Source of the DNA: an uncultured Alphaproteobacteria bacterium
GTDB taxonomy: Bacteria > Pseudomonadota > Alphaproteobacteria > Rs-D84
Reading direction: 5' to 3'
NCBI GenBank assembly: GCA_947305255.1
Contig: CAMZDE010000001.1
Coordinates: 8,305 to 72,304, forward strand
DNA: 64,000 nucleotides
The position numbers and the translations under genes are program-made. This document shows positions 1 to 64,000 of the stretch, one piece after another. How positions within the stretch are numbered: the stretch's first letter is position 1; each line of letters starts with the position of its first letter. The notes beneath the pieces are model-generated. The model ran no database searches and was not told the DNA's origin. It was given only the letters and a program-made list of their open reading frames with translations.

Positions 1-14
1 TCTTTCAATTTCGA

Positions 15-371
15 TTATTCAGGAACGATGATATATCTGCTTTTCAAAACTTGCTTTTTGCTGCATTTTGAACAACCACATTTTGTGCTTTTTTGTTCTG
101 TGTATGCAGGAACAATAGCCTTTCTATCGTTGCGTTCAGTGTTGAAAATATCGCTTTCATACAAATCAGAGCAACGTGTATTGCGATATACAATCTTTTT
201 GTCATCAGCCAAAGAACGAATGTCGGCATTAAATTTTTTGCCGTCTTCTTCATAGTAATATACACAATCTTCGCCGACCTGACGATAGCGAACGTCTGTT
301 TTGTAATAATCATAGCCAGAACAACCCGCGACCAAAGCCAAACCCAACATTGATAAAACGATTTTTTTCAT
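15..371 (-). CDS. hypothetical lipoprotein (signal peptide with LVAGC lipobox, Cys-rich C-terminus)
   Basis: Complete ORF. N-terminal MKKIVLSMLGLALVAGCSG lipobox. GGAAAA RBS upstream of ATG. No recognisable family. Confidence 0.5.
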   Translation of the reverse strand: MKKIVLSMLGLALVAGCSGYDYYKTDVRYRQVGEDCVYYYEEDGKKFNADIRSLADDKKIVYRNTRCSDLYESDIFNTERNDRKAIVPAYTEQKSTKCGCSKCSKKQVLKSRYIIVPE

Positions 372-520
372 AATGTTTTCCTTTTGTTATCGATTCGATA
401 TAAATATTTTTGCACAATTTGTCTGATTGTCAAGTTTTATATGAATTTATGCAAAAACGCGAAAAAATGTATTTTTTATGATATAATTATATTGCGATTA
501 TATACCAAAGGATTTTGATT

Positions 521-1462
521 ATGTACTATTCCTGTTTTGGACTTGCAAATACTAAGGCTTTATTGACGCGGGCCCTGCGCGACGGATACGCAGTTCCGGC
601 TTTTAATTTTTATAATATGGAAACATTGCTTGCAATATTGCGTGCCGCAGACATCACACAAAGCCCGATTATATTACAGGTATCCGAAGAAGCGTTAAAT
701 TATATGACACCTGATATTTTAATGGGCATGATTGCGGGTGCAAAATATAAACCGAATCGCGTCGCATTACATTTGGACCACGGACATAGTTTTGAAGTAT
801 GCAAACGCGCAATTGATATAGGATTTTCGTCTGTTATGTTTGACGGGTCAAAATTACCGTTATCTGAAAACGTAAAAATATCACGCCGCGTCGCAGATTA
901 CGCACATAAATTCGATGTATCGGTTGAAACAGAATTGGGCGTCCTTGGCGGCATCGAAGACAGCAACACAAAATCCGATTCGCAATTTTACACCGACCCA
1001 ACAATTGTCAAAGATTTTGTAAAACAAACACAAACCGATTCGTTAGCGGTCGCAATAGGCACTGCACACGGCGCATATAAAATCAAAAACAAAAACGCAA
1101 AATTACGTTTTGATATTTTGGAACAGATTGCAAATAACATTCCAAAAACACCTCTGGTTTTGCACGGTGCATCATCAATTCCGCAAAAATTCATCACGAC
1201 TATAAATAAATTCGGCGGCGATATTACCGGCGCTCGCGGCATAGGCGCATCACAACTGCGTCATGCAATTTCATTACATATCACAAAAATAAATGTAGAT
1301 TCCGATTCGCGTCTGGCATTCACAGCCGCCGTCCGTGAAACTTTGGCACACGAACCAAAGGTTTTCAATCCGCGCGAATATTTAACAAACGCAATGGACG
1401 CAATCACAAAAAATTGCATCGACGAAATCCAAAATATAATGGGTTCGGGTTATAAAATCTGA
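521..1462 (+). CDS. fba: fructose-bisphosphate aldolase, class II
   Basis: Motifs GYAVPAFNFYNMETL, LHLDHGHSFE and HGASS typical of class II ketose-bisphosphate aldolases. ATG at 521 preceded by AAAGGA (the ORF track starts at a TTG at 515). Confidence 0.85.
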   Translation: MYYSCFGLANTKALLTRALRDGYAVPAFNFYNMETLLAILRAADITQSPIILQVSEEALNYMTPDILMGMIAGAKYKPNRVALHLDHGHSFEVCKRAIDIGFSSVMFDGSKLPLSENVKISRRVADYAHKFDVSVETELGVLGGIEDSNTKSDSQFYTDPTIVKDFVKQTQTDSLAVAIGTAHGAYKIKNKNAKLRFDILEQIANNIPKTPLVLHGASSIPQKFITTINKFGGDITGARGIGASQLRHAISLHITKINVDSDSRLAFTAAVRETLAHEPKVFNPREYLTNAMDAITKNCIDEIQNIMGSGYKI

Positions 1463-1469
1463 TTTGAAT

Positions 1470-2138
1470 ATGCACAACATAGCGTCTGATTTATTTAATA
1501 TGCGCGACGAACAATTTGCGAAATTTAACGCAAAATTGTTGCCACCAGACGTTGCCAAATCCGTTATCGGAATAAAAACACCCGAATTGCGTAAATATGC
1601 AAAAACTATGCTTGCCCCAAATATTTTTTTGCAATCATTACCTCATAAATATTTCGAAGAAAATCAAATCCACGCATTCATATTGTCCAACATCCGTGAT
1701 TTTGAAACATGTGTTAAATTAGTTAATGAATTTTTACCATATGTAAATAATTGGGCAACCTGTGACCAATTAATACCAAAAATATTCGCAAAAAAACCTG
1801 ATAAACTTTTCCAATGGATACAAAAATGGATAAAATCAGACCATACGTACACTGTGCGTTTTGCAATCGGATTATTGATGCGTTTTTATCTGGGGGACAC
1901 GTTTAATCAAAAATATGCAGATATGGTTTTGAAAGTTCAAAGCGATGAATATTATATAAATATGATGCGCGCGTGGTATTTTGCCACAGCATTAGCAAAA
2001 AATTGGGATTCTGTTATTGATATTATTGAAAATAAAAAACTAGATACATGGACACATAATAAAACGATTCAAAAATCAATCGAATCGTTTCGTATATCAA
2101 ACAACCAAAAACAATATTTGAAAAAATTAAAAATATAA
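1470..2138 (+). CDS. DNA alkylation repair enzyme (AlkC/AlkD-like HEAT-repeat glycosylase family)
   Basis: GIKTPELRKYAK motif and overall ~220 aa helical repeat architecture resemble the AlkD family. ATG at 1470. Confidence 0.55.
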   Translation: MHNIASDLFNMRDEQFAKFNAKLLPPDVAKSVIGIKTPELRKYAKTMLAPNIFLQSLPHKYFEENQIHAFILSNIRDFETCVKLVNEFLPYVNNWATCDQLIPKIFAKKPDKLFQWIQKWIKSDHTYTVRFAIGLLMRFYLGDTFNQKYADMVLKVQSDEYYINMMRAWYFATALAKNWDSVIDIIENKKLDTWTHNKTIQKSIESFRISNNQKQYLKKLKI

Positions 2139-2204
2139 AACAACGCAGATACGCCGTCGTTATTAAGTAAAAATACAAATAAATTAGAATGATGAAGATA
2201 CAAC

Positions 2205-2256
2205 AAAAAAAACGGCAACGTAGTGTACATATGTTACATGAGTTGCCGTTTTTTGT
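2205..2256. terminator. bidirectional intrinsic terminator (CGGCAAC...GTTGCCG stem with palindromic loop, flanked by A and T tracts)
   Basis: Inverted repeat 2213-2219/2242-2248 followed by TTTTTTGTT and preceded by AAAAAAAA. Sits between convergent alkD-like and efp. Confidence 0.5.
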
Positions 2257-2276
2257 TGCAGATTTATTATTATAAT

Positions 2277-2846
2277 TTATTTTGCGCGTTCAACGTATTC
2301 TAATGTTTCAGTATTCACAACAATCTTTTCGCCTTGTTCGATAAATGTTGGAACCTGAACACGAACACCGTTATCCAGAATCGCAGGTTTACCACCACTG
2401 CTGGTTGCTGTTTGACCTTTCAGTGCTGGTTCGGTTTCTTCGACCGTCGCGATTACTGTCTTTGGCAAAGTGATTGATACCGGATGTCCCTCTACAAAAT
2501 TTGCACGCACAGTCATTTCAGGTGCCAAGAATTTCATCTGTTCACCCAAAGAATCAACCGGCATAGTAAATTGTTCGTAATCAGACAAATTCATAAAGAA
2601 AGCATCAGTCCCATCGGAATAAAGATATTGGCATTCCAAATCTTCAACCATCAATTTTTCAACTTTGTCTTCGGCGCGCCAACGATCGCCACCTTTGTTG
2701 CCCGAATCGATATCGCGCAGGTCCGCCTGAACAAAGGCACCGCCTTTGCCTGGTTTAACCTTAGTAATTGACGTGACAGAATAGCGTTTACCATTATGGG
2801 AAATCACCCAACCCACACGCATATCATTTGCAATATATGTCGCCAT
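2277..2846 (-). CDS. efp: elongation factor P
   Basis: MATYIANDMRVGWVISHNGKRY...KPGKGGAFV is the EF-P signature, including the KPGKG loop. Confidence 0.9.
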   Translation of the reverse strand: MATYIANDMRVGWVISHNGKRYSVTSITKVKPGKGGAFVQADLRDIDSGNKGGDRWRAEDKVEKLMVEDLECQYLYSDGTDAFFMNLSDYEQFTMPVDSLGEQMKFLAPEMTVRANFVEGHPVSITLPKTVIATVEETEPALKGQTATSSGGKPAILDNGVRVQVPTFIEQGEKIVVNTETLEYVERAK

Positions 2847-2906
2847 TTATAAACCCCTTTGGTTTTTTAATGCACTAAGAATAAACCAAACTTTTGCGCC
2901 GCGCAA

Positions 2907-2936
2907 GAAAAAAACCGCCATGCCGGCGGTTTTTCA
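2907..2936 (-). terminator. intrinsic terminator downstream of dnaN
   Basis: ACCGCC-ATG-CCGGCGG hairpin. On the minus strand it is followed by a T-run. Confidence 0.5.
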
Positions 2937-2950
2937 AAACTAATATTTTA

Positions 2951-4063
2951 TTACATACGCATTGGCATCAACACAAACAACGCGTCTGTATCTTTGTCCG
3001 TAGATTTGATAATTGTTGGTGATAACGGTTCTTGCATTTCCATTTGGAATTTGTCACCTTCAACCTGCCCCGCCACATCCAGCAAGAATTTCACGTTGAA
3101 ATTAATAGCAAATGTTGCATCACCATTGTATTCAATATCTAATTCTTGGGTTGCGGTTCCGGCATCTGGACTGGACGCGTTAACAACCAATTTGTTCATA
3201 GAAAACGACAATTGAACCGATTTAGTCTTATCAACGCTGGCCACCGAAACCAAATCAACCGCATTGACGAATTTCTTTCTATCCAATATGGCAATTTTAT
3301 CGTTGCCTTTTGGAATAACGACGCGATAGTTTGGATATTGCGCATCAACCAATTTGCTGGTCAATGTGGCGGCGCCAACTGTAAAGCGCGCCTTGGTATC
3401 CGATAATTCAATTGTCACGTCGTCAACGTTGGCATCTTCCAACAATTTTGATAATTCACCAATCACGCGACGCGGTATAATCACAGACGGCATACCTTCG
3501 GTTCCAGCCGGCGCCTTAATCGCACACAACGCCATACGTTGCGCATCGGTTGCAACCGCAGTCAATTTGCCAGTATCTTCGGAAATATGGAAATAGATAC
3601 CGCCCAAATGATAACGCACATCATCTGTTGGAATCGCAAATTTAGTCTGGTTAATCAAATGTGCCAAATCTCCCGTTGTCATTTGGAATTTAGTACTTAA
3701 ATTACCACCCGCCATAACTGGGAAATTTTCCGCCGGCAATGTTGGCAAATGGAAAACCGCACTGCCACTGGAAACAACCAATTGATCGCCCGATTGTTTG
3801 AAATTGATTTCTGCATCGTCTGGCAATTTACGAACAATATCATACAACAATTGTACCGGCACAGTCGTTTTACCCGACAGAGTAATATCAGCGGCAACAT
3901 GTTCCACCAATTCTAAATCAACATTTGTCGCAGACAAAACCAAATCGTCTGCCACTTCTATCTTTACATTAACCAAAATCGGCAAAGTCGCACGTTTTTC
4001 AACAATCGACTGCATATGCCCCAGCGCACGTATTAAAACCTGACGAAACACTGAAAATTCCAT
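2951..4063 (-). CDS. dnaN: DNA polymerase III beta subunit (sliding clamp)
   Basis: MEFSVFRQVLIRALGHMQSIVEKRATLPIL is a typical DnaN N-terminus, ~370 aa. ATG at 4063 with AGGAGA RBS. The upstream in-frame extension of the ORF track is not supported. Confidence 0.9.
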   Translation of the reverse strand: MEFSVFRQVLIRALGHMQSIVEKRATLPILVNVKIEVADDLVLSATNVDLELVEHVAADITLSGKTTVPVQLLYDIVRKLPDDAEINFKQSGDQLVVSSGSAVFHLPTLPAENFPVMAGGNLSTKFQMTTGDLAHLINQTKFAIPTDDVRYHLGGIYFHISEDTGKLTAVATDAQRMALCAIKAPAGTEGMPSVIIPRRVIGELSKLLEDANVDDVTIELSDTKARFTVGAATLTSKLVDAQYPNYRVVIPKGNDKIAILDRKKFVNAVDLVSVASVDKTKSVQLSFSMNKLVVNASSPDAGTATQELDIEYNGDATFAINFNVKFLLDVAGQVEGDKFQMEMQEPLSPTIIKSTDKDTDALFVLMPMRM

Positions 4064-4163
4064 GACATTTCTCCTGTTTATCTTTTTGTTTTTCTTTTTT
4101 CCTATGCCCACTTTACCAAAAAACACCGATTCGGTGCAAGTGTAAATAGTACCAATTAAAATT

Positions 4164-6272
4164 TTAGAGATTTTGCTTTACAGATTCAAAAAGCGGTTGC
4201 GCCAAATTCGCCACAGGCAACCGAAACCAATCCGGATCATCACGTTTAACCGGCGCACCGCGTTCTAAGGCAGTCTGATACGGATGATCATCGGCCAGCC
4301 AGCCTTCTAATAAATCACCCGCCAATAATCCGGCAACCAAACCACCCGCTATACTAAGTCCGCCTGTCAACGGCGACAATAATAAACCCAACCCAACCGC
4401 AGAGCCAACTTTGCCCACAACGGCGGCACCATTTATCTTAAAATCAGGTTCCGCCAAATTACCAGAAATTTGCATCGCATTAACCAGATTTCCAGACAAT
4501 GATAATTTTAATCCACGAACTGGCACAGACGCCAAAGATAACTGTATCGTTTCTTGTCCCAAATCCAACGAGCCCGCAAGACGCAAATTAATCGCATGTG
4601 TTTCAACCGCGACACCATTTTGGGTTTCTATTAAACCGTTACGCAATTTAATGTTTGCAACCGCACCATCAATTTGAATCATATCACGTTTGTTGCCTGT
4701 GAATAAATCTTCGACGTTATGACGTAAATTGGTCAAGAAATCGCCGCCATACATATATTCAACTAAATCAGCATGCGCAAAACCATTATCCACAGAATAC
4801 ACAACAACCGGCCCCGTCATAGTCTGCATAATCTCTGACATATTTTTTCCATTTGCGCGAACATATAAATCAACATCTAAGGGCAATCCAGATATAACAT
4901 TTCTGATATAAATTTGACGCAATATTTCACCAACATAAATATGTTCACCGCGACCGGCCCCACGCATAATATATAAACCGTCCGGCGTAATATCTGCATC
5001 CATAGCGGCATGTAAATCACCATTACCAATTATAACATGCGCATCTGCAAAAACCTTATGATTATTCACACGAATTTTTAATTCAGAATTTGCCAAATCC
5101 AACGAACGATAAACAACAAAATGTTTAATATTTACGTCTATGTTTGCATCCAGATTATATAACACATCACCAAACAACGGCATATCATGAAACACATTCA
5201 AATCACGTGGCGGATGAATCCATTCGACACCCGCACCAAACCATTCTGGGAAAGATTTATAAATATCAAATCTGTTGGAATTAATTTTTGCACGCACCAC
5301 CGGCACAGATTTTGACCAATCATATGTCCCTGAAAAAACAATATCAGAATTTCCAAATTTAATAGACGATTTACGAAAAGATATTTTCTTTCTATCCAAA
5401 CCCGCCGCAATATCAACATTCATCAACGGCACCTTAAATAAATTCAATTTGAACCAATCGCCTGATTTTTTAAGATTTGGAATATCACCGCGCACAACAA
5501 AATCAATTGGGATTTTACTGGTTCCTTCTAATGCAATATCTGCAATCAGTGCATTCGCACCTGTCGCAAAAGCGATTCGCACAGGATAAATTTTTCGTTC
5601 CGTATTGTATTCACCAAATCGCACTACGAACGGCAAATTAGTATTATATGGTTTAACCCAACCAGTATATTCAATCGCCCCATCATTCAGATGATTATGA
5701 ATACCAAAGTCAGCCAAACTATATTTATCACCATAAATATTCGCAACAACATTTTCTAGTCCTAGCCCCGAAAAAGGTAACGGTTTTAACGGATATCTAT
5801 CTATGACATTTTTTTCGTTTTCTGCGGTTTCATCTGGCGCATTGTCTGTCGTGCCGGTTTCGTTTATAACAATCGAATTTTCGCCCGCTGCATTTCTTTC
5901 AATATTTATTTTCGCATCAATAATTCTTATGTATTGAATGGCAGGTTTTTTCCGAAACAAAGAAAATAAATCCAACCGCACATCGATTTTGTTTGCTTCA
6001 AATAAATTTTTATTTTTTGCCCAATCTGCATTTGGAATACGAACATTATTTAATTCTATCTCTGGTCGCAGAGAAAATCTCCACGACATATCGCCATCTA
6101 TTTCAATTTGCAACCCAGTCGCATCACGCAACACAGTTAAAATATTTCCACGCAACGATTCTAAATTTATCTGGTGTAACGCAATAATTACCGCAACAAC
6201 CAACCCCATAAAAAACAGCGCGATTATTCGCAGCAACCATATATACCGTCTATAAAACGCATAAAGAAACAT
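4164..6272 (-). CDS. AsmA-family outer membrane biogenesis protein
   Basis: N-terminal TM anchor followed by a long beta-rich periplasmic region of ~700 aa, the AsmA/TamB-like architecture. Confidence 0.65.
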   Translation of the reverse strand: MFLYAFYRRYIWLLRIIALFFMGLVVAVIIALHQINLESLRGNILTVLRDATGLQIEIDGDMSWRFSLRPEIELNNVRIPNADWAKNKNLFEANKIDVRLDLFSLFRKKPAIQYIRIIDAKINIERNAAGENSIVINETGTTDNAPDETAENEKNVIDRYPLKPLPFSGLGLENVVANIYGDKYSLADFGIHNHLNDGAIEYTGWVKPYNTNLPFVVRFGEYNTERKIYPVRIAFATGANALIADIALEGTSKIPIDFVVRGDIPNLKKSGDWFKLNLFKVPLMNVDIAAGLDRKKISFRKSSIKFGNSDIVFSGTYDWSKSVPVVRAKINSNRFDIYKSFPEWFGAGVEWIHPPRDLNVFHDMPLFGDVLYNLDANIDVNIKHFVVYRSLDLANSELKIRVNNHKVFADAHVIIGNGDLHAAMDADITPDGLYIMRGAGRGEHIYVGEILRQIYIRNVISGLPLDVDLYVRANGKNMSEIMQTMTGPVVVYSVDNGFAHADLVEYMYGGDFLTNLRHNVEDLFTGNKRDMIQIDGAVANIKLRNGLIETQNGVAVETHAINLRLAGSLDLGQETIQLSLASVPVRGLKLSLSGNLVNAMQISGNLAEPDFKINGAAVVGKVGSAVGLGLLLSPLTGGLSIAGGLVAGLLAGDLLEGWLADDHPYQTALERGAPVKRDDPDWFRLPVANLAQPLFESVKQNL

Positions 6273-6293
6273 ATATTTATACCCGTATATATA

Positions 6294-7265
6294 TTATGGT
6301 AATTGAAATTCTAAAAATTTCAACACCGATTGCATAAATTCAGGAACCGTCGCAGTCAACGTCATCGTCTTACGTGTAGATGGATGAACAAAAGTAATCT
6401 TGTAAGCAAATAAAAACAAATTTCTGGATTTTAATAACGAATTCAATGCACCCATATCTTTACCGCGCGTGACACCATACAAATCATCACCTACAATTGG
6501 CGCACCCAAAGTGTACGCACTATGTAATCTTAATTGATGTGTCCGACCCGTCTTAGGCGAAAACCACACCCACGACAACAAACCATGTGCCGTCCCCAAT
6601 AAACGATATTCAGTAACCGCACGTTGTGCATGAACACCGTCTGGAACATTTGATAAATCTTCATATACTGCACCTTTGGCAATATGGTTTTCTATGGTCC
6701 CTTTTTGTTTAGACAAAGTCCCATGCAAAAGCGCAACATATTCTTTGTGTGCAGTTTTATTTTGAAATTGTTTTGATAATTCTTGGGCCGCATGTTGATT
6801 TTTTGCAACAATTAAAATACCACTGGTTTCTTTGTCAATTCGATGCACCAACGATATTTTATCATACGGGAACAAAGCAGCCGCCATTTTATCAATAGAT
6901 TTTTTTATACCTGTTCCACCCTGCACCGCCAATCCGGCCGGTTTATTAAACACAACAACATCATTATCACTATGGATAATACATTTGCGTAAATCTTCCA
7001 AATCAGACAATGAAAATTGTTCACCACCTTCACTTTTTTTCTGGACAGTTTTATACGAATTCAGCGTCGGCGGTACGCGCACCACATCTCCGTTTCGCAA
7101 AATTTCCATTCCGCGCACACGCGACGAATTCACACGAATTTGCCCACCACGACAAAGTTTATAAAAATCCCCTTGGGGCAGCCCAGGAAAAACACGAAGG
7201 AACCAGCGCAAAAGTCTGGTTCCTTCATCAACTTGTGAAATTGTGATAAATTCAGCCAATTTCAA
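6294..7265 (-). CDS. RluA-family 23S rRNA pseudouridine synthase (RluC/RluD-like) with S4 domain
   Basis: HRIDKETSGILIVAKN catalytic motif plus N-terminal S4-like RNA-binding region. Confidence 0.8.
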   Translation of the reverse strand: MKLAEFITISQVDEGTRLLRWFLRVFPGLPQGDFYKLCRGGQIRVNSSRVRGMEILRNGDVVRVPPTLNSYKTVQKKSEGGEQFSLSDLEDLRKCIIHSDNDVVVFNKPAGLAVQGGTGIKKSIDKMAAALFPYDKISLVHRIDKETSGILIVAKNQHAAQELSKQFQNKTAHKEYVALLHGTLSKQKGTIENHIAKGAVYEDLSNVPDGVHAQRAVTEYRLLGTAHGLLSWVWFSPKTGRTHQLRLHSAYTLGAPIVGDDLYGVTRGKDMGALNSLLKSRNLFLFAYKITFVHPSTRKTMTLTATVPEFMQSVLKFLEFQLP

Positions 7266-7300
7266 CCCATAACAGCAATTATATAATCACTGTCTTGCTA

Positions 7301-7813
7301 TTAATTGCCGCTTGTTGGGATAGTGACAGCTTCACCATCACGGCCGAACCAAATCTGCAACTTGGAATTATCATTAGTTCCGGCCACACATTTAGCCTGA
7401 CCACCATTGGCCCATGTTCTGCCTTGCAACCCAGCACAAGTTGTCGCATCACCAGTTTCAAAGGAAATAGTAAATCTATCGCCCGCAGTAGATTCTGTTG
7501 CAGAGGCAACTTCATATACAGAACCGCCGTATGGCGCTTTCACTTGATCGAAGCCCAAAACTTTCAACACATTTGCAGAAGTAACACCGCTGAAGTTATC
7601 AGTGTTGTTGTACAACAAACGGATACCAGCCGCCAAAGCAGCGATATCGTCGTCAGCACGGCTCAATTTTTGGGAACGCATAGCAGATGTAATCAATACA
7701 AACGCCGCAGCAGTGATTAAACCCATAACCGCCAACACACCAACCATTTCAATCATAGAACGGCCGGATTCGTGTTTTTTAGTTACTCTTCTTGTTTGTT
7801 TTTTTTGTTTCAT
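7301..7813 (-). CDS. prepilin-type N-terminal cleavage/methylation domain protein (type IV pilin-like), paralog 1
   Basis: ESGRSMIEMVGVLAVMGLITAAAFVL has Gly, then Glu at +5, then a hydrophobic helix. C-terminal Cys pair. Confidence 0.7.
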   Translation of the reverse strand: MKQKKQTRRVTKKHESGRSMIEMVGVLAVMGLITAAAFVLITSAMRSQKLSRADDDIAALAAGIRLLYNNTDNFSGVTSANVLKVLGFDQVKAPYGGSVYEVASATESTAGDRFTISFETGDATTCAGLQGRTWANGGQAKCVAGTNDNSKLQIWFGRDGEAVTIPTSGN

Positions 7814-7897
7814 TTTTTTCTCCTGTTGTTTTCACATGGCACCTTTATTGTATCATAAAATACAAAACCTGTCAAACCGAAATTCGGTTTTTTTTCA

Positions 7898-8458
7898 TTA
7901 AATCAAATTTTCTGTCTTTTTGTAAAAAATTCCAAAACTATCTTCGATGCGGTTCAACCCAGTATTTGGATTTATCGCCACCGCAACGCCGATATTTTGT
8001 TGTGATTTAACGAATTGAGAATTTGCAAAAGTTTGCCCACATCCCGCACCAACCGAACCGCGGAAAAAGTTATCATTCAATTTTTTGCAATATCTTGAAT
8101 CCAGATTAGCAATATAAATACTGAACACATCCGGATAATCTGGGTCATACACAACACTATAATAACTGCCTTTGCCAAAAGGTGTTGTTGTTGCGACACG
8201 TAATTTTTCTAAGAAATTTTTTCCTGCTTCGATATTTGTAATACCGTCCAACGTTGAAAAATCTCTATATTTCAAAGACAAAGCCCGCACAGTTAATGCG
8301 ATATCCGCGACATCATCTTGGGTTTGTTTTATTTTTTTATTTGTTTGGATTATCGACACTATCCACAACACAAATGCCGCCACAGCACCAACAATAGCCA
8401 AGATAATCGCAGCTTCTAACATTGCAATCCCAGATTCACGATTATTTTGTTTTTTCAT
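7898..8458 (-). CDS. prepilin-type protein, divergent paralog 2 (possible minor pilin)
   Basis: ESGIAMLEAAIILAIVGAVAAFVLWIV has Gly then Glu at +5. C-terminal region unrelated to the neighbours. Contains a Cys pair. Confidence 0.6.
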   Translation of the reverse strand: MKKQNNRESGIAMLEAAIILAIVGAVAAFVLWIVSIIQTNKKIKQTQDDVADIALTVRALSLKYRDFSTLDGITNIEAGKNFLEKLRVATTTPFGKGSYYSVVYDPDYPDVFSIYIANLDSRYCKKLNDNFFRGSVGAGCGQTFANSQFVKSQQNIGVAVAINPNTGLNRIEDSFGIFYKKTENLI

Positions 8459-8486
8459 ATATTCCCCCCATTAAAAAAATAAATTT

Positions 8487-8978
8487 TTATTTAGAGTATG
8501 TAATTTTCAGCACTTTTTTATTACTGATTGTTGAACAAGTTGCGGTTCCGTCAGAATATGTCCGCACGGCCATTGCTTCGCATTCTTCGGCTTCAATTCC
8601 AATCAACCATACAATAAGTTTTCCTCTAGCTGTACTTACCGCGTAATACGAATCATCCCCCAAAGGTGTCGCCCCGTCAGTTTTTAACAACATTCTTGCC
8701 AGATCATACGCTGTCACATAATCATTGGCCACCTTTTTTTCGGGCACCGAACTATCGTCAAACCAGCGCAAAACGCTGTATCCCCCCTGTGCCGCAGTAA
8801 GCGCACTAACACCTTGAACCAATGTACTTATTTCATCGGCGGCGCGATTGCGTTTTTGCGACGCCATACCACTCTTAACCAAAACAAAAGCGCCCGCGGT
8901 CAACAATCCTGCAACAGCCAACACCCCAACCATTTCTATCATCGAACGACCGGATTGACGATTATTGTGTTTTTTCAT
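8487..8978 (-). CDS. type IV pilin-like protein, paralog 3
   Basis: QSGRSMIEMVGVLAVAGLLTAGAFVLVKSGMASQKRNRAADEISTL N-terminus. C-terminal ECEAMAVRTYSDGTATC disulfide loop. Confidence 0.75.
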   Translation of the reverse strand: MKKHNNRQSGRSMIEMVGVLAVAGLLTAGAFVLVKSGMASQKRNRAADEISTLVQGVSALTAAQGGYSVLRWFDDSSVPEKKVANDYVTAYDLARMLLKTDGATPLGDDSYYAVSTARGKLIVWLIGIEAEECEAMAVRTYSDGTATCSTISNKKVLKITYSK

Positions 8979-9006
8979 ACATTCCCCCGTATAAAAACAT
9001 TACTTT

Positions 9007-9519
9007 TTATTTAGAATATGTAATTTTCAGAACTTTTTTGTTACTGATTGTTGAACACGTTGCGGTTCCATCAGAATATGTCCGCACCGCCATTGCTTCG
9101 CATTCTTCGGATTCAATCCCCACCAACCAGATAGCAAAACCATTGCCTTCCCCGCTTATTGCGTAATACGACCCATCCCCCAAAGGCGTCGTTGCTTCGG
9201 TCTTTAACAATACTCTTGCCATTTCATACGGCGTCATATAGTCAGATTCTCCACCGACGGTCTTTGTCGGCACCCCACTATTACTTATCCACGGCAAGAA
9301 ACCAAAATATCCGGTTGTCGCAAGATGTGCCGCAGCAAACGAACGCACTCCTTGGGCCAATGTACTTATTTCATCGGCGGCGCGATTGCGTTTTTGCGAT
9401 GCCATACCACTTTTAACCAAAACAAAAGCACCCGCGGTCAACAACCCTGCAACAGCCAACACGCCGACCATTTCTATCATTGAACGACCAGATTCCTGCT
9501 TCCTTAAAAATTTAAACAT
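9007..9519 (-). CDS. type IV pilin-like protein, paralog 4 (mosaic with paralog 3)
   Basis: N-terminal 44 aa and C-terminal 32 aa are identical to paralog 3. The central region differs. Confidence 0.75.
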   Translation of the reverse strand: MFKFLRKQESGRSMIEMVGVLAVAGLLTAGAFVLVKSGMASQKRNRAADEISTLAQGVRSFAAAHLATTGYFGFLPWISNSGVPTKTVGGESDYMTPYEMARVLLKTEATTPLGDGSYYAISGEGNGFAIWLVGIESEECEAMAVRTYSDGTATCSTISNKKVLKITYSK

Positions 9520-9542
9520 ATCGTATTCCCTTTGTTAAAAAA

Positions 9543-10064
9543 TTATTTACCAAAATAGAACCACGCGGTCCCTTGAACACAGGATGCATCCGCGGCGACA
9601 CCGTGCCACGCCTCTAATGCCAACAATTTGCAATCTTCTTCGTCCAGATTCGCCAATCCCACCCTGAAATAAACAGATGTGCCATCATTTTGCACCCCGA
9701 AATATTCATACCAACTGGCATTATGTGTTGCATCGGATTGCGTAATAACGTAATATGTATCTTCACCCATAGGTGTCACACCATTTGTTTTCAACAAAGC
9801 CTTTGCCATATTATGACCACCTTTGCCACGACCTATTTCGTTTGCCCCCGGCAAAGTAGTAAATTTGCTGCCTTCGGCGGTCAAAGTACGCACAGATTGA
9901 GCCAACGTATTCATTTCATCCATTGCACGACGGCGTTTTTGTGATGACATACCACTTTGAATCAAAACGAACGCGCCCGCGGTCAACAAGCCCGCAACAG
10001 CCAACACGCCGACCATTTCAATCATCGAACGGCCCGCTTCTACTTTTTTATTACAACGTTTCAT
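9543..10064 (-). CDS. type IV pilin-like protein, paralog 5
   Basis: EAGRSMIEMVGVLAVAGLLTAGAFVLIQSGMSSQKRRRA N-terminus. C-terminal CKLLALEAWHGVAADASC loop. Confidence 0.75.
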   Translation of the reverse strand: MKRCNKKVEAGRSMIEMVGVLAVAGLLTAGAFVLIQSGMSSQKRRRAMDEMNTLAQSVRTLTAEGSKFTTLPGANEIGRGKGGHNMAKALLKTNGVTPMGEDTYYVITQSDATHNASWYEYFGVQNDGTSVYFRVGLANLDEEDCKLLALEAWHGVAADASCVQGTAWFYFGK

Positions 10065-10083
10065 TCTTATACCTCTTGTTTAA

Positions 10084-10557
10084 TTATTTTCCAAAATACA
10101 CGGATAAATTTCCACCGTCACATGATGTATCTTGGGCATCGGCCCACGTCTGAACCGACAACAAATAGCAATCTTCAGATTCCAGATTAATCATACCAAT
10201 TCTGAATCTATCTAAGGTGTCACCTTGGGTAACCACGTAATACGTATTATCACCAAAAGGTGTTGTTCCATTCGTTTTCAATAACGCTCGGGCTAATTTA
10301 GGCCCCTGCCCATTTGTAGCTATCGCACTAAGCGACGGCAAATTACCAAAATTTTCAGCCTCTGCAGTCAACATACGAACAGATTGAGCCAGTGTATTAA
10401 TTTCATCAGTGGCGCGACGACGTTTTTGCGATGACATTCCGCTTCGAATTAAAACGAACGCCCCCGCAGTCAACAATCCAGTAATTGCCAACACGCCGAC
10501 CATCTCTATCATTGAACGTCCTGATTGACTATTTGAATATCCTTTTTTCCATAACAT
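10084..10557 (-). CDS. type IV pilin-like protein, paralog 6
   Basis: QSGRSMIEMVGVLAITGLLTAGAFVLIRSGMSSQKRRRA N-terminus. C-terminal CYLLSVQTWADAQDTSC loop. Confidence 0.75.
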   Translation of the reverse strand: MLWKKGYSNSQSGRSMIEMVGVLAITGLLTAGAFVLIRSGMSSQKRRRATDEINTLAQSVRMLTAEAENFGNLPSLSAIATNGQGPKLARALLKTNGTTPFGDNTYYVVTQGDTLDRFRIGMINLESEDCYLLSVQTWADAQDTSCDGGNLSVYFGK

Positions 10558-10581
10558 TTTTTACCTTTTCTATCCTTTATT

Positions 10582-11052
10582 TTACATACCAAATCTCAAA
10601 TATACCGCCCCATCACTATTACATGACGCACCCCATACTTCAGGCCATGTCTGGGTCGCCAAAACCATGCAATCATCGTCATCTAAACCGCGAATAAACA
10701 ATTCGAAATAATCCTTTTCACCAACGCCCTTGATACTATATTTCGTATCCGGCCCAAAAGGTGTTGTCGTATTCAAATATAGTCCATCTATCAACTTTGT
10801 TCCTTCGGCTTCATCAGTTGGCAAATCTGCAAATCCATCAGGATATAAACCACGAATATTTTCAACAATCGCCATAACTTCATCAAACGTGCGCGCACGT
10901 TTTTGGGATGTTGCGCCACTACGCACCAAGACCATGGCCCCCGCAGTAATCAAACTCATTACCGCCAACACGCCGATAATTTCGACCATTGAACGTCCTG
11001 AATCCTCATATTTATATTGTTTGTTTGACATTATTTTTCTCTTACCTTTCAA
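10582..11052 (-). CDS. type IV pilin-like protein, paralog 7
   Basis: DSGRSMVEIIGVLAVMSLITAGAMVLVRSGATSQKRAR N-terminus. C-terminal CMVLATQTWPEVWGASC loop. Confidence 0.7.
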   Translation of the reverse strand: MKGKRKIMSNKQYKYEDSGRSMVEIIGVLAVMSLITAGAMVLVRSGATSQKRARTFDEVMAIVENIRGLYPDGFADLPTDEAEGTKLIDGLYLNTTTPFGPDTKYSIKGVGEKDYFELFIRGLDDDDCMVLATQTWPEVWGASCNSDGAVYLRFGM

Positions 11053-11060
11053 TATTTTTC

Positions 11061-11519
11061 TTATTTGGTATATGCAACGTTCACAAAACCAGTACCATTA
11101 CAATTATATTTTACAGAATTTTTAACCGCCCCAGGCCAAGATTTTTTGGCCAACACGATACAATCACGATCTGGCACATGAGTAATACTGACACGGAAAG
11201 TCTGAAAACTTTCATCTGTTTTGTCCACGGTCACCGCATATTTAGACCCTGAATACGGCCCATTATCATCAATTGCCATTGCCGCCAACACATCGTCACC
11301 ACTGGTCCAATCTTTCAAATTATCGTAATCTGCGAATAATGTACGAACACCCGTTACTATCTTAGAAAAATCGTCCATAACAGTATTGCGCCGTTGGGTT
11401 GCCATCGCACTACGTATCATAACAAACGCACCCGCAGACATTATCGTCATTATCGCCAATACGCCGATGATTTCCAACATTGACCGACCAGACTCTGCCT
11501 TTCTTGTGATTTTATACAT
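11061..11519 (-). CDS. type IV pilin-like protein, paralog 8 (first gene of the array)
   Basis: ESGRSMLEIIGVLAIMTIMSAGAFVMIRSAMATQRRN N-terminus. C-terminal CIVLAKKSW...KYNC. ATG at 11519 with AGAGGG RBS. Confidence 0.7.
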   Translation of the reverse strand: MYKITRKAESGRSMLEIIGVLAIMTIMSAGAFVMIRSAMATQRRNTVMDDFSKIVTGVRTLFADYDNLKDWTSGDDVLAAMAIDDNGPYSGSKYAVTVDKTDESFQTFRVSITHVPDRDCIVLAKKSWPGAVKNSVKYNCNGTGFVNVAYTK

Positions 11520-11567
11520 CAATGCAACCCTCTTGATTTTTATGAATTATATTTTATCATAAAATTC

Positions 11568-12995
11568 ATGACTATTCAATTCAAAGATTTAATAAAAAAC
11601 GCCCCGTTATCACCCGGAATTTACAAGATGTATGACAATTCGGGTAATCTGTTATATGTCGGCAAAGCAAAAAATTTATCGAATCGTTTGAATCAATACG
11701 TTGATATTTCAAGACTGGAAAACCATAAACAGGTCATGCGCTCGTTGGTTAAGCGTGTTGAATGGGAAATTACTCAAAACGAATCAGATGCGCTGATATT
11801 AGAACAAAAACTTATCAAAACATTAAAGCCGAAATACAATATCATGCTGACCGACGGAAAAATGTATCCAATGTTGGCATTGACACGACATGAATTTCCA
11901 CGGCTATTAAAATTTCGCGGTAAAATAACCCAACGAACAGATGTATATGGCCCATACCCGTCGGTTCATGCATTAAACGACACAATCAAAACCATACAAC
12001 GCGTATGCCAATTACGCACATGCAATGATACATTTATGCGCAACAGAACACGTCCATGTTTGCTTTATCAAATTGGCCGATGCAGCGCACCATGTTGTAT
12101 TCCACAAACAAATTACGATAAAAACGTTCAATTGGCACGTCGTATTTTAACAGGGGATAGCGAACCTATTATCTCTGACCTGACAAAAAAAATGAAAGAT
12201 TTTGCCGAAAACCAAGACTATGAAAATGCGGCAATTATGCGTGATAAAATTACGGCATTAACAAATACAACAAATCGCGGTATACGCCAGAAATCAACGT
12301 ATAACCAAAATTTTGATTGGGATAAACGTGTATCAGAATTGGAAAATTGGTTGGGCATAAAAATAAACTGTGCGGGGGTTTTTGATAACTCTCACCTGTT
12401 TGGTAAAAACCCAGTCGGCGCAATGATAGCATTTGGCCACGACGGTTTTATAAAATCATCATATCGACATTTCAAATTACGTGACATGCGACGTGCCGGC
12501 AACGATATCGCGATGATGGAAGAATTTGTTCAACGTGCCATAGACGATAATCCAAATCTCGATTTAATTATCGTTGACGGGGGGCCTGCCCAATGGAATA
12601 TCGCGCAAAAAGTTGCAAACGGAAAAATCCCTGTATTGGGCGTTACCAAAGGTGTTGTCAGAAATGGTGACGAACATTTTATTATGTTGGACGGTTCTGT
12701 GAATACATCTCTTGCCAAAGACAGTCCATTGTTTTTATTACTGCGTGCTGTCCGTGACGAAGCGCACCGTTTCGTGATTACATATCACCGCACAGTTCGC
12801 GCAAAACAATTGACCGCCAGCTGTATTGATGAAATCGAAGGCATCGGTCCAATTCGTAAAAAACAACTATTGCAACATTATGGTTCGATTCGTGCAATCA
12901 TGGACGCAGATTTAAAATCTTTGTTGCACGTCCCAGGCCTTGGAAAATCCGCTGCGGAAAAAATATATGCATATTTTCATTCCGAAGTGTTATAA
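11568..12995 (+). CDS. uvrC: excinuclease ABC subunit C
   Basis: N-terminal GIY-YIG (GIYKMYDNSGNLLYVGKAKNLSNRLNQY). Cys-rich region, UVR domain and C-terminal HhH (IEGIGPIRKKQLL...GLGKSAAEKI). A compact 475 aa version. Confidence 0.85.
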   Translation: MTIQFKDLIKNAPLSPGIYKMYDNSGNLLYVGKAKNLSNRLNQYVDISRLENHKQVMRSLVKRVEWEITQNESDALILEQKLIKTLKPKYNIMLTDGKMYPMLALTRHEFPRLLKFRGKITQRTDVYGPYPSVHALNDTIKTIQRVCQLRTCNDTFMRNRTRPCLLYQIGRCSAPCCIPQTNYDKNVQLARRILTGDSEPIISDLTKKMKDFAENQDYENAAIMRDKITALTNTTNRGIRQKSTYNQNFDWDKRVSELENWLGIKINCAGVFDNSHLFGKNPVGAMIAFGHDGFIKSSYRHFKLRDMRRAGNDIAMMEEFVQRAIDDNPNLDLIIVDGGPAQWNIAQKVANGKIPVLGVTKGVVRNGDEHFIMLDGSVNTSLAKDSPLFLLLRAVRDEAHRFVITYHRTVRAKQLTASCIDEIEGIGPIRKKQLLQHYGSIRAIMDADLKSLLHVPGLGKSAAEKIYAYFHSEVL

Positions 12996-13029
12996 TAAAT
13001 AAAATCAAACAACAAAGGAGAAAACATCT

Positions 13030-13629
13030 ATGAAAAAATTTGTGAACTTTTTATCTGCGTTTCGTATTGCAGCCGCCTTTGCAATAATACCGACAATCAT
13101 GTTCGGATTGTATTGGCCAACATTTATTATATATGCATTGGGCGCAATATCCGATTGGTTCGACGGATTTTTGGCGCGCAAATATAATTGCTGTTCTAAA
13201 TTAGGCGGCGTGATGGATCATATCGGTGATAAATTGTTGGTATGCAATTCTTTAATCATGTTAACTATTTTGATGCCAGTCTGGTTCATAGTTATCCCTG
13301 TAATCATTATGATTGCGCGCGAATTGTATATCAGCGGCCTTCGCGAATTCTTGGGCACACAAAAAATTGAAATGCCGGTACCAAAGGCACGTTTTTCGAT
13401 GGGAAAAATAAAAACAACAATTCAAATGATTGCGATTGCTGCGTTTTTCTTGCTGATGTCTGTCGGTTCTTCCGTCACCCCTAACACAACCAGCAGCATC
13501 GTATTTTATATGATTTATACATTACCACAAATTGGTATATTTTGTTTGTGGTTTGCATTGGTGGCATCTATTTGGAGTGCGACACAATACACAATTACAT
13601 TTGCACAAAAATTAAAGAAAATAAAATAA
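13030..13629 (+). CDS. pgsA: CDP-diacylglycerol--glycerol-3-phosphate 3-phosphatidyltransferase
   Basis: CDP-alcohol phosphatidyltransferase motif DWFDGFLAR...GGVMDHIGDK. Multi-TM. AAAGGAG RBS. Confidence 0.8.
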   Translation: MKKFVNFLSAFRIAAAFAIIPTIMFGLYWPTFIIYALGAISDWFDGFLARKYNCCSKLGGVMDHIGDKLLVCNSLIMLTILMPVWFIVIPVIIMIARELYISGLREFLGTQKIEMPVPKARFSMGKIKTTIQMIAIAAFFLLMSVGSSVTPNTTSSIVFYMIYTLPQIGIFCLWFALVASIWSATQYTITFAQKLKKIK

Positions 13630-13654
13630 GTCATCAACATAAAAAACACAAAAA

Positions 13655-13684
13655 GAAAAAACCGCCTATACGGCGGTTTTTCTT
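13655..13684. terminator. bidirectional intrinsic terminator between pgsA and parE
   Basis: CCGCCTATACGGCGG hairpin flanked by an A-run and a T-run. Confidence 0.55.
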
Positions 13685-13701
13685 GGATTACTAAAAATTT
13701 A

Positions 13702-15666
13702 TTACACAAATAAATCCTTAACAAATTGTGCGTGTTCTGTGATAAATTTAAATCTGAACTCTGGTTTTTTACCCATCAAATCATTTACCAAAGTTTTTGT
13801 TTTTTCGGTATCTTCGACACCTTCTTCGGTTTTAGGTGGTAAATCAACGCGAATTAATCGACGTGTTTTCGCAGACATAGTTGTTTCTTTCAATTGGTTC
13901 GGCATCATTTCACCCAAACCTTTGAATCGTGATATTTCAACTTTTCTGTTTTTGTATTTATTCGCCTTTAATTCTTCTAATTCCTCATCAGTATCTACAT
14001 AAATCGATTCGGTTCCACACGTCAATTTATAAAGTGGCGGACAAGACAAATACAAATGTCCCCCATAAATCAATTGTGGCATATATTGATAGAAAAACGC
14101 CATCAACAGCGACGCAATATGGCTGCCGTCAACGTCAGCATCGGTCATGATAATAATTTTTTCATAGCGCAATTTTGCATCGTCCCAATCTTTCGCAGTT
14201 CCTGCACCGATAATATCAATCAAATCATTCAATTCACGATTTGCACTGAATTTTTCATCAGAATTAGACAACACATTCAAAACCTTACCGCGCAACGGCA
14301 TAATCGCTTGGGTTGCCCTATCCCGTGCCTGCTTTGCTGTTCCACCTGCAGATTCACCCTCAACAATAAACAATTCAGTTCCTTCGACACCGTGTTTTGA
14401 ACAATCGGCTAATTTCGCAGGCATACGAATCCGCTTAGTCGGGGTTTTGCGCGCAACATCTTTGACTTGCTTTGTTTTAATACGCGCATTTGCCAAATTT
14501 ATCACAAATTCCAACAAAGCATTTGCAGTTTTCGGATCCGATGCCAAAAACATTTCCCATGGATCTTTGACTGCATTTTCTGTGTATCGCGCAATTTCAG
14601 GATTCGACAATTTTTCTTTGGTTTGACCTAAAAATTGTGGCGTTCTATAAAACACAGAAACAATCGCCGCAACCGAATCAAAAACATCTTCGCCAATAAT
14701 AGACGCCGCCGCTTTGTTATTTATCTTTTCACCGTACGCCTTTAACCCCTTGGTTATTGCAGCCTTAAATCCAGCCTCATGCGTGCCACCATCAATCGTC
14801 GCAATCGTATTGCAATATGACGCAAAAAATCCATCATCAGACGCCGCCCCATTTTCATCAGTCAACACAGTCAACGCCCATTCCACGCGTCCCATATCAT
14901 CAGGAAAATCAATCGCGCCCGAAAAAATCTTTGGCAGAATACGTGGCTTAGAATCCGTCTTTTCCGCGACAAAATCTGCAACACCGTTCGGATAGTAAAA
15001 CACTTTGTCCGCTTCGATATTCATATCTTCGGTCAATAGTGCCGGATTACAATGCCATTCAATCTTTACCCCACGTGACAGAAACGATTTCGCCCGCGCC
15101 ATACGATAAATCTTAATCGGCTTAAACACAGCGCTTTCGCCAAAGATTTCATCATCTAATGTAAATCTGATTTTTGTTCCATGCGCCTTGGTCGCCGCGC
15201 CGCGCTCAATAGGACTGGTTGTTTTACCGCGTGAAAAAGTCTGGTGCCATTCGTATCCATCGCGCGAAATAACGACATCCATATTTGACGATAGTGCATT
15301 TACAACCGCACTGCCGACCCCGTGCAAACCACCACTGGTTTTATAAACATTGTTATTAAATTTTCCCCCCGAATGCAGGGTTGTCAAAATAACCTCTAAC
15401 GCGGATTTCCCAGGATATTTAGGATGTTCATCAACCGGAATTCCACGTCCGTCATCTGTGATTTCTATGGTTTTTGAATCGATTAAATTTACAACAATTT
15501 TCTTTGCAAAACCGGCGACCGCTTCGTCAATAGAATTATCCATAATTTCGACCGGCAAATGATGCCATGCCTTTTCATCGGTTCCGCCAATATACATCCC
15601 CGGACGCAAACGTACGGGTTCTAAGCCTTCCAGAACTTGAATATCAGACGCATCGTATTTATTCAT
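13702..15666 (-). CDS. parE: DNA topoisomerase IV subunit B
   Basis: GyrB/ParE ATPase and TOPRIM motifs (LEGLEPVRLRPGMYIGGTD, GLHGVGSAVVNALS, EGESAGG). The 654 aa length fits ParE rather than GyrB. Confidence 0.8.
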   Translation of the reverse strand: MNKYDASDIQVLEGLEPVRLRPGMYIGGTDEKAWHHLPVEIMDNSIDEAVAGFAKKIVVNLIDSKTIEITDDGRGIPVDEHPKYPGKSALEVILTTLHSGGKFNNNVYKTSGGLHGVGSAVVNALSSNMDVVISRDGYEWHQTFSRGKTTSPIERGAATKAHGTKIRFTLDDEIFGESAVFKPIKIYRMARAKSFLSRGVKIEWHCNPALLTEDMNIEADKVFYYPNGVADFVAEKTDSKPRILPKIFSGAIDFPDDMGRVEWALTVLTDENGAASDDGFFASYCNTIATIDGGTHEAGFKAAITKGLKAYGEKINNKAAASIIGEDVFDSVAAIVSVFYRTPQFLGQTKEKLSNPEIARYTENAVKDPWEMFLASDPKTANALLEFVINLANARIKTKQVKDVARKTPTKRIRMPAKLADCSKHGVEGTELFIVEGESAGGTAKQARDRATQAIMPLRGKVLNVLSNSDEKFSANRELNDLIDIIGAGTAKDWDDAKLRYEKIIIMTDADVDGSHIASLLMAFFYQYMPQLIYGGHLYLSCPPLYKLTCGTESIYVDTDEELEELKANKYKNRKVEISRFKGLGEMMPNQLKETTMSAKTRRLIRVDLPPKTEEGVEDTEKTKTLVNDLMGKKPEFRFKFITEHAQFVKDLFV

Positions 15667-15834
15667 ATTTTTCCCATTTTAACAACATATTATTATAACA
15701 TTTTTCCATTTTGTGCAAGGGCAAAATCGCCCCGCCCCACCCAAAACACGGGAAAAATATAAGTATCATGCGCACTTGATTTTTATCCAAATATAACTAT
15801 ATACTTCATAAAGTAAAAAATTGGTGAATAAAAA

Positions 15835-16968
15835 ATGAATAAGAATCCTTATGAAGTCCTTGGGGTCTCGCGCGACGCGTCAGACACCGATATCAAAAAG
15901 GCCTATCATAAATTGGTTATGAAATATCACCCTGATAAAAACCCAGGGGACAAAGCGGCCGAAGAAAAGTTTAAGGAAGTTAACAATGCATTTGATATAT
16001 TAAAAGACCCGCAAAAACGCGCGGCATATGACCGATTCGGTGACGCGGCATTTGCCGGCGGCAACGGGGCCAGCGCAGGCGGCGGCTTTAACGGCAATCC
16101 ATTTGGCAACGGCGCATTTCATTTCAATATGGGTGGCGGCGACATGGGCGGAATGGAAGATATTTTACGCGAAGCCATGCGTGGTTTTGGATTTGGTGGC
16201 GGGTTTGGCGACGGCGCGCGCGGGAATCAACAACAACGCGGCCGCGATTTATTGGACGAAGTCGTCATCGATTTAAAAGATGCTTTTTTCGGCACAACAC
16301 ATACTGTAAAATTCACCAGTGCGGTAAAATGCGAAAAATGTAATGGCAACGGCACGGCCGACGGCAAACCTGCCCCAACATGTAAGACATGCGGTGGCAC
16401 AGGATACGTCCACGCACGTCAGGGATTTTTCGCGGTCGAAACACCATGCCCTGATTGTCATGGATTGGGCAAACAGATCGATAAAAAATGCAGTGCCTGT
16501 GACGGCACCGGCACGGTTAATAAACAGCGCACATTGGATGTAAAAATTCCCGCCGGTATTATGGACGGCGCGCGCCTGCGTATGGCCGGCATGGGCGAAG
16601 CGGCCCCGAACGGTGGCCCCGCAGGCGATTTCTATATCGATGTCCATATCCGTCCAAATAAAACATTTGAACGCATCGGTAACGATTTGTTAATGCGACG
16701 CGATATTGATTTTGCAACCCTGACTTTGGGTGGCGAAATAGAAATTGAAACAATCGACGATAAAAAATTGTCAGTAAAAATCCCATCGGGAACTCAGGTT
16801 GGTGAAAAATTGCGTGTCCGCGGACATGGTATGCCAACGGGCCGCGGTGGCTTTGGCGATTTATACATTGAAATCGGAATTGTCATACCCAAAAAATTAA
16901 CCGAAAAACAAAAGAAGGCATTGGCCGAATTCGCCGGCATAAAGAGCGATAAAAAAGGTTGGTTTTAA
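15835..16968 (+). CDS. dnaJ: molecular chaperone DnaJ
   Basis: J-domain with HPD ([10 protein letters not shown]). Gly/Phe-rich linker. Four CxxCxGxG zinc-finger repeats. C-terminal substrate-binding domain. Confidence 0.9.
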
Positions 16969-16998
16969 CACCAACCTTTTTTTAATCCGAATACAATA

Positions 16999-17517
16999 TT
17001 AAAAACCATTCGTCAAAGAGACACTGGTTATATCATCACTGTCCCAAGTTGTATAAACAGCAACCTGTTGCGCAGCGATATAATCTTTCACAGCTTTTAC
17101 AGCCCCACTCAACCCATCTCCCGCAACAAGAAACCGCGAAAGAAGATTAGTCTGCAAATTATCGTTTAAAAATACTTCTCTGACTATATCGTCACCTGCC
17201 ACTGACCCAAGTGCCATATTTTCCATTGCTCTACCTGTTTCGTCATTAATAATCTTTCCCTGTTTATCACTGTCCAATTTATTCACCGCCGCAATTGCGT
17301 CATTGTATGCACCCTTGACATACGCAGTGGTGGCGATATGCGTTTCGTCGGCCGCCGTTGGTGTGATTGTCACATATGGTGCCGGTGCAGTTGCAACAAC
17401 CGCCGTTCCATTTGCCGGCACCGCGGACGGCCCGACCGGCGTCACAGGGTCTGCATTTGCAGCAAACGTCGACGACGCAATCATTGTTAATGTTAATAAT
17501 AGCTGTTTCGTTGTCAT
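16999..17517 (-). CDS. secreted protein of unknown function, HIATTAYVKGAYN/YTTWDDD family, copy A
   Basis: Start MTTKQLLLTLTMIASSTFAANA (signal peptide) with GGAGAG RBS. Shares the conserved core TADETHIATTAYVKGAYNDAIAAVNK and C-terminal YTTWDSDD with the ORFs at 22355-22846 and 52007-52540. Confidence 0.6.
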   Translation of the reverse strand: MTTKQLLLTLTMIASSTFAANADPVTPVGPSAVPANGTAVVATAPAPYVTITPTAADETHIATTAYVKGAYNDAIAAVNKLDSDKQGKIINDETGRAMENMALGSVAGDDIVREVFLNDNLQTNLLSRFLVAGDGLSGAVKAVKDYIAAQQVAVYTTWDSDDITSVSLTNGF

Positions 17518-17723
17518 TGTTTCTCTCCTTTTGTTCGTTTTAACAACAAACAACCACCCGATTAAATGGGTGGTTGGAGGTTCAAGACAATTGTAGTTTA
17601 AATTGTGCCGTTTATTTTACCATATGGTATTATTCACGGGCCCTCCAACCATAAATTAAGGTTGGAGTTTTTACGTCTCTCCTGACGAACTTACATCGGG
17701 CCTTGATACCCCATCGGAAAAAC
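17518..17723 (-). promoter_or_regulatory. conserved structured 5' leader, copy 1, with terminator/antiterminator alternative pairing (candidate riboswitch or attenuator)
   Basis: Read on the minus strand. 5' hairpin UCGGAAAGGG..CCGA. Central stem with conserved GAAUAA and ACAAUUU/AAAUUGU hairpin. CUCCAACC/GGUUGGAG, GGUUGGAGG/CCUCCAACC and CAACCACCC/GGGUGGUUG+UUUGUUGUU pairings are mutually exclusive. Two more copies with compensatory substitutions are at 22847-23107 and 52541-52745. Confidence 0.5.
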
Positions 17724-17729
17724 CCTTTC

Positions 17730-17738
17730 CGACGTAAA
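17730..17738 (-). promoter_or_regulatory. putative extended -10 promoter element TGATAAAAT for the leader and copy A
   Basis: Minus-strand TGATAAAAT lies about 7 nt upstream of the conserved GUCGG leader start. The same nonamer is at the same position in the other two copies (23114-23122, 52752-52760). Confidence 0.35.
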
Positions 17739-17770
17739 TATTTTATCATTTTTCAAAAACTAAAACAAGG

Positions 17771-17800
17771 ACAAAAAAAGTACCGCCCAAACGGGCGGTT
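17771..17800 (-). terminator. intrinsic terminator of dnaA
   Basis: ACCGCCCAAACGGGCGGT hairpin followed on the minus strand by TTTTTTTGTCC. Confidence 0.6.
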
Positions 17801-17805
17801 ATGTT

Positions 17806-19083
17806 TTATTTGCAAACTTTAATTAAATCGGCGATTTCTGCATTCAATATTAAATCCGACGCCTTTTGATTTTCAATTTGTGACAATGCATACACAACCG
17901 TTGCATGATCGCGGCCGCCGCATACGTTGCCAATTTCGGTCAACGATAAATTTGTAACAGATTTTAATACAGCCATCATTATCTGACGCGCACGAACCAA
18001 ACGACGTGTGCGGGAATTACCACAAATTTCATCATATGAAACACACATTTTTTCACACATAGATTTTACCATCATCGTTGGTGTTTTATTTTTATTCAAC
18101 ACATCACCCAACAAACGCGCGGCAACATCCATATCTACGGTTTCACCCATCAATTCAGTATATGTTTTAATTTTGCTGATGATGCCATTCACCAAATGAC
18201 CATCGCCACCAATTTGTTTTGATAATTCATCTGCAACCGTTCCATCAACACCGGCACGATTTAACATAGCGCGACGAACATATGCGTTCGGTGCAACAAC
18301 ATCAACCACCAAACCCGACGCGAACAGCGATTGCATACGTCTATCGAACCCAGTCAACGCGTTCGGTGCAGCGTTCGCAGTCAACACAACCGATTTTCCA
18401 TTTGCGCGCAAATCAGTCAACAACTGTAAAAATTCGTCCATTGTCGCACGTTTGCCGGCCAACGCACAAACATCGTCCAAAATGAACATATCGCAATTGC
18501 GGCAATAATCTTTGAATGAAAATATAGTTTTATCACGCAATGCACGTGCAAAATCAGAAACAAATTGTCCACCCGACATCATAACAACACGTTTGTTTGA
18601 TGTCGCACAAATGCAATTCGCTAACAATGTTTTACCACAACCCGCCGGCCCAGCGATAAACAGTTGTGAAAATGATGCCCCACCAACAGCAATCTTTTTG
18701 CATGCGGCCACCGCGAACATATTATCATCACAGGCAACAAAATCATCAAACGCATTACGTTTTGCCTGAACAATATTTTTTGTTTCTGGGGCGTATGCAC
18801 AAACAACATTATCATTTGCAGAATTCAAATTCACATGTGCCGCCACAGCGATATTTAATTCCAAAGAAAAATCCGCCGCAATGTCTTGGATGATTTTTCC
18901 ATAATTTCTTTTGACATGGTCGGCGGAAAATTGATTGTGCGCAATTAAATTCAAACGATTATCAACAATTTCAAATTGCAGCGGCATAACCCAGGCAGCA
19001 AACCCCGCAGAATCTATCTGTGACGCAATCGCCATTTTGATTGATTCTACATTTACGTTCTGTTTTGTTATTGCTAACTGCAT
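17806..19083 (-). CDS. dnaA: chromosomal replication initiator protein DnaA (compact, 425 aa)
   Basis: AAA+ Walker A GPAGCGKT. Domain IV signature RTRRLVRARQIMMAVLK...IGNVCGGRDHATVVYA. Confidence 0.85.
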   Translation of the reverse strand: MQLAITKQNVNVESIKMAIASQIDSAGFAAWVMPLQFEIVDNRLNLIAHNQFSADHVKRNYGKIIQDIAADFSLELNIAVAAHVNLNSANDNVVCAYAPETKNIVQAKRNAFDDFVACDDNMFAVAACKKIAVGGASFSQLFIAGPAGCGKTLLANCICATSNKRVVMMSGGQFVSDFARALRDKTIFSFKDYCRNCDMFILDDVCALAGKRATMDEFLQLLTDLRANGKSVVLTANAAPNALTGFDRRMQSLFASGLVVDVVAPNAYVRRAMLNRAGVDGTVADELSKQIGGDGHLVNGIISKIKTYTELMGETVDMDVAARLLGDVLNKNKTPTMMVKSMCEKMCVSYDEICGNSRTRRLVRARQIMMAVLKSVTNLSLTEIGNVCGGRDHATVVYALSQIENQKASDLILNAEIADLIKVCK

Positions 19084-19391
19084 ATGTTTGCTCCTTGTCC
19101 TTCCGTTTTCAAAGAGTTTCGATTTATAGGTATAAAAACCACCCCTGCATAAACGCTAAAATTCATTTATGAATTCCAGAATTTATGTTTTTGTTCTAAA
19201 CTCTTCTATCTTCTCTTTCACTTTCTTGATTGATGAAAATCAATCGTTTGGATACATCAAACAATGTATATGATTTATTTCTGTTTGCAACTAAATGTTA
19301 AAAAATTTTTGAACATTTATTTTTTGACAACGATTCGTTTTTTTATTGGATTTTCGCACTTTGTATATACACTGTATATACATATAAAAAA

Positions 19392-20402
19392 TCAATTTAA
19401 AACGTAACCACCATCTTGTTTTCTTATCAAACCTTGTAATTCTAACATTACTAAATCCGCCTTGATTTCCGGAACGGTTTTTTTGACAAGGTTTGCCAAT
19501 ACAGATTCAGAGACCGGAATCATTCCTATTTTATCAAGCACATCATTTTCGGCCCCATTATTTTTTTTATGATTTTGTTCTTTTGTGTCTTCAAAAAAAT
19601 CTTTTGATGACATACATAGTGTCGCCAGACCATTTTTTATTAATGAATTTGGCCCCGCGCTTCGCGGATCAGACGGATGCCCTGGTATCGCAAACACTTG
19701 TTTTCCGTAATCCAATGCGAATCGTGCAGTTGACATACTGCCTGAATTTTTGTCTGCTTCACCGATAACCAACAAATCTGCCAACGCCGCAACCCAATGA
19801 TTTCGCTGTATAAAATTACTAGCCACCGGCGTTGTCCCAACAGGCATTTCACTGATTACAACACCCCTATCTAAAATTTCATAATACAGCGATTCGTTTT
19901 CCAACGGCCATATATAATCAACACCACCCGCCAACACCGCCACAGTCTGCGAATCGCCACCCGATTTCAAAGCCCCCATATGCGCGGCCGAATCGGTTCC
20001 CATCGCCATTCCAGATACAACTGCAAAATTATGTTCTGCAAATTCGTATGCCAAATTAGACATAAAATCCATACCCGTTGCAGTCGAATGTCGTGTTCCA
20101 ACCATTGACACCATTTTTTTATTTAACGTGTCCAAATTCCCACGCGCCGAAATAATTGGCGGATGATTTTTAACCGCGCGCAAATTAATGGGATACCGCG
20201 CATCTTCATCAGATATATATGTTATCCCCATATCATTTGCCACATCCATTTCGCGCCGCACAGAATCAATAAAATCATGTCCTAAATTTAACGAATCGAC
20301 CGCCGCGCAAACATCGCCATATTCCGCAATCAATTTGTTGTATTTTACTGGCCCTATCCCCGAAGATCGCAATATCAAAAGTTTTTGTAATAACATATCC
20401 AT
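19392..20402 (-). CDS. dprA: DNA processing protein DprA (Smf)
   Basis: Rossmann-like DprA core with GMAMGTDSAAHMGAL. ATG at 20402 (MDMLLQKL). The ORF track extends to a TTG. Confidence 0.75.
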   Translation of the reverse strand: MDMLLQKLLILRSSGIGPVKYNKLIAEYGDVCAAVDSLNLGHDFIDSVRREMDVANDMGITYISDEDARYPINLRAVKNHPPIISARGNLDTLNKKMVSMVGTRHSTATGMDFMSNLAYEFAEHNFAVVSGMAMGTDSAAHMGALKSGGDSQTVAVLAGGVDYIWPLENESLYYEILDRGVVISEMPVGTTPVASNFIQRNHWVAALADLLVIGEADKNSGSMSTARFALDYGKQVFAIPGHPSDPRSAGPNSLIKNGLATLCMSSKDFFEDTKEQNHKKNNGAENDVLDKIGMIPVSESVLANLVKKTVPEIKADLVMLELQGLIRKQDGGYVLN

Positions 20403-20459
20403 AACAAAAAGATTGTAGAACAAATCTACAATCTTCTTGAAGTAAAAAATTACAAAATC

Positions 20460-21296
20460 TTACTTTCCGAATTCGTCCAACAAACGCGCATATGTATAGC
20501 AATCGAAATCTTCGATATTGTTGTTATTACTATCACACGCTTTCTTGATAAGTTTCAAACTTTTGACGTATTCGTTATATTGTTGTGTCAGACCTTTTTC
20601 TTTCAAAGTCAACAATTGTGATCTGTACACATCGATTTCGTCCAGACTTTTATCTTTTTGCCCTTCGACTTTGCCGCCGATTAACCGGTTACCGAACAAT
20701 TCCATCGCACCAACACCGATACCGGCACCACCAATAGACGACGCAACGATTCCGGCGATACGATTACCCTTTTTGGCATCTAATATACGTTTTTCAAGTT
20801 CGGCTTTGTCGGCCCAACTGCCACATTCGATTTCTTCGCCCCACATAAAATATCTAGGCTTTATATCCGACACAGAAATCCGCGATTCGTCATCTGATTT
20901 GAAATCGACACGAACAAAGCAAACATTGTTTTCCGGATTTACAAGATCTTCGACCATGCTGGCATAGTTAGAAGTATTGCTATAACGTGATGCCCAAACG
21001 AAAGTATTTCCAACGCCGATATTATTGCTGATACATGCGTTTCTTTCCGCCTCACGCATATCGACTTTTTCTTCTGTGGCCATCACATCTGTTGGTTCTG
21101 TCCCGTTACTATTTGCAGACGTTTTGTCCACCACGACCGCATTATTCGCCGCCACCATACCATTTAATTGGTTTATCGATGCCGTATAACGTGGCGCAGA
21201 CATAATCTTATTAGACATTGCCGGACGCCCAGATTGCGCACCATACGCATTCATCGCAGCGAAAGTCAGAACAAACATATACATAAAACGTTTCAT
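20460..21296 (-). CDS. secreted hypothetical protein with glycine-zipper segment
   Basis: Signal peptide MKRFMYMFVLTFAAMNAYGA. GIVASSIGGAGIGVGAMELFG segment. No family recognised. Confidence 0.5.
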   Translation of the reverse strand: MKRFMYMFVLTFAAMNAYGAQSGRPAMSNKIMSAPRYTASINQLNGMVAANNAVVVDKTSANSNGTEPTDVMATEEKVDMREAERNACISNNIGVGNTFVWASRYSNTSNYASMVEDLVNPENNVCFVRVDFKSDDESRISVSDIKPRYFMWGEEIECGSWADKAELEKRILDAKKGNRIAGIVASSIGGAGIGVGAMELFGNRLIGGKVEGQKDKSLDEIDVYRSQLLTLKEKGLTQQYNEYVKSLKLIKKACDSNNNNIEDFDCYTYARLLDEFGK

Positions 21297-21372
21297 GAAA
21301 CAATCCTCTCTTTATGTGCTATATTATATCACAAAATAGAGAAAAAAACAAATAAATATCTTATCAAAGATT

Positions 21373-21960
21373 TTATTTTTTCCATTTCCACTCTATTTTT
21401 GATTCTTGGCCCCGAATCAGACGCAAAATGTTTTCCCGATGCCGAATCAGACATAACAACGCTATCGCAACAAAGGCAAACCCAACATTAACCCCCATCA
21501 AAAAACCAAATATCGGAATCAAACAAAAAACAACCAATGCCCCCAACGACGAATACCCCGACGACAGCGCAACCAACAACCATTCAATTCCACATGCAAC
21601 AAACAAAATCGGATTAACCGCTAAAAATATTCCGAACAAAGCTGAAACACCCTTGCCCCCATGAAATTTCAGCCATATCGGGAAACAATGCCCAACAATT
21701 GCAGCAAAACCGCACCATACAGAAAACGCGACACCGCCGACATACCGCCCCAGCAAAACCGCAACAATCGCTTTGGCCATATCCAGAATCCAGACCAGCC
21801 CTGCCAATCGCAATCCCCCAACGCGCATCACATTGGTTGCACCGATGTTGCCACTGCCGACCTTACGCAGATTAATATTCTTAAACACTTTAGCGACAAT
21901 TATTCCGAACGGAATTGAACCCAATAAATAAGAGATTATTATACATATTATATATATCAT
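21373..21960 (-). CDS. plsY: glycerol-3-phosphate acyltransferase PlsY
   Basis: GSGNIGATNVMRVGG motif. Multi-TM, ~195 aa. Confidence 0.85.
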   Translation of the reverse strand: MIYIICIIISYLLGSIPFGIIVAKVFKNINLRKVGSGNIGATNVMRVGGLRLAGLVWILDMAKAIVAVLLGRYVGGVAFSVWCGFAAIVGHCFPIWLKFHGGKGVSALFGIFLAVNPILFVACGIEWLLVALSSGYSSLGALVVFCLIPIFGFLMGVNVGFAFVAIALLCLIRHRENILRLIRGQESKIEWKWKK

Positions 21961-22033
21961 ATTATTTTTCCTTGATTTTATGTTTGTTTCTTATAAAATA
22001 ACAGAAACCTGAATAAAATAAAAGGAAAATAAA

Positions 22034-22294
22034 GTGGCAAACCATAAATCATGTGATAAAAGAATTTTAGTAACTGCGAAAAAGAATGCAATCAATACTG
22101 CACGCCGCAGTGCTGTGAAAACCGCGACCAAGAAAGCATTGACCGCCATTGAATCTGGGGACAAGGCTGCCGCCGTTGCTGCAACACGCGCCGCAGAAAG
22201 CAAGATTATGAAAGCGGCCGGCAAAACAATGCCGAAAAAGGCTGCTTCGCGTAAGGTTGCACGTCTGGCCAAGAAAGTTGCTAAGATTGCATAA
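22034..22294 (+). CDS. rpsT: 30S ribosomal protein S20
   Basis: MANHKSCDKRILVTAKKNAINTARRSAVKT is S20. Basic, 86 aa. Confidence 0.9.
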   Translation: MANHKSCDKRILVTAKKNAINTARRSAVKTATKKALTAIESGDKAAAVAATRAAESKIMKAAGKTMPKKAASRKVARLAKKVAKIA

Positions 22295-22312
22295 CAATAT
22301 GTTGTTTATCAA

Positions 22313-22343
22313 ATAAAAAACACCCGATTGGGTGTTTTTTTAT
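22313..22343. terminator. bidirectional intrinsic terminator between rpsT and copy B
   Basis: AACACCCGATTGGGTGTT hairpin with an A-run before it and a T-run after it. Confidence 0.6.
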
Positions 22344-22354
22344 TGGATTCAAAA

Positions 22355-22846
22355 TTAATCTTCGGGTAACACTGTTTCCAATGGAATATTAACCGAATCC
22401 CTGTCATCATCCCACGTCGTATAGATTTTAACCCGTTGACTTTTGATACCGGCCTGCACAGCAGCGCCAGATACTAAGTTTCTATCGGTCAATTCAAAAT
22501 CCTCTTCCCCAGCGAGAATATTTACAAAATAAGTACCGCCGTATACCTCATTGTCGACAAAAACAAACTCATCTCCATCAACAAAAAGTAGATCTTGTTT
22601 CTGATTCAATCCAGCAATCGTGTCATTATATGCGCCCTTGACATATGCGGTTGTGGCGATATGTTCCGCATCAGCGTTTGTTATGGTTGCGGTTGTATAA
22701 GGTCCGTTATAACTAGCCATTGTCACAGTTCCATTTTGTGGCACAAGTGCTGGACTACTTACATAGTTATACGTGTAATCAGCCATTGACACGCACGGCA
22801 ATGCGGCAATTATTGCTAATGTTAATAGCGGTTTCATTGTTCTCAT
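22355..22846 (-). CDS. secreted protein of unknown function, HIATTAYVKGAYN/YTTWDDD family, copy B
   Basis: Signal peptide MRTMKPLLTLAIIAALPCVSMA. Core DAEHIATTAYVKGAYNDTIAGLNQ. C-terminal IYTTWDDDRDS. Confidence 0.6.
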   Translation of the reverse strand: MRTMKPLLTLAIIAALPCVSMADYTYNYVSSPALVPQNGTVTMASYNGPYTTATITNADAEHIATTAYVKGAYNDTIAGLNQKQDLLFVDGDEFVFVDNEVYGGTYFVNILAGEEDFELTDRNLVSGAAVQAGIKSQRVKIYTTWDDDRDSVNIPLETVLPED

Positions 22847-23107
22847 AGTCTTTTCTCCTTTATTCTTTATTTATCCGATTGTGTGGGGAATCACCCCGCC
22901 GCAAGCGCCCCCCCGTGGAGGGGAATTAACAAAAGAACAACCACCCCATAAGTAAAGGTGGTTGGAGGTTAGCTACAATTTAAGTCGAAATTGTGTGCCT
23001 TATTCAATTTATTCGGCAACCCTCCAACCATATGTTGGAGATTTTAACGTCATCTCTGGCGCGACTTAATCGGGCAGCTACACCCCATCGCAAAAACTCT
23101 CTGCGAC
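22847..23107 (-). promoter_or_regulatory. conserved structured 5' leader, copy 2 (contains an extra ~50 bp GC-rich insertion at 22881-22930)
   Basis: Same architecture as copy 1. Terminator stem CAACCACC/GGUGGUUG. 5' hairpin UCGCAGAGAG..UGCGA with compensatory GC/CG changes. Extended -10 TGATAAAAT at 23114-23122. Confidence 0.5.
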
Positions 23108-23142
23108 GATGATATTTTATCATTTTTCAAAAATTAAAACAA

Positions 23143-23176
23143 GGACAAAAAAGCAACCGCCCAATCGGGCGGTTGT
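23143..23176 (-). terminator. intrinsic terminator of the secretin gene
   Basis: CAACCGCCCAATCGGGCGGTTG hairpin followed on the minus strand by TTTTTTGTCC. Confidence 0.6.
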
Positions 23177-23195
23177 CGTTATAAACCATTTTTTA

Positions 23196-24824
23196 TTAAT
23201 CCAATGGCGCACCCCAATGTTGTTGGATATTGCGTTCCGCGTCCATCGGGCTGACCAAAACCTGAGGCGTCAAGATAACAACCAAAACTTCACGCGACGC
23301 CTTGGTATCACGCGACCCAGACAACGCCATAAAGTCCGCATCACCCAAACCATAACGTGTATCATTATTGCTCTGCTTTTCAAACCCAGACACAACCAAC
23401 ATCTGGCCAGATTCCATAATGACTTCCTGCATGAACGAACGTTCTTCTACTTCTGGCAATTGTAATGTGAAGCCGTCGTCCCCACCAATAACCTGGGTAT
23501 CCATCTTTAACAATTCACGCACAGACATTTTGAACAACAACAATATTTTGCCGTTTTCTAAAACATTCGGCAACAATTGCATTGAAAATCCAGTTTCTAA
23601 TTCGTCTTGGTCAACCGTACTGGATTCAACCGTCGTGAAATTACGAGATTCCAAACGTTTGATGTATCCTGTGGTCTTGGTATTTGTCACAGGCGCAACA
23701 CGATTATTACGTGTCGTCACACCAACATTTGTCACCAATGAAACCTTGCCCTGCTTTGCCAAAGCCTGAATCAAAGCATTCGACCCCGCCAAACGTGCCA
23801 TAGAACCGTTACGAATCTGGTCTTCGGAATAATATGTTCCTGCGATTCCACCTTCTGCACCAATGCTGGTCACTTCGGCTGCTTTATTAGACAACACCGC
23901 GACATTCATCGTGCTGGCACCTGTTATAGTTGGCGTACTGGGGGTGGCAACGATATTCAAGCCCGACGCAGAATTTACCGCCGCCGCCAAATTCAACCCA
24001 AAAGCAGATTCATTAGACAACGAAACCTGTAACACTTTGACATCTATCGTCACCAATTGCGACAAGCGTTTATTTTGTCTTTCGATATAACTCGCTACAC
24101 GGGTCAATATAGATGGCGCCGCCGTCACAGTGATTGTTCCCAAACTACGTGACACAGTAAATTGTGCGTTTCTTGCACCATTTATAATAGATGTAATCGT
24201 TTGTTCGATTTCGTCCCATTCATTTAATGACGAACGCAATGCGATATTACTGCCGTCATCTGACGATACAGATGAATTATATTCAACATCTGTCCCCAAC
24301 GCATATAAAGTATATGTACGCGTTTCTGTTTCATAGAAAACGATTGATCCGTTTTCATAATACCATAACAAATCTAAATCTGTCGCAATTTGAGACAACA
24401 ACCCAGACAATTTACCGGTATATGCAACGTCCACAGTTCTCTTTAATTTTTCAGCATCAACCTGACTATCTATTTTTACCGGAATCCCAGTAATAGAATT
24501 TATGTCATTTGCCAAAACCTGTAACGTCACAGGCGTATTTAATAAAATAGTCACCCCTGTATCTGTTTCATATTTTGATGGCAAATTGTTTTTATGTTCC
24601 AAAAGTGTTGATTTATTACCCAACCAAACACCTTCTGACATAGATACAGTATCATTACTGGCGACATTTGCCGTTGGGTGTTTTGATTTTTCGAACGCTT
24701 CATACGCATTCACAAAACTCTGGTCCACAGCCGCAGACACCTTGGCCGATTCATGCAACGTACACCCCGCCACAGTCATCATGGCCATCAATCCCACAAA
24801 ACAAACATATAAACGATTTGTCAT
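23196..24824 (-). CDS. secretin-family outer membrane lipoprotein (type IVb pilus BfpB/TcpC-like, or CpaC/PilQ-like)
   Basis: Lipobox MMTVAGCTL. C-terminal secretin domain (VVSGFEKQ...LVVILTPQV). Beta-rich N-domains. 542 aa. Confidence 0.7.
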   Translation of the reverse strand: MTNRLYVCFVGLMAMMTVAGCTLHESAKVSAAVDQSFVNAYEAFEKSKHPTANVASNDTVSMSEGVWLGNKSTLLEHKNNLPSKYETDTGVTILLNTPVTLQVLANDINSITGIPVKIDSQVDAEKLKRTVDVAYTGKLSGLLSQIATDLDLLWYYENGSIVFYETETRTYTLYALGTDVEYNSSVSSDDGSNIALRSSLNEWDEIEQTITSIINGARNAQFTVSRSLGTITVTAAPSILTRVASYIERQNKRLSQLVTIDVKVLQVSLSNESAFGLNLAAAVNSASGLNIVATPSTPTITGASTMNVAVLSNKAAEVTSIGAEGGIAGTYYSEDQIRNGSMARLAGSNALIQALAKQGKVSLVTNVGVTTRNNRVAPVTNTKTTGYIKRLESRNFTTVESSTVDQDELETGFSMQLLPNVLENGKILLLFKMSVRELLKMDTQVIGGDDGFTLQLPEVEERSFMQEVIMESGQMLVVSGFEKQSNNDTRYGLGDADFMALSGSRDTKASREVLVVILTPQVLVSPMDAERNIQQHWGAPLD

Positions 24825-24857
24825 ATTTTATCTCCTACGACTCTTGTCCCAAAAAAT

Positions 24858-25799
24858 TTATTCTATGGTCGATATGACCAAAACCCGATTTCCTTTGTAA
24901 AATTTCGCATACGGTGCAGGCATCGCACGTTCAAAATTACGAACCAGCGCAGACGCAACATCTACAAAACGCCCCTTAAATACAGCACTGGCCTCTATCG
25001 GATATTCACGTGGTGTTGTCCAAACCAAATCCCAACCTTCTTTGTCACACCAATTTCTTAAAACTTCCTGCAAAGTCTGGCCCGACGCAACAACCCATGA
25101 ACGAACTTCGTTTTCAACGAACGCAGGCGCAGCATCATCAACATCTTCGTTCACGTTAATGATAACATTTGCACCGTCTTTAACAACGCTATCTTGGGCC
25201 GGCTTTTCAGCAACAAAACCCGCGCGTTCCGCAAACGCGATATAAGAATCAGGCCGTTTATTGCAAATTCTGCGCGGGCTGCGTGACATAGACAAAACAG
25301 TTCCGCCATCATCTTCCATCATTTCACGTTGCAACAATGGCATTTCAGCATCATTCACACATTCATAATCAAACCCAGCTGGAATTTGTTGGCCATTATA
25401 AATATTCGCCCCCCCAGACCAGCCAGTTCCAATCGCAGAACCCGCCATGTTTATGTTATTTTCAATAACCAAACCCGAACCAATTTTTGAAACAATCTTT
25501 AATTCACCATCGGGACATTCACCACTATCACACGCGATTTTGAAATCCGCATCGGTCCCAGCAATCGGCCAAATCGGCACAGGCTGTTGTTCAACATACG
25601 TCACATTTGTTGGTTCGTAATAATTCGCGTTTTCATAACGTTGTTCAACGACGGTTTCTTCACGAACGGTGTTATCTTGTTCTTGCTGGTCGTAATCATA
25701 GAACACCTCTGACGTAACAACCTGTTGTGGCAAATCCGCCCCAAAGGCAACGCCAGACACCAAAACCGCCAAAAATGCGAAATAAAATCTATGTAACAT
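24858..25799 (-). CDS. TcpQ-like secretin-associated periplasmic protein (putative)
   Basis: Signal peptide MLHRFYFAFLAVLVSGVAFGA. C-terminal SGQTLQEVLRNWCDKEGWDLVW...YPI resembles the TcpQ/PilL C-terminal domain. It lies directly upstream of the secretin. ATG at 25799 with AAAGGAAAG RBS. Confidence 0.45.
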   Translation of the reverse strand: MLHRFYFAFLAVLVSGVAFGADLPQQVVTSEVFYDYDQQEQDNTVREETVVEQRYENANYYEPTNVTYVEQQPVPIWPIAGTDADFKIACDSGECPDGELKIVSKIGSGLVIENNINMAGSAIGTGWSGGANIYNGQQIPAGFDYECVNDAEMPLLQREMMEDDGGTVLSMSRSPRRICNKRPDSYIAFAERAGFVAEKPAQDSVVKDGANVIINVNEDVDDAAPAFVENEVRSWVVASGQTLQEVLRNWCDKEGWDLVWTTPREYPIEASAVFKGRFVDVASALVRNFERAMPAPYAKFYKGNRVLVISTIE

Positions 25800-25977
25800 A
25801 TTCTTTCCTTTCATCTATTATTATTCAATTATATCAATTTGACCGAATCAGTGCAAGACATAAAACACACATTTTTAATAAAAAAATAAAATTAAAAAAA
25901 CATGCAAGATAAAATCGCACGAATCGATAAAACATGTTATACTAAAACCCGAAAGAATACAAAAAACAGGTAAAAAC

Positions 25978-26520
25978 ATGGAAAATACGATTATTTTAAT
26001 TCTGGTTTCCGCGTCCACATTGTTCGGCTGCGTCGGAATTTTGTTTGCAATCATTTTGAACAAGCGTTCAAACGAAATGTCAAAAACACTGGTTCACCAA
26101 TACAATTTGATTGTGAAAATTCAAAATATATTGAAAAACAGAATCTCTGTGAACGACACAACTGACAAGGCTGAAATAATCTACCAAGATTTATTGCAAG
26201 ATTTAATTCCAATAATGGCATCAATGGACGTTATGCCGCGTGCAACATCTGAACACCCGTTGTGGCGCGCATTGGGCGGAATTATGGATGAATACGCAAA
26301 AAATCCATTTGTTCTGGAAAAATTGCGCCGCGCAATAAAATTGGATTCAAATATCGCGCGTAACATTACACATTACCTGAACCGCGCAAACATGTTTTTA
26401 CAACATATGGCAACAAATGATTCTGATGGAATATTGGCAACAACTTTCACTGACGGCCTATTGGGGCAATCTTTGACATTTTTTGCTCAGGCCCAAGCAT
26501 TGGCAACAACTGATAAATGA
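25978..26520 (+). CDS. hypothetical membrane-anchored protein
   Basis: Single N-terminal TM (IILILVSASTLFGCVGILFAIIL). Overlaps the sufB start by 4 nt. No family recognised. Confidence 0.45.
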   Translation: MENTIILILVSASTLFGCVGILFAIILNKRSNEMSKTLVHQYNLIVKIQNILKNRISVNDTTDKAEIIYQDLLQDLIPIMASMDVMPRATSEHPLWRALGGIMDEYAKNPFVLEKLRRAIKLDSNIARNITHYLNRANMFLQHMATNDSDGILATTFTDGLLGQSLTFFAQAQALATTDK

Positions 26521-27857
26521 AACATTTGAACGAAAAACTTATTCGCGAAATATCAAAAAAGCGTCATGAACCAGAATGGTTATTGGCATGGCGAATTGAC
26601 GCGTTTCATAAATGGCAGAAAATGGTTGAACCACATTGGGCTGAAATCAACTATGATGTAATAGATTATGATTCTCTGAATTATTACAATGAACAAAAAG
26701 TAATTGATAATTCTGAATTAAAATCAACGTATGAAAAAATGGGATTGCCCGAATCTGAACAGCGCGCCCTTTTGGGAATGGCCACAGATACTGTGATTGA
26801 TAGCAAATCCGTGCATACGTCATACACCGACGAATTAAAAAGATTGGGCATAATATTTTTACCATTATCCGAAGCGGTCAAACAATATCCTGATTTGGTT
26901 CGCAAATATCTGGGGTCTGTAGTTCCAAATAACGATAATTTTTTCGCCGCATTGAACGCCGCTGTTTTTTCAGACGGAACATTTGTCTATGTTCCAAAAG
27001 ATACAAAATGTCCGATTGATTTGGCCAGTTATTTTCGCATAGAAACTGCAAAAATCGGCCAATTTGAACGAACACTGATTGTCGCTGACGCGGGTGCAAC
27101 TTTATCGTACATGGAAGGATGCAGCGCACCCCGCCGCCCTAACCATCAATTACATAGCGGTGTTGTTGAAATAATTGTTCACGATAATGCGCATGTAAAA
27201 TATGCGACTGTGCAAAATTGGTATGCGGGCGATTCCGCCGTATACAACGATTTTGACAAAACACAAAATGGCATATTAAATTTCGTTACAAAACGTGGAA
27301 AATGCTTTAACAATGCCGGATTGGATTGGACACAGATTGAGATAGGATCCAGTGCAACATGGAAATATCCATCAACAATTTTAGAGGGAGATAATTCGCA
27401 TAGTGATTTTTATTCTCTGTCAATTACGCGCGGCACGCAACAGGCGGACACAGGAACAAAAATGATTCATTTGGGTGACAACACCAAATCAAATATTGTT
27501 TCATACGGTGTGGCAACTGGTCATTCGCGTCAAACGTTTCGTAGTCTGGTTTTATTTTCCGGTCACAACGGCAAAAACGCCTGTAAATGTGATAGTCGTA
27601 TCATCGGAAATTCTGCGACCGCGAATACGATACCAACCGTTGTGCATAACAACGCGACGAACGAACAATCCCACGAAGCGACAACCGGTGCAATCGATGC
27701 AGACGCCCTGCTCTATCTGGAACAAAGCGGTATTGATACAGACGACGCAATCGCTTTGATTGTCGGTTCCATGGCATCGCCCATAATATCCAGATTACCA
27801 ATGGAATTTTTGGTAGAATCAAAACAACTTATACAAATGGCATTAAAAAAAGAATAA
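26517..27857 (+). CDS. sufB: Fe-S cluster assembly protein SufB
   Basis: N-terminal EPEWLLAWRIDAFHKW...EPHW and C-terminal beta-helix typical of SufB/SufD. 446 aa. Confidence 0.8.
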   Translation: MKHLNEKLIREISKKRHEPEWLLAWRIDAFHKWQKMVEPHWAEINYDVIDYDSLNYYNEQKVIDNSELKSTYEKMGLPESEQRALLGMATDTVIDSKSVHTSYTDELKRLGIIFLPLSEAVKQYPDLVRKYLGSVVPNNDNFFAALNAAVFSDGTFVYVPKDTKCPIDLASYFRIETAKIGQFERTLIVADAGATLSYMEGCSAPRRPNHQLHSGVVEIIVHDNAHVKYATVQNWYAGDSAVYNDFDKTQNGILNFVTKRGKCFNNAGLDWTQIEIGSSATWKYPSTILEGDNSHSDFYSLSITRGTQQADTGTKMIHLGDNTKSNIVSYGVATGHSRQTFRSLVLFSGHNGKNACKCDSRIIGNSATANTIPTVVHNNATNEQSHEATTGAIDADALLYLEQSGIDTDDAIALIVGSMASPIISRLPMEFLVESKQLIQMALKKE

Positions 27858-27862
27858 ATAAA

Positions 27863-28540
27863 ATGTTAGAAATAAAAAATCTTTGTGTATCACTAGATAA
27901 AAAACCATTATTGACCGATATAAATATGGTTGTGCATGACGGCGCCCGCCATAGAATTGCCGGACATAACGGTTCTGGAAAATCAACATTGGTGAACGTT
28001 ATCGCTGGAAACCCGATGTATACAATCGATAGTGGTAAAATATTATTCAATGGAATTGATATAACAAAAGAAAACACAACAACGCGTGCATTGATGGGCA
28101 TTTTTTTGGGCGCACAAAATGTACCTGAAATCCCTGGGCTGACGATTTTAAGTTTCTTAAAACATTCAATGATTGCACACAAACATTTTGATTCAGCCCA
28201 AGATTTATCCATGGGTGAATTCCTTGAAAAATTAGAAGCGGCACGCGAACAATTACACATACCCAAAGAATGGCTTAACCGTTGCATAAACGTCGGTTTT
28301 TCAGGTGGCGAACGCAAACGCATTATGTTATTACGATTGATTTTAACCAATCCAAAACTCGCTATTTTGGACGAACCGGATTCGGGGGCCGATGCCGATG
28401 TTCAACAGCAAATTATTGACGTAATAAACAATATGCCGAACACGACATTTTTGTTCATTTCACATCAAAATGGTTTTTCGTCGAAAATTGATGTATCTGA
28501 AACAACCACTTTGAATGATGGACGAATTGTGATAGAATAA
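27863..28540 (+). CDS. sufC: Fe-S cluster assembly ATPase SufC
   Basis: ABC ATPase with Walker A GHNGSGKST, signature FSGGERKR and Walker B ILDEPDSG. Confidence 0.9.
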   Translation: MLEIKNLCVSLDKKPLLTDINMVVHDGARHRIAGHNGSGKSTLVNVIAGNPMYTIDSGKILFNGIDITKENTTTRALMGIFLGAQNVPEIPGLTILSFLKHSMIAHKHFDSAQDLSMGEFLEKLEAAREQLHIPKEWLNRCINVGFSGGERKRIMLLRLILTNPKLAILDEPDSGADADVQQQIIDVINNMPNTTFLFISHQNGFSSKIDVSETTTLNDGRIVIE

Positions 28541-28561
28541 TAGTAACCCTATAACCAAAGG

Positions 28562-29473
28562 ATGAAAATTATGCCAGCAAAAAAACAAATTAAAAAATCT
28601 GTAAAAACGCGGACAACGGGCGCAAAAACGATCAAAGCAAAGAACAATTCTTTGCGCGCATGGCTGTTTGATAAACCAGTTATGTTTGCCCTGTTATCTT
28701 TCACTGTATCGGTTCTGATAACATTTTTGTATTCGGTAATATCCGCAGTGTTTAATATATCTGCAACGACACCATTGGTATTTTTATTGGTCATCGCTTT
28801 CTGTTGGACAATATATTATATGATAAAAAAATTGCCACATAACGATATGTATCGCGACGATTTTATCGCGATAACAAACGGGTGCAGTTTAATTACTATA
28901 TTGATTCCAATTATTACATTGTTCGCTGTGGGATATGACGCGCGCATATTGCAGTATAGATTTATGTGGCTTTACGCATATCATCCTGTGACTTTGTGGG
29001 TTATTGGTATTTTTGCAGTATTGCTATACCTCTATGTGTTTGGCGTCACAGTATCTAATATTTACGCAAAATATAAACGCGCAACACAAATCGGCATATC
29101 AAAGAAAATGGTTATCGCAACTATGCCATTTGCGTTTCTGTTGGCGTGGACACCAGGGTATTTGATTCCAGATTCTAAACGTAATTCTAATCTGACAATC
29201 AAATCAAAATGGTATGCAAAATTCAACAAATGGGTTGTGGCAAACGCAACAAATACTTTGTTCATGTTCTTGCTCTTTGTTTTGTTGAATAATCTGTTTT
29301 CTGGGATTTTGTCATTATTGCTGACGGGTGGATTACTTGTAATCTATGCATTATGGAATTTGAAATATAAAAACAAATTTATGAAAACCATAAACCAAAA
29401 TTATGCTTGGGTTGCCGTAGGCATCAACGTCGCAATCTTGCTTATCGCACTGTTGCGTATGTTGTTACGTTAA
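28562..29473 (+). CDS. hypothetical polytopic inner membrane protein
   Basis: About 8 predicted TM helices. AAAGGATG RBS. Occupies the position where sufD would be expected, but shows no SufD similarity. Confidence 0.5.
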   Translation: MKIMPAKKQIKKSVKTRTTGAKTIKAKNNSLRAWLFDKPVMFALLSFTVSVLITFLYSVISAVFNISATTPLVFLLVIAFCWTIYYMIKKLPHNDMYRDDFIAITNGCSLITILIPIITLFAVGYDARILQYRFMWLYAYHPVTLWVIGIFAVLLYLYVFGVTVSNIYAKYKRATQIGISKKMVIATMPFAFLLAWTPGYLIPDSKRNSNLTIKSKWYAKFNKWVVANATNTLFMFLLFVLLNNLFSGILSLLLTGGLLVIYALWNLKYKNKFMKTINQNYAWVAVGINVAILLIALLRMLLR

Positions 29474-29499
29474 AACGAAAAAATCAGGGGCTTTTGAAA

Positions 29500-30546
29500 A
29501 TGCATAATGTGATAACTGTTTTGGCAATAATATTTTGTCTGTGGATTGGTCGTTCACTTTTTATTCCACTGTTGGTCGCAACATTTTTGTGGTATTTAAT
29601 GAACGCTATCGCTGCGTATTATAGACGTATTATGCCATGTTATCGGGACAATGCGTGTTCATATAAACATTTAAGCGTTGCCTATGATTGGTTATCAAAG
29701 ATATTGTCTGTATTAACAGTGGGGCTGTTTTTGTATCTATTTGCAACACAAATAAAACCTATGTTATGGGAATTATACAATGCAACCCCTGTGTTACAGC
29801 AAAAATTATTAGTATTTTCACAATTCATATCGAATAAAATTGGAATTGGTTTTGATATAAATCTGGTTCCAAACCTGCCCCAAATTGCCAGCATTATTGG
29901 TTCATCTCTTGCTGGATTGGCGACATCAACCGGAATGGTCATTATATATTTAATATTTATGTTCATTGAACAGAAAGCTTTTGCGAAAAAAATTGATTCA
30001 TTACCATTATCAAAAATCAAAGCAAAAAAATTACGCTATATTTTGACCAGCATTGATGAAAATATGAAAAAGTTTTTATTCACCAAAACGGCGATTTCTG
30101 CCGCCACAGGCGTCACATCATACATATTGTTAAAAATTATAGGTCTGGAATACGCCAGCGTTTGGGCATTTATCCTTTTCTTGTTGAACTATATCCCAAC
30201 AATCGGTTCGATTTTGGCATGCGCGTTGCCGATTGCATATGCGTTAATCAGTCACGACACATGGCATGTTCCAGTATTCACAACAATCGCTTTGGTGTTC
30301 GTAGAAACGGTGTTCGGGAACATATTGGATCCGAAAATCACAGGTCGAACATTAAACCTATCGTCACTGGCCATTCTTATTAATTTGGTATTTTGGGGAA
30401 TGTTGTGGGGACCGGCCGGAATGTTCTTTAGTGTGCCTATATTGGTCGCGCTATACGTGACAACCGCGCAATTCGAATCAACACGTTGGATTGCGACATT
30501 ATTGTCCGCAGATGGTAAAATCCCAGACGAAACACAAAGTGATTAA
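29500..30546 (+). CDS. AI-2E family transporter (PerM/YhhT, UPF0118)
   Basis: Multi-TM protein with LLNYIPTIGSILA motif characteristic of the AI-2E family. ATG at 29500. Confidence 0.7.
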   Translation: MHNVITVLAIIFCLWIGRSLFIPLLVATFLWYLMNAIAAYYRRIMPCYRDNACSYKHLSVAYDWLSKILSVLTVGLFLYLFATQIKPMLWELYNATPVLQQKLLVFSQFISNKIGIGFDINLVPNLPQIASIIGSSLAGLATSTGMVIIYLIFMFIEQKAFAKKIDSLPLSKIKAKKLRYILTSIDENMKKFLFTKTAISAATGVTSYILLKIIGLEYASVWAFILFLLNYIPTIGSILACALPIAYALISHDTWHVPVFTTIALVFVETVFGNILDPKITGRTLNLSSLAILINLVFWGMLWGPAGMFFSVPILVALYVTTAQFESTRWIATLLSADGKIPDETQSD

Positions 30547-30989
30547 TTTCGCCGCAAAAGGCTTATTGCGTTTTCCAAAATAACACGCGCCGCCAAAGAA
30601 TCCAATTCTGCCTTGATTTTTGCGACGTTTGTTTTACCCATATCTTGTTGCGCCGCCAAACTTGTCAGATTTTCTTCGACAAACAAAATTGGCAGATTTA
30701 TTTGCGCCGCCAAAGATTCTGTAAAATCACGAACCATTTTGGTAGTATCTGAATCAGAACCGTCCGAATACACCGGCAATCCAATAACAACACCGACCGC
30801 GCCCTCTTCCTGTATCAAGTCCAAAACAGCCCCCACCAATTCAGATTGTGATTTAACATCTATTTGGGGGCGCACAAAAACAAAATCACGCGTTTCATCA
30901 GACACAGCAACGCCGCATCTGCGCAGTCCCCAATCCAAACCAATAATGCGCCCAACGCGCGGAAAATCCTTGTAATTATTAAAATTCAT
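30543..30989 (-). CDS. ruvX: Holliday junction resolvase-like nuclease RuvX/YqgF
   Basis: RIIGLDWGLRRCGVAVSD RNase H-fold motif. Start at MNFNNYKDF. Confidence 0.8.
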   Translation of the reverse strand: MNFNNYKDFPRVGRIIGLDWGLRRCGVAVSDETRDFVFVRPQIDVKSQSELVGAVLDLIQEEGAVGVVIGLPVYSDGSDSDTTKMVRDFTESLAAQINLPILFVEENLTSLAAQQDMGKTNVAKIKAELDSLAARVILENAISLLRRN

Positions 30990-31028
30990 TGTATAATTGC
31001 CTTTACTACAAAAATAATAGGATTCAAA

Positions 31029-31325
31029 ATGGCATTTAGCAAGCAACAATTAAAAAAATTTGCAAATTTAATCAAAATTGAAATATCTGATGAACAACTA
31101 GAATCCATGAACATTGATTCCGTTGTTGAATGGTTGGATAAATTACAAAAAATCGATACAACCGGCGTTAAACCAATGTTATCACCGGCCGAACATAAAT
31201 TGCCATTACGCGACGACGTTGTCACTGAACCAAATATGCGTGACGCAATTCTTGCAAACGATCCGGACAAAGCCGGCGTATCACGTGGCTATTTCGCAGT
31301 GCCAAAGGTTATGGATGGCGATTAA
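31029..31325 (+). CDS. gatC: Asp/Glu-tRNA amidotransferase subunit C
   Basis: MAFSKQQLKKFANLIKIEISDEQLESM...TEPNMRDAIL is a typical GatC of ~98 aa. Confidence 0.8.
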   Translation: MAFSKQQLKKFANLIKIEISDEQLESMNIDSVVEWLDKLQKIDTTGVKPMLSPAEHKLPLRDDVVTEPNMRDAILANDPDKAGVSRGYFAVPKVMDGD

Positions 31326-31390
31326 AAATACCATCACACAAATAACAAGCAAATTACATTTACTAAATAAAAATTGAGGAATATTAAATT

Positions 31391-31633
31391 ATGCAATACA
31401 TTGTCAAAGATCAAATATCTGTGTCACCACTTAACGAAAATTATCAACAATGCGATACAGAACACGCAAAATACCAGTTGGAAATTTATGGTGTTAAATC
31501 CAATGTTAACCCAAAGGTTGCGGTGGTTCGTAATTTTAACAACAACCGTTTTTCGCACCCTATAAATTCTAAGGTGTGCGTGTCTGCACCATGTTATACA
31601 AACGGTATTTTATTGGAACAAATTCAAAGATAA
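31391..31633 (+). CDS. small hypothetical protein inserted between gatC and gatA
   Basis: 80-aa ORF with strong GAGGAAT RBS 7 nt upstream. No recognisable family. Same orientation as the gat genes. Confidence 0.35.
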   Translation: MQYIVKDQISVSPLNENYQQCDTEHAKYQLEIYGVKSNVNPKVAVVRNFNNNRFSHPINSKVCVSAPCYTNGILLEQIQR

Positions 31634-31683
31634 GAAATTGTTTGCTGATAAATACAAAGATACAGAAAGATAGGAAAACAAAT

Positions 31684-33153
31684 ATGATAAACCTGACCAT
31701 AATTGACGCATTAAAGAAATTGAAATCGCGCGAAATCGGCGCTTTGGAATTGATGCAGGCGCATTTAGACAGGATTGAAAAATATAATCCTGAATTAAAC
31801 GCGTATATTACTGTCACGCGCGAACGTGCGCTGAATGACGCGACTGCGGCGGCCGAACGCATTGCAAATGGTACTGCGCGTCCATTGGACGGCATTCCAA
31901 TCGCGATGAAAGATTTGTTCGCAACACGTGGTATTCGCACAACTGCGGCGTCAAGAATGCTCGAAAATTTTGTTCCTGAATACGAATCCACAATTTCACA
32001 AAAATTTATTGATGCGGGTTCTGTGTTGTTGGGTAAATCAAATCTTGATGAATTCGCGATGGGAACATTTTCTAAAACATCTTATTTCGGCGCACCTGTC
32101 AATCCATGGCAACGCGAACATAAATTGACCGCCGGCGGTTCATCAGGTGGTTCAACATCTGCGGTCGCATCTGGAATGGCAATGGGTGCAACAGGTACAG
32201 ATACTGGCGGTTCGATTCGTTTTCCATGTTCAATAACAGGATTGGTTGGCGTTAAACCAACCTATGGTTTGTGTTCACGTTGGGGCTGTGTAGCATTCGC
32301 ATCCAGTCTTGACACACCTGGCCCAATTGCGCGCACTGTCGATGATGCGGCATTGTTATTATCGGTTATGGCGGGACACGATGCCAAAGATTCAACATCT
32401 GCACCAAACGCAAAATTCGACATTGATGGCGAATTACAACCAATATTGGGCGATGGCAAAAAACTGCGCATCGGCGTTATCAAAGAATTTAATTCAGTTC
32501 AAATTTCCGAAGACATGAAAAAACTATTTGAACAACGCGTCAGCGATTTAAAATCTATGGGTGCCGAAATAGTAGAAGTTTCTATTCCAAACGTTTTGGA
32601 TGCATTGGCAGCATACTATATTATCGCCCCAGCCGAAGCGTCATCAAATCTGGCGCGATATGACGGTATGAGATACGGCCTGCGCGTCGAAGGTGTTGAT
32701 TTAGAAGACACATACAAAAAAACACGCGCTGCAGGTTTTGGCACAGAAGTCCAATGCCGTATGTTGATTGGCACCGCGGTTTTGTCATCTGAATCATATG
32801 AAGTTTATTTTATGCAGGCTGCACGTGTTCGTCGTATGATATCAGATGCATTTAACAATGCATTTGATAAATGTGATTTAATTGTTTGCCCATCTGGTGC
32901 AAATACAGCCCTGCCATTGGATTCTGATTTGACGCCACTTGAATATTATGCACTTGATTTGTTCACTGTCGCGATGAATCTGGCGGGGGTTCCGGCTGTA
33001 TCCGTTCCATGTGGATTGGCATCAAACGGATTGCCATTAGGTATGCAAGTTGTCGGACGTCGTTTCGACGATATGCGTGTTTTACAATTGGCAAAACACA
33101 TTGAAACCGCTGCGAACGTTGACAATCGTCCAACAGTAATCATGGGTGAATAA
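31684..33153 (+). CDS. gatA: Asp/Glu-tRNA amidotransferase subunit A
   Basis: Amidase signature GGSSGGSTSAVASG with catalytic Ser/Lys context. Start at MINLTIIDALKKL. Confidence 0.9.
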   Translation: MINLTIIDALKKLKSREIGALELMQAHLDRIEKYNPELNAYITVTRERALNDATAAAERIANGTARPLDGIPIAMKDLFATRGIRTTAASRMLENFVPEYESTISQKFIDAGSVLLGKSNLDEFAMGTFSKTSYFGAPVNPWQREHKLTAGGSSGGSTSAVASGMAMGATGTDTGGSIRFPCSITGLVGVKPTYGLCSRWGCVAFASSLDTPGPIARTVDDAALLLSVMAGHDAKDSTSAPNAKFDIDGELQPILGDGKKLRIGVIKEFNSVQISEDMKKLFEQRVSDLKSMGAEIVEVSIPNVLDALAAYYIIAPAEASSNLARYDGMRYGLRVEGVDLEDTYKKTRAAGFGTEVQCRMLIGTAVLSSESYEVYFMQAARVRRMISDAFNNAFDKCDLIVCPSGANTALPLDSDLTPLEYYALDLFTVAMNLAGVPAVSVPCGLASNGLPLGMQVVGRRFDDMRVLQLAKHIETAANVDNRPTVIMGE

Positions 33154-33172
33154 ATAATGTCGAGAAAATTTG

Positions 33173-33214
33173 GCAATAAAAAAATGGTGGCCAGAAGTGG
33201 AATCGAACCACTGA
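33173..33214. repeat. 42-bp direct repeat copy of the tRNA-Phe 3' end plus flank (partial tRNA fragment)
   Basis: GCAATAAAAAAATGGTGGCCAGAAGTGGAATCGAACCACTGA is identical at 33173-33214 and 33260-33301. Downstream sequence is diverged. Confidence 0.6.
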
Positions 33215-33271
33215 GTAGTGGGATTTTTGCGTACATTGATTCTATATCGGAAAAATTCTGCAATAAAAAAA

Positions 33272-33347
33272 TGGTGGCCAGAAGTGGAATCGAACCACTG
33301 ACACAGGGATTTTCAGTCCCTTGCTCTACCAACTGAGCTATCTGGCC
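33272..33347 (-). tRNA. tRNA-Phe (GAA)
   Basis: Minus-strand cloverleaf GGCCAGATAGCTCAGTTGGTAGAGCAAGGGACTGAAAATCCCTGTGTCAGTGGTTCGATTCCACTTCTGGCCACCA. Anticodon loop CUGAAAA. Confidence 0.85.
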
Positions 33348-33401
33348 ATCCGTGGGACACATAATAAAGTATAAAAAAACAAAAAGCAAGGAAAAATAAA
33401 A

Positions 33402-34928
33402 ATGTTTACAATCAAAGGCAAAACAACAGATTGGGAAATAGTAATCGGACTGGAAACACATATCGAAGTCTTGTCCAATAGTAAAATTTTCAGCGGCGCA
33501 TCTGCTGACTACAATCCGACGGTTGCCCCGAATACTCAGGCATGTATGGTTGACGTTGCGATGCCTGGAATGTTGCCAGTATTAAACAAATATTGCGTTG
33601 AACAGGCGATTAAATTCGGCCTTGGAATAAACGCTGAAATTTCCAGACACAGCCGTTTTGCCCGCAAACAATATTTTTACCCTGACCTGCCCCAAGGATA
33701 CCAGATTTCTCAGCCTGCCGAAGAACCACCAGTTGTTGGCCGCGGTTGGGTTGAAATTATCGGCGATGATGGGAATCCTAAAAAGATTTTAATTGAACGC
33801 GCCCATTTGGAACAAGACGCAGGGAAATTAAAACACGACATGCATCCTACAAAATCAATGGCGGATTATAATCGCACTGGGGTAACATTGCTTGAAATCG
33901 TGACATTTTTAGATGTTAAAAATCCTGAAAACAATTCATATATAACGTCCCCAGACGAAGCGGAAAAATATTTGCGTGAAATACGCGAAATCGCACGCGC
34001 ACTGGGCGTATCAAAGGCAAACATGGAAGAAGGCTCTATGCGCGCCGATGTCAATGTTTCTGTGCGTCCAGTTGGTGCAAAATATTTTAACGAACGTTGC
34101 GAAATCAAAAACATGGTGTCTTTTAAATTTATTAAAACCGCCATTGAATACGAAGCGCGCCGTCAAATTGAGATACTTGAAAACGGCGGAACAATCGAAC
34201 GCAATACTATGCGTTATAACCAAGGCGACGGCACAACATCCGTATTGCGCAGCAAAGAAGACGCTCTTGATTATCGCTATTTCCCAGATCCTGATTTATT
34301 GGAATTGGAAATCAGCGACGACGACATCGAACGCATTCGTAAAACAATGCCTGAATTACCGGCTACAACGCGCGCACGTTATATCAATGAATATGGATTA
34401 TCTGAATACGACGCCGCACGTTTAACCGAAACGACAGACATTTCAAAATGGTATGACACCGCAGTTGACGGCAATGTAAAACGCGCAAAACCTGTCGCGA
34501 ACTGGCTGATTTCTGAATTATTCGCACATCCTGAAAATATCGATATTGAAAATAAAATTACTGAAAATACCGACCCAGATGCACCGCGTATTATTACACC
34601 GGCAAATTTGGCTGAAATGGTTGATATGATTGCATCGAATGAAATCAATGGGAAACAGGCCAAAGATATATTTATCAAAATGTTAGACGGCGAACGCGGC
34701 ACAATTCATGAAATCGCAGATAAATACGGCATGAAACAAATTACAGATACATCTGCAATCGAATCGGCTGTGGACGAAGTTATCGCGAACAACCCGTCTC
34801 AGGTTGAGCAATATAAATCGGGTAAGGTCGGATTATTGGGATTCTTTGTCGGCAACGTGATGAAGGCGACACATGGTCAGGCAAACCCAGCGATGGTAAG
34901 TGATTTATTAAAACAAAAATTAGGGTAA
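33402..34928 (+). CDS. gatB: Asp/Glu-tRNA amidotransferase subunit B
   Basis: MFTIKGKTTDWEIVIGLETHIEVLS is a typical GatB start. 508 aa. Confidence 0.9.
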   Translation: MFTIKGKTTDWEIVIGLETHIEVLSNSKIFSGASADYNPTVAPNTQACMVDVAMPGMLPVLNKYCVEQAIKFGLGINAEISRHSRFARKQYFYPDLPQGYQISQPAEEPPVVGRGWVEIIGDDGNPKKILIERAHLEQDAGKLKHDMHPTKSMADYNRTGVTLLEIVTFLDVKNPENNSYITSPDEAEKYLREIREIARALGVSKANMEEGSMRADVNVSVRPVGAKYFNERCEIKNMVSFKFIKTAIEYEARRQIEILENGGTIERNTMRYNQGDGTTSVLRSKEDALDYRYFPDPDLLELEISDDDIERIRKTMPELPATTRARYINEYGLSEYDAARLTETTDISKWYDTAVDGNVKRAKPVANWLISELFAHPENIDIENKITENTDPDAPRIITPANLAEMVDMIASNEINGKQAKDIFIKMLDGERGTIHEIADKYGMKQITDTSAIESAVDEVIANNPSQVEQYKSGKVGLLGFFVGNVMKATHGQANPAMVSDLLKQKLG

Positions 34929-34931
34929 TCG

Positions 34932-35420
34932 ATGCACGACATTGTTGTTCTTATTCCACGTGATTGCGAACCTGTACAAATAGAGAAAGCCGCAGAAGAT
35001 TTGCGCCTATATTTGGACGAAAACGATATAAAAGACCCAAAGATTATAGTTGGCGCGGGCCCATCTATGGAAAACGCAGAATTGTTTCGTATGCACCTTA
35101 TGACGAACATCCCAGAAATATCTATCATAATTGCGAACCCGAAAGAAAAATCTGGTCTGACGGTTGCAGAGATAGCAGAAACCTTGGCATCAAATACTTT
35201 GGTAAACGAAGAAGATATTGAAAAAATAAATAAATTAATCAGAACATTTCGGCTAAACCCACCAGTGGTATTACCAGAAATACGATATATACCGCCCTAT
35301 TCGCATATAAACAAAAAAAACGGACGCATGAACAAATCACATGTGCGCGCTATAAAACAATTTAATAATATTAATCAACAAAACAAACAATATTTATTTA
35401 ATAGAACAAAACATAAATAA
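34932..35420 (+). CDS. hypothetical protein
   Basis: 162-aa ORF between gatB and miaB. No signal peptide. No recognisable domain. Confidence 0.4.
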   Translation: MHDIVVLIPRDCEPVQIEKAAEDLRLYLDENDIKDPKIIVGAGPSMENAELFRMHLMTNIPEISIIIANPKEKSGLTVAEIAETLASNTLVNEEDIEKINKLIRTFRLNPPVVLPEIRYIPPYSHINKKNGRMNKSHVRAIKQFNNINQQNKQYLFNRTKHK

Positions 35421-35431
35421 AAAGGGAAAAA

Positions 35432-35944
35432 ATGCAAACTTTACAATTAGAACATAACGCAATCACTGGTTCACAATACACATTAAAATCCGCCCAAGGA
35501 TTAAATGTTAAAGCGCCTTATGCTGCATACAAACAAAAAATGCAACCAAATGCACATGCAAAAAAAACAATTATGTTACGCAAAAACACACGTTTGTTGA
35601 AAAATAATAAAAAAATCGCAAAAGACTTTTATTTAGTATTAAATGTAAATATTGATTATAAAATTGAAATGCCTATGGCTTTTGATGGACATTCTTTGAC
35701 ATCGACACGTAAAAGATTTGATAAAACAAAAACTGCTGCTCGCAAAGCGGCACGCCTTGAAAAACAAGCCTATCAAACAATAGATATTTCTGATTTTTCA
35801 GAAATTCACGATAATGTCGAAGAAAAAATAGAAATAAAAAAATCACCACTTAATTTATATGCGAATGCATTACAACACACTGTCACACAAAACAAAAACG
35901 AAATGATTTTTGCATGCGCATTAACCCGTACAAACACTAAATAA
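35432..35944 (+). CDS. hypothetical basic (Lys-rich) protein
   Basis: 170-aa ORF with AAAAGGGAAAAAATG RBS. Lys/Arg-rich. No recognisable domain. Confidence 0.4.
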   Translation: MQTLQLEHNAITGSQYTLKSAQGLNVKAPYAAYKQKMQPNAHAKKTIMLRKNTRLLKNNKKIAKDFYLVLNVNIDYKIEMPMAFDGHSLTSTRKRFDKTKTAARKAARLEKQAYQTIDISDFSEIHDNVEEKIEIKKSPLNLYANALQHTVTQNKNEMIFACALTRTNTK

Positions 35945-35955
35945 AAAAAACAAAA

Positions 35956-37263
35956 ATGCAGAAATTTTTTATACAAACCTTTGGTTGCCAAATGAACGTC
36001 TATGACGGCCAACGAATTGCCGCTATGTTAAAAACACGCGGTATGGTTGAAACAGATAATGTGGCGGACGCTGATTTAATCATTCTTAACACATGTGCGG
36101 TTCGTGAAAAGGCAACCAACAAAGTTTATTCTGCATTAGGACGCATACGTCGTGCAAAAAAAGAATCTGCCCTGTTCGGGATTGTTGGTTGTGTTGCGCG
36201 TGAAAGTGGCGCCGACGCATTTAAGAGAATTCCCGAATTAAATTTTGTTTTGGGGCCACAAAGTTATCATAAATTGCCTGAAATTATTGATAATCCCGAC
36301 ACAAAATTGTTAAACATCGATTTGGGCGGTCTTGAAAAATTTGATGAATTACCACAAATGACACAAACGCCTTTGGTCGCATATATACCAGTCCAAGAAG
36401 GCTGTAATCATTGTTGCACCTATTGCATTGTGCCATATACACGCGGTCGTGAAATATCTCGTCCATTTAATGATGTTATAAATGACACAATCAATGCGGC
36501 AAACACAGGCGCAATTGAAATTTGTTTTCTTGGGCAAAATGTGAACGGATATCAATACATAGATGAAAACGGAACGACATATCGTTTGTCTGATTTAATT
36601 CGTGCGGCGGCGCAATTGCCCGAAATCCAACGCATACGCTTCACATCCAGTTACCCAACAGAAATGACAGATGATTTGATTGAAATTTTTGGAACAGAAA
36701 AAAAACTATTACCATTTTTGAATATGCCGATACAAAGCGGATCTCCGCGTATATTAAAATTAATGAATCGACCTGATGATTTGAATGCATATAAAACAAT
36801 CGTTGAAAAATTAAAACGCGTGCGCCCAGACATTCAAATTTCATCAGATTTTATTGTTGGGTTTCCTGATGAAACCGACGAAGATTTCGCAGAAACATTA
36901 CGTATAGCGCGCGAAATAAAGTATATAAATTCGTATTCATTTAAATATTCTCCACGTCCACATACGGCGGCTGCATTAATGAAAAATCAAATCAGCGAAC
37001 AAATAAAATCTGTACGCCTACAAAAACTGGATGCGCAATTAAATGAAAATCAACGCGAATTTAATATGTCCTGCATCGGTGCTGAAATGCTTTGTTTATA
37101 CGAAAGCGCGGACAAAACAGGCAAAAACTTGGTTTTCCGAACCCCATATATGCAACAATGCATTGTTGCAAAACCCGACCAGAAAATCGCATCTATGCAA
37201 AAAATAAAAATTATTGACGCAAATAAATCATGCCTGCACGGGGAAATAATAAAATCAGAATAA
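35956..37263 (+). CDS. miaB: tRNA-2-methylthio-N6-dimethylallyladenosine synthase
   Basis: MQKFFIQTFGCQMNVYDG N-terminal MTTase domain. Radical-SAM CxxxCxxC (CNHCCTYC). TRAM domain. Confidence 0.9.
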   Translation: MQKFFIQTFGCQMNVYDGQRIAAMLKTRGMVETDNVADADLIILNTCAVREKATNKVYSALGRIRRAKKESALFGIVGCVARESGADAFKRIPELNFVLGPQSYHKLPEIIDNPDTKLLNIDLGGLEKFDELPQMTQTPLVAYIPVQEGCNHCCTYCIVPYTRGREISRPFNDVINDTINAANTGAIEICFLGQNVNGYQYIDENGTTYRLSDLIRAAAQLPEIQRIRFTSSYPTEMTDDLIEIFGTEKKLLPFLNMPIQSGSPRILKLMNRPDDLNAYKTIVEKLKRVRPDIQISSDFIVGFPDETDEDFAETLRIAREIKYINSYSFKYSPRPHTAAALMKNQISEQIKSVRLQKLDAQLNENQREFNMSCIGAEMLCLYESADKTGKNLVFRTPYMQQCIVAKPDQKIASMQKIKIIDANKSCLHGEIIKSE

Positions 37264-38814
37264 CATTTTTGCATTTATTGATGCGCGATATGCCATAGAA
37301 CGTTCATCATTATATGCGCCGACGTTTATCGACAATCCGGCATTATCGGTCAAAGAATCAAAGCCGATTTTGAAATCTGCAAACAAATCGCCATTCGTCA
37401 TAACACCGATTAATCCACCATATTCGTATTTAATGCCATCAACCACAAAATTATATTTCAACATTCCACCACCACGTAAACTAACATCATTTTCAGAAAA
37501 ATCCATTACATTAAATCGTTGAAATACCATGCCTACAAAAGGCGCAATAGTTAAATCATCAAAAACATTAAAATCGTGTATGCCGTCAATTCCGCCGTAT
37601 AACGCATATCCAAACGGATTATTTTTCACATCATTATTGTTATAAACGTTATCTGCATCAAAAGAAATTAAATCTAAACCCAAACGTCCAACAACCGATA
37701 TATCTTCCATTTTCTTTTTAACATTTACGTTACCACCATACGACAAACCACCAAAAACGTTTATATCATCTTCATATTCAAATTTATCAAGATGTAAATT
37801 AACTTTTATATCATACCCATCGTGCCCACCATTAGCGTAAAGCCGTGCACCGGCACTATGTGTATCTTTTGATGTGATAAATTCGGGTTCAACACCAATC
37901 GCAAATGCATTATTGGTATCTAAAAAGCCATTCAACATTGAAAACTGCAGATTTGTTTTTATAGGCCGCATTAAAATCCCAGAATTAAATCTGTATGACG
38001 AATTAATAACATTTTGTAATTCGTCCATACTTCCGGCATTATCCATCGCCAGCAACATTTTATCATTTGGATTAGACGCGCGCAGATTTCCAAAGAATAC
38101 GCCCCGATTATCATTAAAAATTCGTTGATAATCAGTTTCCCGAACAACATTCAACATCATACCATTTTCATCACGCACAGAATCAATGCGATACAAACTA
38201 TCTTCATCTGCGGCCACAACGTTCAATACGGTTCCACCGGCGACATGTCGCACATATTTACCAGATTCCACAGTATTTGAATTATTTATACGCAGCGTAT
38301 TTGCCCCCAACCATGAAACATTCGCGTCCCAACGTTGCCATTCTGCAAAATCATCTATGACAATCACAGACATATTAAATTCGACAGAATCAGAACCTAA
38401 ATTTCTTATATCTGCCAAATTAACACCGTCCATGGCACCATCAACCTTTACTGCAAAATCGCCAGTATTTACGTTTAAGCGTTTTGCACCGTCACCCGAT
38501 GTTACCAATTGAATAATATGTTGTGCATTAATAGTGCCTGATACATTTCCTGTATTATTTATCCAAATCCAATTATCACTTTCCGCAACTAAATTTCCGC
38601 GTATTTCGCCATGATTTTCAATAGTCATTGACCCATTCACATTTATATCAGAATTACCTGATGTCGCCGTCAAAACCACACCATTCAAAATTCTATTGTA
38701 CGAACCAACGAAAGAAGACACCGACGCATCTTCAGACCACACGACAACCTCTTCCGCAAACCCAGCGTGCATTGATATCAGGAAACAAAATATAACTATG
38801 CGGAATATTTTCAT
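37255..38814 (-). CDS. outer membrane beta-barrel protein (autotransporter-like surface protein)
   Basis: Signal peptide MKIFRIVIFCFLISMHAGFA. Asn/Gly-rich passenger-like region. C-terminal amphipathic beta strands ending in F. Confidence 0.5.
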   Translation of the reverse strand: MKIFRIVIFCFLISMHAGFAEEVVVWSEDASVSSFVGSYNRILNGVVLTATSGNSDINVNGSMTIENHGEIRGNLVAESDNWIWINNTGNVSGTINAQHIIQLVTSGDGAKRLNVNTGDFAVKVDGAMDGVNLADIRNLGSDSVEFNMSVIVIDDFAEWQRWDANVSWLGANTLRINNSNTVESGKYVRHVAGGTVLNVVAADEDSLYRIDSVRDENGMMLNVVRETDYQRIFNDNRGVFFGNLRASNPNDKMLLAMDNAGSMDELQNVINSSYRFNSGILMRPIKTNLQFSMLNGFLDTNNAFAIGVEPEFITSKDTHSAGARLYANGGHDGYDIKVNLHLDKFEYEDDINVFGGLSYGGNVNVKKKMEDISVVGRLGLDLISFDADNVYNNNDVKNNPFGYALYGGIDGIHDFNVFDDLTIAPFVGMVFQRFNVMDFSENDVSLRGGGMLKYNFVVDGIKYEYGGLIGVMTNGDLFADFKIGFDSLTDNAGLSINVGAYNDERSMAYRASINAKMLF

Positions 38815-38852
38815 AATTATAATTATGCCAATATCCGATAATTATTTGCAAC

Positions 38853-38880
38853 AATAAAAAATCCCGTATAAAACGGGATT
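38853..38880 (-). terminator. intrinsic terminator downstream of the small OMP gene
   Basis: ATCCCGTATAAAACGGGAT hairpin followed on the minus strand by TTTTTTATTG. Confidence 0.5.
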
Positions 38881-38904
38881 TATAAACATAAATACGGAAA
38901 GAAA

Positions 38905-39519
38905 CTAGAACATGTACCGGATACCTAAATCTGCACTGAAATCATGCATTCCAGATGCAACATCGATATAATTATACCGTGCTGCAACATCTACAGAATA
39001 GCATCCAAACGGCATTTCCAATCCCAACGTCACCATACCAGATAATTTCGTATGATCTTTGCTATGCGAATAATCTGGATATGATTCTTTGGTTTGTATA
39101 AACGCCATACCTAACCCCAAACCGGCAAAAGGTTGAATATATTTGAAATGCCCAATATTCATATATGTGTTTGCCATCAATTCAATATTTTCTGTGGCAA
39201 TTTCAACATCAGGCAATGTTCCAAAATCTCTCTTTTCTTTGCCTTTGGTAAAGAAAGAACCTTCGATTTCGAAACGTGCAGTATCATACATTGTCAAACC
39301 CAATGCAGTACGTACTTGATACATATTTTGTGTAACGCTTTCTTTGGTGTCGTTGAAATTATAGTTCAAATTACCATACGTAGCACCACCACGCAACGTA
39401 ACATACGGCAAAATATGCCACCCCATAAAATTAGTAGGTTGTTGTTCATATCTTTGACCGCCTGCGAATGCAGGAACTGCCAATAATACTGCCATAGATG
39501 TGGCAATAATTTTTTTCAT
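38905..39519 (-). CDS. small outer membrane beta-barrel protein (OmpA-like/opacity-family 8-strand barrel)
   Basis: Signal peptide MKKIIATSMAVLLAVPAFAG. Alternating aromatic beta strands. C-terminal RYMF. Confidence 0.6.
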   Translation of the reverse strand: MKKIIATSMAVLLAVPAFAGGQRYEQQPTNFMGWHILPYVTLRGGATYGNLNYNFNDTKESVTQNMYQVRTALGLTMYDTARFEIEGSFFTKGKEKRDFGTLPDVEIATENIELMANTYMNIGHFKYIQPFAGLGLGMAFIQTKESYPDYSHSKDHTKLSGMVTLGLEMPFGCYSVDVAARYNYIDVASGMHDFSADLGIRYMF

Positions 39520-39646
39520 TATTTTCTCCTTTTGTTGCTGATTAATCTCAACACTTGCATTCTATCAAATGATATGCACATTTTGCATAGGCACCTATTC
39601 TCAGGAAAAATTACCTATACGGCGAAATCCGGCGTATAACGCGTTT

Positions 39647-40321
39647 TTATTTAGATAATTTTTTAATAACAAAATCAGATAGCAATAAACCAAAAGTTCC
39701 GGTCACCGTAATAATCGAACCAAATTCGCGACCACCATTTTTTTGTGGTGCCGCATTTTCAGTTGAATATACAACCGGAAAATCTTTCATTTTTAAATAA
39801 CGAACCATATGACGAATCTTGGCCGCCAACGGACAAACCGTCGTTTTTGAAATTTTATCTACTTTAATTTTTGTTATGTCCATCTTGCGCGCCGCCCCCA
39901 TACTGGATACAAAAGGAACCCCTTTGGCAAAACACCATTTATATAGCGCAATCTTTGATTGAACGGTATCTATCGCATCTATGACAAAATCAGGTCGCAA
40001 ATCAATATTGGTATTTTCATCAAAAAACATATTATAAACATCAACAATAATATCTGGATTTATATCGTGAATACGCTGTTTTGCAACATCAACCTTTGGT
40101 TTCCCAATTGTTGAATCTGATGCGAACAATTGACGGTTTATGTTTGATTCTTCAACATTATCAAAATCAATCAAAATTAAATGCCCAACACCGCATCGCG
40201 CCAAAGATTCAACCGCAAAAGAACCAACGGCACCGCACCCGACCACCATAACAGTCGATTTTTGTAATTTATCAATAGCCTCTTTGCCCATCAACAAAGA
40301 TATACGATGCAATCTATCCAT
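39647..40321 (-). CDS. tcdA: tRNA threonylcarbamoyladenosine dehydratase (ThiF/MoeB-family E1-like)
   Basis: VMVVGCGAVGSFAVESLARCGVGHLILIDFDNVEESNINRQL nucleotide-binding motif. Confidence 0.75.
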   Translation of the reverse strand: MDRLHRISLLMGKEAIDKLQKSTVMVVGCGAVGSFAVESLARCGVGHLILIDFDNVEESNINRQLFASDSTIGKPKVDVAKQRIHDINPDIIVDVYNMFFDENTNIDLRPDFVIDAIDTVQSKIALYKWCFAKGVPFVSSMGAARKMDITKIKVDKISKTTVCPLAAKIRHMVRYLKMKDFPVVYSTENAAPQKNGGREFGSIITVTGTFGLLLSDFVIKKLSK

Positions 40322-41006
40322 TTTGTAAAATCCTCTGGGTATTATTATATATACAATCCGAAATATTTGGATTGTTTTTTATCTCTGATATTTTATTAAC
40401 AACATCCCGCAAAAAAACACCTTCTTTGCCGTCTGTTTCAACCAAAATTTTATCATCATCAATTTGTGTTATACAGCGAAATCCGCCGTATAACACGTTT
40501 TTGCCAAACGAAAAATAAACTTTGTTTTTATAATTTTTAATAATGTATTTTATAACATCAATACTACCATTAAATGCATGAAAAACCATTATCGGCAAAT
40601 CTGAATTTTTATACAATTTTAACACACGAAAAATCTTGTCCCACGCACCAACACAATGAATAAAAACGATTCGTTTTAATTTAATAGCGATATCAAATTG
40701 CCGTCTAAAAACATCTATCTGTTTCTCAATATCAGGCTTATTTTTATCCAAACCAATCTCACCAACCATATACGATGAATTGCATAATAATAATTTTTCC
40801 AATCGTGTTTCGAACCCAAATTCAATCGTATCAATAAACCACGGATGCACCCCAAACGCACCATATACATTATTATCGGAATAGGTCAGATTTTCTAAAT
40901 CACGCCAATCTGATTCATGTGTTGCACAAATTATAGTCCCCACCACATCAGGTTGAAACCGATGAGTAATGTAATCAATATGACTATGTGCATCTATTAT
41001 CTTCAT
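40314..41006 (-). CDS. TatD-family metal-dependent hydrolase
   Basis: MKIIDAHSHID N-terminal His motif and TIM-barrel hydrolase pattern. Confidence 0.75.
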   Translation of the reverse strand: MKIIDAHSHIDYITHRFQPDVVGTIICATHESDWRDLENLTYSDNNVYGAFGVHPWFIDTIEFGFETRLEKLLLCNSSYMVGEIGLDKNKPDIEKQIDVFRRQFDIAIKLKRIVFIHCVGAWDKIFRVLKLYKNSDLPIMVFHAFNGSIDVIKYIIKNYKNKVYFSFGKNVLYGGFRCITQIDDDKILVETDGKEGVFLRDVVNKISEIKNNPNISDCIYNNTQRILQNG

Positions 41007-41389
41007 AAGATAAATCGTGACACATATATATTTTTTTGCAAGCAGGAAAAAAACACCAATTGTTCGCCATTTCTTATATCAATTTGGTTCGACACACAAA
41101 CACCCGCATGCTACACACCTGAAAAAAGTATAGACAAATTGTATATACAAATAATTTTATTATATATCTGCCCCTGTTTTTCAAATTGGAAACAAAAAAC
41201 AGATGGTCGGAAGGAGCGAAAATCAGTCAATCAAAGATTCCGTTGGTCTTTCAAGACAAACCCTATTATAGCCCCCGACATCATCGGGGATTATGTGTTG
41301 CAAAAAAATATCATAGAGATTAATTTCGCTTCACCCTATTTTCATTAACCCCTTTGTTGCAACACGTACAAATCAACCCATTTTCACCC

Positions 41390-41430
41390 CAAAAAAAATT
41401 AACCCCCGCGAAAAACGGGGGATAATTTTT
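41390..41430 (-). terminator. intrinsic terminator flanking tRNA-Lys
   Basis: CCCCCGCGAAAAACGGGGG hairpin with T-runs on both strands. Confidence 0.5.
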
Positions 41431-41506
41431 TGGTGGAGACACAGGGATTCGAACCCTGGACCCACTGATTAAGAGTCAGTTGCTCTACCAACTGAGCTAT
41501 GTCTCC
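41431..41506 (-). tRNA. tRNA-Lys (CUU)
   Basis: Minus-strand cloverleaf GGAGACATAGCTCAGTTGGTAGAGCAACTGACTCTTAATCAGTGGGTCCAGGGTTCGAATCCCTGTGTCTCCACCA. Confidence 0.8.
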
Positions 41507-41583
41507 AGAACCACCAAATCTCCGCAATTATAAATTATTTTCCACAAAATGCAAGTTTTTATACCCACGTTAATCAAATACGA

Positions 41584-42939
41584 CTATTTTTTCAAATATT
41601 GTATTGGATTATACGCCTTGGTTCCCTTACGGATTTCAAAATGTAATTGCGGTTTGTCAACTTTGCCCGTCTTGCCAATTTTTCCAATTTGTTGGCCGAC
41701 ACTGACTTTACTGCCGCGGCGCACAGACATAGAATCCAAATGCGCATACACAGTCATCCAACCATCACTATGTTGAATAATAATCAAATTGCCCATACCC
41801 TTTACTTCGTTCCCAGCATACGCCACAACACCATTTTCAGCCGCCTTAACCGGCGCCCCCAACGTCCCAGCAATATTGATACCATCATTAAACAACCCGC
41901 CGTTTTTAGCCCCATATTGCGACAAAATCTTGCCACGAATCGGCCATGAAAATTTAGTCCCAGAACGTGCAGATATCGCCGGTAACTGTTTTTTAGGATC
42001 TGATGAAATCTTGTTTTTTGTAACCTCTTTCGTTGTTTTCACCGTCTCGAGCGCCTTAACTTTTGCATCTGGTGTTTTTTTAGAAACTTCTGTTTTCTTG
42101 TCCGATTTCACAGCACGCGTTTCAACATTATCAAATTTAGGCACTTTTAATTTTTGCCCAACCGACAATGTGAACGGACTGGAAATCTTGTTCATGACCG
42201 CCAAATCATTCACAGGAATTTCGTATTTACGCGACAAAGAATACAACGTATCGCCCGATGCAACAGTGATTTCTTGGACCGCGACACGCGTCACAGTCTT
42301 CGATTTAACTGGCATCGCTGTCACAGTTTCGCTTTTTACCACCGCTTGTTTTGCTATCTCTTGTTGAACAGATTTTGCCGGTTCAATTTTTACATCATGC
42401 ACCCCAGAAACAGGCGCACGAACCTTTAATTTTTGCCCTATTGACAACGTATAAGGCGGATTCAACGAATTCAATTTTGCTAATTCTGTCACCGTCGTAT
42501 TGTTCTTTTTCGCAATAGAATACAATGTATCACCACGCACAACCGTCATAAAATCAGCATCAACGGATTTTGATTCTGGCCTTTCATAATTTGGCACAAA
42601 CAAATAGTCGTCCACAACCGCACTTTCCGATACCACGGCTTGTTTATCATTTGATACATCTGGTGCCGGCGCAATATAATCATCAATATTTGCATAGACC
42701 AAATAATCTTTGTCTGAACCATACAATTCAGGCGACGCATACACGCCGTAATCTGTGACCGCAGAATTATATATTTCTGGTTCTGTGACCGGATCGGCCA
42801 ACAAAGCCGGATAACGCGTTGAAATAAATTCGCCGATACTGTCTGGAATCGACGAAATTTTCGGCTGTAAATCACAACCGCCCAGTGCCATAACACCGCA
42901 AATAAAACCAACACAAAAAAAGCGACGACATATCTTCAC
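41584..42939 (-). CDS. LysM-domain M23 peptidase lipoprotein (NlpD-like)
   Basis: Lipobox ALGGCDL. Two LysM repeats (VVRGDTLYSIAKK, VASGDTLYSLSRK). C-terminal M23 domain with QLHFEIR. Confidence 0.8.
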   Translation of the reverse strand: MKICRRFFCVGFICGVMALGGCDLQPKISSIPDSIGEFISTRYPALLADPVTEPEIYNSAVTDYGVYASPELYGSDKDYLVYANIDDYIAPAPDVSNDKQAVVSESAVVDDYLFVPNYERPESKSVDADFMTVVRGDTLYSIAKKNNTTVTELAKLNSLNPPYTLSIGQKLKVRAPVSGVHDVKIEPAKSVQQEIAKQAVVKSETVTAMPVKSKTVTRVAVQEITVASGDTLYSLSRKYEIPVNDLAVMNKISSPFTLSVGQKLKVPKFDNVETRAVKSDKKTEVSKKTPDAKVKALETVKTTKEVTKNKISSDPKKQLPAISARSGTKFSWPIRGKILSQYGAKNGGLFNDGINIAGTLGAPVKAAENGVVAYAGNEVKGMGNLIIIQHSDGWMTVYAHLDSMSVRRGSKVSVGQQIGKIGKTGKVDKPQLHFEIRKGTKAYNPIQYLKK

Positions 42940-42981
42940 GTGTTGAATTATATCACAAAAAAGAGATAAATGAAACGACTA

Positions 42982-43686
42982 TCAATCACGTTTCATAAAA
43001 AACAAACTGATTTCGAACAACAACCACATCGGAACAGCCAACAAAACCTGAGATACAATATCAGGCGGCGTTAAAACAGCAGCCATAACAAAAATCATAA
43101 CAATAACATATTTGCGACTGCGCTGCGCTGTTTCCTTTGACAACACGCCTGCCCTGTTCAATAACACAAAAACCAAAGGCAATTGAAACGCAACACCAAA
43201 AACCTTTAATAAACCGATTGCAAACGCCAAATATCCTTTAATAGACGGGAACAATACGATTGGCAACGTTTCAGAATTACTGATATCTATAAAGAACTTA
43301 AACACTATCGGAAATAAAATATAGAAAGCGAACGCCGCGCCAACAAAAAACAAAATCGGCGACAATAAAAATATAGGCAACAAAAATTGCTTTTCATTTT
43401 TATGCAATCCTGGGGCAACATAGGCCCAAATATGCCACATCAATACAGGAATCGTTATAATCATCGCGACCAATGTCGCCAAAGAAAATTGAATCATCAA
43501 ACCATCTGATAATCCGGTATAAAGTAATGCCGCATCGTTCCAGACATTCATCAACGGCCGCGTTAAAAACAGTTCGACATAAGGGCTAAGTATCCAACCC
43601 AACCCAAAAGAAAAAACAAACACCAGCATCGTCCATAACAATCTGCGACGCAATTCTGAAAAATGTTGCATCAATGTCATTTTCAT
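42982..43686 (-). CDS. tatC: twin-arginine translocase subunit TatC
   Basis: Six-TM protein with TatC N-terminus (HFSELRRRLL) and conserved PxLxxxxL segments. Confidence 0.85.
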   Translation of the reverse strand: MKMTLMQHFSELRRRLLWTMLVFVFSFGLGWILSPYVELFLTRPLMNVWNDAALLYTGLSDGLMIQFSLATLVAMIITIPVLMWHIWAYVAPGLHKNEKQFLLPIFLLSPILFFVGAAFAFYILFPIVFKFFIDISNSETLPIVLFPSIKGYLAFAIGLLKVFGVAFQLPLVFVLLNRAGVLSKETAQRSRKYVIVMIFVMAAVLTPPDIVSQVLLAVPMWLLFEISLFFMKRD

Positions 43687-43958
43687 TTGATTGCTTTTTT
43701 ATTTTTTCTTTTTTTTATCTCTGGCTTGTTTCCGAAAATATCATTGGCACCACCAACAATCAAATCATCAATTGGTTTTTCAAGTTCTATGCGATGTTGA
43801 ACCTCTTCTGAAAAATCAGAAATTTTCCAAACTATTTCCCGTATATATTTGAATATTTTTGCGAAAAAGCGCATCACGACCGGCCAATTTTTTGCAGGAA
43901 TAACACAAATTGCGACTAATACAATTACTAAAAATTCAGTCCAACTGATTCCAAACAT
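43683..43958 (-). CDS. tatB: twin-arginine translocase subunit TatB (TatA/B family)
   Basis: MFGISWTEFLVIVLVAICVIPAKNWP is a TatB-like N-terminal TM plus amphipathic helix. Overlaps the tatC start. Confidence 0.55.
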   Translation of the reverse strand: MFGISWTEFLVIVLVAICVIPAKNWPVVMRFFAKIFKYIREIVWKISDFSEEVQHRIELEKPIDDLIVGGANDIFGNKPEIKKRKNKKAIK

Positions 43959-43973
43959 ATTTCATAAAACCCT

Positions 43974-44588
43974 TTAATCATAAAAATCATCACCGTCATT
44001 GGTATTAACCGTTTTATGACGTGACAATTGAAAATAATTTTTTCCAAAATCCGTCTTAGGTACCAAATCATTAAACACAACATCTGTTTTATTAGACGTC
44101 GCATCAACCACAGACCACGATTTTAACACAACCGGCGATTTATTAAATACGACCGTCATATGCCCCAAACCTTCTTGGTCACGCAAATTCATTTTTAATG
44201 AAAAAGTATTTTTATTATTCGCAGTTTCTGAAACATTTATATCTGCATTTTGTAAATCAATATGACGACGCACTAAAATTCCAGCCGGCGTACTGGTCAA
44301 GGGCACAGTTGTAATTTGATCCAAAGATTTATCGTAAAAATACAAATCTTTGCCATCTGCAATTAATTGAATTGGTGCATTTTTATAATCCAACCTGACC
44401 TGCCCAGGGCGCAGCATAGAGAAAGTTCCCTGCTCTGATTTTCCATTTGCGATTTGTGTAAAACCACCTTGAAGTCCGGTAATAGAATTCAAATACTTTT
44501 CAGCCGCAACCACTAAATTTTTATCGACAGCCGCCCCCCCAGGCATCACAAACAAAGCAGCCAACAAAACAAATATTATCTTTTTCAT
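43974..44588 (-). CDS. lolA: outer-membrane lipoprotein carrier protein LolA
   Basis: Signal peptide plus LolA-like core (GLQGGFTQ...RPGQVRLDY...DGKDLYFYD). Confidence 0.7.
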   Translation of the reverse strand: MKKIIFVLLAALFVMPGGAAVDKNLVVAAEKYLNSITGLQGGFTQIANGKSEQGTFSMLRPGQVRLDYKNAPIQLIADGKDLYFYDKSLDQITTVPLTSTPAGILVRRHIDLQNADINVSETANNKNTFSLKMNLRDQEGLGHMTVVFNKSPVVLKSWSVVDATSNKTDVVFNDLVPKTDFGKNYFQLSRHKTVNTNDGDDFYD

Positions 44589-44591
44589 TTT

Positions 44592-45542
44592 TTACATTCC
44601 CTTAAACGCTTTGATAACCATATCATGAACCCTGTCCAAACTATCCATGACCACCGCACCCGCAGCATACAAATGCCCGCCGCCACCAAAAGATTCGGCA
44701 ATTGAATTAATCGGTAATCCCTTGCTACGGAACGAAACACCAATTTGATTTTCTTTTTGTTCTTTCAACAACACGACATATTCAACACCACAAATTTGTG
44801 CCAATATACCCAAAACCATTTCACCACGACCGTCCAATTTTTTATAGTCCGGTTGTCTTATCGTGGCAACGGCCAAACGCCCATGATAAAAGAATTCCGC
44901 ATTGGATACAGCCTTTGATTCAACCAACACAGTTTTTCTATCTTTGTTATGCAATAAATTTGCTAAATTTGGTATATTTGCCCCAGAATCCACTAAATTC
45001 GCAGCAACACGCAATACATCGCTATGATTAACAAACTTAAAATTACCAGTATCGGTTATAATAGCCAACATCAACAAACTGATTGTATCCGCGTCCAATT
45101 CAAATTTAGCAGCATGCGCAACATCATAAATAATTTGCGATGCAGAAGCCTTTTCCGGATTATCGAAACACAAATCACCAATTGTATCATCGTTAAAATG
45201 ATGATCAAATTCTATGACAAAATCCGCCGCATTAACAAATTTTTCAGCCCCACCCAAATGCAATTTAGTTCCATAATCGACCAATATATATAAATCAAAT
45301 TTTTTATTTTCAGGAACATTACCATAATATTGCACTTCTTTGCGCAAAGGCACCTTATCTAAATCACGGGGAATATTGCCATCATAAATAACAGTCGCAG
45401 TTTTATTAAAATTTAATTTAATTATCTTCATCAATGCCAACGCAGAACATATAGAATCCCCGTCTGGGTTTTTATGTCCAGATATAGCGATTGATTTCGC
45501 GTTTTTTATTTTTTCTATTAAAACATTTATCTTTTTGTTCAT
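44592..45542 (-). CDS. nrnA: DHH/DHHA1 phosphoesterase NrnA (oligoribonuclease/pAp phosphatase)
   Basis: ISGHKNPDGDSICSALAL is the DHH motif I. GGGH is the DHHA1 motif. Confidence 0.7.
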   Translation of the reverse strand: MNKKINVLIEKIKNAKSIAISGHKNPDGDSICSALALMKIIKLNFNKTATVIYDGNIPRDLDKVPLRKEVQYYGNVPENKKFDLYILVDYGTKLHLGGAEKFVNAADFVIEFDHHFNDDTIGDLCFDNPEKASASQIIYDVAHAAKFELDADTISLLMLAIITDTGNFKFVNHSDVLRVAANLVDSGANIPNLANLLHNKDRKTVLVESKAVSNAEFFYHGRLAVATIRQPDYKKLDGRGEMVLGILAQICGVEYVVLLKEQKENQIGVSFRSKGLPINSIAESFGGGGHLYAAGAVVMDSLDRVHDMVIKAFKGM

Positions 45543-47320
45543 AATGCAATGTCTTCTAATGTAAACTGAGCGCTGACGCGGCCGTTGTATTCGTTTTCTT
45601 TTAATTTGCCTAACATCATTATTTTAGTATTTGTATTCGCATCGTCCAGTAAAAAATCACCAACCGGCGTTCCAACTAAATTAAACCCTACAAAATTCAG
45701 TTGCCCGCCATTACTGGTTCGAATTACGCCACGCAAATGCGAACCATTACCCATTGTCGTAGCAAATTTTAACACGCCCCCCAATAAAACCAATGTCGGT
45801 TCTGGATTACATTGGCCAAACGGTGCCATCACAGATAATTTTTTTACCAAATCCATTCCTGCACCCGCCGCATCAATTTGGGCATCAACAACAACCTCGG
45901 TAACTGGCATTTTGCCGTCTAACTGTTCGCGCACTGCGTTTTCTAAGAAATCACAAAAATCGTGTTCGTGTGCAATATCTAACGTGAAGCCTGCGGCCGT
46001 CGCATGTCCGCCACCTTCGGACAAAATCCCCGCCGACATCGCATCATGTATAATTTTTCCTAAATCTATGGCCGGTATAGAACGCCCCGAACCGTTTATG
46101 ACACCGTCCGCCTTGGTCGCGACACATGTCGGCAAATTATATTTATCTTTCAATCGGCCGGCTATTATCCCCATAACGCCGCCATGCCAATTATCGCCAC
46201 AAACAAATAAACTGCATTTACCAGATTTACAACATTGTTCTGCTTTGTTTGCAGCCTCCATCATAATCGCATTTTGAATATCGATTCGTTCTTGATTCAT
46301 TTTATGCAATTTGTTTGCCAAATCATTCGCAATCAAAGGATTGTCCGTCAATAACAATTCCAGTGCAGGCGCCGCAGAATCCAACCGGCCAGCCGCATTC
46401 AAACGTGGCCCCAACGCAAACCCAACCGCATACACCGACGGATTTTTTATACCTGCAATATTCATCAAAGTTTTCAAACCTAAATTTTGTTGCAAGCCCA
46501 TAACTTTCAATCCTGTTGCAACGAAAGCACGATTTAAATCAATCAATGGCATCGTATCGCAAATCGTCCCCAGCGCAACCAAATCAACATAGTTTAATAA
46601 ATTTATAGGATTCAATTCGTTATCGAAAAATCCACGTCCCTTTAATTCACGATTTATCGAAACCAATGTCAAGAAAGCAACCCCCACACCCGCCAAATAA
46701 TCCAGATTCGACGTGTCATCATCACGTTTTGGATTTATAATCGCGTCGGCATGTGGCAAAACACTATCAGGTGAATGATGGTCGGTCACAACGACATCTA
46801 AACCCAACTGTTTGGCACGTTCAACTTCGTCTATGCCACTGATTCCACAATCCACAGTTATTAATAAATTCGTACCGTTTTGGACCAATTGTTCTATGGC
46901 TGCAACATTCAAACCGTATCCTTCGCCTTCACGCGTAGGTAAATGCCACGAAACATCAACACCTATTGCACGCAGATATTTTACAAACACCGCGGTCGAC
47001 GTAATCCCGTCAACATCATAATCGCCATAAATTGCTATTTTTTTGTGCGCACAAATTGCGTCTGCGATAATGCGCGTTGCAACATCCATATCCTTTAATA
47101 TGGACGGATTGGGCATATATTCTTTCACAGACGGATTCAAAAATCTTTTAACATCGTTATCATCAATAATACCGCGCGACATTAAAATACTTTTGACTAA
47201 TTCATCTGCACTATTAAATTTCTGATTCAGATTATAATCATCTGACACCGTCCATGACTTCCCCAGCATGGACTTTTCTACTATTCTACGCACGCTACTC
47301 TCTTTTTTTCTTATTATCAA
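45539..47320 (-). CDS. recJ: single-stranded-DNA-specific exonuclease RecJ
   Basis: DHH motifs (YGDYDVDGITS, VTDHH), DHHA1 and C-terminal OB fold. 593 aa. Confidence 0.85.
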   Translation of the reverse strand: MIIRKKESSVRRIVEKSMLGKSWTVSDDYNLNQKFNSADELVKSILMSRGIIDDNDVKRFLNPSVKEYMPNPSILKDMDVATRIIADAICAHKKIAIYGDYDVDGITSTAVFVKYLRAIGVDVSWHLPTREGEGYGLNVAAIEQLVQNGTNLLITVDCGISGIDEVERAKQLGLDVVVTDHHSPDSVLPHADAIINPKRDDDTSNLDYLAGVGVAFLTLVSINRELKGRGFFDNELNPINLLNYVDLVALGTICDTMPLIDLNRAFVATGLKVMGLQQNLGLKTLMNIAGIKNPSVYAVGFALGPRLNAAGRLDSAAPALELLLTDNPLIANDLANKLHKMNQERIDIQNAIMMEAANKAEQCCKSGKCSLFVCGDNWHGGVMGIIAGRLKDKYNLPTCVATKADGVINGSGRSIPAIDLGKIIHDAMSAGILSEGGGHATAAGFTLDIAHEHDFCDFLENAVREQLDGKMPVTEVVVDAQIDAAGAGMDLVKKLSVMAPFGQCNPEPTLVLLGGVLKFATTMGNGSHLRGVIRTSNGGQLNFVGFNLVGTPVGDFLLDDANTNTKIMMLGKLKENEYNGRVSAQFTLEDIAL

Positions 47321-47338
47321 TGATATTATAATCTAAAT

Positions 47339-49003
47339 TTATTCAAATAGCAACGGCATGATTCCATCTAAGATTGCACCTGCCGTTGGCACCGCATTCC
47401 ATGCCGCGGTTTTCCACCCCCCCGATTCTTTTGTTCCTTGGGGTTCGTCCAACAAAATAAATATAATATATTGCGGCGCAGATACAGGAAACACGCCTGT
47501 GAATACGGTCACATTTCTGTTCACATCAACACGACCATCGGCGCCACGTTTTTCCGCAGTCCCTGTTTTTCCGCCGATTTCTATTCCTTTGACACGTGCT
47601 TTCTTGGCAGTGGTTTGTTCTGCAATATTAAACATAATTTTTCGAATATTTTCTGAAATATTTGAATCCAACACACGTTCACCGCGCACCGCACCAATAC
47701 TGCGTTTCAATAACGTTGGATAGATATAAAATCCGCCATTTGTCACCGCATTCACCGCCAACAATAAATGCATAGGTGTCACCGCAATACCGTGTCCAAA
47801 ACCCGCAGTCGCCCTTTCTGTGGGTCCCCAATTTTTATATGTAATTGCATTTTCAGTTCTGCCAAATTCTAAATCCAACGGTCTGTCCAGATGCAGACGA
47901 TGGAAAAATTCTCTTTGTGCATCATCTGGCAAATCCAGCGCAATACGTGCACTGCCCACGTTGCATGAATAAAGCATGATATCTGGGGCTTTTAATTTCT
48001 TTAACCCTTTCTTTTTTACAACATCGCGCTTAAACGACGAAACGTCATCAATAGGTTTACGCAACGCCCGACGACCATATTTATCATAAATCATCAACGG
48101 TTCATCTATGCGATAATCTTTGTCTTGTAAATTATTTTCATATGCCAGCGCAGTATTAAATATCTTGAACACAGACCCCATTTCAAAATTATCGCGCAAT
48201 AATTTGAATCGCCGTGTTTTTACAGGAATATCATTTATATTATTCGGATCAAAATCAGGCAATTGAACCATCGCAATCATTTCACCAGTTGTCGAATTCA
48301 TCAACATTCCCATCGCGCCACGTGCGTGATATTTATTCATTGCGATAGTCAATTGTTCATGAAAAATATTTTGAACACGCGAATCAATTGATAATTTCAA
48401 AGCATCTGTATTTTCGCGCAAATATTCGTCATATGTGTATTCTATGCCTTCCAAGCCTCTATCTTTGCCAGCAAACCCAACAACGTGTGCAAAAACATTT
48501 CGTTGCGGATAACGACGCGTTGTAAAGATTTCTATTTCAAAGCAATCATATTTATTATTAACACTTTTGATACGGTCAATTTGTTCTTTGCCTGCATTCT
48601 TTCTGATGTATGCGCCGGCCTTTTTTGAACGAATCAGATTTAATGCATCTTCGACACTATAATCCATAGGTGCAATTTCATGAACCAATTGCGCCACCGC
48701 ATCAATATCTTTATCTTTGACACGCGGCGGATATAGTTTGATATTACCTGTTTCAATACTTTTTGTTAAAACAATTCCATTTCTATCAACGATATCTGCG
48801 CGACGTTCTATTTCTGCATTTGTCCGTCCAGATTTCACATAATCATTATGTTGTAATCCTAATTGAATGGTGCGCACAACAAAGCAAAGAAACAGCACAG
48901 AGAAAAATATTTTTACAATACGCAAACGATTCGCGCTATCGCGATTAAAAATCGCACCTTTGTATTCATGTGGTAAAATATCTTGACCAATATTAAATTT
49001 CAT
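47339..49003 (-). CDS. ftsI: peptidoglycan D,D-transpeptidase (FtsI/PBP3-like class B PBP)
   Basis: N-terminal TM. SxxK (SVFK), SxN (SCN) and KTG (KTGTA) motifs. Confidence 0.8.
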   Translation of the reverse strand: MKFNIGQDILPHEYKGAIFNRDSANRLRIVKIFFSVLFLCFVVRTIQLGLQHNDYVKSGRTNAEIERRADIVDRNGIVLTKSIETGNIKLYPPRVKDKDIDAVAQLVHEIAPMDYSVEDALNLIRSKKAGAYIRKNAGKEQIDRIKSVNNKYDCFEIEIFTTRRYPQRNVFAHVVGFAGKDRGLEGIEYTYDEYLRENTDALKLSIDSRVQNIFHEQLTIAMNKYHARGAMGMLMNSTTGEMIAMVQLPDFDPNNINDIPVKTRRFKLLRDNFEMGSVFKIFNTALAYENNLQDKDYRIDEPLMIYDKYGRRALRKPIDDVSSFKRDVVKKKGLKKLKAPDIMLYSCNVGSARIALDLPDDAQREFFHRLHLDRPLDLEFGRTENAITYKNWGPTERATAGFGHGIAVTPMHLLLAVNAVTNGGFYIYPTLLKRSIGAVRGERVLDSNISENIRKIMFNIAEQTTAKKARVKGIEIGGKTGTAEKRGADGRVDVNRNVTVFTGVFPVSAPQYIIFILLDEPQGTKESGGWKTAAWNAVPTAGAILDGIMPLLFE

Positions 49004-49290
49004 TGTTGCACCAACGGGATATTATCTATGTATTCAGTCTTACTGAACGAAACAATTTCCGCCTTTGGGTTTATACCGACCACAGAACCCCTTAAACTAT
49101 CGGCAGACGATAGCATCGAAAACTTAGTTTGCGCCAACGCATATTCTTGACGAGCAGTATTCATTGCGCGCCGAACGTCTCTAAGGTTTTTATTTTGTTC
49201 GCGATAACAAACCTGTAAAAACACAATCAGACAGACCATACCTATGGCCATCACCTTTCCCAGATTAAACATTTTTTCGTCATCACGCAT
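49000..49290 (-). CDS. ftsL: cell division protein FtsL-like (bitopic)
   Basis: Short TM protein immediately upstream of ftsI and overlapping it by 4 nt. Called by size, topology and position only. Confidence 0.45.
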   Translation of the reverse strand: MRDDEKMFNLGKVMAIGMVCLIVFLQVCYREQNKNLRDVRRAMNTARQEYALAQTKFSMLSSADSLRGSVVGINPKAEIVSFSKTEYIDNIPLVQQ

Positions 49291-49321
49291 AAAAACCTTC
49301 CTTTGCTATAATGGTATTTTA

Positions 49322-49684
49322 TCATAAATTTTTGAAAAAACTAATCATAGATTGAATACCATTCAAACGGGCCGCCCCAAAATTCAAATCCAGCCCCTTA
49401 AATTCCACGTCAAAATCAAATTTTTTTATCTCTGCATCACTTTTACCATCAACCATAGCCAAAATAATCGCGACAATTCCACGAACCATCGCCGAATCCG
49501 CGAACCCGTAAAATTTTCCATTATAACGACAAATTTTCACAAACGACGCACAGCCTGTAATTTCACTGCATTCTGCATTATCCGGAACAGCGGCCAAAGA
49601 TTTTCCAAAATCCATAACCATTTCTAATTTTTCAACTGGATTTTCAGTTAACGACAGTGCGTATTTCATTTCATCGTATTTCAT
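49322..49684 (-). CDS. sufE: SufE-like sulfur acceptor protein
   Basis: 120 aa with an internal conserved Cys. Adjacent to sufT and sufS. Confidence 0.55.
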   Translation of the reverse strand: MKYDEMKYALSLTENPVEKLEMVMDFGKSLAAVPDNAECSEITGCASFVKICRYNGKFYGFADSAMVRGIVAIILAMVDGKSDAEIKKFDFDVEFKGLDLNFGAARLNGIQSMISFFKNL

Positions 49685-49688
49685 TGAT

Positions 49689-50000
49689 TTACCACCCCTG
49701 CTCTGTTAAATCTAATTCTACGCGTGCCGCTTCTGACATACGAGATATATCCCACGCCGGATCCCAAACCAATTTAACATCAACGTCGCGTCCACCTGCA
49801 ACATTCGTGACATTATCACGAACCTGATTCAAAATATCTTCCATCATAGGACATGTCGGACTGGTGAAAGTCATTTCTATATCAATATTTTTATCGGTCA
49901 CAGATATATTGTATATCAACCCCAAATCCCAAACATTGACCGGAATTTCAGGGTCATAAACTTTTTTAATTTCATCTATGATTTGTTCACGAATATCCAT
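49689..50000 (-). CDS. sufT: Fe-S assembly protein SufT (DUF59/MIP18 family)
   Basis: VYDPEIPVNVWDLGLIY is the DUF59 signature. 103 aa. Confidence 0.7.
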   Translation of the reverse strand: MDIREQIIDEIKKVYDPEIPVNVWDLGLIYNISVTDKNIDIEMTFTSPTCPMMEDILNQVRDNVTNVAGGRDVDVKLVWDPAWDISRMSEAARVELDLTEQGW

Positions 50001-50001
50001 A

Positions 50002-51120
50002 TTATTTCACCACCTGACGAATTGCATCAACCACATATTTTGCATCGTCCATATTATTCCATGGCCCCACAGACAACCGAATCGATCCGTCAATTCCTAG
50101 CATTTTATGACACCACGACGCACACATATTACCAACGCGCAAACATACATCACGCGCACCCATTAACGCCCCGAAATCCAACGCATGCATACCGTCAACA
50201 TAGAAAGTCAACATACACGCATCGCGCGACGTAATAATTTTGATTTTATCGATTTCAGATAATTCATCATGCATAAACGCGATTAAATCGTGTCCCCCCG
50301 ACCAACCGGTCAAAGATTCAATTGCATACGGCAAACCACAAATTTGCGTTAACGGCAGCGTTCCCGCTTCGAATTTTTCAGGCGCACGATTCAAAACCCA
50401 ATTTGATTCATCAATGATTCGATTTATCATTCCGCCACCAAATTTATCCGGCCACCATCTTTCGACATCGCGTATATATAGCACACCAACACCGGTATCC
50501 GCGCCAATTTTATGCCCTGAAAAGACCATAAAATCACAATTCCATTCTTTTACATCTATTTTTTCATGTGCAACATATTGCGATGCATCAACAATAGTAA
50601 TAACGTCTGGATTTTTTTCACGCGCCGCCCGAATAATCGCACCGACATCTTGCGCCACACCAAAAACATTAGACATCGCCGTAATAACAAAAACATCTGT
50701 TTTCGGAATCGAATCGATTTTGATATTGAAATTTTCATCTAAATCGACAATTACTTCACGTCCTATTTTTCCATGGCGCAATAAATTTTCCCACGGTAAC
50801 CGTGCACTATGATGATCTAAATCAGATACCGCGAACGTCGAATCCACGCGATAATCTTTTTGCGTTGTTATCAAATTCACAACCCGATTTAACCCGTCGG
50901 TCGCCCCAGATGTCCAAACTATGTTTTCAGGATTTGCCCCAACAAAGGCGGCCACCGCAGCGCGCGCATCTGCAACCATATTATCAACACCGGCCGCACG
51001 TTCACAAATACCACGTCCGGCATTCGCATACCGATTCGTTAAAAAGTCTGTTTCGGCCCCTATCACGGTCTTTGGCTTTAACCATCCGGCCGCCGCGTCC
51101 ATATAAACGATTTTTTTCAT
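50002..51120 (-). CDS. sufS: cysteine desulfurase SufS (class V aminotransferase)
   Basis: PLP-lysine motif FSGHK and active-site Cys region LRVGNMCAS. Start at MKKIVYMDAAAGW. Confidence 0.8.
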   Translation of the reverse strand: MKKIVYMDAAAGWLKPKTVIGAETDFLTNRYANAGRGICERAAGVDNMVADARAAVAAFVGANPENIVWTSGATDGLNRVVNLITTQKDYRVDSTFAVSDLDHHSARLPWENLLRHGKIGREVIVDLDENFNIKIDSIPKTDVFVITAMSNVFGVAQDVGAIIRAAREKNPDVITIVDASQYVAHEKIDVKEWNCDFMVFSGHKIGADTGVGVLYIRDVERWWPDKFGGGMINRIIDESNWVLNRAPEKFEAGTLPLTQICGLPYAIESLTGWSGGHDLIAFMHDELSEIDKIKIITSRDACMLTFYVDGMHALDFGALMGARDVCLRVGNMCASWCHKMLGIDGSIRLSVGPWNNMDDAKYVVDAIRQVVK

Positions 51121-51200
51121 ATGTGTTTTTCTCTTGCTTTTTGCTATGATTATAATAAACTGAAACGAAATATCAATAGCCAACCAAGGGAGAAAAAATA

Positions 51201-51521
51201 ATGGCATTAAAACACGCTAATGATGAAACATTTGAATCTATGTTGACATCCGGATTGACGTTGGTTGATTTTTGGGCGGCATGGTGTGGCCCATGTCAAA
51301 TGTTTGGTCCAATATTCGAAGATGTCTCGGAATCCGAAAGCGACGTAAATTTTGTAAAATTTGAAATTGATGATACGAATCGTCGTATTCCTGCAAAATT
51401 CGGCATACGCAGCATCCCCAGCGTTCTGGCGTTCAAAGACGGCGAATTAAAGGAAGCACGCACCGGATTAATGGATACGGAAACATTAACCCAATGGATT
51501 AAAGAATTAAAGGTATCGTAA
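51201..51521 (+). CDS. trxA: thioredoxin
   Basis: WAAWCGPCQM active site. 106 aa. Confidence 0.9.
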   Translation: MALKHANDETFESMLTSGLTLVDFWAAWCGPCQMFGPIFEDVSESESDVNFVKFEIDDTNRRIPAKFGIRSIPSVLAFKDGELKEARTGLMDTETLTQWIKELKVS

Positions 51522-51522
51522 A

Positions 51523-51954
51523 ATGGCAAAAAAGAATTTTCTGAACATTGAATTAGACCCCAAATACGTTCCAAAAAAATCAGAAAAATATATGTGTCCT
51601 GAACATTTGGCGTATTTTTACCGTGTATTGTTGGCCCAACGCGAAGAACTGCTTAGCGATCGCGACGACGTATTAAACGACGTCCGTATGGCTGAAAAAA
51701 GCGAAAATGCCGGCGTTGGCGACGAACAGGATCAGGCATCTGCGGAACAAGAAATCACAATGAACCTGCGTATGTCTGAACGCACTGATAATTTGTTGAA
51801 AAAAATCAACGCTGCAATCGAACGCATTGAAAATGGCACATATGGATATAGTGTTATATCTGGGGACGAAATCGGCCTGCAAAGAATGTTGGCGCGTCCA
51901 TTGGCCACAATGACAATCGAAGAACAGGAAGAATACGAACAAAAACGTAAATAA
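51523..51954 (+). CDS. dksA: DksA/TraR-family RNA polymerase-binding transcription factor (no Cys4 zinc finger)
   Basis: Coiled-coil with acidic tip (DEQDQASAEQEI) and C-terminal NGTYGYSVISGDEIGLQRMLARP. The four Zn-finger cysteines are replaced. Confidence 0.7.
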   Translation: MAKKNFLNIELDPKYVPKKSEKYMCPEHLAYFYRVLLAQREELLSDRDDVLNDVRMAEKSENAGVGDEQDQASAEQEITMNLRMSERTDNLLKKINAAIERIENGTYGYSVISGDEIGLQRMLARPLATMTIEEQEEYEQKRK

Positions 51955-51974
51955 AAACAGCAAATAAAAAATGC

Positions 51975-52010
51975 AAAAAAAGCACCGCCAAATCGGCGGT
52001 GTTTTTTTAT
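51975..52010. terminator. bidirectional intrinsic terminator between dksA and copy C
   Basis: CACCGCCAAATCGGCGGTG hairpin with an A-run before it and a T-run after it. Confidence 0.6.
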
Positions 52011-52540
52011 TGTCCAGATGCAGTGACCAATGGCACCTCTGCCACATCGTCATCATCCCACGTGGTATAAATTTCCACACGTTTGTTTGATATCGTGTTA
52101 TTAATATCACTTTTTGCTTGGTTTACCAACCACACAGTACCGCCCAAAGACACCAAAAGGCGTTCTTGATCTCCATCCAAAAACCAATCCAACCCCTCCG
52201 CTTCCAATCCATCACCATCAACCACTTCTGAGATAATATACTCGGAATCCCCATTAACCAATATACCTTGATAACCAGTTAGTCGTGCATCCACTTTATT
52301 CACCGCTGCAATTGCACTGTTATATGCACCTTTGACATAGGCGGTGGTGGCGATATGTTCTTGGTCGGCGGTGTCTATATCAATACGCCCAAACGGTGCG
52401 CCCGCTTGTGTTGTTGGTGCGGGGTGATTCGTATTCTCATGCGCTGGTGCGGTGTACATCGCACCCGAGATATTTTCAGCCATTGCAGTAAATGGTAACG
52501 CCGCGATTATGGCCATTGTTAATATTGTTTTTGTTTTCAT
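52007..52540 (-). CDS. secreted protein of unknown function, HIATTAYVKGAYN/YTTWDDD family, copy C
   Basis: Signal peptide MKTKTILTMAIIAALPFTAMA. Core DQEHIATTAYVKGAYNSAIAAVNKVD. C-terminal IYTTWDDDDVAEVPL. GGAGAG RBS. Confidence 0.6.
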   Translation of the reverse strand: MKTKTILTMAIIAALPFTAMAENISGAMYTAPAHENTNHPAPTTQAGAPFGRIDIDTADQEHIATTAYVKGAYNSAIAAVNKVDARLTGYQGILVNGDSEYIISEVVDGDGLEAEGLDWFLDGDQERLLVSLGGTVWLVNQAKSDINNTISNKRVEIYTTWDDDDVAEVPLVTASGQ

Positions 52541-52745
52541 CGTTTGCTCTCCTTTGTCTTCGACTTTATGACAAAAACAACCGCCCCTATAAAAGGCGGT
52601 TGGAGGCTAGAAACAATTGTAAGTCAAATTGTGCGCCTTATTCGATTTATTCGGCAGCCCTCCAACCGTATGTTGGAGCAATTTTACGTCGCTCAGACGA
52701 ACTTACATCGGGCTTCTAGACCCCATCGGAAAAACACTTCCCGAC
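52541..52745 (-). promoter_or_regulatory. conserved structured 5' leader, copy 3
   Basis: Terminator stem CAACCGCC/GGCGGUUG+UUUUUGU. CUCCAAC/GUUGGAG and GGUUGGAGG/CCUCCAACC alternative pairings. 5' hairpin UCGGGAAGUG..CCGA. Extended -10 TGATAAAAT at 52752-52760. Confidence 0.5.
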
Positions 52746-52850
52746 AAGGTTATTTTATCAAAAATCGTTTTATGGTGCAAATATAAATTTCAATATACGA
52801 AAAACATTTCACCAAATATGGCGTCACAAAAAAACAAAATATTTGAAAAA

Positions 52851-55505
52851 TTAATTAGTCTGCAAAAAACTCGACAAATCAAAAGATGGACTACTCAGGT
52901 TGCCGTCCAACCCTGACAAACCTGTATTGTCGCCCGTATTATAATACCCATTGAACAAAGACGTTACATTCGACAAACCGTCCCCTAAACTAAACCCAGA
53001 CAAATCACCTAAATCAATCCCCAGATTTGATGCATAACTTTTATCTCGTGCTTCTGCATCACGGAATTGTTGTTGCACATCGGAAATAGATTCACTTAAT
53101 TTCTTAATAATCGCATATTCAGTATTCCCAGATGCGCCAACCATTTTTGCGATTGTCACGTTGCTGAATCCGGCTGCAACCAAAGCATTGTAAATATCTG
53201 TTGCATTCGTTGAATCAGCAAACATTCCAATCACAGATTGATTATTTAACGCCGTCAAATCACGCTTACAATTTATACGGTTAACCGAAAAAACAGACGG
53301 ATAAAAATTCGTAAATGTCAAATTGTCTGTATCTGTCACACCCGCAGATTTTAAACATTGTTTTAATTTATCTAATGCGCTGGCTTCTGTCCCTAATAAC
53401 TTGCGCGTTTCTGTACCGGCCGTTCCGTCATCAACCGCAGATTTCAATTTTTTACCCAAATTACCGTTTATCAAAGAATTGGCAACGACACCACCAACAA
53501 TACCAACGCCCGCAGCCGTCGAACCATATTTCAAACGTTTATCCGATTTTTCTGCATCTTTATCAATCTTGGTTTGGTCGTCTTCACTGCCCAACATTTT
53601 TGCACGATAAAGCGAAGCGTACGAACCGCTGGTCACACCAACGTTTTCATCATCATATAATCCCATATCCGCCTTGTCTAAAATTTCTTCGCTTTCAATT
53701 CCAGGTGCCATTCCTAATGATTCTTTTCTTTCTTTCAAACTTTGAGCCAAAGACATATATTCGCTCTTTAACGCGGTCATAGTTTCACCATCGCCCGCCG
53801 GCAATTCAATTTCATCTGCGCCTGCCTTAACCGATTTTCCATTACCGTACGAACAGCGCATTGTTGCAATATATGCATTCATATCAGATTCTGCATCTGC
53901 GTCGGCCTTTTGTTCAGACCAACCTTGGAACGCTTCCATCATTCCCACGCCGGTCGCCGCGGTCGTCAACGCCGTTGCGGTTCGATTTGCCAAAGATTGT
54001 TCTTCTGCTTTGGCATCGGTATAGGCGTCACGTTTTTCTTGTAATTGTTGTGCCTCAAATGCCGCATCTTTGATACATTGTCCATTTTCATAGATATAAC
54101 CTTCTTGGACACATTGGCATATTCCGTCTTGCCATACGGCAACAGATTTACCCAATTTTTTGCAAACATCTTCGTCGCTCTGTGTATATGCAGCGACCAA
54201 CATACAATTTCCATCATCATCCGCATAATCGCATTCGCAACTCAATCCATCAGAACTAAGGTGTGCATATGATACATTACATTCGCATCCACTTGAATCT
54301 GCTTTAAGTGTTGCGCCACCTGTGCAATCCAGCGCAATTGTTCCAGATATAGTAATCCCGCCTTTTGTTGTTGGTTCATTACACGCCGTCAAAACCCCGT
54401 CGGTTTGAACGGGCTCAAACCCAGAATTGCATACACATTTTGTTTGTGTGTCATCTAAAACTGCATTATTCAAACCACATACACACGCCGTATTTTCAGC
54501 ATTCGGCACCGCACCATCCGTGCAATTCAAATCAATAACTTCCGCCGATGCGGGCAACACACAAGTATCCCCGTTCCATTCATATCCCGATTTTTGACAC
54601 ACACATCTAGTACCATTCCATGTCGCATCCTCAATTGGTAAATTACAGCATGCCAACCGTTGCGCCGCCATAGTTTCATCTGGATAATCAGCATTCACAC
54701 TGTTTGGGTATTTCGAATAATAAGTACACGCGGTCAAACATTTCTTTGTTGCATCATCCCATTTTTGGTTTTTTGGACATTTGCCTGTCACAACCCCAGA
54801 ATTTGAACTTTTTTTCTTTTGAATAACCTCTTCTTTTCCTTTGGCACCAACGGTCTCATCAGGCACCGTCCCGGCAGATACCCCACCGCCACCACCGCCA
54901 GAGTCGCCGCTGCCTCCACCCCCAGATGCCTTTGGATCACGTGCACCGGTCCAACATACATCTTGGCAATATTTTGCACCGTTGGCATCATAAACCTGAT
55001 ATTTGCAATAAAAATATGTTCCATCTTGTGTTGATGCAATTTTATGATATTTGCTGATATCGTTCGGACATTCGCCAACATTTTTTGAATTAGCCTTTTC
55101 CCAATAATGATTCATACTGCTTCCACCACATCTATATAACCCCAGTTGGTTACTGGCGGTATAATCGGCCAATTTTGAAATATAATGCGGCCCCAACACA
55201 GCAACATTTGTATATAATTCACAACCATCAACTTTTTCATGGCCACACGACAAGGCCTGACTTGAATTTTTTCCACCTAAAAACAGATAGCGATTATTGT
55301 CATGTACACTGCGTTTGAATGCACTCCATGTTAAATTTTTATTGCCCGCCGCATCATATGTGTATGACGCTTCATCTTGGATAGTTTGCGCCTTGCAATT
55401 ATAAGTGGCCGCCTGTAACGCCGTCCCCGCAAAAACGCACGACAAAAACAGCACAAAAAAAGTTATTTTCTTTACTATCTCTCTCATAATTAAATATTTT
55501 ATCAT
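52851..55505 (-). CDS. large secreted Cys-rich repeat protein (EGF-like CxC modules, Gly-rich linker, C-terminal coiled-coil/Gly-Ser-Asp-rich tail)
   Basis: Signal peptide MIKYLIMREIVKKITFFVLFLSCVFAGTALQA. More than 40 Cys in spaced CxC...G(Y/F)E patterns. GGGGSGDSGGGGGG linker. ATG at 55505 with GGTGG RBS. Confidence 0.55.
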   Translation of the reverse strand: MIKYLIMREIVKKITFFVLFLSCVFAGTALQAATYNCKAQTIQDEASYTYDAAGNKNLTWSAFKRSVHDNNRYLFLGGKNSSQALSCGHEKVDGCELYTNVAVLGPHYISKLADYTASNQLGLYRCGGSSMNHYWEKANSKNVGECPNDISKYHKIASTQDGTYFYCKYQVYDANGAKYCQDVCWTGARDPKASGGGGSGDSGGGGGGVSAGTVPDETVGAKGKEEVIQKKKSSNSGVVTGKCPKNQKWDDATKKCLTACTYYSKYPNSVNADYPDETMAAQRLACCNLPIEDATWNGTRCVCQKSGYEWNGDTCVLPASAEVIDLNCTDGAVPNAENTACVCGLNNAVLDDTQTKCVCNSGFEPVQTDGVLTACNEPTTKGGITISGTIALDCTGGATLKADSSGCECNVSYAHLSSDGLSCECDYADDDGNCMLVAAYTQSDEDVCKKLGKSVAVWQDGICQCVQEGYIYENGQCIKDAAFEAQQLQEKRDAYTDAKAEEQSLANRTATALTTAATGVGMMEAFQGWSEQKADADAESDMNAYIATMRCSYGNGKSVKAGADEIELPAGDGETMTALKSEYMSLAQSLKERKESLGMAPGIESEEILDKADMGLYDDENVGVTSGSYASLYRAKMLGSEDDQTKIDKDAEKSDKRLKYGSTAAGVGIVGGVVANSLINGNLGKKLKSAVDDGTAGTETRKLLGTEASALDKLKQCLKSAGVTDTDNLTFTNFYPSVFSVNRINCKRDLTALNNQSVIGMFADSTNATDIYNALVAAGFSNVTIAKMVGASGNTEYAIIKKLSESISDVQQQFRDAEARDKSYASNLGIDLGDLSGFSLGDGLSNVTSLFNGYYNTGDNTGLSGLDGNLSSPSFDLSSFLQTN

Positions 55506-55589
55506 AAAACCACCAACGAACCAAGACAAAAAACATCGGTCAATGCATAAAAAACATCGACCGATATAGATAAAATCATCATATAAAAA

Positions 55590-55784
55590 CTATTTAGATT
55601 TTTTTGCTGTCTTTTTCGCAACTGGGCGCTTTTTCGGCATTGGCTTTTTATCGTCTTTGATTTCTTTCTTAAACACCTTTACACCATCTGCAATATTTTT
55701 CATCATCGATGGAATTTTTGCAGACCCAAATAAAATCACAACCAATGCGACGATTAAAATTATTTCCCAAATTCCCCATCTCAT
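55590..55784 (-). CDS. tatA: twin-arginine translocase subunit TatA/E
   Basis: MRWGIWEIILIVALVVILFGSAKIPSMMKNIADGVKVFKK matches the TatA TM plus amphipathic helix. 64 aa. Confidence 0.75.
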   Translation of the reverse strand: MRWGIWEIILIVALVVILFGSAKIPSMMKNIADGVKVFKKEIKDDKKPMPKKRPVAKKTAKKSK

Positions 55785-55799
55785 ATTAAATCCTTTTCT

Positions 55800-56585
55800 T
55801 TATTTTGTGACATAACAATCCAGTCCATCAGATTTTGCATTTCTGCAAAAACCATTGGCATCCGCCCCAGAATTGAACGCGATACGCAAACGATAGGTTG
55901 TTTTACCATTCACTTCCGCAGCCAAAATCACGAATTGTTTTCCACTAAATAAACTTTGATGCGCGCTACGTATTTTGTGTTCCGCAGCCTGAGCCAATTC
56001 GCGTGTGCTATACGAACCAAATTGAACATAGATTGAACCAGTGGCCGCCGCTTTTGGTGCCGACGGAGTAATTTTCTTAGCCGGCTTTGCCGCAACCGGT
56101 GCCGCCTTTGGCTTTGGTTGTGGTTTTGCAACCGGTTTTGTTTCTGGTTTATCCGGATTAAATGTCACATCTTTTCTATCTTCGATAACACGAACCGGCG
56201 CACCAACGTTTTCATCAACCACAGGTGGAACAATCGTTGGTTTTGGTTCTGCCTTAACCTCTGGCATAGGCTTTGGTTTTTCAATTGGTTGTGGCATAAC
56301 ATCTATTGGTTTTGGTGGGACCTGTAAATCAGACACAGGTTTTGCCGGCACATCAACCGATATCACCGGTGTATCCAAATCCACAGTCATCGTTGAACCC
56401 GAATCGCCACCAACACGAACAATAATAATCCATGTCGCCAATACGATAATCGCAACACCCAACACCATCAACAACCACGGCCGTTTTGGACGCGGAACAC
56501 TGAAAGGTGCAGCCTCTGGCAATGCGTCAACATCTGCCGCATCGTCTAAATCTAATAAATCTAAATTTTCATCCTTGTCGTTCAT
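55800..56585 (-). CDS. SPOR-domain cell-division protein (FtsN/DedD-like)
   Basis: N-terminal TM, Pro/Lys-rich linker, C-terminal SPOR fold (IYVQFGSYSTRELAQAA...YRLRIAF). Confidence 0.65.
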   Translation of the reverse strand: MNDKDENLDLLDLDDAADVDALPEAAPFSVPRPKRPWLLMVLGVAIIVLATWIIIVRVGGDSGSTMTVDLDTPVISVDVPAKPVSDLQVPPKPIDVMPQPIEKPKPMPEVKAEPKPTIVPPVVDENVGAPVRVIEDRKDVTFNPDKPETKPVAKPQPKPKAAPVAAKPAKKITPSAPKAAATGSIYVQFGSYSTRELAQAAEHKIRSAHQSLFSGKQFVILAAEVNGKTTYRLRIAFNSGADANGFCRNAKSDGLDCYVTK

Positions 56586-56662
56586 GGATTTGCCCTCTTT
56601 TGTTTGTTCATGCGACTATTATATCATAAAAAAACACAATGAACAAACGAATCGTGAAAAAT

Positions 56663-56802
56663 TATTTCGGCATATTTCCAAAATTCGGAGGAACAATCAA
56701 TTTATGATTAGATTCAACAATCGGTTCACTCTCGCATTTACAGCAACCTGCAATGCCAAACGCCACCGAAACAACCGCTAATAACAAGATAATTTTTTTC
56801 AT
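56663..56802 (-). CDS. small putative lipoprotein (46 aa), absent from the ORF track
   Basis: Minus-strand ATG at 56802 preceded by AGGAAG RBS. Encodes MKKIILLLAVVSVAFGIAGCCKCESEPIV... with a lipobox. Stop at 56663. Confidence 0.4.
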
Positions 56803-56857
56803 TTTCTTCCTTTCTGTATATTAATCGGGGGACGCAACACGCCCCCCTTATTCACCA

Positions 56858-58591
56858 CTAGGCCGGCATTTTAACCGCGTTTTTCATATATTCAACAAAT
56901 TCAGACAACGATTTAACCTCTTGCCCTTCTTTGCCCAGATAACGCAAAGTCACCGTTTTGTCGTTCATTTCTTTTTCACCAACAACAGCAATAATCGGCG
57001 TCTTGGCCAACGACAATTCGCGAATCTTGTAATTCACTTTTTCATCCCTTAAATCAGCGCGTGCATAAACGCCTGCATCACGCAATTGTGATACAACGCT
57101 TTCTGCATAATCGCGATATTTTTCAGACACTGGCGCAACGACAACAGGTTCTGGGGACAACCACAATGGCAAATTACCACCCGTTGATTCCAACAAGATT
57201 CCCATAAAACGTTCAATAGAACCCAACATCGCGCGATGCAACATAATTGGACGATGTCTTTCGCCGTCTTCGCCAATATAAGACAAATCAAAACGTTCCG
57301 GCAAATTCATATCCAACTGCACAGTCCCGCATTGCCATACGCGCCCCATAGAATCCTTCAAATAATTATCAATTTTTGGCCCATAGAACGCCGCATCATT
57401 TTCAGCAATTTCATATTCAATGCCGTTTTTATCTAATGCGTTTTTAAGCGCGCCTTCGGCTTTGTCCCAAACTTCATCTGTTCCGATGCGGAATTCAGAC
57501 AACGGACGCGTTGCCAATTTCATCGTGATTTTTTCGAAACCGAATTTGTTGTAAATATCTTTGATGAAACGCAAAATCTTTACAACTTCGCTTTCTAATT
57601 GTTCTTCGGTACAGAATATATGCGCATCATCTTGGGTAAATTCACGAACACGCATTAATCCAGATAACGCACCCGCCGCTTCATAACGGTTCACTTTACC
57701 AAATTCAGCCAAATACATTGGCAAATCTTTATATGATTTTAAGCCCTGACCGAAAACCAACATCCCCCCAGGACAAGACATAGGCTTTACACAAAATACT
57801 TTACCATCTTGGGTTGTTCCTGAATAATTGTGCGCGCCATATTTTGCCCAATGTCCGGATCTTTCCCACAAACATCTATCCATCACAGACGGCGTAGAAA
57901 TTTCAAGGTAATTTGCTCTGTCTTGACGCATACGAATATATTCAATTAATCTGCGATAAATTTTGAAACCTTTGTCATGCCAGAACACGGCCCCCGGCGC
58001 ATATTCTGGTTCAAAATGGAACAAATCCATATCTTTGCCAAGTTTGCGATTATCTCTGGCAGCAGCTTCTTCTTGCTGTTTCAAAAATGTCGCCAATTTT
58101 TCGCCATCTTCAAATGCGTCAACATAAATACGTTGCAACATTTTATTCTTTGAATCGCCCTTCCAATACGCACCGGCCACAGTTCTGATTTTGAAACCAT
58201 CTTTCGGCAAATCTTTGGAACTTTCCACGTGTGGGCCACGACACAAATCAACAAAATCACGGAATTTATAGATTGATAACACTTCGCCATTTGCATCGTA
58301 TTCATTTAACCATTCCATTTTATATGGTTGGTCTTTGAAAATTTCTTTGGCTTCATCTAATGACACTTCGCGTCTTTCGAAACGACCGTCACTTTTAATC
58401 AAAGATTTCATTTCTTTTTCAATTTGTGCAAAATCTTCTTCGCTGAAACGATGTTCGGTATCAAAGTCGTAATAAAACCCGTTTTCAATAGCAGGCCCAC
58501 CTGCGAATTTAACATCAGGGTACAATTTTTGCACCGCCGCAGCCATCACGTGTGCCAACGAATGACGAATTAATTCTATTGGATATGACAT
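56858..58591 (-). CDS. thrS: threonine--tRNA ligase (lacks the N-terminal TGS domain)
   Basis: Editing-domain start HSLAHVMAAAVQKLYP...GFYYDFD, class II core motifs and C-terminal anticodon-binding domain. 577 aa. Confidence 0.9.
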   Translation of the reverse strand: MSYPIELIRHSLAHVMAAAVQKLYPDVKFAGGPAIENGFYYDFDTEHRFSEEDFAQIEKEMKSLIKSDGRFERREVSLDEAKEIFKDQPYKMEWLNEYDANGEVLSIYKFRDFVDLCRGPHVESSKDLPKDGFKIRTVAGAYWKGDSKNKMLQRIYVDAFEDGEKLATFLKQQEEAAARDNRKLGKDMDLFHFEPEYAPGAVFWHDKGFKIYRRLIEYIRMRQDRANYLEISTPSVMDRCLWERSGHWAKYGAHNYSGTTQDGKVFCVKPMSCPGGMLVFGQGLKSYKDLPMYLAEFGKVNRYEAAGALSGLMRVREFTQDDAHIFCTEEQLESEVVKILRFIKDIYNKFGFEKITMKLATRPLSEFRIGTDEVWDKAEGALKNALDKNGIEYEIAENDAAFYGPKIDNYLKDSMGRVWQCGTVQLDMNLPERFDLSYIGEDGERHRPIMLHRAMLGSIERFMGILLESTGGNLPLWLSPEPVVVAPVSEKYRDYAESVVSQLRDAGVYARADLRDEKVNYKIRELSLAKTPIIAVVGEKEMNDKTVTLRYLGKEGQEVKSLSEFVEYMKNAVKMPA

Positions 58592-58770
58592 AATAATTTA
58601 CCTTTTTATTTATTTGTTTTTTATTTAATTGCTTGCTTATTTTAATACGCGCGTAAATTTTGCGCAAATGAAATCTTATACCCCCAAAGGGGTTGTAGTT
58701 GTGGTTGTTGTAAAAACAAATAATCTATAAAACATGCTTTACATTTTAATACTATAAAAATCAAAAGTCA

Positions 58771-58802
58771 AAAAAAATCCGCCGTTTCGGCGGATTTTTT
58801 TA
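58771..58802 (-). terminator. intrinsic terminator downstream of the TPR protein gene
   Basis: ATCCGCCGTTTCGGCGGAT hairpin flanked by A and T runs. Confidence 0.55.
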
Positions 58803-58812
58803 ATCATTCACT

Positions 58813-59781
58813 TTAATTCAGACCATTTATTAAATTTTGAATCCGATTCGAACTTTCTTCATCATTCAAAGCCATCGCGATTGCGAACGCAGATTCCAAA
58901 TCGCTACGGGCTGCATCAACATTGCCCAAATTCAGATTCAACGCCGCAGATTTTTCAAAATAAGACATCGCACTACTGGATTGCGCTTCGCGGTCTTCCT
59001 GACTTGGCGCAGCCTGAATTTGTTCAGATATCACGCGTATCGCCGACGTATAATCATTGATTGCATTTTGATATTCACCCAACGCAGTGTACGCTTCGGC
59101 ACGTTCTGCATAAACATTCGAAGAAATGCTGCCTTCGTCACGCGCCAAAGAATTAGTATAATCCGCAACTGCACCCTGCCAGTTTTTCAACCACAAATTC
59201 AATTGTCCGCGTTTTGCATATAAATTGCGCATAGACAACACATCAGACGGTTTCATCGATTGTGCCGCCAACGCATTATTAATATCATTCAGCGCAGAAT
59301 CATAATTTTCAAGACGCATATTCAACAATGCACGATCATAAAACGCGACCGCATTCATGCCATCAATTTCAATCGCCGAATTAAAATCTTCCAACGCTTT
59401 TTGATAATCGCCCATCTGAAGATACATTTCACCACGCAATGTCAAACTATCCGATGTTGCATTCGCATCAATCGCAACACTTAAATCAGAGATAGCCTCT
59501 TCCATATTTCCCGCGGCCAACTTTTCCTTAGCGGCGTCCATATAATCATTATGTTGCATTAATTTTTCTTCGACAATGTCAACACGGTTTCTTGATGGGT
59601 GCAAAAATTCATGACTGCGTCCCAAAATATAAAACGTCGCCGCGATAAAGAACAAGATAATGAACCAATACACATAAATTGTCCACGACCATACACCGCC
59701 GGTACAGCAAGTTTCTTTGTCGTACGATTTCTTCAAAGGTGCGACATTTCTGGTTTTTTTCGTGGTTTTTGTTTTTTTCAT
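58813..59781 (-). CDS. membrane-anchored TPR-repeat protein
   Basis: N-terminal TM (VYWFIILFFIAATFYIL) followed by several TPR-like repeats (Y..A...Y......A...). Confidence 0.6.
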   Translation of the reverse strand: MKKTKTTKKTRNVAPLKKSYDKETCCTGGVWSWTIYVYWFIILFFIAATFYILGRSHEFLHPSRNRVDIVEEKLMQHNDYMDAAKEKLAAGNMEEAISDLSVAIDANATSDSLTLRGEMYLQMGDYQKALEDFNSAIEIDGMNAVAFYDRALLNMRLENYDSALNDINNALAAQSMKPSDVLSMRNLYAKRGQLNLWLKNWQGAVADYTNSLARDEGSISSNVYAERAEAYTALGEYQNAINDYTSAIRVISEQIQAAPSQEDREAQSSSAMSYFEKSAALNLNLGNVDAARSDLESAFAIAMALNDEESSNRIQNLINGLN

Positions 59782-59814
59782 GATGGAATCTCCCTCTCCT
59801 TAGTTATTTCAATT

Positions 59815-60513
59815 TTAAAGATTTTTTACAATCCCGTCAATTGTTTTCTTATCAATTTCTATTATTTTTCCAACCCCCAAATTATTCAGTTTTATTTGAC
59901 CATATTGAATACGATGCAACCCCACAATTGGCGATTTAATAAATTTGAAAACTATTCTGATTTCGTTCTTTTTTCCTTCTGTCACAGTGACGCGCAAATT
60001 ATTTTTATCAATAACCTTTATATCCATCGGGCGATATTTTATTCCATCTATTGTGACGCCCCGACGCGCAATATCTAACCCTTTTTCCGAAAAAGAATTT
60101 ACCGTCGCAATATAAGTTCGCGGAATATGATTTTGTGGCAAAGACATCTTGCGCGCAAAATTACCATTATTAGTCAACAACAATAATCCACTGGTTTTAA
60201 AATCTAATCGCCCAATATATCGCAAATTAGCATACTTTTTATCCAACACATCATATATTGTTCGACGCCCCATCGGATCAAACGTTGTCGTCATAGTATT
60301 TATAGGCTTATGAAACATATATAATTTTATATCATCTGGTTTTTGTATTTTTGCACCATCTATATATATGTCATCATCTTCATCTACAAAAAACACAGGC
60401 GTAACAACCGGAGTTCCATTAACAACGACCGCACCCGATAATATCAAATCTTCTGCCTTGCGACGCGACGCATATCCTGAATCTGCGATAAATTTTGCCA
60501 AACGTTCCTTCAT
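59815..60513 (-). CDS. rRNA pseudouridine synthase (RsuA/RluB family)
   Basis: N-terminal S4 domain (RLAKFIADSGYASRRKAEDLI) and catalytic GRLDFKTSGLLLLTNNG. Confidence 0.8.
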   Translation of the reverse strand: MKERLAKFIADSGYASRRKAEDLILSGAVVVNGTPVVTPVFFVDEDDDIYIDGAKIQKPDDIKLYMFHKPINTMTTTFDPMGRRTIYDVLDKKYANLRYIGRLDFKTSGLLLLTNNGNFARKMSLPQNHIPRTYIATVNSFSEKGLDIARRGVTIDGIKYRPMDIKVIDKNNLRVTVTEGKKNEIRIVFKFIKSPIVGLHRIQYGQIKLNNLGVGKIIEIDKKTIDGIVKNL

Positions 60514-61169
60514 TTATTCAAAACCTTTGCTATTGCGACAACCGCCGCAGTTTCTGCACGCAACACTGTTTTCCCCAACGAAATACCAATTGCGCCCGAT
60601 TTATCAATTTTTTCAAATTCAGAATCTGAAAAGCCACCCTCTGGCCCAATTAAAACCTTTGAAACATTTTTATAATCGCCGTCAACATCTTTCCCATGGG
60701 CGGCGCGTTCATCGGCAACAATAACACCCTGCAAATCCAAATCATCAAATTTAATAGGTTCCAATAATTGCGGAACACTATTGCGATTTGATTGTTCGGC
60801 GGCCTCTACTACAATCTTCTTCATACGCGCCCAATTTACATGATGTGCAACCGTACGTTGTGTCACAACAGGCTGTAATACCGCAACCCCCATCTGTGTC
60901 GCCATATTCAATAAATCTTCGATTTTTTTAATCGGCGCGAAACAAAGCGTCAAATCATTAGACGGATCAACATGTTCTGTTTTTTTACCTATTATAATAT
61001 ACCTATCATCGTATGATAATTCCGCCCTATATTCATCACCGTTATTAAAAACCAAACAATCGCTTTGGCGCATAACGCGACGCAAATAATGAACAATATC
61101 TTTATCCACAGCAAATTTTTTATTTGCCCCTAAATCTTGGTCTAAAAAAATTCTTGGTATATTTTGCAT
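60510..61169 (-). CDS. rsmE: 16S rRNA (uracil1498-N3)-methyltransferase RsmE
   Basis: MQNIPRIFLD N-terminus (PUA-like) and C-terminal SPOUT knot (LIGPEGGFSDSE...GKTVLRAETA). Confidence 0.75.
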   Translation of the reverse strand: MQNIPRIFLDQDLGANKKFAVDKDIVHYLRRVMRQSDCLVFNNGDEYRAELSYDDRYIIIGKKTEHVDPSNDLTLCFAPIKKIEDLLNMATQMGVAVLQPVVTQRTVAHHVNWARMKKIVVEAAEQSNRNSVPQLLEPIKFDDLDLQGVIVADERAAHGKDVDGDYKNVSKVLIGPEGGFSDSEFEKIDKSGAIGISLGKTVLRAETAAVVAIAKVLNK

Positions 61170-61221
61170 TTTTTTAATCTTTGGCTATAAAAAGGTTCCT
61201 TTTTGTGATATAATACCAGTC

Positions 61222-63480
61222 ATGGCAAGAAAGTTCAACATTTTCTCTAGTTCTGATTCGGGCAAAGGATTAAAAATATTTGAATCCAGCGCATACAAAG
61301 AACACGAACAAACCCCATTGGCGCGAAAATTCTGGGAATTGCGTTATGATGTCATTTTATGGTTAATATGCGCATTGGCATTTGCATTATCTTTCATTGT
61401 TGAACACATATGGCGATATGGTTGGGGGCCGGCCACAGAACATTGGATAAATATATACACGCGCAATATGTTGATGACGGGTGGTTTTTCAGTAATCGCT
61501 GAAATTCCATATTGGATATCACGAACATTTATGCATCCTGATTACGCCTGCATTACACCGTTGTTCCCAATTATTGCATACTATTTTTTATCAGATGATA
61601 ATTTCAAAAGCGAATTCAACCCGCATAGCAAAGATAGATACGACGAAAAATCTTCGCGCAAGGCAACTGTGGACGACATCAAAAAAATGGCCAAAGACCA
61701 TAATAACAAAGAAGGCCTATTCAAAGGTTTTATGATGGTGTTGGGATATTTTAAATACAAAGGCAAAGATACCCCGTTAATGTTTGACGAACCATTATCT
61801 GCATTGTGCGTTGCGCCTCCGGGGACTGGTAAAACAACAGGCGTAATCGTTCCAACTATTTTGGATTGCGATACTGTTTCAATGATTATTAACGACCCGA
61901 AACCAGAATTAAAACAAATCACGTCTGGATATCGTTCAACGATTGGGCCTGTGTTTATTATGAATTGGGCGGGTCAAGACGAACCTGAACGCGGCATATA
62001 TTATCCATCTTGGAATCCATTGTCGCCTGAACACGTTCCGTATAACCCCGAACAACGTGATTTGTACATTGATGCAATCTGTAAAGTTTTGATTCAAGAT
62101 ACAGTCCAAGATCCGCACTGGGGAAACACTGGTCGTGCCGGTTTGGCCGGATTAATCCACTTCATTGTGTCCAAGGTAGAACGAGCCAAAGCAGATGATT
62201 ATTTTTACGCCCGCATAAATAATGGCACACTAAACAAAGATGATGCCGCCGTATTGGGTGATTATTATTTATCTATGATGAATGACCCGAATGCATACGC
62301 TGCATATTCCCTATTACAAAAAAGCGAATTAAACGCGATGAATTACGTCCACGTCGGAACATGGGCGCACATACCCGACGCATGGCGTGGCAGAGAGGCT
62401 TCACTTTCCATGATTCTTGATTGGATTACGGCCAGCCAAGTTGACATCGCCGACCAAATGGCCGAACGTCGTCGTCAGGGCGACCAAATGGTTATGATGG
62501 CCGACCCAATGAAAGATTTATTATTGAACGCCGTCGAAGAAGCGCGCCGTTTTTCATACGCACACCGATCTGTTTCTGAATTAACCCAATTGGCAAATAC
62601 GCCTGAAAAAGAACGTGGTTCTATATTATCAACAATGATGGAAGGTTTGGCAATATTCCGTAATGCCGCTGTCCGCAATCGCACCAGCCATTCTGACTTT
62701 CACTTTGCCGACCTGCGCGGATTAAAAGACCCACGTGACGGCAAAATCAAACCAGTCAGCGTATATTTATCTGTGAATCTGGTTGATGCCCAAGCGGTCA
62801 ACCCAATCACGGCAATATTCATTGAATTGATGTCCAGTTATTTATTATCACACACACCAAACACATTGGTTGATGGGCAACGCGTTGGACCGTACGCTGT
62901 GTTGTTTGCATTGGACGAAATGCCAAAAATGCAAAAGTTAGACGCTGTTATCCAAGGCCCTGATTTAGGGCGCGGATGCAAAGTATCGTATTTAATCATC
63001 GGCCAAGACATTCACCAAATCCGCGAAAAATACGGCGAAGACGCCGCATCAACAATTATATCAACGACCGCTGCAAAAATCGTATTGCGCCAAAACGATC
63101 CCGAAACCGCCAGTCGCTTTGCCAACATGATGGGATTAAAGAAAACTAAAAAAGTAGAGGTCAAAGACGGCAAAGAAATCGAAACACCAAAAGAAGAACC
63201 CCTTTATACCGAAATGGATATTATGAAATTACCGGCCGACAAACAGTTGGTTATCTATCAAGGTTGGTATCATCGCCCAATCGAAGCGACCAACATACAA
63301 TATTATCTGAACAAAACACCGGTGCAAAAAAGATTGATGGAAAAGATAGCAATGGGCGAAACGTCCCCTCTGCCTGAATTTTTAATTCCGTCGCACCATG
63401 CAATTATGGGATATGACGGGGTGCCGCGCGTTTATAATCCGCAAACCAAAGAAATTAAAATATTAGAACCGCTGAAATAA
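61222..63480 (+). CDS. type IV secretion coupling protein (VirD4/TraG/TraD family ATPase)
   Basis: N-terminal TM helices. Walker A VAPPGTGKTTGVIVPTIL. Walker B-like FALDEMPKM. 752 aa. No other T4SS genes nearby. Confidence 0.65.
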   Translation: MARKFNIFSSSDSGKGLKIFESSAYKEHEQTPLARKFWELRYDVILWLICALAFALSFIVEHIWRYGWGPATEHWINIYTRNMLMTGGFSVIAEIPYWISRTFMHPDYACITPLFPIIAYYFLSDDNFKSEFNPHSKDRYDEKSSRKATVDDIKKMAKDHNNKEGLFKGFMMVLGYFKYKGKDTPLMFDEPLSALCVAPPGTGKTTGVIVPTILDCDTVSMIINDPKPELKQITSGYRSTIGPVFIMNWAGQDEPERGIYYPSWNPLSPEHVPYNPEQRDLYIDAICKVLIQDTVQDPHWGNTGRAGLAGLIHFIVSKVERAKADDYFYARINNGTLNKDDAAVLGDYYLSMMNDPNAYAAYSLLQKSELNAMNYVHVGTWAHIPDAWRGREASLSMILDWITASQVDIADQMAERRRQGDQMVMMADPMKDLLLNAVEEARRFSYAHRSVSELTQLANTPEKERGSILSTMMEGLAIFRNAAVRNRTSHSDFHFADLRGLKDPRDGKIKPVSVYLSVNLVDAQAVNPITAIFIELMSSYLLSHTPNTLVDGQRVGPYAVLFALDEMPKMQKLDAVIQGPDLGRGCKVSYLIIGQDIHQIREKYGEDAASTIISTTAAKIVLRQNDPETASRFANMMGLKKTKKVEVKDGKEIETPKEEPLYTEMDIMKLPADKQLVIYQGWYHRPIEATNIQYYLNKTPVQKRLMEKIAMGETSPLPEFLIPSHHAIMGYDGVPRVYNPQTKEIKILEPLK

Positions 63481-63482
63481 TA

Positions 63483-64000
63483 ATGCGTAAAATTATCCTG
63501 ATTTGTTTTTTGTTTTTGACTGCTTGCGCGTCAACAATGATGTCACATCTGGACGGCGTGCAATCCGATTTTGCAACCGGAAATTATGAAAACATAACCA
63601 AAGACAAAAATATCCAAGACGCAAACAATCTTGATTTATTGATTGATGCAACCGCCCTATTTCACGAAAATAAATTCCAAGAATCAGACGCCGCTTTTGA
63701 AGAATTCAACAAAAGAAATATATCTGAAACATCATCGTCTATATCACGCGAAACCGCAACATTATTATTTGGCGGTGGCGTTAATTCATATAAACCATAT
63801 ATGATGGATTCATTGTTTGTATCGTATTACCAGATTTGGGATTTGTTGGCATTACGTGATTGGTCAAATGCGCGCGTTGTGATAAACCAATCATATGAAC
63901 GCCAAAAAAATATGTCTATTGAATATAAAAAATTAATAGAAGAAAACAAAAGCGAATTGGCAAACCATTCGGAATTAACCGATAAATTAAACGAAAACAA
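63483..64000 (+). CDS. hypothetical lipoprotein (3'-truncated by window end)
   Basis: MRKIILICFLFLTACAST lipobox. ORF runs off the window. Confidence 0.4.
   Translation, partial: MRKIILICFLFLTACASTMMSHLDGVQSDFATGNYENITKDKNIQDANNLDLLIDATALFHENKFQESDAAFEEFNKRNISETSSSISRETATLLFGGGVNSYKPYMMDSLFVSYYQIWDLLALRDWSNARVVINQSYERQKNMSIEYKKLIEENKSELANHSELTDKLNEN

Follow-up and report, generated by a model that had tools for sequence, protein, structure and literature searches.

Phage Antisense RNAs as the Closest Described Systems

Published work has regarded sRNA-Xcc1 as a virulence sRNA that acts in trans. Its Rfam family, RF02221, is found in Xanthomonas integron cassettes, in Stx and other temperate phages, and in plasmids. 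The RNA was detected as a stable 88-nt species (PMC2996969). C4 contains the stems P1–P3 and owes its specificity to the variable loops a′ and b′; RNase P cuts it at GGW, the 5′ end of P1, and C4-like RNAs, many copies of which reside in the Acinetobacter chromosome, are released from longer transcripts (PMC5320573). In the inactive state of IsrK a long-range cis helix is formed, and a short trans RNA flips IsrK; the CI RNA of P4 pairs with seqA and seqC, which causes premature termination (PMC4825925). seqA and CI are the counterparts of IsrK and C4, respectively (PMC3632133).

In an uncultured gut alphaproteobacterium, a phage module of this kind has apparently been re-used as a built-in RNA-against-RNA switch. 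The evidence comes from three leaders in the window, i.e., the whole 64-kb stretch of DNA that was analysed. We propose that each leader is a cis-acting transcription attenuator built from a phage-type antisense-RNA module, and put the probability of this reading at roughly 0.55.

Three Leaders and Their Homologues

The three leaders are about 200 nt long, strongly structured, terminator-ended and all encoded on the minus strand. Copy 2 occupies positions 22847–23122 and scores 81.1 bits with the family model; copy 3 occupies positions 52541–52760 and is found by the family model and, at 36.3 bits, by RF02221. The original prediction had ascribed a shared architecture to them, and every element that it listed was found in its place: a promoter, a 5′ hairpin, elements I, II and III, a central stem, an ACAAUU hairpin and a terminator are present in all three. 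Nor are the copies identical and devoid of compensation, since the mean column identity in their alignment is 71% and two-sided changes occur in homologues. Exact occurrences of GGTTGGAGG/CCTCCAACC, searched in both orientations, are confined to the three leaders.

A total of 41 distinct homologous leaders were identified in metagenomes with nhmmer, each 5′ of a relative of the downstream gene. Further leaders of the same family precede unrelated genes in metagenomes, and IMG/VR contigs hold four related ones. Their placement is constant, 30–100 nt 5′ of an ORF on the same strand. Type A comprises 27 leaders and type B 13. From A to B, GGUUGGAGG/CCUCCAACC/GGUGGUUG are replaced by GUCGGGGAG/CUCCCCGAC/GGUGGUC, with elements I, II and III and the 3′ arm of the terminator shifting jointly; a third subtype, type C, carries GGCCAGGAG/CUCCUGGCC. 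All three types coexist within 7 kb of one contig (L004). L004 and L005, which come from two strains, share an identical gene preceded by leaders with different matched sets of the segments X and Y described below. On one further contig (L080) the leader is present and a recognisable terminator is absent, so termination is perhaps not the sole output. When types A and B were placed in one MAFFT alignment, the 5′ domains and P2/P3 were misaligned and RNAalifold then gave P1 alone; the subtypes were therefore analysed apart and by covariance model.

The 5′ Domain

The nonamer TGATAAAAT, an extended −10 box, is located at positions 17740–17748 in copy 1, 23114–23122 in copy 2 and 52752–52760 in copy 3 (minus strand, like all leader coordinates below), and heads nearly all of the 41 homologous leaders as well. 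It stands in front of each leader as proposed earlier, but it is a common element of this genome rather than a mark of the family, with 12 occurrences in the window, 11 of them on the minus strand. The transcript of copy 1 probably starts about 7 nt downstream of the box.

The 5′ hairpin P0, GUCGGAAAGGGUUUUUCCGAU, spans positions 17713–17733 (23087–23107 in copy 2 and 52725–52745 in copy 3). Among the 27 type-A leaders, 98.1% of its cells are paired and six of its eight pairs show changes on both sides, which bears out the compensatory change seen originally in this hairpin. The HX hairpin, GGGG-UAUCAAGG-CCCG, follows at 17697–17712 (23071–23086 and 52709–52724); its GGG/CCC stem is conserved, its loop holds the hypervariable segment X (17701–17706), and it includes the start of what had been taken for a uORF. 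The hypervariable single-stranded segment Y lies at 17688–17695 (23062–23069 and 52700–52707), and its partner is the P3 loop, Y′. The hairpin H3, CGUCAGGAGAGACG, at 17674–17687 is followed by UAAAAA and has no U-tract. H3 varies in length among type-A leaders, and its columns are not countable; its type-B equivalent, the hairpin CGGUGC-GAAA-GCAUCG, is 100% paired. IsrK-like partners of genuine Xcc1 have a terminator at this site, whereas H3 itself lacks the U-tract, so a short IsrK-like RNA would need processing.

Elements I–III, the Core and the Terminator

Element II, GGUUGGAGG (17642–17650; 23021–23029 in copy 2 and 52659–52667 in copy 3), forms the 5′ strand of P1 in an Xcc1-like core. 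Element III, CCUCCAACC (17572–17580; 22960–22968 and 52598–52606), forms the 3′ strand, and its last 5 nt also open the 5′ arm of the terminator. Element I, CUCCAACC (17660–17667; 23033–23040 and 52671–52678), repeats III in weakened form and pairs with II, which makes it an anti-antiterminator. P1 (II:III) is 100% paired in the 27 type-A leaders. I:II is 97.7% paired in type A, where its variation is one-sided and chiefly towards G·U wobbles, and types B and C are alike in this respect. Element II begins with GGU in types A and B and with GGC in type C. Directly 3′ of P1 comes RCC(N), realised as ACC or GCC; both features are compatible with RNase P cleavage.

The intrinsic terminator, CAACCACCC-AUUUAAUC-GGGUGGUUG followed by UUUGUUG, is located at 17544–17576 (22938–22964 in copy 2 and 52578–52602 in copy 3). 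It is 85% paired with three pairs altered on both sides, among them the A:U to G:C swap described earlier, which was recovered among the type-A leaders; a consensus terminator scan detects copies 1 and 3. The RBS of copy 1, GGAGAG, lies at 17523–17528, and in copy 2 an additional G/C-rich insert of about 85 nt is located 5′ of the RBS. The mutual exclusivity claimed for I:II, II:III and III:terminator is confirmed, all three pairings being kept through coordinated changes between subtypes. This sequence pattern supports a logic that looks like that of an attenuator or expression platform.

Between II and III, the P2 stem CCCG/CGG (17607–17641) encloses a conserved GAAUAA/AAAUAAA internal loop and an optional sub-hairpin, UACCAUAUGGUA. 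It is followed by the P3 hairpin ACAAUUU-AAACUAC-AAUUGU (17587–17606; 22975–22994 in copy 2 and 52613–52632 in copy 3), whose loop is Y′ (17592–17599), and by the P3-to-III linker X′ (17582–17587; 22970–22975 and 52608–52613), which pairs with X. The previously noted central stem and ACAAUUU hairpin are thus both present, their pairing is conserved in homologues, and that of P1, P2 and P3 is borne out on 42 sequences. In the model-based alignment all four pairs of P2 show two-sided changes, but P2 is only 73% paired there owing to alignment trouble; in type B it is 96% paired. P3 is 100% paired in type A and 91% in type B, where the sequence is different (AAUCA/UGAUU). The P2 loop reads GAAUA(N)GAAUAAG in type A, usually without the sub-hairpin, and UAUAAAACA-GGGG-GNRA-CCC-AAAG in type B. 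According to the entropy profile, the P2 loop, the P3 stem and P1 are almost invariant in sequence in type A, while their surroundings drift.

Relationship to sRNA-Xcc1

None of the window leaders matches Rfam at gathering thresholds. Below them, in permissive mode, the II-to-III core of five independent leaders matches RF02221 with 36.3–44.8 bits and E-values down to 5.6e-5, as compared to a gathering score of 53 bits, which no leader reaches, and to the 80–86 bits of genuine members. The scores are 36.8 for copy 1, 36.3 for copy 3, and 44.8, 38.1 and 37.0 for the metagenomic leaders L031, L021 and L008, respectively; for copy 2, no match to RF02221 is listed at E ≤ 1. Positions 1–87 of the 87-position model are covered in every match. 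The original prediction was right that no family would be hit at threshold, but its statement that the leaders belong to no known class does not hold, as a sub-threshold relative covers the full model in five of them. Conversely, the model built from the leader family alone not only recovers copies 2 and 3 but also finds a genuine Aeromonas Xcc1 at 30.7 bits (E = 2e-5). Judged by these models, the leader core is a diverged relative of the phage antisense-RNA family sRNA-Xcc1/C4.

The C4 (RF01695) and isrK (RF01394) models give no match at E ≤ 10 in positions 17450–17850 or at E ≤ 1 in the whole window, whereas both are detected in a control phage locus (L063). With these null results and with Rfam scores below threshold, any shared ancestry of the 5′ domain is conjectural. 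The isrK and C4 pair of phage P13374 has the same layout as the leaders. In the genuine RF02221 loci of phages and plasmids, exact complements of X and Y were found 60–110 nt upstream in 7/7 cases, and a second X/Y copy lies over the downstream RBS in 6/7.

Long-Range Helices with Private Sequences

The strongest covariation signal of the whole element belongs to two hypervariable long-range helices that the original prediction did not contain, X:X′ and Y:Y′, which covary in almost every leader. X:X′ is 98.5% paired in type A, with four of five pairs changed on both sides, and 100% paired in type B, with three of five. Y:Y′ is 90% paired in type A, and two-sided changes affect 6/6 of its pairs there and 7/7 in type B. 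It is imperfect in copy 1 (6 bp and a bulge), and perfect in copies 2 (8 bp) and 3 (6 bp). X and Y have diverged to near saturation beside invariant flanks. Taken over P0, X:X′, Y:Y′, P1, P2, P3, I:II and the terminator, pairing amounts to 85–100% (the 73% of P2 in the model-based alignment apart), and two-sided changes are numerous in X:X′, Y:Y′, P0, P1 and P2. The observed covariation was reached by none of 500 shuffles, and slid controls dropped to 30–56% paired.

The computed energies agree with a private match between the two halves. The duplex of a 5′ domain with its own core has a mean energy of −24.8 kcal/mol vs. −13.0 ± 4.1 kcal/mol with the cores of other leaders, and the own core ranked first in 27 of 40 leaders (duplex energies, permutation test). 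For the window copies, cognate duplexes have −18 to −25 and non-cognate ones −8 to −16 kcal/mol. The minimum-energy fold contains a long-range duplex of 16–22 bp between the 5′ domain and the core in 40/40 leaders, together with I:II in 39/40 and the terminator in 38/40. P1 appears in 0/40 of these folds, and forcing it costs 5.7–21.2 kcal/mol (mean 13.7). The energy model used ignores pseudoknots and tertiary contacts, and the real stability of an Xcc1-like fold with X/Y kissing contacts might be above the computed one. If that fold is stabler, docking could stabilise P1 and thereby invert the sign of the switch. Since all three subtypes nevertheless preserve the complementarity of P1, this helix must be formed at one point or another.

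A second target of X′/Y′ near the RBS was not found in the 130 nt 3′ of the terminator: the cognate energy is −15.4 vs. −14.4 kcal/mol for non-cognate combinations, and the median rank of the cognate sequence is 15.5 of 40. Nor was a trans partner or second target found within the window, where the top matches are the trivial ones on the opposite strand.

Downstream Genes and Neighbourhood

The regulated genes in the window are located at 16999–17528 (copy 1, RBS included), 22355–22846 (copy 2) and 52007–52540 (copy 3), all on the minus strand. The copy 1 product is a secreted protein of 172 aa from an uncharacterised family, with a signal peptide, conserved motifs and the invariant motif HIATTAYVKGAYN. 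The protein has no significant match in Pfam or PHROG, and its 195 homologues are all unnamed. Its AlphaFold model is poor (mean pLDDT 61.8), and with this poor model as the query no fold match in the PDB or BFVD was found at E ≤ 0.001. Scanning GTDB genomes with the protein motif revealed three distant loci only, none of which has the leader. Elsewhere, the genes behind the leader are unrelated to one another; besides the secreted family they include an ABC exporter and a lipoprotein-like ORF. Metabolic annotation is absent from the regulated genes, and no common theme of metabolism or transport unites them.

As assigned from translations, the neighbours in the window include dnaA, dnaJ, a topoisomerase IV subunit B-like gene, dprA, plsY, rpsT and a secretin-like ORF. 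By these neighbours, the leaders are not located in an immunity or antirepressor region of a phage or plasmid. Sub-threshold Rfam matches at 58.7–58.95 kb (AbsR25, Phe and Leu leaders) turned out to be a gene end with its terminator.

Proposed Mechanism and Alternative Explanations

We infer the trigger, the folding order and the direction in which the switch regulates as follows. The 3′ half of the leader (II, P2, P3, X′ and III) would be a three-way-junction RNA of the sRNA-Xcc1/C4/P4-CI kind, and the 5′ half (P0, the X hairpin, single-stranded Y and H3) would take the role of the IsrK, seqA or ‘a1b1’ partner. P1, as the antiterminator, would mask the five bases with which the 5′ arm of the terminator begins, and thus allow read-through (ON). 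Its opponents would be element I, which as a weakened copy of III can pair with II; the 5′ domain, which may dock on the core by the private helices X:X′ and Y:Y′, whereupon the GGGG beside X could invade the CUCC half of III; and the terminator, which the freed CAACC would enter. With P1 opposed by I:II, docking and the terminator, the default would be termination (OFF), and read-through would require something that prevents I:II or docking. If IsrK is a guide, the likeliest trigger may be a cognate trans RNA, for instance transcripts of the leader itself that have been terminated or processed; some other factor might serve instead.

A bolder extension, which we regard as quite improbable, is that the leaders are self-addressed, RNA-coded bistable switches in which trans fragments flip only nascent transcripts with the same X/Y. 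The fragments could be the core, set free by RNase P, or the 5′ domain; by blocking docking in cis they would cause read-through. If this is true, each secreted-protein paralog and the other carriers would switch independently and heritably, giving RNA-based phase variation from a domesticated phage immunity module. The near saturation of X/Y, the coexistence of all three types on a single contig and the different leaders of L004 and L005 are compatible with it.

The attenuator reading has to be weighed against control by a ligand or a protein. The riboswitch-like slant of the original prediction is not supported, as X/Y loops are common to genuine phage Xcc1 and C4/IsrK loci; these variable, always self-complementary loops point to RNA–RNA recognition and not to a small-molecule pocket. 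A small-molecule ON riboswitch, in which a ligand at the II–III junction would stabilise P1 and prevent the terminator, could explain the aptamer-like junction with conserved unpaired nucleotides, the overlap, known from ON riboswitches, between the P1 3′ strand and the 5′ arm of the terminator, and the lack of an Rfam family at threshold. It is nevertheless very unlikely: the RNAs most closely related to the leaders are antisense RNAs of phages that target other RNAs, the junction differs between the three types on one contig and offers no invariant pocket, the P2 sub-hairpin comes and goes, the regulated genes are without a common theme, and about 90 nt of extra 5′ structure privately complementary to the ‘aptamer’ would have no role. 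An RNA-binding protein reading the three-way junction or the A-rich loop (GAAUAA...GAAUAAG) could likewise choose between P1 and the terminator, with X and Y as a scaffold. The near-invariance of the P2 loop, the P3 stem and P1 in type A speaks for it, as conservation beyond pairing usually means a binding partner, and one shared regulator would fit a leader that precedes unrelated genes. However, types A, B and C within the 7 kb of L004 differ at those very sequences and would make three sites for one protein, the leaders have no linked gene for a candidate regulator, and the near-saturating diversity of X and Y is left unexplained, so we hold a protein-controlled attenuator to be unlikely.

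It is also conceivable that the leader is primarily the gene of a trans-acting sRNA and that its proximity to a gene is secondary; a terminated leader of about 190 nt or an RNase P-processed core would then, as c4 does, repress distant targets via X′ and Y′. This idea gains from the stable 88-nt sRNA-Xcc1, which corresponds exactly to the core (PMC2996969), from C4-like RNAs being processed from longer transcripts with many Acinetobacter copies (PMC5320573), and from the GGU start of II and the RCC(N) after P1, which are like RNase P substrates. It seems quite unlikely because the sole cognate partner found for X′/Y′ lies in the same leader, with none up to 130 nt downstream or in the window, because the leader always lies 30–100 nt 5′ of a same-strand ORF, and because the core has evolved in concert with I, III and the terminator. 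As for ribosome-mediated attenuation via the AUGGGG uORF, the AUG does hold its position in 26 of the 27 type-A leaders, and a ribosome bound to it would shield X and Y and keep the 5′ domain from docking. The uORF itself is not conserved, though: its length ranges from 6 to 56 codons, its stop varies, one type-A leader has no start codon, and UCG replaces AUG in 13/13 type-B leaders. No Shine-Dalgarno sequence occurs outside the P0 stem, genuine Xcc1 partners have no start codon at this place, and the AUGGGG bases are accounted for by RNA pairing, namely the P0 closing pair and the HX stem. Translation of the uORF is hence an extremely improbable input.

Significance

If the proposed antisense-type attenuator is real, a phage immunity device consisting of an antisense RNA and a decoy has been rebuilt as a self-contained attenuator and spread before many chromosomal genes in poorly known gut and rumen Alphaproteobacteria. 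It would then offer a compact example of a gene governed by an antisense duplex that forms within one RNA molecule and is keyed by a private code. The design of the leader is a natural template for orthogonal RNA switches. The results also suggest a rereading of sRNA-Xcc1. Complementary sites upstream (7/7) and downstream (6/7) are what would be expected of a c4/CI-type regulator of the adjoining gene, and this RNA, vague in function, would gain concrete targets in the immediately downstream ant, BRO and similar genes.

Comparison with Known Systems

RF02221 and the leaders share a three-way junction that agrees in order and size. Its parts are a P1 of 9–10 bp, a P2 with an A-rich internal loop and, optionally, a sub-hairpin of the GNRA type, the P3 hairpin and a short linker; RCC(N) and a hairpin come right after P1, and a same-strand ORF lies immediately 3′. 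The upstream X/Y partner is common to the window leaders and all seven genuine loci, where it was observed here outside the Rfam definition; the RBS-covering second copy is present in six of those loci and not in the window family. The nearly invariant P2 loop AAUACAAUACCCGnAAGGGGAAUAA occurs in 7/7 genuine loci, while the leaders have GAAUA..GAAUAAG instead. In the leaders, what follows P1 is a true terminator hairpin, U-tract included, element I is extra, and the 5′ partner lacks a terminator of its own. Furthermore, they are chromosomal, multi-copy and placed before secreted-protein genes, whereas genuine Xcc1 precedes ant, BRO or symE genes.

In c4 of P1/P7 with a1b1/a2b2, in P4 CI with seqA/seqC and in IsrK, as in the leaders, variable loops of a P1–P3 structure pair with sites in the same transcript, and the upstream partner consists of a hairpin loop and a linker. 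The leaders have the upstream set only. They differ from phage immunity RNAs in having neither a downstream target nor a phage immunity context, and in carrying the terminator within the core, so that antisense, target and expression platform are one molecule. The Group 1 sRNAs of Acinetobacter baumannii are likewise phage-type C4-like structures multiplied in a chromosome with differing specificity loops (PMC5320573). Those are free-standing sRNAs that score as C4, whereas the leaders are attached to an mRNA, have a terminator and a partner of their own, and are Xcc1-like.

Classical attenuators of the terminator/antiterminator/anti-antiterminator type and the expression platforms of ON riboswitches, such as that of pbuE for adenine, resemble the leaders in having three mutually exclusive helices and a P1 that overlaps the terminator 5′ arm. 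Unlike in these systems, the input of the leaders is apparently not a ligand, tRNA, ribosome or known protein; what seems to be sensed is a privately coded RNA duplex, formed within the molecule and possibly also in trans.

Leader Family and Regulated Genes

The genes at 16999-17517, 22355-22846 and 52007-52540 (all minus strand) are each directly preceded by one leader that starts with the extended -10 box TGATAAAAT. Every element listed for these leaders in the original prediction is present, and exact coordinates could be assigned. Their alignment has a mean column identity of 71%, and the exact words GGTTGGAGG and CCTCCAACC are confined in the window to the three leaders. TGATAAAAT itself occurs 12 times in the window, 11 of them on the minus strand (e.g., 6864, 6894, 11559, 19536, 38065, 40455, 49324 and 55504). 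Being so frequent, it is the usual strong -10 of this organism and could serve for promoter mapping in this genome.

The proteins behind the three leaders are paralogs that carry a signal peptide; they share an invariant D..HIATTAYVKGAYNDAIAAVN block and, at the C-terminus, the motif RVxIYTTWD. In the regulated protein family the HIATTAYVKGAYN and YTTWD motifs are invariant, and there are several paralogs per genome. No significant match was found in Pfam or PHROG. The 195 homologues are nearly all metagenomic and none has a name; the few matches in genomes belong to MAGs whose labels read Candidatus Enterousia or "uncultured proteobacterium RUG". An uncultured alphaproteobacterium of gut or rumen is therefore the most likely source of the window. 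The AlphaFold model is poor (mean pLDDT 61.8), and a fold search with it returned no match.

An nhmmer search of metagenome contigs carrying protein relatives and of contigs encoding specific homologues revealed 41 distinct homologous leaders, each immediately upstream of a family gene. The leader is a family and not a recent triplication. Type A comprises 27 leaders, including the window copies, and type B 13; one leader (contig L010) is truncated. Types A and B read, respectively, CUCCAAC and UCCC(U/C)GA in element I, GGUUGGAGG and GUCGGGGAG in element II, CCUCCAACC and CUCCCCGAC in element III, and GGUGGUUG and GGUGGUC in the terminator 3′ arm. A subtype C, in which the II:III helix P1 is GGCCAGGAG / CUCCUGGCC, precedes an unrelated lipoprotein-like ORF on contig L004, which holds all three types together. 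Four IMG/VR contigs, classed as viral there and representing three distinct loci, have type-A-like leaders before other genes, which encode an ABC exporter, a cytoplasmic-looking protein and a further secreted protein. The leaders before unrelated genes lie at L004:3800-4060 (-) (lipoprotein-like ORF), L080:8425-8630 (MsbA-like ABC exporter), L074 (-) 9430-9700 (cytoplasmic-looking protein) and L073:11990-12215 (secreted protein). Each has its own X/Y code, described below, and such occurrences indicate that the device is modular within this lineage. The leader before the exporter has no clear terminator. No leader precedes the genes of more distant relatives within the protein family, among them the Ca. 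Enterousia member.

In some leaders, an extra G/C-rich insert separates the terminator from the RBS. Copy 2 carries CCCCUCCACGGGGGGG...GGGGUGAUUCCCC at 22850-22935 (-), a kind also present in L014 and L027; a second kind, AACCGCGGCCCCGCG.GAUGCGGGGACGGGU, is found in L037, L016, L019, L053 and L010. These inserts are about 60-90 nt long, and those scanned against Rfam (copy 2, L019 and L027) gave no match. Immediately 5′ of the Shine-Dalgarno sequence there is an A-rich run with which the U-tract of the terminator can pair (17523-17550 and 52543-52577 in the window; many loci, e.g., L044, L056 and L042), as in UUUUUGUUUUU-AUC-AAAAACAAAAA-GGAG of L044 and UUGUU...AACAA of copy 1, a recurrent additional hairpin of the read-through mRNA. 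At 41201-41290 (-), flanked by a tRNA (41434-41506) and a 230-aa ORF without annotation (40314-41006), the core model of the family gives a weak fourth match (22.2 bits, E about 0.002-0.003). This match resembles type B in carrying AUCCCCGAU / GUCGGGGG, the hairpin GGAAUC..UGAUU and CUCCUUCCGACC, and has no terminator 3′ arm, recognisable 5′ domain or downstream family gene; it is probably a decayed copy.

Conserved Helices and Long-Range Pairing

Covariation was assessed in the 27 type-A leaders (alignment A4), with 500 shuffles and sliding of the 3′ partners by 1-3 columns as controls. The 5′ hairpin P0 is paired in 98% of cells, with 6 of 8 pairs changed on both sides; P1 is 100% paired with 2 such pairs, and the terminator 85% paired with 3. 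The ACAAUU hairpin P3 is 100% paired with no two-sided change, and I:II is 97.7% paired with one-sided changes only, mostly to G.U. None of the shuffles matched the observed values, and sliding reduced pairing to 25-56%. Type B agrees with type A and adds the core stem P2 (96% paired, 3 covarying pairs) and a GNRA-capped sub-hairpin. Between subtypes, three to four P1 pairs are changed on both sides with complementarity still perfect, and in all three element I is a weakened copy of III, C-to-U changes yielding G.U pairs. Because changes in I, II, III and the terminator arm go together, all three helices are under selection, and the proposal that I:II, II:III and III:terminator are mutually exclusive stands. 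The leaders are conserved and real, and almost certainly regulatory.

AUGGGGU...CCCG, read earlier as a uORF, forms a hairpin (HX) with a hypervariable loop X. First spotted by eye, X is in every case complementary to X′, the linker between P3 and III, and Y, the segment after HX, to Y′, the P3 loop. X:X′ is 98.5% paired in type A (4 of 5 pairs changed on both sides) and 100% in type B (3 of 5); Y:Y′ is 90% paired in both (6/6 and 7/7). The four segments are near maximal entropy, and their flanks GGGG, CCCG, CAAUUU, AAUUGU and CCUCCAACC are nearly invariant. In an RNAduplex permutation test, the 5′ domain pairs with its own core (II to III) at -24.8 kcal/mol vs. -13.0 ± 4.1 with the cores of other leaders, the own core ranking first in 27 of 40 leaders. 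The leaders L004:9752-9974 and L005:9743-9974, from two metagenome samples or strains, share an identical gene (encoding protein P0013), terminator and RBS; their X/Y sets differ, each internally matched, as though the specificity part had been swapped as one unit.

Relationship to sRNA-Xcc1

Rfam gives no match to the leaders at gathering thresholds; in E-value mode the core aligns to the entire sRNA-Xcc1 model (RF02221). Copy 1 scores 36.8 bits (E = 5.6e-5 locally), copy 3 36.3, and leaders on L031, L021 and L008 44.8, 38.1 and 37.0 bits, all below the 53-bit cut-off and the 80-86 bits of genuine members. Conversely, R1, a covariance model built from 40 cores only, recovers the genuine Xcc1 of the Aeromonas record (30.7 bits, E = 2e-5) and does not match the other six genuine members examined.

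These seven members come from phage Aaphi23, Stx phage P13374, Neisseria, Aeromonas, Nitratidesulfovibrio, Pseudomonas and Azospirillum records (L062-L068). Six have a same-strand ORF 40-70 nt downstream, annotated as ant, BRO or Bro-N if it has a name; at the Neisseria locus, no gene follows directly. In all seven, the P3 loop and the P3-P1 linker find exact complements 60-110 nt upstream, in a small-hairpin loop and the linker after that hairpin, and a second complement pair lies just before or over the RBS in six. P13374 also has an isrK and C4 pair of the same layout 900 nt from Xcc1. This architecture is shared with the P1 c4 (a1b1 / a′b′ / a2b2), P4 CI (seqA / seqB / seqC) and IsrK systems (PMC4825925, PMC3632133, PMC5320573). 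Published work presents sRNA-Xcc1 as a virulence-linked sRNA acting in trans (PMC2996969, PMC12189769) and mentions it in passing upstream of a symE or ORF6N gene (10.1101/2025.06.18.660453; 10.1101/2020.03.17.996009). With its upstream and RBS complements, it looks instead like a cis-encoded antisense regulator of the c4/CI type. In the literature, which we covered incompletely, we found no description of the complementary sites and no paper assigning sRNA-Xcc1 to this type.

Proposed Mechanism and Alternatives

ViennaRNA gives the same minimum-energy fold in all 40 leaders, with P0 formed and a 16-22 bp interrupted duplex of GGGG-X...Y with Y′...X′-CUCC. This fold contains I:II in 39 leaders, the terminator in 38 and P1 in none; forcing P1 costs 5.7-21.2 kcal/mol (mean 13.7). 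Since P1 complementarity is kept through three different sequences, P1 must form at some point. We assume that P1 would be the antiterminator and termination the default. Private X/Y docking may act as a toehold by which GGGG exchanges local pairing with CCC for pairing with CUCC in III; the swap would free CAACC for the terminator, with II held by I. Read-through would then require prevention of docking or of I:II. The trigger might be a cognate RNA, as suggested by IsrK, whose inactive state is a long-range cis helix opened by a short RNA in trans; in the P4 precedent, premature termination is driven by antisense pairing (both PMC4825925). RNase P might release the core: II starts with GGU and P1 is followed by RCC(N), which would be compatible with the published cleavage rule (PMC5320573, citing Hartmann 1995). 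The main caveat, which bears on switch direction, is that pseudoknots are not considered in nearest-neighbour folding. Were X:X′ and Y:Y′ to form as kissing contacts on an intact P1/P3 fold, they would stabilise P1 and invert the sign of the switch.

Ribosome-mediated attenuation fails because the proposed AUGGGGU uORF lacks conservation: it can be anywhere from 6 to 56 codons long, and in type B the start codon is replaced by UCG. Recognition by a shared RNA-binding protein would account for the conserved junction sequence and for leaders before unrelated genes, but is hard to reconcile with the three orthogonal junction sequences of a single contig. That variable junction, the unrelated downstream genes, the relatives among phage antisense RNAs and a 5′ domain left unexplained make a small-molecule riboswitch unlikely. 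A purely trans-acting sRNA is likewise unlikely, since the sole cognate partner is located in cis and the leader is attached to an ORF in every case.

Comparison with Known Systems

The upstream partner is common to the window family and genuine Xcc1, but the family has no downstream target, X′/Y′ pairing there giving -15.4 kcal/mol for cognate vs. -14.4 for non-cognate combinations. In the family, the hairpin after P1 of genuine Xcc1 has turned into a terminator with a U-tract; five of its bases are shared with III. Element I is an addition relative to Xcc1. The terminator that the 5′ partner has in Xcc1 is lost, with UAAAA following the further hairpin H3. The leaders belong to the Xcc1 / C4 kind of phage antisense RNA as a diverged and re-engineered member and are not a new class from nothing; what is new is the self-contained, terminator-fused, multi-copy chromosomal leader, a use that, as far as we could find, has not been described for this kind of RNA.
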